DNA from: Moniliella sp. 'wahieum' | Taxonomy: Eukaryota | Assembly: GCA_003971905.1 (NCBI GenBank) | Contig: RSEE01000027.1 | Coordinates: forward strand, 682,001 to 725,112 | DNA: 43,112 bases | Reading direction: 5' to 3' | In this document: one piece after another, positions 1-43,112 of the stretch | Numbering within the stretch: the stretch's first letter is position 1 | Layout: each line of letters begins with the position of its first letter | Program-made: the position numbers and the translations under genes | Notes under the pieces: generated by a model | The model's database searches: none | Seen by the model: the letters and a program-made list of their open reading frames with translations, nothing else | What the model was told of the DNA's origin: nothing

Positions 1-1399
1 GGGCTGTGGTGCGGCCCGGCCCAAGGGACCAGAACCTCCCGTGCTCTTGATCCGGACGGATGTAAGGAGCAGGGGCGCTGCCCCCCTGTTTTCGGCCTCG
101 GACTTGGAGCCTGCTCTGTCTGCTCAGGCCGGCTCCAAGGCAAAGGAAGGCGATGCGTCGGCTGGGTGGACCTTGTGGTTCCACGGGGGTGGGGAATGGC
201 GTTCTGGAAGAGCCTGGTCCACCCGCACACACGACGTCGCTGCGCAGGACACCCAGGCCCACCTAGCCCTCGAGGCACGCGCGCCTACCTTTCCCGACGA
301 TTTTGTTACTCCTCTTCTGCCAGGAGAGGCAGGGCCTGCTCTGCCTCTGCCCCCCACCCATCCTTTTGCCCATCTCTGGCACACGCGCGCTCTCGTCGCT
401 CGACGGGACTGGAAGCGGCATCCTTCAGGCAAACGGACGGCGTTGCCTCCCGATTCCGATGCCGCAGGACACCCCCTGACCGCCTTCGTCCCCTCGGGCC
501 CCAACCTCTTCCCCCACCATGCGGCCACGTGGCTCGTGGCAGCCCGTATGGCGCGCGCGCGCGCCCTGGCCGAGCTGCCCCTGACCCCGCTGCCTGGACT
601 GGAGACCAAGCTGGAGGAAAGGACACCTTGGTTGCTTCATGTCACCTCTGCGGATGCCACGGCCTGGTTGGGCCTCGCCTATGCGCTCTTTTCTCCCCAA
701 GCAACTCCCAGCACCGATGGTACCCAACTGGCGTGCGCGTTGCAGCAAGTCTCCTCGTTCCGTCCCCGTGCCACACCCGGCCTCGCAGCTCGTCTGGCCA
801 CGTGTTTTGTCCTGGTCCACATTGCCTGTGTGCGCAGGGGCACGCTCACCGCACCTGCATCGTTGCTGCTTGTCCCACAGCAGGAGGATCACCTGTGGCG
901 CTCCGCCTTGCACCAGCTTGCGTTGGACGGGAAAGATGAGGTGGCCAGAGAGACGATCGAGAGGCTAGAGATGTCGCGTGTGCCGGCACCCAAAGCACGT
1001 GCGCCCCGCTGCCCATCGGACCTGACCGCGAACCCGGCGAACCCGCACAACCGCCATCCTGGCACCACAAGCAACACCAGCGACGCTCAGCGCGTCCGCG
1101 CCGACGTACGCCTCTTGGGCACCCAAGATGCCCGGGTAGGTACCGTGACCAGCGCTGGGTTTTCCCTCACCCACGGCCGCGCCCATGGGGTGGGTGCGAT
1201 CAGTCTGCTGGCCCTCTGCCACCTCATGTTGCGCGATCAGATTTATTTGCCTGCGCTGCCGGATGGAGAGCAACCAATGCTGGGTCGTGCCAGCGCGGTC
1301 GGGTCGGACGCAACCCCGTCACCACTGCCCGCCTCGTCGCGGTCCAGAACGCGCCGGGAGCCACGTCGGGCTGCGACGGTGGAACCCATCGTGTTGTAG
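1..1399 (+). CDS. POP1: RNase P/MRP subunit Pop1, C-terminal part (POPLD domain and C-terminus); 5'-truncated by the window edge, frameshifted
   Basis: Joining ORF frames 41+ and 166+ gives PVLLIR...GWDLVVPRGWGMAFWKSLVHPHTR-VAAQDTQAHLALEARAPTFPDDF, a POPLD-like motif. The C-terminal VGTVTSAGFSLTHGRAHGVGAI...RAATVEPIVL* resembles fungal Pop1 ends. Recognised from family memory, not from a search. Confidence 0.8.
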   Translation, partial: GCGAARPKGPEPPVLLIRTDVRSRGAAPLFSASDLEPALSAQAGSKAKEGDASAGWTLWFHGGGEWRSGRAWSTRTHDVAAQDTQAHLALEARAPTFPDDFVTPLLPGEAGPALPLPPTHPFAHLWHTRALVARRDWKRHPSGKRTALPPDSDAAGHPLTAFVPSGPNLFPHHAATWLVAARMARARALAELPLTPLPGLETKLEERTPWLLHVTSADATAWLGLAYALFSPQATPSTDGTQLACALQQVSSFRPRATPGLAARLATCFVLVHIACVRRGTLTAPASLLLVPQQEDHLWRSALHQLALDGKDEVARETIERLEMSRVPAPKARAPRCPSDLTANPANPHNRHPGTTSNTSDAQRVRADVRLLGTQDARVGTVTSAGFSLTHGRAHGVGAISLLALCHLMLRDQIYLPALPDGEQPMLGRASAVGSDATPSPLPASSRSRTRREPRRAATVEPIVL

Positions 1400-2000
1400 C
1401 ACCCGGCGCGGCATATGGCTGCTACTAACACAGTTAATGCTGTGGGCTCTCTGTTTGTAGTCTGTCGGTAAAACGATGATGGATTGCACTTCAAGCTAAG
1501 GGATGGGAGATAGCAGCTAGTGGCAGGCACTGTCGTGGGGAGTGTTGCTGGGATTAAGCTTAAAGTAGCAAAGCGTACAGGCGGGCAATTTGCTGGGTTA
1601 AACGTTAAACATGCGCCCACTGAATACTGATCCACTAGTTTGGACCGCCAAGTTACCTTCTTTTCCTTCAGCAGCCGCCACGGCACCCTACAACGCACCT
1701 AGTAACCAGCCAACCGACGGGACTGGGTTTCGGGCACCGTTGCCTGTGGGCCTTTTGATAAAATTGTATGGCCCAAGTCGATTGCGAGTACTACTATGCA
1801 GAGACCCCCACGATCGTAATTGGAGAAAAGGGATATGCTACTACCTCGTTTCATCTCCGAGAAAGTGCAAGCTGGGCATGGTCAAAAGCAAAAAAAGGAT
1901 CATGATAATAGTACAAAGTGGGATGCTCTTCTTGGGGTGAATATTAGTTGAGATGGCCCAAAAAGAACTGCAGATGTGCAAGATAAAGTGACTGAATGGG

Positions 2001-5000
2001 TTAGAGTGAGTCGGTTAAACGGATCACTACCGCCCCGCCCTCGGGGTAGGTTGGGCAGGGAGAATCGTGTGTGGCTTCGGGGAGGGACAAGATGACGGGC
2101 GGGAGCCTTGGGCACAGAGATCCATCGCCAAACGCCTGAGCGGTGGCTTGGAGTGCCCTCTGGGCTTCCGAGGTGGAAAGGGAGCCCACTCCTCTCACTG
2201 TCTCGAAACGAGAGGAGGCGGAGGTCTTTGTACGGACAGCACGCCACGGAGCGAAGGAAGATGATTTGACCAAGCGCGTCGTATCTGCCCCATCATATAC
2301 CACCACCCTCCCGGTGGGACTCTGCACCCGCGTCAGCGCCTTTTGCCCGGCTTCCAGTCCCGTCGGATCGACAATCAAGTCGAACTTGTGCTCCCGTAGC
2401 ACCGACGAGACTGCCCAGGAAACTTCCCCACCACCACCCTGCGCCCCATGGGCCTTGCCCTCCGCCACCGCCGTGGGGCCCATAGACCCGGGTGCATGGG
2501 CGACCAGATACAGTCCCAGCTCAGCTTGCCGTCTTCGACACGCTTGCAACGTTACCAACCCCACTCCTTGGTGGGCATGTAGAATCAGCACCCGGTCCCC
2601 TCGCTCCAACCGACGACAGAACCGCTCCACAATCTCTTCTGCCACCATCGCAGGCACTGCGAGACACGCCAGCGATGCCATCCCCACCTCATCCGTCACA
2701 GGTGCGCGCACGACCCAGCTGGAATCGAGGGTGAGAGAACGCTGGGTGAACAGATCCGTCTGCAGTGTCAATCAAAAGCGCAGCAGGGGAAATTACACAG
2801 GTGAGGGGTATCAAAAAGTTAGTGGTTTGTTCCAAATTTCAGCTCGGCGCGCTAGGCCCTGGTAGCCGAGAAGACCAAAAAAGACCAAAGCCGTCTGTCG
2901 GGGATGGACGTACCTGTTGATCAGTAGTTTCATGAGGCTCTGGCACACCCACCACCCAATCTCCCTTGCTCACATGGCCCACCCCGCTCCCGGTGGCAGC
3001 CACCTTGCCCACAAAGCTCCTCCTCCACAGAGCCCACGCCCACGCCTCCCATACACCTCCATCTCCTTCCCACTCACCGTAACCGCATGCACCGTGATTA
3101 AGACGTGTGTGGACGCCAGCATAGTATAGGCAGCTGGCAACGCTGGTTCCGTTGTCCCCACCGTTTCGGCGCACCTAGATCCAGGGCAGAGGCAACGTCC
3201 AAACGAGGCAGCTGAACTGCAAGCGAGTGTGTAGGGGAGTGTGGGAAAGAAGACGAAGTGGGAGAGAAAAGAGAGGGAGCAGATCCTGCATGGGGTCCAC
3301 TTCTACGAGGTCGGTCTCCAATGGAGTCAGCCTCTCCATAGGAGGCAGCTGGGGTGCCGCAATTGGGGGACCGTCCGTTTTCTGTCCCGTTCGATCCTGT
3401 TTTCGACGATGGAAGGAAAAGAAGGGACGCGGAACGGTCGGGGCATGCGCATGCGAGACCCAGCCTGGATCCGAAGGCGATGGCGAGGAAGGGATGGTGG
3501 GCAACAGCGTGAATTTACTGTGGTCTTCACCACTGGACGTCCAAAAGGGCGAAAAAGATGGTTCCTGTGGCGTCCCATCACACGGCTCAGGGGACGGAGA
3601 TGCGATTGTGGGCAGAGCCACACTCGCCGGAGATGCTGTTTCAGCCACGGGTTCGGACGTCGCAGCGTACCACCGGCCGCGATTGAGTATGTTATTGGAC
3701 GAGGGAGCACTAGGTGGAGACCTAACCCTTGGCGCCAATTGCTCCTCCCCTTGCGACACTGAAATGAGCCGCGGGCCCAAACGGTTGGGCTGACGGGAGG
3801 AATGGGTGAGTTTGGAGGACGTGGAGAAGCAGGTTGCGGGTGGTTCCTTGCCATACCCAACTGGGGTTTCGGTTCCGGCGGGGATAAGGAATCGCCGGAT
3901 TGGTTGGCCATTCGGTCAGGCTGCATTTTCTGCCTCCCCCGTGAGACTTTTGATAGGAACGCGGTGGGCATCCGGGGAATCGGACATAGGGAAGAGCGCC
4001 TGTTCATTCTCTCCTAACCCCTCTTGCCTCCTAACCATTGTTTCGATGTCCGTCACAGATTCTCCCTTTGTGTCCGAGGCTACTCCTTGAACAGGCTCAC
4101 TCCGGGAGTCAACCCTGCCGTCAGAAGCAGGAGTAGGGTAGTGGTCCGCGAGATTGGCAGGGTAGCATCCAGCGGTGAATTTGATGCAACCTCCTCCACC
4201 GGCGTTGAGGGTTTATTGATGGGCACGCGGGCCGCACGAGGGGTGGGGGGTAGGCTAGGCGGCATCGAAAAGGGAGACTGCAACCCGTCTGGATCTGCCT
4301 CTGGCCTCTTCTTAAGCTGACGGCACTCCCCTTCACCTTGATCCTCCTCCCACCGCTCGTGGTATGAACTGACAGAAGAATCCCACACTTCTGACTCTTC
4401 TCCCACACCCGTAACCTCCGGCCCATACTCCACCCTTTGCCCATCCGACAAGCCGTGGCCACCGACGTGATGAGAATCACGAAGGCTGGGAAAGCCATCT
4501 GCCGAAGGGAAGCGGGCCAGTTCACTTGGGAACCGGGCAAGGGGAAAAAGGGAGGAAGCAGTAGAATGAGGAGACCCTACTTGACGAAAGGCCAGCCTGT
4601 GTCTGTGGGCTGGTCGGGACAGACACACCACGGGTGGATGCCATGAGGGCAACCGAGTTGGTTCGGATGGAAGAGAAACCTAGCTCGGCAGCCATACTCA
4701 AGTCCCCTCTTGTACTCTGTCCGTCCAAGTCCCCACCCTCGTTGGCCGTTTGCTGAAGGACCCTTCCCTCCTCCTTTACTGGACTCTGGCCCGCAAAGGC
4801 CCCAAGGGAATGGTGGCCAGAGAAGGAATAGGCGGAGAGGGGCGCTAGATCGGTAGGCACTTGGGGCTCGTGATGGCTGGGTTGGTGAAGACTTTTATTT
4901 CTTTGGCGGGAGGGGGTTGGATACTCCGATTGAAGAGGGGGTGGAGCAAGGACACTCGCTAGCATGGCAGCGAGAGGCCCTGGACCTGGACGGCAGGCCG

Positions 5001-5543
5001 GGTGGGGTAGCGGAAGGGGATGGTTCGTCTCTGCACACATCGGCTGGGGCGCACCGACGGTCGCGCCTCCTGTTACCGGCTGTGGTGACGGTGCGAGCGG
5101 GATGAAAGACGGTCCATGGGGTAGATGCATTCCTGCCCCGTGAGATGAAGCGGGCATCGAAGGCCATGACGAGTTGGTGCTGTAGCCGGGCCCTGATGGC
5201 CACACCTCTTCCCTATTAGAGGGGGAATGCATGTGTTGGTGAGTCGGTGTCATGCTCCCCTGTCTGTTCCACGGCTGAGAGGTTGCCCAACCAAGGGCTG
5301 CGCCAGCCCATCTGAGCGGACGCCATACCGGGGATCGGCATACCCTTCATAGGGAGGGTGCGGATCCGGGGGAAAGTAATGGCGGGGGGGCAGGCGGGTG
5401 ACGTAGCTAGAAGAAGAGGGTGCCAACATCGTAGCCCGCGTACGGTGCTGGCGGCGACGACCGGCAGAGCTGGGAACATGGCTGTCACTGTCGCGGTAGG
5501 TGTAGGAAGGGCGGTTGAGGAGCGTGTCAACTAGGCGTGTCAT
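2001..5543 (-). CDS. Large protein: long disordered N-terminus plus C-terminal medium-chain dehydrogenase/reductase-like (GroES + Rossmann) domain; spliced and frameshifted
   Basis: Motifs VLITVHAVTVS...RSFVGKVAATGSGVGHVSKGDWVVGV and GDRVLILHAHQGVGLVTLQ...FDLIVDPTG. In-phase introns 2760-2913 (GTACGT..CAG, DQQ|TDL) and 4499-4580 (GTAGGG..CAG, SS-N-GFPSLRD) link ORF pieces 5250-, 4522-, 4080-, 3175-, 2839- and 2001-. The start codon is uncertain. Confidence 0.6.
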
Positions 5544-6465
5544 GGTGATGATGGTAAAGGTGGGGGGGCAAGGTGGGTCGCGGAGGCGGGGTGCTCAAAA
5601 GGGTGTATACATTGCTGGTTGGAGCGATCTACAAAGGTTGTGTGAGACCAGCTTTACTGAGCAAAAATGCACAACGGAGCGAAGGGCTTTTTGTCACAGC
5701 GTCACACGGACGAGAGGAGGAACTAGGAATGGGAGTCTCCAGGCACGGGCCAATATAGAGCTACTAACTAGTAGTCCTTAGGCCTTAGGGACAGTACCTA
5801 GTCACTATATCTACTAGCTACGATACATTCACAAACCCAACATTCGTAATTGGCCCATGAATTAGTGATGCAGACCGTGCACCCGGCCCCACGTTTTTAC
5901 ACCCGTTACGCGTTATTATAGGGTTGCAAGCTGCCCCAGTTAATTTCAACGTAGATCGTCTGTGTCCTCTGAACTCATCGAACCTCTGCCTCAGCGCCTG
6001 AGTGACCTGAGTCGGGCAGTGCCTCACCAGAGCTGCCACTGCCTAACCCTACCGCTCATTGTCGCTGCCTGGCCGCCTGGCTGCCTGCAAAACCTGCGGC
6101 AACCTGAGACATGACGCGTGACGCGTGAATATCCGGAACAGGAACAGCGATCGCAGGAATGGTTTCGGGGTGTTAGAGCGTAGAACGGCGGCATCGAAGA
6201 CGCTGAGATTGAAGAGGCGCTGAGCGGATCTGTGATCTGGGAGCCCCCGAGACGCTCGATGCGTAGGGCATGGCAGTCGTATGCCCGATGGGACCGCCCC
6301 GCATCAAACAGACGTTTCCGCTCCAGTTGTCCAACTCTGTCTTCGGCCAGCATTGCTGGTTGCTCTCTTCCGCCGCCTCAATTGCCCTCAGCGCGCTCAG
6401 CCCGGGCCCCTGTGCCCCCTCCAGCATCGCCTCCGCTCTGAGAGCACATCATATCACAGCACAGC

Positions 6466-7674
6466 ATGCCCTACGCGCCGCCCATCTTGCCGTCGCTGAA
6501 CGCGCTGTGCGTGCGGCCGCTCTTCTGACCAACTCGGTCTTTGACCATCTGAGCACCAGCGACCAGCTCGCCAAATCCGATGCCTCCCCCGTTACTGTGG
6601 GTGACTTTGGCAGCCAGGCGGTCATCATCAGTTTGCTCGCCTGCGTTCCCTGACATTCCGGTCGTAGGAGAGGAGGATGCGAGCGCTCTGCGCGGGGATG
6701 CACCCGACGCAACCCAGCTCCGCACCCATGTCGTTACCCTGGCTCGCCAGGCCTTGGCCGCAGCCGCACGCCAAGACCCTCCCACCCCCCACAGAGTCCG
6801 CCGAAGCGCGGATCGTGGCCAACGCCTTATCCAGCCACTACACCGATGACCAGTTTCTTGACGCCATTGACCGCGGCAACTACAAGGGTGGTGCTACAGG
6901 TGGTGCGTACTACTGCGAAATCCATGCCAGCTCACCACTAGCATAACGAGAGCCCCTGCTGATCCTGTTTGCGTTTGCAGCCATGTGGGTCCTCGATCCC
7001 ATCGACGGGACCAAGGGTTTTTACGAGGAGGCCAGTATGCCTGTGTCTTGCGTTGGTTGTGGATGGGCAAGTGCAAGTCGGCGTGATTGGCTCGCCAAAC
7101 TTGCCCTTGGAAGTGGGCCAGCCGACTGGACCCAAGGGCGTCCTGGTCAGTGCCGTTCGCGGCCAGGGGGCCACCCAATCGCCTCTCTTTGGCCCCACCG
7201 CTTCCCCCCATACCCCATACAGATGACACCGCTTACTCCCTCCGACTTGGCTACGGGCAAGGCGCGCTTTTGCGAATCGGTGGAGGCAGGTCATGCGTCG
7301 CATGAGACGAACGAGCGGATCGCAGAGCTGCTGCACCTCGATACCGCTCACAGTGTGCGGATGGACAGCCAGGCAAAGTATGCTTCGATCGCTCGCGGGG
7401 ATGGCGAGATCTACCTTCGCATTCCCGTTCAGCTGGGCACCTATATCGAGAATTTGGGACCATGCGGCGGGGGCTTTGATTGTGGAGGAAAGTGGGGGTA
7501 AAGTGAGCGATGTGAGGGGGGCCGAGCTGGATTTTGGCCAAGGCCGCACGCTATGCACCAACATGGGCGTAATCGCATGCCATGCTAGTGTCCACCCTCT
7601 TGTTCTCCAGGCGGTCCACAGGCCATCCGGGAAGAAGGCCCACGCGGCGCCAGGCGCTGCTGCACGAGGCCTAA
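6466..7674 (+). CDS. MET22: 3'(2'),5'-bisphosphate nucleotidase (HAL2/MET22, inositol monophosphatase family)
   Basis: Motifs KSDASPVTVGDFGSQAVI, VVGEED, WVLDPIDGTKGF, FCESVEAGH, RMDSQAKYASIARGDG and IWDHAAG. Intron 6903-6980 (GTGCGT..GCTGAT..CAG) is in phase. Several indels; both ends are inferred. Confidence 0.93.
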
Positions 7675-7937
7675 GCTGCCCCATCTACTTGCATTGTGCC
7701 TGTATGGTCCTCCCGGCTCTGCCAGAAAGTACGATATAGACAGGCTTACAGGCTTAGCATCGCTGTTGGTGGTGGGCTGTTCGGCGGATGCCGGGGGACA
7801 AGTGGGACAAAGGCTAGATACAGAGTCCGGGTTGATCGATGGTATAGATTGTAGATCACGTGCGAGCCTTCCTTGTTACTCGATTTTTCATGATTCTCCC
7901 CGGCAGAGCCTCTCCGCAAGAGCCGCCGCCAGCTGCC

Positions 7938-9111
7938 ATGCCTCAGCCGCCGACGCTCGTCGAGGCCCACATCGATGCCGCTGCGCTGCGCGCGTTCGCG
8001 GCCTATCTCCCGCCGCTCGGCATTCCTCAAGCTCTGCACGACGACCCCCTCGGCCTGCTCTCCAAATACGTCCCGCGTGTGCCTGACCACATTGCCCCGC
8101 CATCTGGGGCTCCACCAGCCGTGCAGCGGCAAGCGCCAAGGGCACGTCGCCCCCCCCGAGTGTCAGCGTGCTTGTTCCCGATGTGTCTGCACGGGCCCAT
8201 GTGCCGCTGATTGCAGCACGACGACGGGCGTTCTGGGACCATGTCCAGAGCCGCGACCCTCATGCTGGCCCGCACGCCGATGCGCCTCCGCTCTCAGCGT
8301 TGGAGGAGGAAGTTTTCCTTGCGTGTGCTGCGAACGAGCACCAACACTGTTTCACCATGCCGTTGGATCGCTTACCTTGCCTCCCACCATGGCTGACGAA
8401 GGCTTACCCCCGCCCTTGGCCACAGCCACCCATCGCGCCCAGGACCAAGGCGCACACCAGGCTAAGGGTGCCGCCTTTGCTCGACTGCTTCAGCGCGTCG
8501 ACCAGCAGGACGCAGCGTTGGCGTATGGCGGGCACGGAACGGAAGGCGTACAAGAGCAAGGGCTAGAACAAGGACAAGGACAAGGTCACGGGGATGCCTT
8601 TTACTCGCTCTCATTATCCCAAGATGACAACACGACCAATGCATCCGCCTTGGGACGCTCCCCCAATCCAAGGAGACTCGGGGAACAGGAAAATGAGGAG
8701 GAAGAGGATGATTTCGTCCCCGAGGAGGACAGTGACGAAGACGAGTCTTCCCGCCCTGTGGCATCAGCTGCGACAGGATTGCCTCCACACGATGGCACCG
8801 ACGAGGTTGCCGGGCTGCATCTGTTTACCCAACAAATGCGGGCTCACTTTCTTGCTGGGGACCAGGTACAGTTCGGTTCCGAGGTTGGTTGGGCAGCGTT
8901 GGCTTGCGTTGGTCAACCACTAACTCATTTCACTCATTTCACTCATTTCGCAGACCATCTTTTCACCCTCCCTCTATGCCCAAGTCGACTTTGACTCCTC
9001 CCTTGACCCTCGTCCTTCTGCGCGGTCAGCCACCGAGCCCAGAAGGGGAACGGCGACCTTCGGGAGGTGACAGACGAAGATAGATGGTTTGACGAATCGG
9101 ACTCGGACTAA
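7938..9111 (+). CDS. CCDC97-like (DUF2052) acidic protein
   Basis: Acidic tract EEEEDDFVPEEDSDEDE followed by FTQQMRAHFLAGDQ|TIFSPSLYAQVDFDSSLD...DEDRWFDESDSD*. Intron 8866-8953 (GTACAG..CACTAAC..CAG) is in phase. Frameshifted. Confidence 0.65.
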
Positions 9112-9733
9112 GTCAACAGCGGCGTGGTCTCTCTCCTGCTGTCCAACTAACGATGCGGGGGCTGCCAAGGCCCAGGCTCGGAACGACCGCACCATCTAGA
9201 TTCCGATCAACCAAGGAATGCGGTAAACTTTGCCAAAGGAGAATGGAAAGAGGATCGATACAGTATCAGATCAGATCGACCATCAGAAACAGAAATAAAG
9301 TGGGGAGGGTAGGGGAACTGGCAAGACGGAAACAGGAGCATGACACATCCCGAGCGCCCGACAGCAACGGATGGGGAAAGCGATGGCAGAGATCATTGAA
9401 CAGAGTGAAATGGAAGGGAAAGGAAAGGGGAATGGGCGAGGAGCGGAGCGGGGCAAAAGGGGAAGCGTACGAGTACAGGCTTCGGCTCGAGCAACCAAGG
9501 CGTCATCAAACAGATATCCGGCAAAGCCCGGCCACCAGGCTGGAAAGTTATAAAAGGGTCGAACTCAGCCCACGCAGATGACCGGGGGCAGCTTCACTTT
9601 GCAAAAGGAACGTGGGCGCTTGACACGCCAAGAGGTGCGGGGAGAGAGGGGAATACAATCAATGCAAACGTCACGATCGAGTCCATGAGTCACCAGTTCA
9701 CAACCAAGAAGACGAGCGTCAAGAAAACCCACA

Positions 9734-10854
<1,121 letters not shown>

Positions 10855-11689
10855 CTACACTGGCCCACTGCCTGTCTGCCTCAGCGTGTTGCGCTCAAAC
10901 CACCTGCCACGTCACCCCGTCATCGACCCAATCACCGTCGGCCAGCTGCCACCAATCCTTCCTTAGGCGTTAATCAGAGTGCCAACCCAAGCACCCAGTT
11001 GCCAGCTGCCAACCCCATGTCTCCACCGCCAGCCCCATCGCCAGCCGCAGGCCAAGGAGCGAGCGAGCGGGCAAGGGGAGCCGACCCCGAAGCCTTCCTT
11101 GCACGACAGGTCACACATCCAATTGAATCGATCGTTGAACGTTGATCCGCATCAGCAGAAGAGCGAGCGAGCGAGCGAGCGACAACAGAGAGAAGGCAGT
11201 GCGCCAGCCGGAGCACCGCCCCCCCCGCTGCCGGCTGCCGCATCGTCTCGCTCACGTCCGACGCGCAGCACGAGGCCAGTGTGTGGAGCCGCACCAACCG
11301 GCACAAGGCCGACACTGGCGCTGCGCGGGCCCAGGGCGCGCGGCTGGGAGTTTGCATGTAAAAAGGTCGCTTCTTCCTCGTTTAGCTTGACTCAGCACCC
11401 TAGCCGAACAGCCTGGAGAATGTTACACGGCCAACTAGGCGGACCCAAGCGAACCATCTTGCCCTTTCTCTCATCTGCCTTTTCCACCCCCACCACTTTC
11501 CACTGCACTGGCTTCTCACAGGCCCCCCTTTGTTCCAGTCTCACCCCCACGCTCCCTTTCTCCTCCCCCATCCTCCCCCTCTCGTCCTCGCTCCAGTGCC
11601 ATTTCCCTCCATCCCTTAACCCATCGTATCACTACTCGAGCGCTATACAGCCAACCTTTCACACCCACCTACCCCTGTGTGCATACACC

Positions 11690-14151
11690 ATGCTGTCCTC
11701 CGCCCTTATCGCTGCGGCGGTTGCGCTGGCAACAAGCGCGTCTGCCGCGCTCGCCGGAAAGCCTCTCACACACGACATCCTAACTCACGACTCGCTCGCC
11801 TCAGCCATGATGCTCGGCTTGGTTGACAACAACACTGCCTTTGTTCTCGACAAGGTGGAGGGCAACGCTGCGAAACTTCCTAATGGCAAAATTGTCTGGG
11901 GCTCGCTCATCGATCTCACTGATGGTCAAGTACGTGGGGTCGATGTTGAGACGAATGCCTTCTGTGCCGCCGGCATGACCATGCCAAATGGCACATGGGC
12001 CGTCGTGGGTGGCAACCAAGCCGTCCAGTACGGCAACGTTGCCGTGACGGGGAACCAGAACCCTTACCAATCCAAAGACGGACGCAAGGCCATTCGTGCT
12101 GGATATTGTTGGCGCCCAGCCGGGTAGCTACAATTGGAACGATGATGGTCATCTCCAAATGGCTGGTCAACGCTGGTACGTAATCCCTCCTCTGGATCTC
12201 TCTCTGCCGCACACGTTCGCATACTCGAGGGACATTGAAAGGATGTTGAGGAAGGAAAAGAGAGGCTGATTCACGAACTCTGCCTGTGAAGGTACCCTAC
12301 CGTCGAGAGCATTGCCGATGGAACTCTGGTCATCATCGGAGGTTCCACCAGCGGCGGATACATTAATCGCAACTTACCTAACACGGATCCAACCTTCGAA
12401 GCGTCACCAGGTCAAGGCTCGATCCAGAACTTGGCTGCCGGTGGCGCTAATCCTACTACGAGTACTTTCCCGCTCGAACCAACATCACCGCACAGGGATC
12501 GTTCCAGGGCATGCAGATGTCGAAGTTTATGACGACCACCAGCGGACTCAACATGTACCCCCATATGTTCCTTATGCCTAGCGGCAAGATTTTTATGAAC
12601 GCCAATGTCTCCAACATCCTGTGGGACCACAACCAGAATGTTGAGACTCCACTTCCCGATACTCCTGGGGGGTAATCCGTGTCTACCCGGCCTCAGGTGC
12701 GACAGCCATGAAGCCACTGACGCCGGACAACAATTACACTCCCACCATCCTGTTTTGTGGTGGCATGGTTTTGGATGAAGATGAGCAATGGGGCAATTAC
12801 ATGCTCCCAACGTCAACATGTACCAGACGGCTACCTCAACCAACTGTGCTTCTATTCAACCTGAGCATGCTGACGGTACGCCTGTGGACAATCCCCAGTT
12901 TGTCACAGAGGATGACATGCCCGTTGGCCGGACCATGGGCCAGTTCATTCACCTGCCGACGGGCCAGATGCTGATCGTCAATGGGGGGGAGAATGGAAAG
13001 CAGGATACGGCAATACGAGTTGGAACATGCTTGAACTCAATGGCCAGCAAGTCCGCTTGGAGGGCATGGCATCTGGTCCAACCTTGACTCCGCTCTTATA
13101 CGACCCCGATCAACCCAAGGGTAAAAAGTTTACTGATGCCAACTTTGGACAAAGCCAGTTTGCCCGCTTGTACCATTCCTCTGCCATACTTGCTCCTGAT
13201 GGTTCGGTCCTCATTGCTGGAAGCAACCCGCACAACGATGTGAACTTGATCATGCCACTCGCGTCCAACCCTCAAGGCTATAACACCACGTATGTGGTCG
13301 AAAAGTGGTACCCGGACTTACTTTGCTCCCCGTCCTGAACCCACTGGGCTTCCCTCTGTCCTTACCTATGGCGGGAATAGCTTCAATGTGACCGTCGGAA
13401 AAGAGTACATGAACCAATCCTCTAATGCCCTCGCCGCTGCCACCAAGTTATGGTCATCGCCCTGGCTTTTCCACGCACGCCATGAACATGGGCCAGCGCA
13501 GTCTCCAGCTGGAGAACACGTATGAGGTGCAGAAAGACGGAAGTGTGGTGTACACGGTCAACCCACTGCCCACCAACCCCAACCTGATCACAGCCGGACC
13601 TGCGTTGTTATTTGTCACGATTGCTGGTGTGCCGTCTCAGGGCAAGTTTATCTCCATTGGCGAAGACATGAATACCATTGGCCCAGCCCCTTGGACCCCT
13701 AAGATCCAATCCGCGCCACCGAAACTGTACCCTGCCAAGAACGGCTCCAGCTCGTTTGACAACCCACCCGCGCAAGTGTATACCGGTACCGGCCCGTCCA
13801 AAGAATTCGGCAAGGCGTAGCGTGGGCACAGGTTCCACCAGCAACACGTCCTCCTCGAAAAGTAAGGTGGGGCTTGGGGTTGGCATCGGGGTCGGGGTAG
13901 GCGCTGGACTAGCAGTGGCATTGTTGGGCTTGGTGATCTACAAGAAGAAGAAGGCTTCCTCAAGTACCAAGCCTGCTGCCGGATACACTGCCGCTGCCGC
14001 TTCGGCACAAAGGGGAGACGAGGCACTGACGGCGCCGTCTGTTCCGTTTGCTCCCTATGGCCATGCCGCCTCCTCTTCGCTGTCCACTTTTGATTCTTAC
14101 AACCTGTATCATCTCCCCAGGGGAGTCAAACAGGCAGCCGGGAGGCGTTGA
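11690..14151 (+). CDS. Copper radical oxidase / glyoxal oxidase (CAZy AA5_1), signal peptide plus C-terminal TM anchor
   Basis: Signal peptide MLSSALIAAAVALATSASA. Motifs NAFCAAG, QRW|YPT across intron 12176-12291, ARLYHSSAILAPDGSVLIAGSNPH and RPGFSTHAMNMGQR. TM segment VGLGVGIGVGVGAGLAVALLGLVIY followed by KKKK. Multiple indels. Confidence 0.93.
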
Positions 14152-15085
14152 CTGGAGGCCCCACTAGATTGTTGTCGGGCACCTGATCGGTGCTCTCTGG
14201 CACCGTATCCGCTTGTACCTTGCTCGTTTTTGGCCAACTAGGACCGTGGTTGTCCATATCGATGTGGGGGTACACATACAGTGCTATGTTCCACTTTTGT
14301 CTTTCGTTTCTTCCCCTCTAATTCCACCCTCCCTTCTACCCTTACTAGGTCTTTATGATCGCGGCTCGTCCTCTACCACCCAACATGCCCCTGTGGCGTT
14401 ATGTCTCTCTCTATCGTTTTTTGACTGGAGCCACCGTTCGCGCGGTTTGTATAGGCTTTTAGTGCTCTTTCGCCTCTCCCGATCTTTGTGGCAGCATGCC
14501 CATGTGTCTTTCATGTAATAGCCACACATCCAGCACTAGCCAAGCAGAGTCAGCAGGACATGGACAAGCCGCCCAAGGTTTCACCCCTGCCCGATGTACT
14601 TCTTCCTCATCGACAAAAGCCCTTGGAACAATGCCTCGTCTCTCTCTTCCGCGTCGCGACCACGGGAATTTGTCTACATAGTATCCTCTGTCGTCCGACT
14701 ACCACTCAATACGAAATCAAATGCTCGTTAAGCGAGAGCCACTGAGGGAAACCAGGAGCGCCCAAAGCAGAACCGTATAGCAAGTGGAAGCGGATAAGAT
14801 CGGAAACGCAGTGGAGGTATGATTCAGGAGTGTGTGACATATGGATACGATCTTCGAAACGTAAGTGTGGAGGTATCATACAGAGGTGTTATCAACAGCA
14901 AAGGCAAGGTGAGCCGGGATTCAGTTAGGTGGGAGTGAAGACTCGAGTGAGATAAAGGGTGGGAGGCGGTGGTGGGAGGCGAGGGGGTATATAGAGCCCC
15001 ATCCTCCTGACCGCAGCACCTGAGGGAAACTTAACAGATCTCTCTCATTCGGTCGGTCGAGGGGGGAGCAAGCTCGTTCGTTCAT

Positions 15086-16745
15086 TTACTTGGGGCGAGA
15101 TCGGTGGGACCGTCTGGGTGGTGGGTGGGTGCATGAGAGTGCGTCCGCCACGGCAGAGAAGGGAATGCGCAACCAGTGTTTATCTTGACACTTGACCGGC
15201 CGTCCTCTGTTCTCGGACCCTGAGGGTGCAGGCAAGGTCACGTCTCGTTTGCACACGGGGCGGCAGCGGCGTCGTTGGCCTAGCAACCACTCATCCACCT
15301 CTTTCTGATGGAAAATGTGGCCACAGGGCAGGACACGTACCCATTCTCCCTCCAAAAGTGACCGACAGATGGCACATTGGTCCGAGTAAAACCAACTCCG
15401 ACCTGGCGGTAGCAATCCCATCGACTCGGCGGCAATGTACCCTCTAGCACTGCGCCGGGTGTCACCGTCCCGAAGCCAGCCGTCGGCTTCGATGTCCTCG
15501 ATTTCTTCCCCTGTTCGGAATGCGGCCAACCCTACGCCGGTGGACGATTCGCCGTGGCCCCACCCTTGAGGCGGGTGGGTTAGGCGACCCTAGGCAAGCC
15601 AGGCATGCTGGCTGAGCCCCAGGGAATGCCGTTGCCGTGGACGATGAGGAAAGGCAATTGCAGCACTACTACTTCGGGCGGCGCGCGTCTCCTCTTGTTC
15701 ATCTGCCCGCTCTCGCTCCCGCTGCCGCACACACTGCGCCACCGAATCAAACGTAGTAGGGTACAGCGCACTAAGCAAGACGGCCAGCGGACCCACCAGG
15801 TCGGCAGCCGAGCTGAGAACACATATACAACAGAACAAGTCAGCCTGGTCAGCGTACGCAACTACAACGTACACATCTGCCCAACGACCCTTCCCCGTGG
15901 TCTGCGTCATCGTACAGAACCACCTCGATCCCAACTGGTTCCGCCGCCTCGCGGTTTGGCCAGGACCTCTGCCGGATTTGTGCGCCAAGTCGGAAAGCAA
16001 GCGCTGCAGGTCGAGCAGGCTGGGCCGGGTGACAAAGTGAGCGGGGATCCTCACGTCGTCCGCGGCGCCCGTGGCTTGCATGGTGACCAGCTGCTTGTTG
16101 GCCAAGCCCGGGTCCACCGTTTGGTTCACGCCCGTGCCGAACTTGTCGCTGGCACCGCCTTGCTCACGTCTGCTCGGCGCATCCCCGACCACCACCGCAC
16201 GCGCGCCCAGCGCCTGGGCCAGTCGCACCTTGGCTACAAACGAACAGTTGCCACCACGCTCCACCAGCGCAATCCAATCGCCCGGTGGCGGAGGCGAAGA
16301 TAAGGGCAAGATAGAGGACGACGACTGAGGCCCAGGCTCAGGCCCCGGCCCAGGCTCAGACGGACAGGCATGCATCGCATTCGATTGCGCCTTTGCCCCG
16401 CGGTCGCCGGAGACATCGGGGACCAGGTAGTGGGAAATGGGCAGAAGCGTACCGCGCAGCCCCGAGGGCTGCCGTATTGCCTGTCCAAACGCGGCTCGAC
16501 GCGTATTGTAGCTCGCTTGGGAACGTACCACTTCCAGTACGCTCCGGCGCGACGTCTGCGCCAGCCTGGGAGGCAAAGGAGCACTTACAGCACGGAGGCT
16601 TGCTGCTCGCTTTGCCTCGGAGGCCAGACTGCTAGTGACGTGCCGGTGGATACCGTCGCCATACAGGGGAGGGCGAGAAGGGCAAGCAGGGCGAGGAGAG
16701 GGTGCTGACGAGGTGCGCGATGGAGTTGGGGCGGCCGATGCGCAT
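15086..16745 (-). CDS. PA-domain / TM / RING-H2 E3 ubiquitin ligase (RNF13/RMR-like)
   Basis: PA domain WIALVERGGNCSFVAKVRLAQALGARAVVVGD. RING-H2 CAIC...VRVLPCGHIFHQKEVDEWL...C-PVCK. Hydrophobic N-terminus LLALLALLAL. Probable intron 15813-15872. Ends approximate. Confidence 0.88.
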
Positions 16746-17000
16746 GGCTGTGGTGCGATGGACAGGGAGGCGGGGTGGTGTCGGTCGGGTATATCAACTC
16801 CACAGCGCAGGCGGCGGTACGCTGGAAAGGCGCAAACACCAGCAATCCACCCACGCAAAGCTCACATTGTGATACCTTCGCGGCGCTCGGGGGGCCACTT
16901 GATGAGATAGATAGGGCGATAACAGCAGTAAATAGCCCCCTGTCAAGGCAGTAAGATCCACACTGATGATAAGGCACGCCTCTTTGAAAAGTGCATCGAT

Positions 17001-17093
17001 GGCGAGATAGCGAAGTGGTTAACGCGCTGTGTTTAGGTTCTCTGGCCTCAACCGCAGTCCTCCGGGGCGTGGGTTCGAACCCCACTCTCGTCA
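17001..17093 (+). tRNA. tRNA-Leu(TAG) with a 14-nt intron
   Basis: Acceptor stem GGCGAGA/TCTCGTC; anticodon stem CTGTG/CGCAG; anticodon TAG at 17034-17036; intron 17038-17051 after position 37; long variable arm; T-arm GTGGG-TTCGAAC-CCCAC; downstream T-run. Confidence 0.93.
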
Positions 17094-17269
17094 CTTTTGT
17101 CGCTCCATATTTTTTAACCCCCTTATTTATGCTTAAGTTCCGTGGCCTGGCTCGCCCCCCCCTCCCCACCATCCCCAGTCCCGCAGGGTCTGCGTTTTAC
17201 TTTTTGCAGGTATCTGTATGCGCATCGTACCCACACAGATCAACTCGCTCTACACTCTTGGGCTCGGGG

Positions 17270-19950
17270 CCACCTGAGGGCCTGAGGCCTTGAAGCTTGA
17301 GGATTGCAGCATGTGTTTTGGCTGGCCTCGCGCCACTTGTCGTGTGGCAGGTGGGTATGAAATTTGTGCAAGAGAAGAGAGCAGAGACCTTCTGGATGAG
17401 GCAGGTGGTAGATGCACTTGAAGCTTGAAGCCCAGGAAGCGAGGCACAGCAAGACGCAGCGCTGGCGCAGCGCTGGCTTGAAGTTGGGTTTGCTGCCGGC
17501 GGGCGTTGAGAATGGTGTGGTGGGGGTGACAGTGCGGGACAGTACGCACCTGTGATATGTGATACCCATCGGAGTGGACCAGGGGCCTGGTCAGAGGTTT
17601 GCGTTTACGCGTTTAGTTTACGCGTCCAATTTGACAGCCTTATGAATATGACCCCGCCAAACCCTATCATATTTATCCCATCGTACCCGGCGGCACTGTC
17701 ATGATGCATGATGCATCATTTGTTTTCTCTTTTCTCTTTTCCCTTTTCTCTTTCCCCCTATGACTTCGCTCGTCTTGGGCCTTAGGCGTTCGCGGGCTTG
17801 AGGCCCTGAGAGGTTGTAGATGCTTTTTGCTGAGCGTTGAGCTCAGCATGAGCGTGAGCAGCAAACCAAATGTGATTTCCGTCACGAAAAAAGTAACCGC
17901 AGAGTGTTATAGCCTAGGATAAAAGGCGTCGGTAGCCGGGAATCGGTAATCGGTAACCGGTAATCGATAATCATCCGGTGGGCCTGTAGTCGGCACACCT
18001 GAAGCCATGCATCATGATGCATGAGATACGCGTCAAGAAGTTTGGCTTGAAGCTTAAGCTTATTCCGACTCACCGTTTGCACCGCGCTGTAGATCGGTGT
18101 GTGGAACGTGGAAGGAGTGCCCGTGCGAGCGTCGGACGTGTTTTGAAGCTGAAGCTTCAACCAAGGTTCAACTGGACCTTCAAAAACATCTTTAACGTTC
18201 AACGTCGCACGTGTGGAACGTTGAAGACGCATTGACGCGTTGACGGGCCGATGGCAACGATATAGGACTGCTTTCGCGCGCATATGTGTATCCCTAACAT
18301 TGGGATCTGCAGCAGGATCTACACTGTGTATACTGGATCGGTCCTTGTCAACATCTTATCCGTCGAACACTCACCCGCCCCCCTCTCGGTCGTCACCATG
18401 ATGTCACCGCAACCGTTAACACCGGGACCCCCTTTTTGTTGGGGCGATGCCCCACAATCAGCACGCAATCCTGGGTGATATATAGGCATCACTCCTGTTA
18501 TCCGCCCGGACGCTCCCTCTGCTCCCCGATACCCTCTCCGCTTTACAAGGTCCTGCCCTTCTCATAGCCTCCTGTATCTCTCCTCAGAGCCCCCGCCACC
18601 ATCTCCTCTCAGATCTCAGATCTCACTCCCCTTAGCAGGCTAACCTAGATGCAAGCTGGCTGGGGCAGTTCTTCATTTTATTGGGTTCTGTGGTGGCCAG
18701 CGACGACGATGTTAGCCGGTCAACTTCAACGTTGTGTGTGTGGACGGGTTGATGAGAGTGCGAGCTATGGATGGATGTCGATGAGCTCGATGAGCGTGAA
18801 AGCCCTGTGTGACATGTGAGTACGTGTGTCTCGCCAGATCTCACTACTCAGACTGAGTACCTCAGTACTCAGACTGAGTGTACTGAGTACGAGTAGTAGT
18901 GACATGTGACATGTGCCATGTGACGCGCATTATGTTGCATCCATTTCGCGTTACGCGTTACGCCTTACGCGCTACGGTCCTCTTGCTGATTCTTATTGAA
19001 CAGCTGCAACCCACAATTTACCTATCGTTACGCGTACGCCTCACACATGTCACAGGCCTCATTGACCTCTTCGGTGCCTTAGATCCCCCTATATGTTACG
19101 CCTTCGGGTGTCACATGTCAGGTTCTGTGTTGCTAGTCACTTGTCCGTCCGTAGTTTTGTGACGCCGACTGTTACACGTCACGCTAGCCTCGGATCCGCC
19201 TTAGGGCCTACGGCCTCCTGAGGCTTGAGGCTCAAGAGCTTGAGGGGCCTGAGGCGACCTGCATTATGTTGCATCCATTTGGCGTTACGCGTTACGGTCC
19301 TCTTGCTGATTCTTATTGAGCAGCTGCAACCCACAATTTACCTATTGTTACGCGCACGCCTCACACATGTCACAGGCCTCATTGACCTCTTCGGTGCCTT
19401 AGATCCCCCTACATGCTACCCCTCGGGTGTCACATGTCAGGTTCTGTGTTACTATAGTCACTTGTCCGTCCGTAGCTTTGACACGCCTATCGTCACGTCA
19501 CACTAGCCTCAGAGGCCGCCTTAGGCCTTAGGCCTTAGGACCTCTTGAAGCTTTTGAGAGCTTGAGGCTTGAGGCCTGAGGCCTGACCGGGACCCCGCCT
19601 GACCGCCTGGGCCTGAACCAGGCCTCAGTGCCTCAGGGCTGAACGGGTCTTCTCCGGCACGCTGCAGCACGACCCTCAGGCTGAGATCTCTCACTAGGGA
19701 TTTGCCGCTTGCCAGGATAGTAACTAGGATGTCTAATGCCGGCGGTGCATAATGCAAGTCACATGTCATCTATGACATGACACCTCCTTCTGGGCCTTGC
19801 TGGGTCCATTTGTTCGAGTCAGCGCTCAGCTCATCAGCGCATCAACGCCAGCCTCGCTGTCTGCTTTTCTGCCACGAAGATCACATTGATGCCTGACAGA
19901 GGTCTGGCCGCCTGCTGGCGCGTGATGCATGATGCATGACGCGTGACGCA
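17270..19950. repeat. Gene-free block dense in 7-nt-period (TNA + 4-nt palindrome) micro-arrays
   Basis: Examples: cttgaagcttgaag 17417; catgatgcatgatg 17700; TAA at 17947/54/61/68; tctcagatctcagatctca 18607; tgacatgtgacatg 18900; (gcgttac)n 18948; (ccttagg)3 19519; TGA at 19563/70/77/84 and at 19923/30/37/44. Confidence 0.85.
18927..19590 (+). repeat. Diverged tandem duplication, period 334 bp (two copies)
   Basis: Copies start with gcattatgttgcatccattt at 18927 and 19261 and share long near-identical blocks (ggtcctcttgctgattcttattga...cacatgtcacaggcctcattgacctcttcggtgccttagatccccct...). Confidence 0.95.
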
Positions 19951-20432
19951 CTACTCCATCACGCATCCTGCACATCATCGACCATCATGCACATCATGCC
20001 GCATGTGCATCCCCTCAGTTTCTTCCCGCCTCTCGCGATCCACACAAAATGTTGTGCCCTGTGCCTGTGTTGCCGTGCCAGGCCCCTCGGTCTTCGGGGT
20101 TCTTTCTTTCCTCCGCTGGAACCCACGGACCCCGACGACGGCAATGCAGGCAGCTCTAGGTTACTTATATTAAGCGTTTCCTCCCTTTATCTTCGCGCCC
20201 GCGCTTCCTCTTCCGTCGCGTTCCGTCCAGCGCTCCCTCCTTGCGCTCTTACGGTCCGGACATCCAACACCACTTCCACCACTTCCACCACTTCCACCTG
20301 CTTCACCCCCCACCCCGCCCGCCGCTCCCTTTACCCTACACTGGCTGCTTCATTATGCAGTCACGGAAGGGATCTATTGCTCCCCCCCGCCCCCTCCCCC
20401 CCGCCCCAAGGCCAACCCAAGCAGAGCCCAGT

Positions 20433-22331
20433 ATGCCCCGTATTGAGTCTTCCTGTCTGTATCCGACTCTACGACACTAGTCTGAACCGTGACCGGCACT
20501 CTCCTCTCGCCCGTCCTGACTCGACAACAACGGTGTATGACGGTTCCGCCACGCCAGCCAGCAAATTGTCCAAGGACGATCTCCATCCTTCCTCTCGCAC
20601 GGCCAGTGCTAGCGCCGCAGTCAATGCCTCCACCATTGACGAAGCTGGCAACGAGTGGGTGCCAATCCACCGCGCAAACCTTACGCTAGCAAATTTCGGA
20701 ATCCTGGATGGGTTCCTCCACTCCCTCCACTCCCTCCACCCCCAGGATGGATCTGCCAGCTCCCTCCACTAACACTTATTACATCGAAGAGACGTCCAGG
20801 GTCGATTTGGAAGAGGTGTGTTCATATTTCTCTCGCTCGAGACCATTGAGTGAAAGATGAGAATGACTTGTGCCTAACCCGGTTCTCGTTCTGTGTGCGC
20901 CTGATCAGACTCCAGCCGGCGAAAAGGCCCCCGGGGCAAACGGTGCTGATAGAGCCAAAACTGATTTAGGGCATGAGCTGTCCCCCACCCAAAGCTTGGG
21001 TTAGGCGCTACCGATGGTGGCTAGTTTGCCTTCTCGTCCTCGTCGTCTTGGCAGTTGGGCTTGGAGTGGTTTGGGCGCCGGCCTGTCGTCTAAAGACTCT
21101 TCCCAAGGTCATCCTGCGAGCAAGCATCACCATCGCCCACTTGACTCGAGCGGCAACGACCCTAGAAGATCACCCCACTTCCTCGATGGAAGTGGTCCAA
21201 CCCTTCTTCCAAGGCCTACGGTGTCGGTCTAGGCAACTGGCTTGTTCACGAGCGATGGATCGACGAGAATTGGTGGGTGACCTATGCTCCGAATGCAGGG
21301 GACGAATGGACCTTCCACCAAACACTCGGGAACCAAACCACCAAGGTATTGGATGAATATATGTCCACCTTTATCAACGAGACTGACGTGGAGTTGATGA
21401 GCCAAGTGGGCATCAACATGGTCCGTATCCCTGTGCTTATTGGTTTTGGGTCCCGACCCAAGGCGACGAACCGTACATCAACGGAACCCACCTTGACCAT
21501 CTGACCCAGATGATGGGCTGGCTATGGAAGCGCGGGATGCGCGCAGTGATCGACCTGCACCAGATGATGGCTCGCAATCGGGCGATCAGGCCAGTGGACA
21601 ATCCACCCCTCATCCCACCTGGTGGAACTCTACGAACCAGGACCGGTCGGACGAACTGATCCACGCGCTGGTCGCTTGGCTCAGCACCACCCCTACCGTT
21701 CTGTTGTGGCGGCAATCACACCGGTCAACGAGCCCAACGCCCGATCGGTGCCACCCCGAGCCACTTGCAAACGACCATGGCCTTCTACAACCAACTTACC
21801 CTGTTCTCTCCGCTGCCAACATAACCATGTTTTTCCACCATGGATTTGCACCCAACCCGGCCGAGTACTGGCACGATTTCGCGCAGGATAAGGATCCCGA
21901 CCTTCTTGTATTGAACGACAACCCCTACCCAGGCTTTTACCCGGCCAAGAACACACCATCCGACGTGTACCAGTCCGTCTGCAACAACGTGAATAACTAC
22001 GTCTCCTTCCCTGTGCCCACCGTCATGACGGAATGGAGCTTGATCAGCGGTATCGTGGGCAACGCAACCGTTCAATGCGGAGTACTTCCAAGCGCAGGCA
22101 TCCGCATACGGCTGGTCGGGCGGTAGCTTCTTCTGGAGCTACAAGGTGCTGAAGTCTAGCCACCCCACCTATGCCGCAACGGCCATCTGGCAGGCCCAGT
22201 GGAGCTTCTTCTCCCAGCTTCAGGCCGGCAATGTCCCACGGGTCCAACCGGGCCAGAACCCTCAACAGTTCTTCACTTCCCTCTCCAACCAGCCCTGTGG
22301 CCCGGCGCCCGAAATGAGCTGGTCGCGCTAA
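20433..22331 (+). CDS. GH5 glycoside hydrolase (exo-beta-1,3-glucanase-like) with N-terminal TM anchor
   Basis: TM WWLVCLLVLVVLAVGLGVGLG. Motifs NWLVHERWI, DEWTF, GINMVRIPV, AVIDLH, acid/base VNEPN and nucleophile MTEWS. Probable intron about 20655-20908. Frameshifted; start uncertain. Confidence 0.88.
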
Positions 22332-23663
22332 CCTTTCACCCAACCTCATTCATCGTTCACGTTGAAGTCTGGTCTGTTCGTTCGACGTTCGTCACTAGTC
22401 TTCGTTCAACGTTTATATATCTCCCCTTTCCTGGCGGTTGCTTTTCCGCCGAATGACACTCCTTCAACTCCCTGCACACCCGCCCAGCTGCCCCCCTCTC
22501 ATCCATTCTTTCCTTCTAGTCCGGTACCTGCTGTTGCGTTCCCTACTTCCCACTTGCCTCTTCTCTTCCCGTTCGCATTCTTTTTGCTGAAGACCACACG
22601 TGTCTTTCCTTTTGCGGATGCTCTGGGCCCGTGCAGTTCGTCATGCCACCGTCCAACTATCTATTTTATTGGCCTCATCATCTTCTCCCGCTTCATAACA
22701 TCAGTTACAATGGAAGTGGCCGAATAAGTAGTTGCTATCTGCAAACATTGTGGTAATGGATAGCCGAGCAAGCAGAGGGCCGTCACACGTAGTTCCATCC
22801 GTCAGCATTCGTGCCCTTCATGTCCCCGGCTCTCTTTATCGGCCCTTCTCGCAAATTGTTCAATGTGGGGCTTACGCTTACTGTCGGGACCAGACACTGC
22901 AGACCCACCTGGTCACCCATAGTTACCAGGTTAACTGTGGCCCCTTTTGTTCTAGACCCCGTTTTCCCCCTTTGTCTATGCCCCCCCTTGCTAAGGTAGT
23001 ACTAGGGTTCACCTGCACTCTCTCCAATGGATAGGTGGTGCTCGCTTTCGCCCCTTGCGCGGGCCAAGCAAGCATCCCCCTTTGTCTGTTTCGACTTGAG
23101 GCTTGGCTCTTGTCTTCTTCCCTTCAGCTTGCTTGAAGACTTGTGGCTGACTGCCTTGCCTTATTGCACGCCTTGAAGCTCATCTTTCGTGCTGCCCATA
23201 ATAGCGTTCCCTAGCCGCACTCTAACACCCCTGTCTTTCTCTGTGTGATTTAGCTCGCATGTTCTCTTCTTCTCCGAGGCATATATCCCTCGCCCCTTTC
23301 CACTCGATGAATGTATGATCCTCACCCTTTCCCCCATCTCCAACTCCATCTCCTGTTACATATTGAGGTCTGGCAGGGAAACTCACTAAAGACTCTATGA
23401 TCTAGACAACTATGGCACCGCGCCGCAACACACTCTAGAACTAATAAGTGTAGAGACCAACCGAGATTAAGAGGGGAAACTATTAGAGGGTATGAACAGC
23501 ATACATATCGTTCAAGCTTCATTTCACGCGAGCAGGAGACGGTGCAGACGGATAAATAGGACATCCAAAGCAAAGAGAGAGCAAGGGAAGGGGAAGAGGG
23601 GGTAAGAGAGACAGACAAATAGGGGCAGCACAGCCAACAGTACAGGTGGCACGGGAGGCACGC

Positions 23664-26256
23664 CTAATGGTTGCGCAGCCGACGGTGGCGCTGTAACGCA
23701 TCCCTTCGGCTAAACACGATCCCACACCCTTTCACCCCATCGCACCGGTTCTCTCCCACCGCCAACGTGCGCGCCAGTCCACCTCTTTCCCCAGCACCAC
23801 ACATTGCCCCACTTCAATCCGCTTCTCCCGCACCCACCGACTTTCTTCCTTTGCATGGATCGATTCCCGATGCGCGCCAAATCGTAGTACCGATTGCACT
23901 TGGTCCCACACCGTTCTCCCGTCAACGGACTGGTATAATCACACCAAAATGTCCCTTTGCTCCCCACGTTGGGAGGCTTGGTCAGTCGTGAACCTGCCTG
24001 CGGCACCTTGGGATGCGCTTGCGATCCCGCCAGCTTGGGGCGTTAGGTCGGCGGTATCTGCATATCGTCCCCGATCCCATGGGCCTCTGTCCGGGACCCG
24101 GACACCGATCCGGACGACGGGTGTGGGATGAAGCTCGGCCGAAACCGAGCCAAGCCGACCCCGCCCATCATCCAGCTGAGGCAAGGATGCAGCGGTAAAG
24201 ACGGGGGAGGCGAAGAACCGGGTGCTGCGGGCGGGACAAAGGGCAAATGAGCATCGAGATGTGCGACGGCAGCGACGCTTGGCGCGGAACGATTGGCACC
24301 CAAGGCCGCTCCCACGAATGGTCTGCACTGGCTCGGGCGGGATGGGCCCCCAATCGCGTACCACGCAGGTCCGACGCTGGCGTCGGGCCCAAAGAGGCAG
24401 GGGAGCCCAAGGGCGGCCATTGGCATGCCCCCAGCGGCGAACGGAACACTCCATTGTACGTCCCTTGGCCCACTCGCCAACTCCTGCCAGATCGCCTGTC
24501 CCAGCATCGGCTCCCTCGGATGACGGCGCGAGTAGAGGAGCAGGATCCACGTCCCTCCCCACCGCCAATGGCGACCCCATCAGGGACAGGAGATGCGGCT
24601 CATTGGGCGACAGGAGATGGGGTTCATGCGGCGAGTGCGAGGCTAGCTTGGCAGTTGGTGCGTAGCTGGGCGACGGGTAGACTTCATTGGCCCCTTGCGT
24701 GTGCCCCGCACCTGGTTCCGTCATGGGCCGCGGGCGAGAGGGTCGCCAGAAATGGCCATTGTTGGGAGGGGCAGTGCAAGCATGGGCATGGAGAGAGGTA
24801 GGGGTCCCGGTACGCCTTCCACTCCCTGCATGGCGGCACCTCCATCGGCCCTGATGGCCGGCGGGTGCGACGCAGCGGGCCCAGCTGGACGAAGAGGGGG
24901 GAGGGAAAGGGAACGGGGTCTTCCGACAAGGATACAGGAGCAGCAGTACCTGTAGCTGTAACTGCCTCGGACGCTACCCAGGTAGAGGTGGGAAAGCAAG
25001 GTGATCCGAGGGAAGCGGCCGTATCCCCCGACGGTCGTCGAGAATGGAGGGTTGAACCAGGAGCTTGCTGTCCCTGTGGTCCCAGGCCAGGCTCGTGCGG
25101 GGCCGTATGTGTGCACCATCATTGATAACAGCGGGCGAAACGGTTGCGTGGAGAGACCGGCAGCCAGGGGAAACCGAAGGAGGCTTCGGGGGTGGGACAG
25201 ACGAGAGCGGCGGAGTAGAGTCCTGGTTCGAATATGGGACCAGTCTTATTTTCCGCGGCGGAGATCCAGAGGCATATGGTCCGTCCGCCGGAGATCCGGA
25301 GGCATATGATCCGTCTCGCGCCGGGTCTGGCCGAGTGAGCAGAGCAGCAGGCACAGCCATCGGGTCCGCCACCGACGCACGCTGCCACATCCGCCCGGCC
25401 GTGCTGGCCCACGAGAAGGAGGTACGGAGTTGCGAAGAGTGATAGGAAGGTGCAGAGCCGCGGCGAATGGGCGAGTCGGATCCAAGGTCCACGAGAGGCG
25501 AGAGAGCAAGCCCATCTTGTATCTGACGCCACCGAACTGCTTCGATCGGGGACCAGGGGCAATTGAGGAAAGACAGGAGGAAGCTGGAGAGACAGAACGG
25601 CGATAATCACATGTCAGTCGGTCCCATCTTGGCCGGCCCACCGGATATCCACAAGCACAACATACTGAATCAGTACCGGGGGGAGCATAGGCCAACGAGA
25701 GCGGCTCCCATCGGTGGCTGTTGTCGGCGGAAATGGAGAGCCCGGGGGCGAAGAGGGGCGACTGAGTGGGTGACAAAAGGGGGGGCTGGGAAGGCTGCGC
25801 GTCGGAGGCGGGAAGAAGGGCGGCGTCAAGATGAAACAAGGGTGCCGACGCAGAGGGGCCTGAGGGTGGAGGCGGAGGCGGAGGCGGAGGAAGGGACGAA
25901 GGAGATTGGGGCAGCGAATGGGGCGGCGGAGAGGGAGGGGGGGGGGGCGAAGGCGGAGGCGGAGGCGGAGGCGGATGCGATTGGAGCGGGGACTGTGCCT
26001 CGTGCGCAGGGGATGGGGCTGGTGCGGGCCAAGGCACGGCTGGGGGCGAGCGGGAGGGTGAGGGTGAGCAGCGGCGGCGGCGGGGGCTGCATACAGACAC
26101 GGACACAGACGCAGGCGCAGGAGCAGGCGCGACAGCAGACGCGACAGCAGACGCGACAGCAGGCACAGGCGCAAGCGGCTGCGCCGACGTGGTGGGGCAG
26201 GCCATCAGATCTCCGATCGCACGATCCAAGGGCACTGGGCAATGCGGGCCATGCAA
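23664..26256 (-). CDS. C2H2 zinc-finger transcription factor, Rpn4-like, with a Pro/Ser-rich disordered N-terminus
   Basis: Frame-corrected C-terminus FWCDYTSPLTGERCGTKCNRYYDLARHRESIHAKEE...CDGVKGCGIVFSRRDALQRHRRLRNH* (stop 23664-23666) fits the Rpn4 pattern YDLxRH..IH / FSRxDALxRH. Intron 25584-25665 (GTATGT..CTGAC..CAG). 5' end uncertain. Confidence 0.75.
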
Positions 26257-26853
26257 ACGGCGCTAGGACGCCGGCGGGGGGGGCACAGGGGTGTGGGCAC
26301 GCTGGGGGCAGGCGGGGCGGAGAAGCGGAGCGCTGATGCTCGGATGGCAGCGGCGGGGCTGGTGACGGCGGGGGTGCGGGTGCGGGTGCTGCGGGTGCGG
26401 GTGCGGGTGACGGTGACAGCGACGGCAGCGGTGATGACGACGGTGATGGCGGCGGGGAATGGAGAGTGCCCGCACGCCGGGGCCCAATCGTTCCGCAATC
26501 AGTAATCACGGGTGGCGGTGGGTGAGAGACGCCATGATGGCATCATCACACACAGCCCCAGCCGACGCCTGTGGTCGGATTCATGCTTGGCCAGTATCAA
26601 TCAGCGCACGCTGTGGCCAGCGACTGTGATTACCCCACCCGCTTCTACCGCATCAGCCGCAGCTGTAGAGCCGTGTTCTTACAACCCTAACCCAGCACGC
26701 ACCATTGCAGCTGGTCTGCGAAAACAGTTTACCCACGCCAAACTCCTGAGCACAATTGGCGTCTACGTTTGTCATGTAGTCCTCCCTTGAAGCTTCGCGA
26801 AGCTTCATCTACCTCCGCTGGCTGCACCTCGTCAAGCCCAACAGAACTCATCA

Positions 26854-26956
26854 GGTCGGATGGTCTAGCTGGTCATGGCGTACGCTTCACATGCAGTCCG
26901 AAGCACAAGGTCTCTCGAGACGCGTAAGGTCCCCGGTTCGATCCCGGGTTCGATCA
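26854..26956 (+). tRNA. tRNA-Val(CAC) with a 29-nt intron
   Basis: Acceptor stem GGTCGGA/TTCGATC; anticodon stem TACGC/GCGTA; CAC at 26888-26890; intron 26892-26920; T-arm CCCGG-TTCGATC-CCGGG; T6 terminator follows. Confidence 0.93.
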
Positions 26957-27482
26957 CTTTTTTGTAACTGGAGGCACACCACACCCCTAAGCACCAAATG
27001 CCGGTAGACTCTGTGCCGTATGGCGCCACGCACCTTCAAAAATCCAACCCGGCTCATCCCAGTTCATCCTCCTTCACCCCTTCCCCATGGACTTTCTATT
27101 GTGGTAAGAACAATCCTTTTCTGTGCGTGTTCTTCCCCAGATTATCGGGAGAATGTGAATGAGACGATACAAAAGGCTGCGGACGGAGGGCTTAAGCACT
27201 AGGAATACTGTGTGGGGGGTTATATAGCGTGCAAAGAGAGGAGAACACATGCGGTACAGGGAGGTATGGATCATTCACAACTGGGCCAGTGGCTTACACC
27301 AACAGCTGAACAAGTCAGTGCAGCACGAGCAAGGGCCAGAGCACAGCAGTATAGTATAGGTATCGTGGCGGAACAACGGCAACATGGGTGGGGAGGGAGG
27401 GAGCTGAAGTGAGCAAGTATAGGGCACTCAGCATCTTGCAATGGGACTGATGCAAAAGACGCATAGCGAACGCAATCTGTTG

Positions 27483-29550
27483 TTACCAGGTGTGCATCTG
27501 GACCTGACGGTAGTACACGGCCCACACCAAGGCATAAGTGGCAACCAAGGCGGTCAGTATCACCAGATTGCGCGGGCGAAGCAGACGGGTGGGGGGCGCG
27601 GGCTCGCTGACAGGCGAGGGAAGGGAGACACTGTCCATCCCTTTGCCCAGTCGCGGAGAGGTGGAAGTGGAGGTGGAGGTAGCAGGAGGGTAGGAGGCCA
27701 TCGCAGCATGGTACCCATCCACCGCGCAGTCCATCGCCCCGCGCCACGATCGACGCGAGGCTGTGGCGGCGGCCGCTTGGCTCATTGCCGCCCGCGCAGC
27801 AGGAGACCGATGAGTTGTGCGAGCATCTCACTGTACCGTTCCACCCCTTTGCTGAAGGTCGCACTCCCAGGACGCATGGCAGAGGCAAACGTCAACGCAT
27901 TGGGGTTGCGCTTCGGCTCTTCCTCCAGCCCTGACTTGACACCCATCTCGGTTGGGATCAGCAGGAGGCCCGTGTGGTTGTGGCGGACCAGATCCGCCGT
28001 TCCATCCGCCGCCAAGCCAACGACTGGCAGCCCTGAAGCCAGCGCTTCCAGTACCACTTGCCCAAACGTCTCGGTATACGAAGGAAAGGCAAAGATGTCG
28101 GCACTGGCATAGCATGCTGCCAGCGCCTTGCCACGTTGATGGCCCAGGAACAGAGCGGCGACACCCAACTGGGCGCACTCGGCTTCCAGCGCCCGCGCGC
28201 CGGGCCGTCACCAACAAATACCAGTTTCGAGCGCGCGCGCAGTACCGGGTCCAACGAGCGTACGCGGCCACCAGTAGCTGAAGATTTTTTTCCCAGCTTA
28301 GCCGGCCCACATAGAGCACCACCACGGACGGCGCAGTACACCGGTCGGCGCTTTGCTTTGTGTCGATAGCGGGCGCGTGGCCAAGATAGTGGATGGTTCG
28401 GCAGACGGCGAGGGGGTGGCTGCAATAGCAGGGGCGGGAGAGCAAAAGAGGCAAATGCTGCCTCTGGAATCGCAGCGCCCACCACGGCTTCGTAGGACGG
28501 GGGCGGACTACGCTCAATTCCCTGCGAAAAGGTATCGGGGGAAGGTGTGTGGATGTAGGACCTATCCTCAACACATCCCCATTCGCCTCGTAGCTTCTCA
28601 TCACGGGCCAGTGGCTTTAATTGGAACGAAAAGAGTGGTATGGTCAGTCTGTGCGTCTTACACAGCAGATAACATGCAATGCGCATCCCAGTTGACACGT
28701 ACCGTGAATACTGTTATCAATCCCACGCGGCCAGAGGGAAACGTTGGAGAAGTTCTTGGATGCTAGCAACGTAGCCGTCGAAGGAGACGGACAGAGGGTA
28801 TATTCGCACTTGTTGTGGAGCGAGCGCGTTAGACCCCAAATGGCCCGCTCCAACCAGGGCGCTCCGTACAGACTGGCATAGACGGCAATGTTGGTGTGGT
28901 ACGAGGCGACCATGGGAACCGCAGGGAAATTGGCACGGACAAGAGGAACCATTTGAGCTCCTAGCCAAATGGGATCAATAAAGTGGACCACATCCGGTTG
29001 GAAGCGCGCCATCTCACGTAGGAACCGAGGGCGGGCAAAGTTGAGTCTGAGGCCAGGGTAGACCACCAGGGGCACGCCCCACGTACCCACGACCGAATGG
29101 CCAGCATACGACGTCTGGAGTAGGAACATCGAACCATCACACATACATGTCAGCACACCCATCTCCAGTTGACGTTTGCTGGAAAAACGAGAACGCGCTC
29201 CTCAGGAAGAGACTGACCATCCCGTGTCGGGGCCACAGACGATGACTTGGTGCCCCTCGGCCGCAAGGTGCTCTAGCAACCGCGCCAGCGTACGCGTTAC
29301 AACAACGTCCACTTTGGGCAAAAGTTTTCCGTCACAATGGCCACACGTAGTCGACGACTGTGCCGCGCCCGCGGCGGGAGCGGGACCCAGGCCGCGCCTG
29401 GCTCAGGCTCCCACCATGCGTTAATACTCGATGGTCGGCCTTGCGTCGGTCGTATCGGGGGACGAAGGGCTACGGCCAAAGTCGTGGTCAGTCAGACTGG
29501 GAACGGGCGGCGGCTTGTCGGACAGCGGCGGACGCGATGTGGTTCAGCAT
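27483..29550 (-). CDS. Glycosyltransferase family 4 (GT-B; SQD2/MgtA-like subfamily) with a C-terminal TM helix
   Basis: Motifs LRVAIVTENF-PKVD, FQPDVVHFIDP, ASYHTN, LWPRGID, LYVGRLSWEKN, LVFVGDGPAR and YASADIFAFPSYTETFGQVVLEALASGLPVV. Introns 29115-29217 and 28615-28702. Start uncertain. Confidence 0.9.
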
Positions 29551-31363
29551 CGTGCGTTTCGACGTGTGGTCGGGAATGGGTGGAGGGAGGGCAATGGGCG
29601 AGAAGAGGCTCATTGTAGTCCAAACAGGGGTGGGTGGCACAGCAACACCGGGTGGGGCCTGAGGCGCCTGAGAGGGATGAGGCGCAGGAGTCGGGGGGGG
29701 GGGCGAGGGCGTGGGCGACAGGAGGGATGGCGATACATTTATACTGCCGGGGGCGAGGGGCGAGAGAGGGAGTAAACTGTGATCCCAGAGCGCTCGCATG
29801 CCCGTCAAGGCGCATGCCATGTGTGCACACTGACAAAGCACTGGCATAGCCTGCCGATGGCAGTATCGCACCCAACGTCGGCGATGCGATAAAGCCACCG
29901 TGCGCGTGCGTTCAATGCGGCAGCGGCAGAAGAAGTGCCTCGGCGCCACTTGCATTCTCGATCTCTATCCAGCACCGGCCGAGACTGGCGCGGAAGTGCA
30001 CACTGCCCTCTTTATGAATCACTGCCCGCGTGTCTGAGGGCGCGAGCAGCAACACCAAGATAGCCGCTGCTGCCTCGGCGCTTCCGCCAATGGGAAAGCC
30101 AGTGTTGTAGCTATAGAAACGGCACGTGCTGTAGGCAATGCCAGCTGCAGCTGTTTGGCGTCTGGGGCAGCGAACGACAGCCGGACACTTATCAGCAAGT
30201 CGAGTCTTGTCTCCACCGGCATTGCAGCACACCTATCTCTAGAGGAGAGGAGTACGCAACGCGCCGGGAACGCTGTCCCGTTGAGAGACCCTACCGTACC
30301 GGGGCCCGGGGCTGGCCCGCGGTTTGAGGCCTGAGGCCAGAGGCCTGATACGAGGACGCGTGCCGGTGGCTTGGAGAGGCCTTCTCCCTCATTAAAGATC
30401 TCTTTCCTCCTCCTCTCTCCTCCCTCCTCTCTCCTCTCCCGCTTCGCCCGTGGTATGTGAGACGAGTGGCCAAGTGGCGAGGGCAGGCGCGAGGCGGGCG
30501 TCCATCGATGACATCCTCCGCCAACAGCAGCACCCCGACGGGGCGGAGCGTGATGCAGTGATGCGATGCCCGCGCCGACGAGACTGGATACTGGATGCTC
30601 GAGCGGATCGTTGGGCCTCCTCCAAGGGGGTGAGACGGCACGTGCGCACTGCTCCGCCAGCCGCCTCGCCCGGGCAGCTTCAAGAACCCATCACGTGGCC
30701 AATGAACCAAACGGCGGCCAGCCATCTGCATTTACCCCACACGTGTCTTTGGCGTCTTTCTCCCGCCGTACTACCTGGCCGTGCACTCCATCCACGTGGA
30801 ACCATTACATCAGCTCATACACGCCTCAGGCGTCACGCGTCACGGAAGCTTGAGCGCGTTGCCCGTCACGTGCACGACCGCGCCCCGGTCGGTAGAAGCT
30901 CTTCGAAGCCACACGCCCACTCTGCCAATTATGGGGTCACAGACAAGTAAAATGAGAGGCAAGCAGCACGGATGCTTGTGCATACAGTCCAGCCAAGTAC
31001 AAGTAGGCCTGCCTGCACTGAGCCGTGCATGCTGGCGATACGGACACAGGGCTCAAGGGGACGGGGACAGGGACTACGGGGGGTTGCGTTGCGAATGGCA
31101 ACTCGCAACCGAGGAGAAACGGGGGGACAAGTAAACGAGAGTGGGACTGCATCAGCAGCCAGGGTGAAGCGTGATGAGACAAGGTAGGGAGGGACACGTT
31201 GGGAGGTTGGGTTGGTAAAAATGGAGCACTGGTCCTCAACTCCAGAGAAATACCTGGTGTAGAGCCAAGCAAGGGGGGGTGGGGTGGCGATGTCAAAAGA
31301 TCAATGGCCCAAACACTCGGCGGCCACTTCGAATCCAAAGACCAGCAAGGGAACCACACCATT

Positions 31364-32062
31364 TTAGAACTTGATCAGCTCGTTCTCAAGGGCAAACCAG
31401 GTCCCGGCGGCGGTTGCGGCCGCAACAATGGCGAGCAGGAGAGCGACGAGCGGCAGAGGCACTTGTGGGATGGCGACGATTTGGTTGCCAGCTGGGCACG
31501 GAGCTTTTCGTTCTCGGCCTGCAGTTGGGCCGGGGTGAGAGGCTTGGCAGGAGCGCCGTTGCGGGACCCCGAGACAGCCGACTCATCTTCCGGTTCTTCG
31601 GGCACAGCGGCCGACTGGGGCGGGAGGTAGGCAACACGGATCTTCTGCTCACGAATCGACTCCTTGTCCTGCTTCTCCACCACGGGCCAAAAGTCGGCGT
31701 AGGACATCGCGGCCAAGTTGGCGGGAATGGGGGCAGACTGGATCAGAAACTTGTCGCGGCACTTGGCGTTGAGCGGCGGCTCGGCCTGCATGGGCTGCAG
31801 CATGATCTGCACCTCGGACCTCTGCCCGGCTCGATGCGGCCCGAGTTGGGCTTGACGCAGTACTGCTTGGGCGCGGTGGTCTTGATCTTGAAGGCAATGG
31901 GGAACTTGTTGGGGTTGCTGATGAGCAGCGGGCGGGTGACCAGCTCAGTTAATGGGCGCGGGAAGCCGAGCTGGGAGTGGGGCGTAAGGCTGGAGGACGA
32001 GGAGAGTCAGAAGCGAGAGCAGGCAGGAGGGGGCGTGGCGCGTGGACGTACTCGACAGACAT
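31364..32062 (-). CDS. SCS2: VAP / Scs2 MSP-domain ER membrane protein
   Basis: MSVD|LTPHSQLGFPR across intron 31990-32051, then AFKIKTTAPKQYCVKPNSG and KCRDKFLIQS. Frame-corrected tail anchor VPLPLVALLLAIVAAATAAGTWFAL...KF*. Confidence 0.9.
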
Positions 32063-32376
32063 GGCACGACGGGGGCGGGGGTGGGGGCGAGGGCGGGGTG
32101 GTGGTGTGGTGGCCAAGCGTTCTGGGGGTGCGAAGACTTGGGCTGGACGGCCGAAGCACGGCAGGGCCAGAGTGCTCAGGGGCAGCGTAGGGTTGCACAA
32201 CGACACGCCGTGGGCCAGCGCGTCGTGAAAGCAGGCGACACTGGCGCTGTGCGGGGCGCTGCGTCCCCACATTGGGCGCAACCCTAGCGGGATTCGCCGG
32301 CGGGGATTCGCCCCACCAGTGCGACAGGAGAGCTAGTAGCCCCCACACGGGGCAGCGGTGGGCGCGGGCAGGCGTG

Positions 32377-32480
32377 CGCTGTGCTGCGCGCTGCTGCGCT
32401 GTGCTGCGCTCTGTGCTGCGCTGTGCTGCGCTCTGTGCTGCGCTGTGCTGCGCTCTGTGCTGCGCTGTGCTGCGCTGTGC
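32377..32480. repeat. GC-rich minisatellite (alternating ctgtgctgcg / ctctgtgctgcg; 22-nt higher-order unit)
   Basis: Read directly; lies upstream of SCS2. Confidence 0.9.
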
Positions 32481-32686
32481 ACTGCCCACGCGTCCCCGCA
32501 TTCTGGGCGCGCCAACAATTAACAACGCGACCCACCCCGTCTGGGCGCTGAGCCTACTACAGCCTAGGACTCGAGCCTAGGACTAGAGCCTAGGACTACA
32601 GCCAAAGTCTACAACCCCACCCCGCAGCCATGCGCTGGGATGCGCCTGCCGCTGCCCCTTGCACCACAGCCTGCCGCGCCAGGCTA

Positions 32687-35556
32687 TTACGCAGATAAAG
32701 CATTCGCACCCCTGCCCCCGCCACACAGCCCCCCCGCCGCGCCCCACGCCTCACCCCGCGCCGCCGCCCCGCCGCCCCTTGCGGCCCTTGCCGCGGCTTG
32801 GCCCTGGCGCCGGCACTGCTGACGGCGTCCCCGACGGCGCCCCGATGCGCCGCCCGCCGCCGCCGGCGCTGGCCGCGACACTGGGCGCGTGAACCAGGCT
32901 GGGTCCCCGCTGAACCGCGACCCCGGCGGCGGATGGGCGACGTGGGACGACGGCGGTGGGACGTGGACCCGGGCACCCGCGGCCCCTCGGCTGCTCCACC
33001 GCCGCGTCCCCCCCTTCTTGCTGCGTTTGCTGCCGCTCGCACGTGTCTCGGCCACGGCCGCCGAAGCCGGGGCTGCCGTCGCTTTCCCGTGGCCGGTAGG
33101 TGCCACGACCGCGGGCCCGCGACCAGCCGGGGCGGCGACGGGCTTGCGGCCGCCATGCGACCAGGCTGGCGCTGGCGCGGCCGGGCAACGCCACCGCGGG
33201 CGCCAAGCTCGGGTTGCAAACATAAAATCGTCGTCTTCAAACTCGTCGGCCCAATCAATTTGGCCCAGCGGCATACGAAGCAGATCCGAGCTCGCCAACG
33301 GCGGGGGCACAGCTACAGCCCCAGCCGACTTGGGCTCCGCTGCCTGCGTCTCCGCACGTTTCGTCTCACTAGGTTGCGGCGCAGGCTGGCGGTCTGTGGG
33401 GACGCCCGCTGGCGGGGCCGTCGTCGTTGCCGCCGCAGTAGCAGTAGCAGCAGGAGTCACCTTCCCCTGCCGTTTGCCTTGCGAGGACGGCGGGGCGAGA
33501 GCGGTGCCCCGTTCCCCGCCCCCTTCGTTGTCCCATTGCCCGTGCCATCCAGACTCTGCGACTGGGACACAGGCGGTGGATTGGACACCCCCCGTTTTCT
33601 CCCTTTCTTTCCAGGCGCCGGCGAAGGGTCGGTAGGTTCCCTTTCCGGTCGGGATGGTTTCTCCGGAGCCGGGGGAGGCGCATGCGCAGGATGGCCAGAC
33701 GAAGGCTCGACGGGCTGAGGGTGCGCGGGCTGCGTCGCGGCAGGTGGCCCAGCGCGTTGGTGAGCGCCCGCGTTCGCACGAGATTGCTTTTCAGCCGCCG
33801 CGAGCCTTTCCTTGCGCAGGCGTTCTTTTCGCCCACCACGATGGGTCTTGGAAGTACTCGGCCCTGGCGCACGAGTGTCTTGAGGTGGGACAGGGTGAGG
33901 CGGAGCTGCCGAGCCGGCGGAACCGCCAGCCCTTTGCCCTTGGATTCGGGGTGCGCTTTGGTCATTGTCCCAGGCCCCGCTGGGGAATCAATTGTTCCTT
34001 TCCCACCTTCCGCTTTCGTAACACTTGCACTGGGCGGGGGATGCTCAGCAGTCGTTTGTGAGCCCTTTTTCTTGGCCTTGAGAGGTGCCTTGGCCCCCGC
34101 CGATACTGTCGAGGGAGTCGGCGCCTGTCCACTTGCCTTTTTGTTGTACCATTTGGTTGGCCTGGGGGCTGTGCGGCCGTAGGAGGGACGTCTCGTGGCC
34201 TCCCGTTTGGAGGGTGGTGGGCAGAGAGAGGTACAGCGACACGGGTGGTAGTTGGCTCAGCGTTGGCCGTCACAGTTGTGTTTTCTTCTTTTTTGGGGCG
34301 GGCTCCACGCCAGTGAGGAGCGGAGCAGATAGGTCGGCCACCTCCCTGCTCTTCCTTTGGTTGCCAGGTTCGACAGGGGCGGCGAGAGCATGAGTAGGAA
34401 CAGGGGATACAGCCGCGGAAGACGGAGTGGAGCCACCGCTACTCTGCATTCGTACCTTGCGAATCCGCTCTAGGATCGAATCGATGGCTTGCGTCCCGCC
34501 GTCGGCGCTAGCACGAGCCGAATCATCCGTACTTGGGGGCGCATACTTGCTATCCATCGAGGTGCGCGACGAAGGCAGCAGAATCGACCCCACCGTTTCT
34601 TTGGCCCGATCTGGCGCACCGGTTCCCACCTCCTTGGTGGAGGGTGGGTCGTGCGCGGCCTTGCCAGTGGGCGGACAGGCCGAGACGCTGCTGCTGCGCC
34701 CGAGTGCTGGCGGGTGGGGGGCGCTACAGAGGATTCGAGTGGCGTGGTCGCTGCGGGGGGGGAAGCGGGCGAATCCCAAGTCGTTCAGCTAGAGACAAGG
34801 TACGTTTGGTACTGCCAGAAGAGGATGTGGAGTGCTGGGCCTTCGTGTGCGCTTGGTTCTTACTTTCGGCTCGGGGCTGGCCCGGTCCAAACCAGCCGTC
34901 ATCGTCCTCCTCAATCGATTTGGACGACTCCACTGGCGTCGCCTCCGCAGCCACACCGCTAGGGGCTTGGGTAGCGGACGTGGCGTACTTACTAGCCAAC
35001 GAGCCGGAAGTGGAAGCTTCGGGCGCGGTCGCGGTCGATCCGGATGCAGCGGCAACGGCCATTTTGGCAGCTTTTCGGCGCTCCTCATCGGCGCCAAGCC
35101 AGCCACCAGGGCCAACACTTCCAGCCGCTCGTCGCCCACTGTACGGCCAGCCTCGATAAACTGCTGCATATTAGGTGGCTTGGTGATGGCCAGCGGATCG
35201 CGACGACAGCTCATCCCAGGATACCCCCGTCCCGTATAGGTGTACTTGTTGCCGTGCACGCGGCGCACACTGGGGAACTCGATACGCGGAGGAAGCGAGT
35301 CTGAGATGCGAGCGCGCGCTGTGTGTAGTTTGCCTCGTGAGAGCTCTGGTGATTGAGATTGAGGGGGGAGCGGGGGGGGGAGGGTCAGTGGCTGCGGGAA
35401 AAGGAGGAGGAGAGAGGGCGACGCACCGTGGCGGCTGAGGGGCTTGTGCTGTTCGTCCCACACGTGCTGGAGAAAGGCGTGAGAGCCAAAGGATTCGTGG
35501 AATTCACAACTCGTCGGGGCCGGGGCCGACGTGGAAGAGGTGGTCATGGAGGTCAT
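32687..35556 (-). CDS. Large low-complexity hypothetical protein (fragmented)
   Basis: Chain of overlapping minus-strand ORFs (34789-, 34724-, 34270-, 33962-, 32687-) with protein-like composition. ATG at 35556 and an in-frame intron 35346-35426 (GTGCGT..CAG). No recognisable domain. Confidence 0.5.
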
Positions 35557-36142
35557 GGCGGGAGAAGGGCCGGTGCCCCAGGCGGCGGGATGGAGGATGG
35601 TGGGATGTGGATGGGAGTGGGAGTGGGGATGGGAGTGGGAATGGGGATGAAGATGGAAATGGCGCTGGAGATGGCGATGGTGATGGCGATGGAAATGGAA
35701 ATGGAATGGGGTTCGTTGACCAGGGCCAGACGAGCGGCAGGGCTGGAGCATCCAGGAGCAGGCGGCACGAGGCTTGAAGCTTGAATGTTTGAACTGGACG
35801 TTGAACCTTGAAGCTTGAAGCTTGAAGCTTGAAGGGCTACGACGAGTATTGGCTGCGCATCGAGCAAGGCTGCCCTGCAGACGGTGAGTCCCACCGCTGA
35901 GCCTCAGCCATCAGCGCCCCCCACCGCGCCAGCGACTCCTGGCGGTGCGCACGCGGGCAGTGTGTCTGTCCCTGCCATGCAGCCGGCGTTGCCGTGCGAG
36001 GCGCATCGACACTGGCCGGGTGCGGCGGCGCCTCCCAGACAGCACACACCAGCCCCGTGTTCCTGCATACGCGCGGCGTGGTACTCTGCCCATCCCACGC
36101 CCCCCTCGGTTCCTGTCCAGCACAGTATATTGATTGCAGCGT

Positions 36143-39100
36143 CTACACCTCCACCGCCTCGCCCGGCGCGACCGGCGCGTCGGACACGCCGGCCGCCAGC
36201 ACCAGCGCGTACACCCGCTGGTCCTCCATCCCAGGCCAGCCGACGGGTGCCGCTGCAGCAGCAGCCGCGGCCCGCTGCCGCCGCGCCGCCGCCCCGCAGC
36301 AGCGCCACGCCCGCCCGCGCACCACCTGCACCAGCTCGCCGCTCGTCGCATGGCGCACCTCGAGCATGTTGGCACTCACCCCCACCACGTACGGCGCCAC
36401 CGCCACCACCCGCCGCGGCTCGCTCTCCCACCGGAATCCATCCCGCAGCCGCGTCCACCCCGACGCCGCACATACAGCCCCACCCGCTCGTAGCACATCA
36501 GCCATTCGTCCCGCCCCACACAGAACGCGGCCAGCACGCGGGCGCCCGTCAGCTCCGCCCGCACCGCCTGGGCCGTCGGCTCCCGCCCCCTGCCGCTGCG
36601 CCCAAGCTGCGACGAGTGCGGCGAGCTGGCCTGGTGCGCCGAGCTCGGCCGCGACGACAGCGCCCAGCTACGCAGTTTCGAGGCCATCCCGCCCGTGTTG
36701 CGCCGATGCATCGTCCCTCGGGCGGGGGATGCAGCGCGCGGGCAAACTCACCCTGCGCGCCGTCGCCTCCGGCCGCAAGATCTCCACCTTGACGTGCGCA
36801 CCAGAACCAAGTGCCCCCCTGACCACATGACGCCGCGCACATCCCCCTCTGCCACTGGCGGTAGCGGCCGAAACACACAATCCGGTCCGTCGATGGGCTG
36901 GTCCGGCGCAGGCACCCGCCGCAACGAGGGACCCTGCCAGGCAGCTTGGAACAAGTCCCACTCCACCTCCCACTGCCGCACTTGCACGCCCCCCGGCGCG
37001 TGGACGGCACACAGCACGCGAGTCAGATCCGCCAGTTGCAGGACGCAAAAAATACCACGTCCTCCACCATCTTGGTGGCGCACTGGGAACAGCGGCTACG
37101 GCACGGTGCGGGGCGCGACCGCGTCCAACGGGTAGACGGACAATTGCGAGTCGATCAGCAAAAGCAAAAGCCCACCCTCGGGCGTGCTAATCACCCCCAC
37201 ATCCTTCAGACCGGGTATGTTCTTCACCATGGTCCACATGGTCGACGGATCTTCCTTCCATCCGATCCACAGCCCCGCCGGCGGCCCCTCGGTCACCACC
37301 GCCACACGCTCCCTGCCATCGCGGGTGGTGAAGGTGACAGCAGCCCGAATGCACCGGTAGCCCGGGGTTGCATCCCGCGGGGAAGCCGCGCGGATGTCAT
37401 CCTCCGGAATGGTACTTGCCCACTCGACTGCATGCGTCGGCGAAGCGACCAAGCCAAATGACTGTTGCGCCATAAGGTCCAGACGAAACGGTGCGACGGC
37501 GGCCAGTTGGCGAGAACGCGCTTCGATCGACAACTCGAGCACCGACTGCAGCGCCTGCCGCTCTTCCTCGTCCTTCATATAGATGATAGAGCTGCGAGCT
37601 GTACTCATGTGCCGGTACGCGACAGGGTACACTTTGCCCCCCGCTCCCGACGCGATACTGATCTTGAGAGGCGCGTCGGAGAAGGTGCCGAGCACAAGCA
37701 GTTCCAAGGGGATCGGCTTGGGGACCCAAGCGGTCCCCAACGAGCGATAGTTAGCCAAATGCAATACCAAGAACCAAATCGTTTTCCATATGCCCCTTGG
37801 AGTAAGGGCGAGAGCAGGGAACAGTGGACGTACTCGTTCATCAAAGGCCCACCCATCGCACGACTCATCCTCAGGCGGGTCGTTGGGATCCGGGGCAAAT
37901 GCATTGGGACGACGTTGCAGTAGGAAAAAAGACTTGTCTGTCACGACCAGCATTAGAGTCATCACCTTGGTCCCTAAGGAACTTTCCAGCTTGCGGTACA
38001 CGATGCCTTCGTACACCACGCCCTTCTGGGCCGGGGCCAAGCCGAGCGCGGCGCGGAGGTGGGTTTCGCCAATTTCCGGCTCGGCAGGCCAGACTAGTTT
38101 CTCGCTCCAAATGTACGCTTGCGCAATCGCTTCGGCAGGTGCAAGTATGTGGCGCTGCTGCCAGATGAGGAGGTCACGAATCCGAGCCATGGCATTGCTC
38201 AGCCCATCTCGCTCCTGCTCGTCGGTGTGACTTCCTTCGTTGGAGATAAGCAACTCCATCCGCGCCAGCAGTACCAACGGACGATGCAGTACGAGTCGAC
38301 GCTCAACCGGTTCGGCCCGGACCAGGTGGACGGGGCGGAAAGGTACGCGGCCAAGCCCTTGTCACGCTGCTTGGCCAGGTCCAGCTGGCTTTGATCAAGT
38401 AGTATTTTTGGGCATAGCTCGTGAAGCATTGCGACACGTCGTGGTCCAGCGCAGAAAGCACCAGGTCGCCCACCCCACTCACCATCGCATCTCCTTCTAC
38501 CAGCCGGTGCGCAGCGCATGCAGCAGCGCCTGAGCCCAATCAATGCACGGCTGCAGCACCCTTGCCCGTCGTTCGCACCACCTTGGACCGGATCTCTTGG
38601 TGTCCCAGATCGGCCCAGGGCACAAGAGGGCGCTTCAATTCAACGTTGGTCGGGGTCAGACTGTACCTCCCCTCGTCTTCCGGCACGCTTCCCTGTTCCA
38701 GCGAGGGCAGCCAGACCGATTGGATAGAGCAAGTCCCCCACGAACTCGGCTTGGTGTTTGGATCAGTTCGTACATCTGGTTCTGCCGGTTGATCTCGGCG
38801 CTTTCCAACTGCTCCCACACGTGCATCGGTACCAACTCTTGCCATGACGGTTTGGTTTTCGTCCGCAGCACCGTTTCCAGAGCACGGTCGAGCCCGTGGG
38901 AGACCAACAACGGGTCTGAACGGATCGGGACCAATTCCCTGGCGCTGCAACGCAAGGAGCTTCCGGGTGGGAGAAAAGGTTTGTAGTCTCACTACGCGAG
39001 TGGGAGGCCAACGAGTTAGGACCCTCGGTCGTCGGTGCCGAGGACAGGCTGGATGCGTTGAGATGGGAAAAAGATGTCCATCGTTGGCCCGAACCAGAGA

Positions 39101-40357
39101 CGACGACCGGGCGACCGGGGCGGGGTCGGGATTGGTAAGCGTCAACCGGGTGCTAAAGGTACGGCAAATGCACGTGGGCGAATAGCAGGGCCGCTCTGAG
39201 TAGTTTGACGTGGGACAGGACGGGCATAGCACGAAGCCAGTTGAGGGAACACGGAGCGAGGAACGTACTCGGGCTCGCCACGCTCGCTGTCCAACAAAGA
39301 AGAAAAATTGACCCAGGTCCGCCAACTTCCATTGATCCTCGGGTGGCTGTGCGGCGGCACCATCCACGGCAGCGGAGCGCGCAGAAAGCCTGCGGCATAC
39401 AGATGATCCAGGATCTGACGCCCATCGCTCGCACATGGATACACTAGGAACTGCGCCTGAAGTCGGTCCGCCAGCAGCGCCGCCCACATGCGTACCACTT
39501 GCTCCACCACCGCCGGGTCGTGGGCGTCAACGGGAGCTTGGGCCAAGGGCAAAGCAGTCCCACAAACGCCGACACGTCCAGGAGCGCGCGCGCGGGCGCA
39601 CACCCCAGCACGTCTTGCATGCTCGGGCGAATGGCAGTGGCAATGCAATAGGCCAGTTCGACCGGCGTGAAGATGGTGGACGAGTCGAGCTTGCACGCAA
39701 CGACGACAAGCCATTCGGCAATGGTGGATAGCGGGCCGGCGCAACCGGAACGCTCACTTGATCACTCGCGGGGAGTGGGGCGGTGGGGCACGAGGCGGGG
39801 CGGGCGGGGAGGCGGACGCAGCGAGTGGATGGGATGCTGACAGGCGGGGAGACAGGGGGGCACTCCCGATGGCTGGGGGGCGAGTGGGAAGGTAACGGAG
39901 GCGGGGACAGCGCCTGAGACGGGAGCGCAGCGCAAGGGGAGCGCAATGGGGGTGGGGGGCAAGATGAAGCGGATCTGCTCGGTGGCGGACAGCGGTCGCA
40001 GGCCGGGGGGGGCGGGGGGCACCGGGAGGGGGCGTGGGACGGGGGGAGGGGGGAGGGGCGGAGGAGGAGGGCGGCAGTGGAGGAGGAGGAGGAGGGGCTC
40101 AGCCGGGCAGGAGGGCGCGGTGGGCCAAGCGGAGGGGTGGGGCAGGGGGCGGTGCATGGTGGAGGCGGGCAGCCATCGGAGCGTGGCGGGGCGATGGCGG
40201 GTGGGGGTGGGGGCGATGCGGGTGCTCGGCTGCGATGTTGGGTTAAGTCCTCGGACGGAGGATGGAGTACTCTGTGCCCATGGCTGGCTGGACGTTGAGA
40301 GTTACCAGTAGGTGTACTCGCGTGCTGCAGGGGCTGCGCGTGGGCCGCCGCGCCCAC
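36143..40357 (-). CDS. Rho guanine-nucleotide exchange factor, Rom/Tus1-type (DH-PH plus C-terminal CNH)
   Basis: Pro-rich N-terminus; PCYSPTC motif; DH start WEQLESAEINRQNQMYELIQT; PH-like PKPIPLELLVLGTFSDAP; CNH-like LLLLIDSQLSVYPLDAV and LEVRHATSGELVQVV. Heavily frameshifted; ends approximate. Confidence 0.75.
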
Positions 40358-41896
40358 ACTGCCCGCGTGCCGCTGCGCGCATCACACAGCAGAGCGCGGG
40401 GGCCGTGCTATCGCCACACTGGCGCCCAGCCTCTGCTCCACGCTGCCCCGGCCAGCTTGAAGCTTGAGGCCTCGCGAGCGTCCGGAGGCGTCCGGAGGCG
40501 TCAGCTCCCAGCACGCCAGTGTCCACACGCCCGTGTCGGCCAGTAAAGAAGGCCAGTGCCTGCCAGTGCCTGGCCCCGCACGACCGTGATGTCATCCTCG
40601 CCACCGTATCACCCATGCTGATGCCAGGCACCGCAGCTAGTCGCTGCTAACGCGAACTCTCCCCCCTCATCCGGCTAAAGTGCTTGCTGATACCATTTGC
40701 CACACACCCTATATATGTGGTCCTTTCGTCTTCCGGCTGGTTGAATGGCCAACCACACCGCCGTCTCCTCGCTTGCCCTTGCGGCAGCCGCCCCTCCGTG
40801 CTCCTCTGCCCCCCGTTCTTCCTCCATACTGCGTTGTTTCCCTTTCGTCCTTGGTGTCTTCCCCTCCTGTCCTCGCCAGTTACTCCCGTACAGCAGCCTC
40901 GTCTCCCCTTGTTGACCGCGCCACCTCTCTATCCGTTCTCGTCTCTCAGCTCCTCAGCCAAGTCCCAGTCAAGGTTCAAGTCGCATCGTTCATCCTAATC
41001 CAACCACGTCGAATCACAAGTCCTATTAAGTCCAGTCCCAACTCTACTGGCAGAGGCTTTGGATGTCCCTCCCCGCTGCTACTTGCTACTTTCCCGTCCC
41101 CGAGCCCAGAAGACTTCAAACGCGTGACTACTGCAAACACCTGTGCGTACGATGCCTTGCCACACCTACCAGCAGCCACCCCCTTCAGCACACCGAGAGT
41201 CCATTCCTTTTGTCCCTAGTAGCTCCGCGTATAGGATCCACTCTCCAGCTCAAGCAAGCAAATATCGTGAGTCAACCTTTGGACCTCCATGAATGTATTG
41301 TACCCCTTACACCTCCCTGGCGGGCCCGCCGTGCCTCCTTTTTCCTTCCCTTGCCGAGCCGACTTGCTGGAATTAATGGCCCCGACTAACACCAAGGGGT
41401 AGGGCGTTCAGCCTCAGCACTGATACGATCACAGAGGCGAACATCTACCAAGAACTGAGTGTAAGGATGTCGGTCGTGTAGAAAACGGAAACGGTGGCAG
41501 GCAACGCAGTACGTGACCCTAATGCCAGCGTTAAAGATACAGAACAGATACAGAGCGCCTGTCTAGGGCAACTGCCGTGATACATGACCGTCATGCATTA
41601 TCATCACGACATGTACGCGTCACACAACATTGTTGCTCGAACGTGTCCTACCGTGCCCCCCCTCCCCCCCCACCACCGCCATCCCACGAACCGCGCAGGC
41701 CTCCTCCACCTCATCGTTTTTCGCTGGCGCTTTCGGCCGTCTTGGCAGCACTGTTGAATTTGGAGAAGGGCAAGCCCTGCCTCTACTTCAGGGTCTCCTC
41801 CTCGGGCCGCCTGTCCCGCCTTGGGCTCCCTGCGTGCAGCCAGCCCCCTTCCCCCGATAGCAGCGGTCTCTCGCCCTTCTCCTTGCTGCCGGCTGA

Positions 41897-42646
41897 CTCG
41901 GCCTCGCCCGGATCGCCATCAACGCCCCCGCTTGCGGCGGCCGTCCTTCTGCTCATCATTTCAACCTAGATTGTCCTGCGTCCCCGATTGGCCCGCGTCC
42001 GCATCACCCATTCGGCCGTCAGAGTCTGATATGTGCCCTTCCATTCCCGCCTGACGGCCATGCACCAGCTTTGACCCTCTGCCTGCCTTCGACGGCTGCT
42101 ATATCTGCTCGGCTTGATCGACATCCACCTCGACCTCCCGTGACGCCCGCAGACACGCTCGCGTCTGCCTGCTCCTCAAGGGCCATGTTGCTGCCTCGAC
42201 TTCGTGATCCCATTCATTTTTTGTCCGCGCTGCCCTCGAAGGGATCACAACCTGGAGAAATGTCCTCGTCTTCAATTGCTCTTCTGCCGCGATTGTCAGT
42301 ATTTTGTCTCCGAAAAAGGCCAGCAGTTGCCGCCGTGGATTGCGACGCCTTCCCTGCCCCTCTCGCCTTGATCCACCTACCGACAGCGGCGGCACAACGT
42401 CCGAGGCCCTCATCCCCCAGAGCCGAACGAGTCACACGGAGACGCGCAAGGGAGCGGCAGCAATCAGACGATTTGCTGACCCCCCTCTGTCTCCAAGGTC
42501 ATCCTCCGAGGCGTCCCAGGGTCCAAGATAGAGTCGGATTTCGCAAAACGGGGATGCCCCCGAGGCTTCAAGCTCTCATCCCGGCCTGGGTGCCATGCCG
42601 TGCGATGCCATGCATGTGGACCATGGGTTCAATTGATCTGTACTAA
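41897..42646 (+). CDS. Degenerate or frameshifted CCHC zinc-knuckle-containing ORF (cellular protein or retroelement relic)
   Basis: 42222-42263 encodes CPRCPRRDHNLEKC, an exact C-X2-C-X4-H-X4-C. Partial knuckle-like motifs occur in neighbouring frames (HFNLDCP 41957, CLLLKGHV 42166, CLQGHP about 42488). Confidence 0.4.
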   Translation, partial: LGLARIAINAPACGGRPSAHHFNLDCPASPIGPRPHHPFGRQSLICALPFPPDGHAPALTLCLPSTAAISARLDRHPPRPPVTPADTLASACSSRAMLLPRLRDPIHFLSALPSKGSQPGEMSSSSIALLPRLSVFCLRKRPAVAAVDCDAFPAPLALIHLPTAAAQRPRPSSPRAERVTRRRARERQQSDDLLTPLCLQGHPPRRPRVQDRVGFRKTGMPPRLQALIPAWVPCRAMPCMWTMGSIDLY

Positions 42647-43112
42647 ATCTGAATGCATACGTGCATAGCATAGCAGCAAGAGATAGAGATGAAGCAAGGT
42701 TAGTAGAAAGAAATGCCCTGAAGGCAAACGGACGCAGGATGGGTGAGGGCTGGGTCATTTGGCGGATGGTATGGGCCCCAGACTCCAAGCTGTGCCCCAC
42801 GTGGCGGCGGCCGTCGACCGGCTCAACCTGATTTGAGAACATGCGAGCAATGGAGGGTCCAAGAGGGGGATGAAGGGAATGAGAGTTCACGCGGGCTTTC
42901 CTCTTGGCTCGACTTGGAAGATAGGCAATGCGGGGCAGGCGAGTGAGCCAACACTTCTCTTCAATGTGGAGATACGTATCTCCCCTTCGGTATGCCCTTG
43001 TCGAAGCCACGTCGCAGTGGCGATCCATAGGGGCTTTGATTTGACTGTTGGTGCACGATCACCGCCTTGTTTAATGGTGTGGTTGGGCTTCGAATTGAGT
43101 TGGATTGTGGGA

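Follow-up and report, generated by a model that had tools for sequence, protein, structure and literature searches.

The question raised by this locus is what process could lay down many short arrays that share an architecture and not a sequence. In the 43-kb window, by which we mean the whole stretch of DNA analysed, TNA triplets recur every 7 nt around 4-nt spacers that tend to be self-complementary. Here we show that this pattern of TNA, palindromic tetramer and TNA is real and lies far above chance. Moreover, we propose that the arrays are what remained when a cut-and-paste DNA transposon, absent from the window, excised from these sites, a reading to which we give about an even chance; its transposon, hairpin chemistry and repair steps are what we infer from the arrays themselves.

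The window is basidiomycete nuclear DNA. Eleven ORF segments with Pfam matches make up 7.2 kb (17%) of it, and by hand count 0 of the 36 arrays lie inside these segments. The densest cluster of arrays occupies a 2.8-kb spacer without a long Pfam-matched ORF, and the array-rich spacer is bordered by a tRNA gene, probably with an intron, on the forward strand at 17001-17094. Also present in the window are a GT4 exon with approximately 61% identity to proteins of Malassezia, Sporobolomyces, and Leucosporidium, and a gene encoding a eukaryotic POP1.

Symmetry of the spacers between TNA triplets

The preliminary description of this DNA had proposed that TNA-flanked palindromes be counted against shuffled sequence, other periods and other centres, and this comparison, run on the 43-kb window, came out in favour of the rule. 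The 10-mer composed of TNA, a palindromic tetramer and a second TNA occurs 46 times, versus 3.86 ± 1.98 (maximum 12) in 200 global dinucleotide shuffles and 4.38 ± 2.36 (maximum 13) in 200 local shuffles of 500-nt blocks. Control counts covered 23 combinations, namely the centres ANT, CNG, GNC, TNG, CNA, GNA, and TNC with palindromic gaps of 2, 4, and 6 nt and TNA itself with gaps of 2 and 6 nt, and in the whole window none of the 23 rose above its own shuffle maximum. When the palindromic gap between TNA triplets was scanned from 0 to 12 nt, gap 4 alone was enriched (46 vs. 4.2 ± 1.9), gaps 0-3 and 5-10 were not enriched in the window, and gap 11 was also raised as a two-unit echo of gap 4. 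The N is identical in the two triplets in 39 of the 46 cases, versus 1.4 ± 1.1 for gap 4 with the same N in shuffled sequence.

Fully palindromic spacers are found at 46 of the 84 TNA-N4-TNA sites, against an expectation of 1 in 16. Gap-4 sites in the window that share N but lack a palindromic spacer are not enriched (24 vs. approximately 20 expected), and plain duplications account for 2 of the 38 non-palindromic 4-nt spacers. There are 33 exact tandem duplications of period 7, of which 19 have an odd-palindromic unit, and the inner pair of that unit is T.A in 17 of the 19; a palindrome excess is absent at periods 4, 5, and 6 (6/184, 21/74, and 5/57) and at periods 8, 9, 10, and 11 (0/4, 0/6, 0/5, and 0/1). 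The spacers use 11 of the 16 possible palindromic tetramers, indicating that the symmetry is independent of sequence, as expected for P-nucleotides. In 15 of the 31 pal4-TNA-pal4 cases, different palindromes flank the same TNA; two different palindromes in tandem between TNAs, the form expected if both overhangs were kept, occur 0 times in the window. General palindrome richness was rejected as a source of the pattern, since odd palindromes with arms of at least 3 nt number 701 versus 773 ± 25 and are not enriched.

These figures bear on ordinary microsatellite dynamics, in which palindromic heptamers would form single-stranded hairpins during replication and slip or expand more readily. It can be reasoned that tandem palindromic units fold as 4-bp stems with TNA triloops, and the arrays do reach 3-4 units and differ by whole units between paralogous copies. 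However, slippage expects any unit, no symmetry and neighbouring periods that behave alike, whereas the period-7 excess is carried by T.A-centred palindromic units, the odd periods 5, 9, and 11 have no palindrome excess, non-palindromic TNA spacers stay at or below expectation, and palindromes in general are not enriched. Slippage also leaves unexplained why the inner pairs are T.A only, when C.G or G.C stems would be more stable, and why one TNA can carry different palindromes on its two sides. It requires an existing repeat, so that the first duplication has no explanation, and it does not account for one-sided 12-mers with a new palindromic half, which are described below. We consider it rather improbable as the origin of the arrays.

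Flanking sequence and catalogue of the arrays

If the heptamer is written xyTNArs, with complementary bases primed, the nucleotides beside an array either continue the repeat register or do not. The register is continued on the left only in 13 of the 36 arrays, on the right only in 6, on both sides in 9 and on neither in 8, whereas a single flank matches by chance in 1/16 of cases; chance alone would yield approximately 4 arrays in total. Because 19 of the 36 are one-sided, the commonest primary product is xy-TNA-y'x'xy-TNA-rs, and in these 19 arrays the event itself seems to have generated the palindrome. The suggestion that the units are pre-existing odd palindromes duplicated in tandem covers the minority of 9 arrays with both flanks in register and not the 19 one-sided ones. 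Decay of 14-mers to 12-mers was also rejected: among the 12 distinct left-only arrays, the flank out of register has 0 of 2 bases in common with the repeat in 7 and 1 of 2 in 5, a similarity at the level of chance, so that the one-sided arrays are not decayed 14-mers.

With T.A as the inner pair, the 12-mer [xy c N c'][y'x'][xy c N c'] was counted 27 times in its left and 21 times in its right form, versus at most 3 times for any other centre, and the net gain is 7 nt in all flank classes. The T.A pair of the heptamer is symmetric. In the left-only arrays, C stands at x in 7 of 12 and G at s in 3 of 12; the outer C/G preference is thus confined to the flank in register with the repeat, so that the arrays give no independent demonstration of a symmetric 7-bp target motif, and the outer C/G figure of 34/72 is symmetrised by construction.

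The arrays listed in the preliminary description were all recovered at or near the positions it gave. In the array-rich spacer, a mixed CCTGAGG/CTTGAAG array (17270-17300) ends in CT-TGA-AGCT-TGA-GG, the left-flank form of the site CTTGAGG. CTTGAAG is present twice (AGCT, 17417-17431) with both flanks in register, as at a palindromic site, and CATGATG twice and then TCA (TGCA, 17700-17718) with the left flank in register. The array at 17929-17972 lies on the site GGTAATC and, between flanks GG and TC, contains all three spacers that the excision model predicts from one site, namely TCGG as plain duplication, CCGG as left-flank form and TCGA as right-flank form. CCGG and TCGA were correctly placed at 17947-17970, but the main spacer of this array is the non-palindromic TCGG. 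An 18-nt even palindrome, CATGCATCATGATGCATG, at 18006-18024 overlaps CA-TGA-TGCA-TGA. TCTCAGA is present 2.7 times (GATC, 18607-18625) in the left-flank form, running from x to the A of TNA, and TG-TGA-CATG-TGA-gt (18808-18819) is a one-sided 12-mer. GTAC, TCA, and TGA arrays, with GTAC at 18862-18871, fill 18840-18895 together with 13-15-nt odd palindromes centred on GAC; they are followed by TGTGACA 3.7 times (CATG, 18899-18924) and then CGCG.

Further along the same spacer, CCTTAGG is present three times (GGCC, 19518-19539) with both flanks in register, and a CTTGAGG/CCTGAGG array (19554-19586) has the spacers GGCT, GGCC, and GGCC, the GGCC part at 19570-19586; in the CTTGAGG family as a whole the spacers are GGCT, AGCT, and GGCC. 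TCA-GCGC-TCA-gc (19819-19828) is a right-flank form, and CGCG-TGA-(TGCA-TGA)x2-CGCG-TGA-CGCa (19919-19950) is a chain in which neighbouring palindromes differ. Arrays also lie outside 17270-19950: TTA-AGCT-TAA with GTTAAAC twice (1554-1610); CCTTAGG twice (5776), CG-TTA-CGCG-TTA (5904), and TGA-CGCG-TGA-CGCG-TGA (6112) within 5776-6128; single locations at 11136 and 22406; TGA-GGCC-TGA-GGCC (30325) and CGTCACG twice (30830) within 30325-30844; CTTGAAG twice and then four times (35772-35834), the second array being exactly 28 nt; and an array at 40454-40467, where AGCT-TGA-AGCT-TGA-GGCC (40454-40471) is another left-flank form of the site CTTGAGG.

A tandem duplication of approximately 334 bp on the forward strand (18922-19590) provides two copies that differ by whole heptamers within arrays, including a 14-nt indel inside an array. 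CGTTACG is present four times (CGCG, 18947-18976) in one copy and as 2 units only in its paralogous copy (19282-19296). The arrays change faster than their surroundings, as the two copies of this duplication demonstrate.

The catalogue also speaks to two further explanations. The arrays cluster in intergenic spacers, as might be expected of selected cis-elements, whether these are bound by a protein dimer or fold into hairpins in untranslated RNA, and their TGA/TCA half-sites may resemble those of bZIP proteins. Such a protein site does not, however, need a spacer that is self-complementary and yet free in sequence (11 tetramers), the half-sites are direct and not inverted repeats with the same N in 39/46, and copy number differs between recent paralogous copies; selection of this kind is very unlikely to have shaped the arrays. 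A sequencing or assembly artefact is scarcely credible, given 36 short arrays with 11 spacers, scattered and each in unique sequence, whose flank relationships obey a strict base-pairing rule, and no error of basecalling or assembly is known to us by which such relationships would arise.

A proposed model of transposon excision and its alternatives

In the model that we prefer, a transposon would insert at nnTNAnn and generate a 7-bp target-site duplication (TSD) of xyTNArs. Excision would proceed through perfect covalent hairpins on both flanking ends, in the geometry of RAG, Transib, and MULE and not that of Hermes or Ac, whose hairpin is offset by 1 nt. Host nucleases would then open each hairpin approximately 2 nt past its tip, so that each end carries a self-complementary 3' overhang of 4 nt (rs+s'r' at the left, y'x'+xy at the right), and end joining would ligate one strand, which would be copied, with one overhang kept. 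The joint would be xy-TNA-[y'x'xy]-TNA-rs or xy-TNA-[rss'r']-TNA-rs, always with a net gain of 7 nt and a 4-nt palindromic spacer of any sequence. At a palindromic target (rs = y'x') the overhangs would be cohesive and yield a perfect 14-mer. Since the scar would recreate the target, new rounds of insertion and excision, or replication slippage, could extend it to 3-4 units, and point mutation, partly by CpG transitions, could diversify the units. On this model a 4-nt gap results from any hairpin-opening offset and a palindromic spacer from offsets of at least 2 nt.

An enzyme acting through hairpins predicts both the one-sided flanks and the exclusive 4-nt palindromic spacing, and fits them well. 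The spacers are even 4-nt palindromes in which a dinucleotide from the flank is joined to its own reverse complement, as the perfect hairpins of RAG and Transib predict. The earlier proposal of an enzyme that acts at nnTNAnn and leaves 7-bp duplications with hairpin-derived inverted ends thus agrees with the flanks and the spacing, and since neither transposase nor element was found in the window, the agent itself is one that we infer. The preliminary description had likewise seen no transposase: the 123 ORFs scanned, of 186 with at least 110 aa in the window, gave no match to a transposase family, and searches of the window for terminal inverted repeats (TIRs) and for directly repeated 7-mers whose inner ends are inverted returned no credible element. 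The best TIR/TSD candidate (22017-22646) was rejected, as it spans a gene end and its repeat is non-TNA.

Several observations sit less easily with the transposon. Firstly, TNA-TNA gaps 0-3 have no excess of the kind that nibbled joints would leave, and the scars are far more uniform than experimental footprints. Secondly, some chains are not derivable from their flanks without extra mutations, as with the TGCA units in the CGCG array at 19919-19950 and the CATG units at 18899-18924. Thirdly, the scar density is very high and counts against the model, with approximately 14 arrays in 2.7 kb in the densest part. Growth past two units is explained equally well by slippage.

Scars so dense and so alike would be in keeping with a resident enzyme, that is, a host nuclease or domesticated transposase without any mobile element, which would repeatedly cut nnTNAnn sites lying in open chromatin, repair duplicating 7 nt and leaving a hairpin-derived palindromic junction. 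The same statistics and flank structure would be expected as for the transposon, of which none is seen in the window. However, a 7-nt staggered break that was filled in would duplicate non-palindromic sites too, and plain duplications are only 2/38; by reasoning, a hairpin formed directly at the staggered break would delete 7 bp instead of duplicating them; and the window contains no candidate gene. We regard this explanation as unlikely.

Within the excision model, other transposition geometries were weighed and rejected. The hAT hairpin footprint, offered earlier as an analogy, did not survive the comparison: an Ac-type footprint would give spacers that are 3-nt odd palindromes, or 4-mers whose central bases are swapped, whereas gap-3 palindromes number 18 versus 17.4 expected and the flanks match unswapped xy in 22/36 arrays on the left and 15/36 on the right. 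The PIF/Harbinger analogy, understood as a 3-bp duplication, fails likewise, because PIF/Harbinger or CACTA would give TNATNA or TNATN'A, and gap-0 pairs number 66 versus 68 expected (25 vs. 20.8 with the same N). A 5-bp TSD of RAG/Transib type with symmetric 2-nt opening predicts, by reasoning, xyT-y'x'xy-TNA, and the period observed is 7. A 3-bp TSD with element-terminal dinucleotides needs 11 element families and leaves the flank matches unexplained; a 5-bp TSD with 2 P-nucleotides needs both an asymmetric target and asymmetric hairpin opening; and with a 4-bp palindromic TSD and a TNA footprint the arrays would end in palindromes and not in TNA.

It is possible, and we put it forward only tentatively, that an undescribed transposase or host nuclease, present now or recently in a basidiomycete lineage, joins a 7-bp stagger at nnTNAnn to RAG/Transib-like perfect flank hairpins, its scars being abundant and stereotyped enough to form their own class of intergenic heptamer microsatellites.

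Known systems and significance of the arrays

In V(D)J coding joints, RAG and Artemis form perfect hairpins on the retained ends and open them approximately 2 nt from the tip, giving 4-nt self-complementary overhangs and even P-nucleotide palindromes. On the excision model the arrays would share this hairpin chemistry, and no homology is claimed; unlike the arrays, V(D)J coding joints are diverse and belong to a vertebrate system, and RAG/Transib integration makes 5-bp duplications. Symmetric targets centred on T-N-A are known from PIF/Harbinger and the IS1031 group, which duplicate 3 bp (TNA/TWA), and from IS10, whose target is NGCTNAGCN. For PIF/Harbinger and the IS1031 group, duplication of 3 bp should leave TNATNA or else excise precisely, and in the window an excess is seen neither at a 3-nt period nor at gap 0; IS10 differs in its 9-bp TSD and its bacterial host. 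Ac-family hAT elements have an 8-bp TSD with the consensus nTnnnnAn, whereas the T and A of the heptamer stand at positions 3 and 5 of 7. P elements are not known to form flank hairpins.

It is documented that hAT, Transib, MULE, and RAG systems form flank hairpins that are opened by the host, joined by NHEJ and leave footprints, the Muta1 hairpin being 43+43 nt (PMC5499845). P-nucleotide footprints occur in fungi, where Ac/Ds in Candida gave 28 footprint types among 128 events, and in Ac/hAT-type footprints the palindrome has the complement of the element-adjacent base at its centre (PMC5873905). Ac/Ds, Tam3 (hAT), Muta1 (MULE), and Transib resemble the arrays, as the model reads them, in that the target duplication is kept after excision, that the junction is a short inverted flank copy from off-centre hairpin opening, and that joining is by NHEJ with possible microhomology. 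The arrays differ in having a period of 7, as opposed to 8-9 or 5, even palindromes that imply a perfect hairpin, where those of Ac/Ds are centred on the complement of the element-adjacent base, almost uniform products, stacked scars and no element in view.

Duplications of 7 bp, as in the model, are known in hAT7 of Pucciniales and Kyakuja of Laccaria, both in basidiomycetes (PMC12730594), and in Galileo of the P superfamily, whose palindromic TSD consensus GTANTAC (PMC4168063) demonstrates that a 7-bp TSD can be an odd palindrome, but with ANT and not TNA at its centre. The hAT7 lineage would fit the array period of 7 and not 8; the supplementary material examined gives element consensus sequences without a TSD consensus (PMC12730594). 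None of the three is reported to leave scar arrays.

Bacterial and phage heptamer repeats share the period of 7. CTTGAAG arrays are present on 25 IMG/VR contigs, each with one long homogeneous array type and no general TNA plus palindrome rule; these 25 viral (CTTGAAG)3 loci were rejected as having no relation to the rule and were used for control. A metagenome scan with (CYTGAGG)3 returned at least 121 stretches, 80 of them with flanks, and among the matches listed no locus of at least 3 kb had a window-like excess of diverse TNA plus palindrome arrays, low binomial values arising only from the queried array itself; two possible weak cases were not significant. In agreement with the preliminary description, which had recognised no described feature in the pattern, our literature searches found no description of TNA plus palindrome heptamer arrays, and searches for the exact 14-mers matched only two papers, both unrelated.

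If the excision model is true, the arrays would preserve a single repair reaction in a dense natural record. From any one scar it would be possible to read the empty site, the hairpin-opening offset (2 nt or more) and the overhang kept, information on hairpin opening and overhang choice that normally needs reporter assays. The model would likewise indicate a transposon family that makes a 7-bp TSD at nnTNAnn and has so far never been linked to such scars, and the birth of microsatellites from target duplication and P-nucleotides, not from slippage. The rule of TNA plus a 4-nt palindrome offers a simple marker, usable across a genome, with which the element could be found and its activity dated. 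Should the reading of an undescribed enzyme be true, every scar would document the way in which hairpins in DNA are opened by the host, and transposon excision with hairpin repair would be a leading source of the promoters and spacers of this genome.

Frequency and location of the arrays

The ten-nucleotide arrangement of two TNA triplets (TGA, TCA, TTA or TAA) separated by a four-nucleotide palindrome occurs 46 times in the window, far above dinucleotide-shuffled background, whether shuffled globally (3.86 ± 1.98, maximum 12, n = 200) or in local blocks (4.38 ± 2.36, maximum 13, n = 200). All the arrays named in the preliminary description were located; its range of 17270–19950 does hold arrays, but they are not confined to it, others lying far outside at 1554–1610, 5776–6128, 11136, 30325–30844, 35772–35834 and 40454–40467. 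All 23 control pairings of a centre with a palindromic gap stayed within the maximum of their own shuffles, and no other centre or period was enriched as T.A, the inner pair around N, is at period 7. Across gaps of 0 to 12 between TNAs, gap 4 alone stands out (46 versus 4.2 ± 1.9; with identical N in both triplets, 39 versus 1.4 ± 1.1), the excess at gap 11 (8 versus 0.0) being its two-unit echo, and abutting TNA-TNA pairs are at expectation (66 versus 68). The spacer is fully palindromic in 46 of 84 TNA-N4-TNA sites, with only the inner two bases pairing in 15, only the outer two in 9 and neither in 14; non-palindromic gap-4 spacers are at expectation. Palindromes per se are not enriched in the window (odd palindromes with arms of at least 3 nt, 701 versus 773 ± 25). 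An odd-palindromic unit underlies 19 of the 33 exact period-7 duplications, with T.A as inner pair in 17 of the 19, and duplications of other periods in the window show no palindrome excess.

The window comprises 43 kb of basidiomycete nuclear DNA. A domain scan covered 123 of its 186 ORFs of at least 110 aa, and ORF fragments matched the Pfam domains POP1_C, inositol monophosphatase, RRM, GO-like E-set domain, RING, PA, GT4 glycosyltransferase and CNH, the GT4 exon sharing about 61% identity with proteins labelled as from Malassezia, Sporobolomyces and Leucosporidium. For a tRNA gene at 17001–17094 (Rfam, 49 bits) ARAGORN returned an undetermined type and a four-base anticodon call, probably owing to an intron. 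Merging of hits gave 36 arrays, none inside the 11 Pfam-matched ORF segments (7.2 kb, 17% of the window), a hand count that describes their placement without amounting to a formal test, as the arrays are clustered. The main cluster occupies a 2.8-kb spacer bordered by ORFs on opposite strands.

Other repeats also occur in the window. Two copies of an 11-nt unit, CGCAGCGCTGG, occupy 17455–17477; the unit joins the 8-nt palindrome CAGCGCTG to GCG, and the repeat directly adjoins a CTTGAAG unit. This single case may represent a counterpart of the rule at another period. A 10/22-nt tandem array, TGCGCTGTGC(TGCGCTCTGTGC), of about 10 copies lies at 32375–32480 in a region of 72% GC, and a perfect 20-nt palindrome, TGAAGCTTCGCGAAGCTTCA, at 26788–26807 contains the TGA, AGCT and CGCG modules of the arrays in inverted arrangement.

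Array anatomy and flanks

The spacer was previously described as sequence-independent, and 11 of the 16 palindromic tetramers indeed serve as spacers; different palindromes stand beside one TNA in 15 of 31 pal4-TNA-pal4 cases. Neighbouring TNAs mostly carry the same N (39 of 46 pairs), as in a direct copy, and the arrays are therefore direct repeats of a unit that is incidentally symmetric. In 22 of 36 arrays the dinucleotide to the left of the first TNA repeats the final two bases of the palindrome, and in 15 the dinucleotide to the right of the last TNA repeats the palindrome's initial two. Sorted by flank, 13 arrays match on the left alone, 6 on the right alone, 9 on both sides and 8 on neither; any one flank has a 1/16 probability of matching by chance, and chance would supply about 4 complete arrays. 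In the 12 distinct left-only arrays, the dinucleotide on the unmatched side agrees with the repeat at neither base in 7 and at one base in 5, which is chance level; left-only arrays are therefore not shortened 14-mers, and the reading of 12-mers (one flank in register) as 14-mers (both flanks) minus two bases is ruled out. Together with the flank classes, this makes the 12-mer xy-TNA-y'x'xy-TNA-rs, written for a site xyTNArs with primes marking complements, the commonest primary product. It adds 7 nt, its new palindrome combines the flank dinucleotide with the reverse complement of that dinucleotide, and it is nearly exclusive to T.A (27 and 21 cases, where no other centre exceeds 3). A C/G preference at the outer target positions is seen on the matching flank only, so that a symmetric 7-bp target motif lacks independent support; the pooled figure is symmetrised by construction.

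An excision model and its alternatives

We could think of no process other than base pairing or templated synthesis that renders a spacer self-complementary regardless of sequence, and the T.A specificity and fixed 7-nt period must come from an enzyme. That the arrays are transposon scars seems to us an evenly balanced proposition. A single excision model yields all flank classes. A cut-and-paste element would insert with a 7-bp duplication of xyTNArs, and on excision both flanks would be sealed as perfect hairpins. Opening 2 nt beyond the tip would leave a left end duplex through ...xyTNA with the 3' overhang rs-s'r', and a right end duplex from TNArs... with the 3' overhang y'x'-xy; top-strand ligation would then give xy-TNA-rss'r'-TNA-rs, in which the palindrome copies the right flank, and bottom-strand ligation xy-TNA-y'x'xy-TNA-rs, in which it copies the left. 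Any opening offset would produce a gap of 4 and offsets of at least 2 a palindromic spacer. Offsets 2 and 3 would share one product, since T is the complement of A, and openings at 4 or beyond would invert N, as in a few cases (TTA-AGCT-TAA at 1554, TGA-AGCT-TCA at 18150). At a palindromic target the overhangs would be identical self-complementary 4-mers, cohesive and yielding a perfect 14-mer, which would account for the over-representation of both-flank arrays. The array at 17929–17972, with TCGG, CCGG and TCGA between TAAs and flanks GG and TC, exactly fits the plain duplication, left-flank form and right-flank form of one site, GGTAATC, although a pair of point mutations would produce these spacers too; the CTTGAGG family (GGCT, AGCT, GGCC) fits likewise.

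The preliminary description had drawn analogies with hAT footprints and with the TNA target of PIF/Harbinger. In the Hermes/Ac geometry, palindromes are centred on the complement of the element-adjacent base (PMC5873905); this one-base hairpin offset should yield spacers that are 3-nt odd palindromes or have their central bases swapped, and neither was seen (gap-3 palindromes at expectation, 18 versus 17.4), so the first analogy fails in that form. The TNATNA or TNATN'A expected from a 3-bp duplication of TNA, as in PIF/Harbinger and CACTA, is not enriched, and the second analogy was likewise abandoned. A 5-bp duplication would demand asymmetric hairpin opening, and plain fill-in of a 7-nt stagger, which should duplicate non-palindromic sites, fits just 2 of 38 non-palindromic spacers; both were rejected.

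Several points weigh on the scar model itself. As noted before, no transposase is seen in the window, at least among the 123 of 186 ORFs scanned, and scans for terminal inverted repeats and target-site duplications found no such structure there. The array density (about 14 in 2.7 kb) counts against it, and experimental Ac/Ds footprints in Candida comprise 28 types in 128 events (PMC5873905), the window scars being far more uniform. Some chains need additional mutations (TGCA within CGCG at 19919–19950; CATG at 18899–18924), and we conjecture that these units are reachable from CGCG via paired CpG transitions. Growth past two units may be slippage: a 14-nt indel in the CGCGTTA array distinguishes the two copies (88% column identity) of an approximately 334-bp tandem duplication at 18922–19590. 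The boundaries of this duplication lie inside heptamer arrays and its unit is rich in GTTACGC-like motifs; it may derive from a non-autonomous element.

Precedents and distribution

Footprints with P-nucleotides are well known. Flank hairpins are made by hAT, Transib, MULE and RAG, opened by host enzymes such as Artemis and joined by NHEJ into footprints, and the Muta1 hairpin of 43 + 43 nt is perfect (PMC5499845); P-nucleotides occur in Ac/Ds footprints of Candida and S. cerevisiae, where Pso2 affects repair and microhomology is common (PMC5873905); 7-bp duplications are reported for the hAT lineage hAT7 in Pucciniales and for Kyakuja in Laccaria (PMC12730594); and the 7-bp Galileo duplication has a palindromic consensus, GTANTAC (PMC4168063). 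The literature searched yielded no description of TNA-palindrome heptamer arrays, nor the combination of heptamer period, T.A centre, even palindromes, near-uniform products and array stacking.

In other collections, (CTTGAAG)n of at least 3 units occurs on 25 IMG/VR viral contigs (GC 0.35–0.51), which carry no other TNA-palindrome arrays beyond AT-rich chance hits, and (CYTGAGG)3 in at least 121 metagenome stretches, the 80 examined with flanks lacking the general rule. One metagenome contig (L028:1–6662, GC 0.61) presents a mosaic of tandemly duplicated 7-nt units that are arbitrary and mostly non-palindromic (155 exact runs of at least 12 nt at period 7, covering 34% of it, versus 37 and 45 runs at periods 6 and 8); it is a different phenomenon with another rule. 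Since the IMG/VR and metagenome stretches lack the general rule of the window, this rule looks lineage-specific as far as these collections show.
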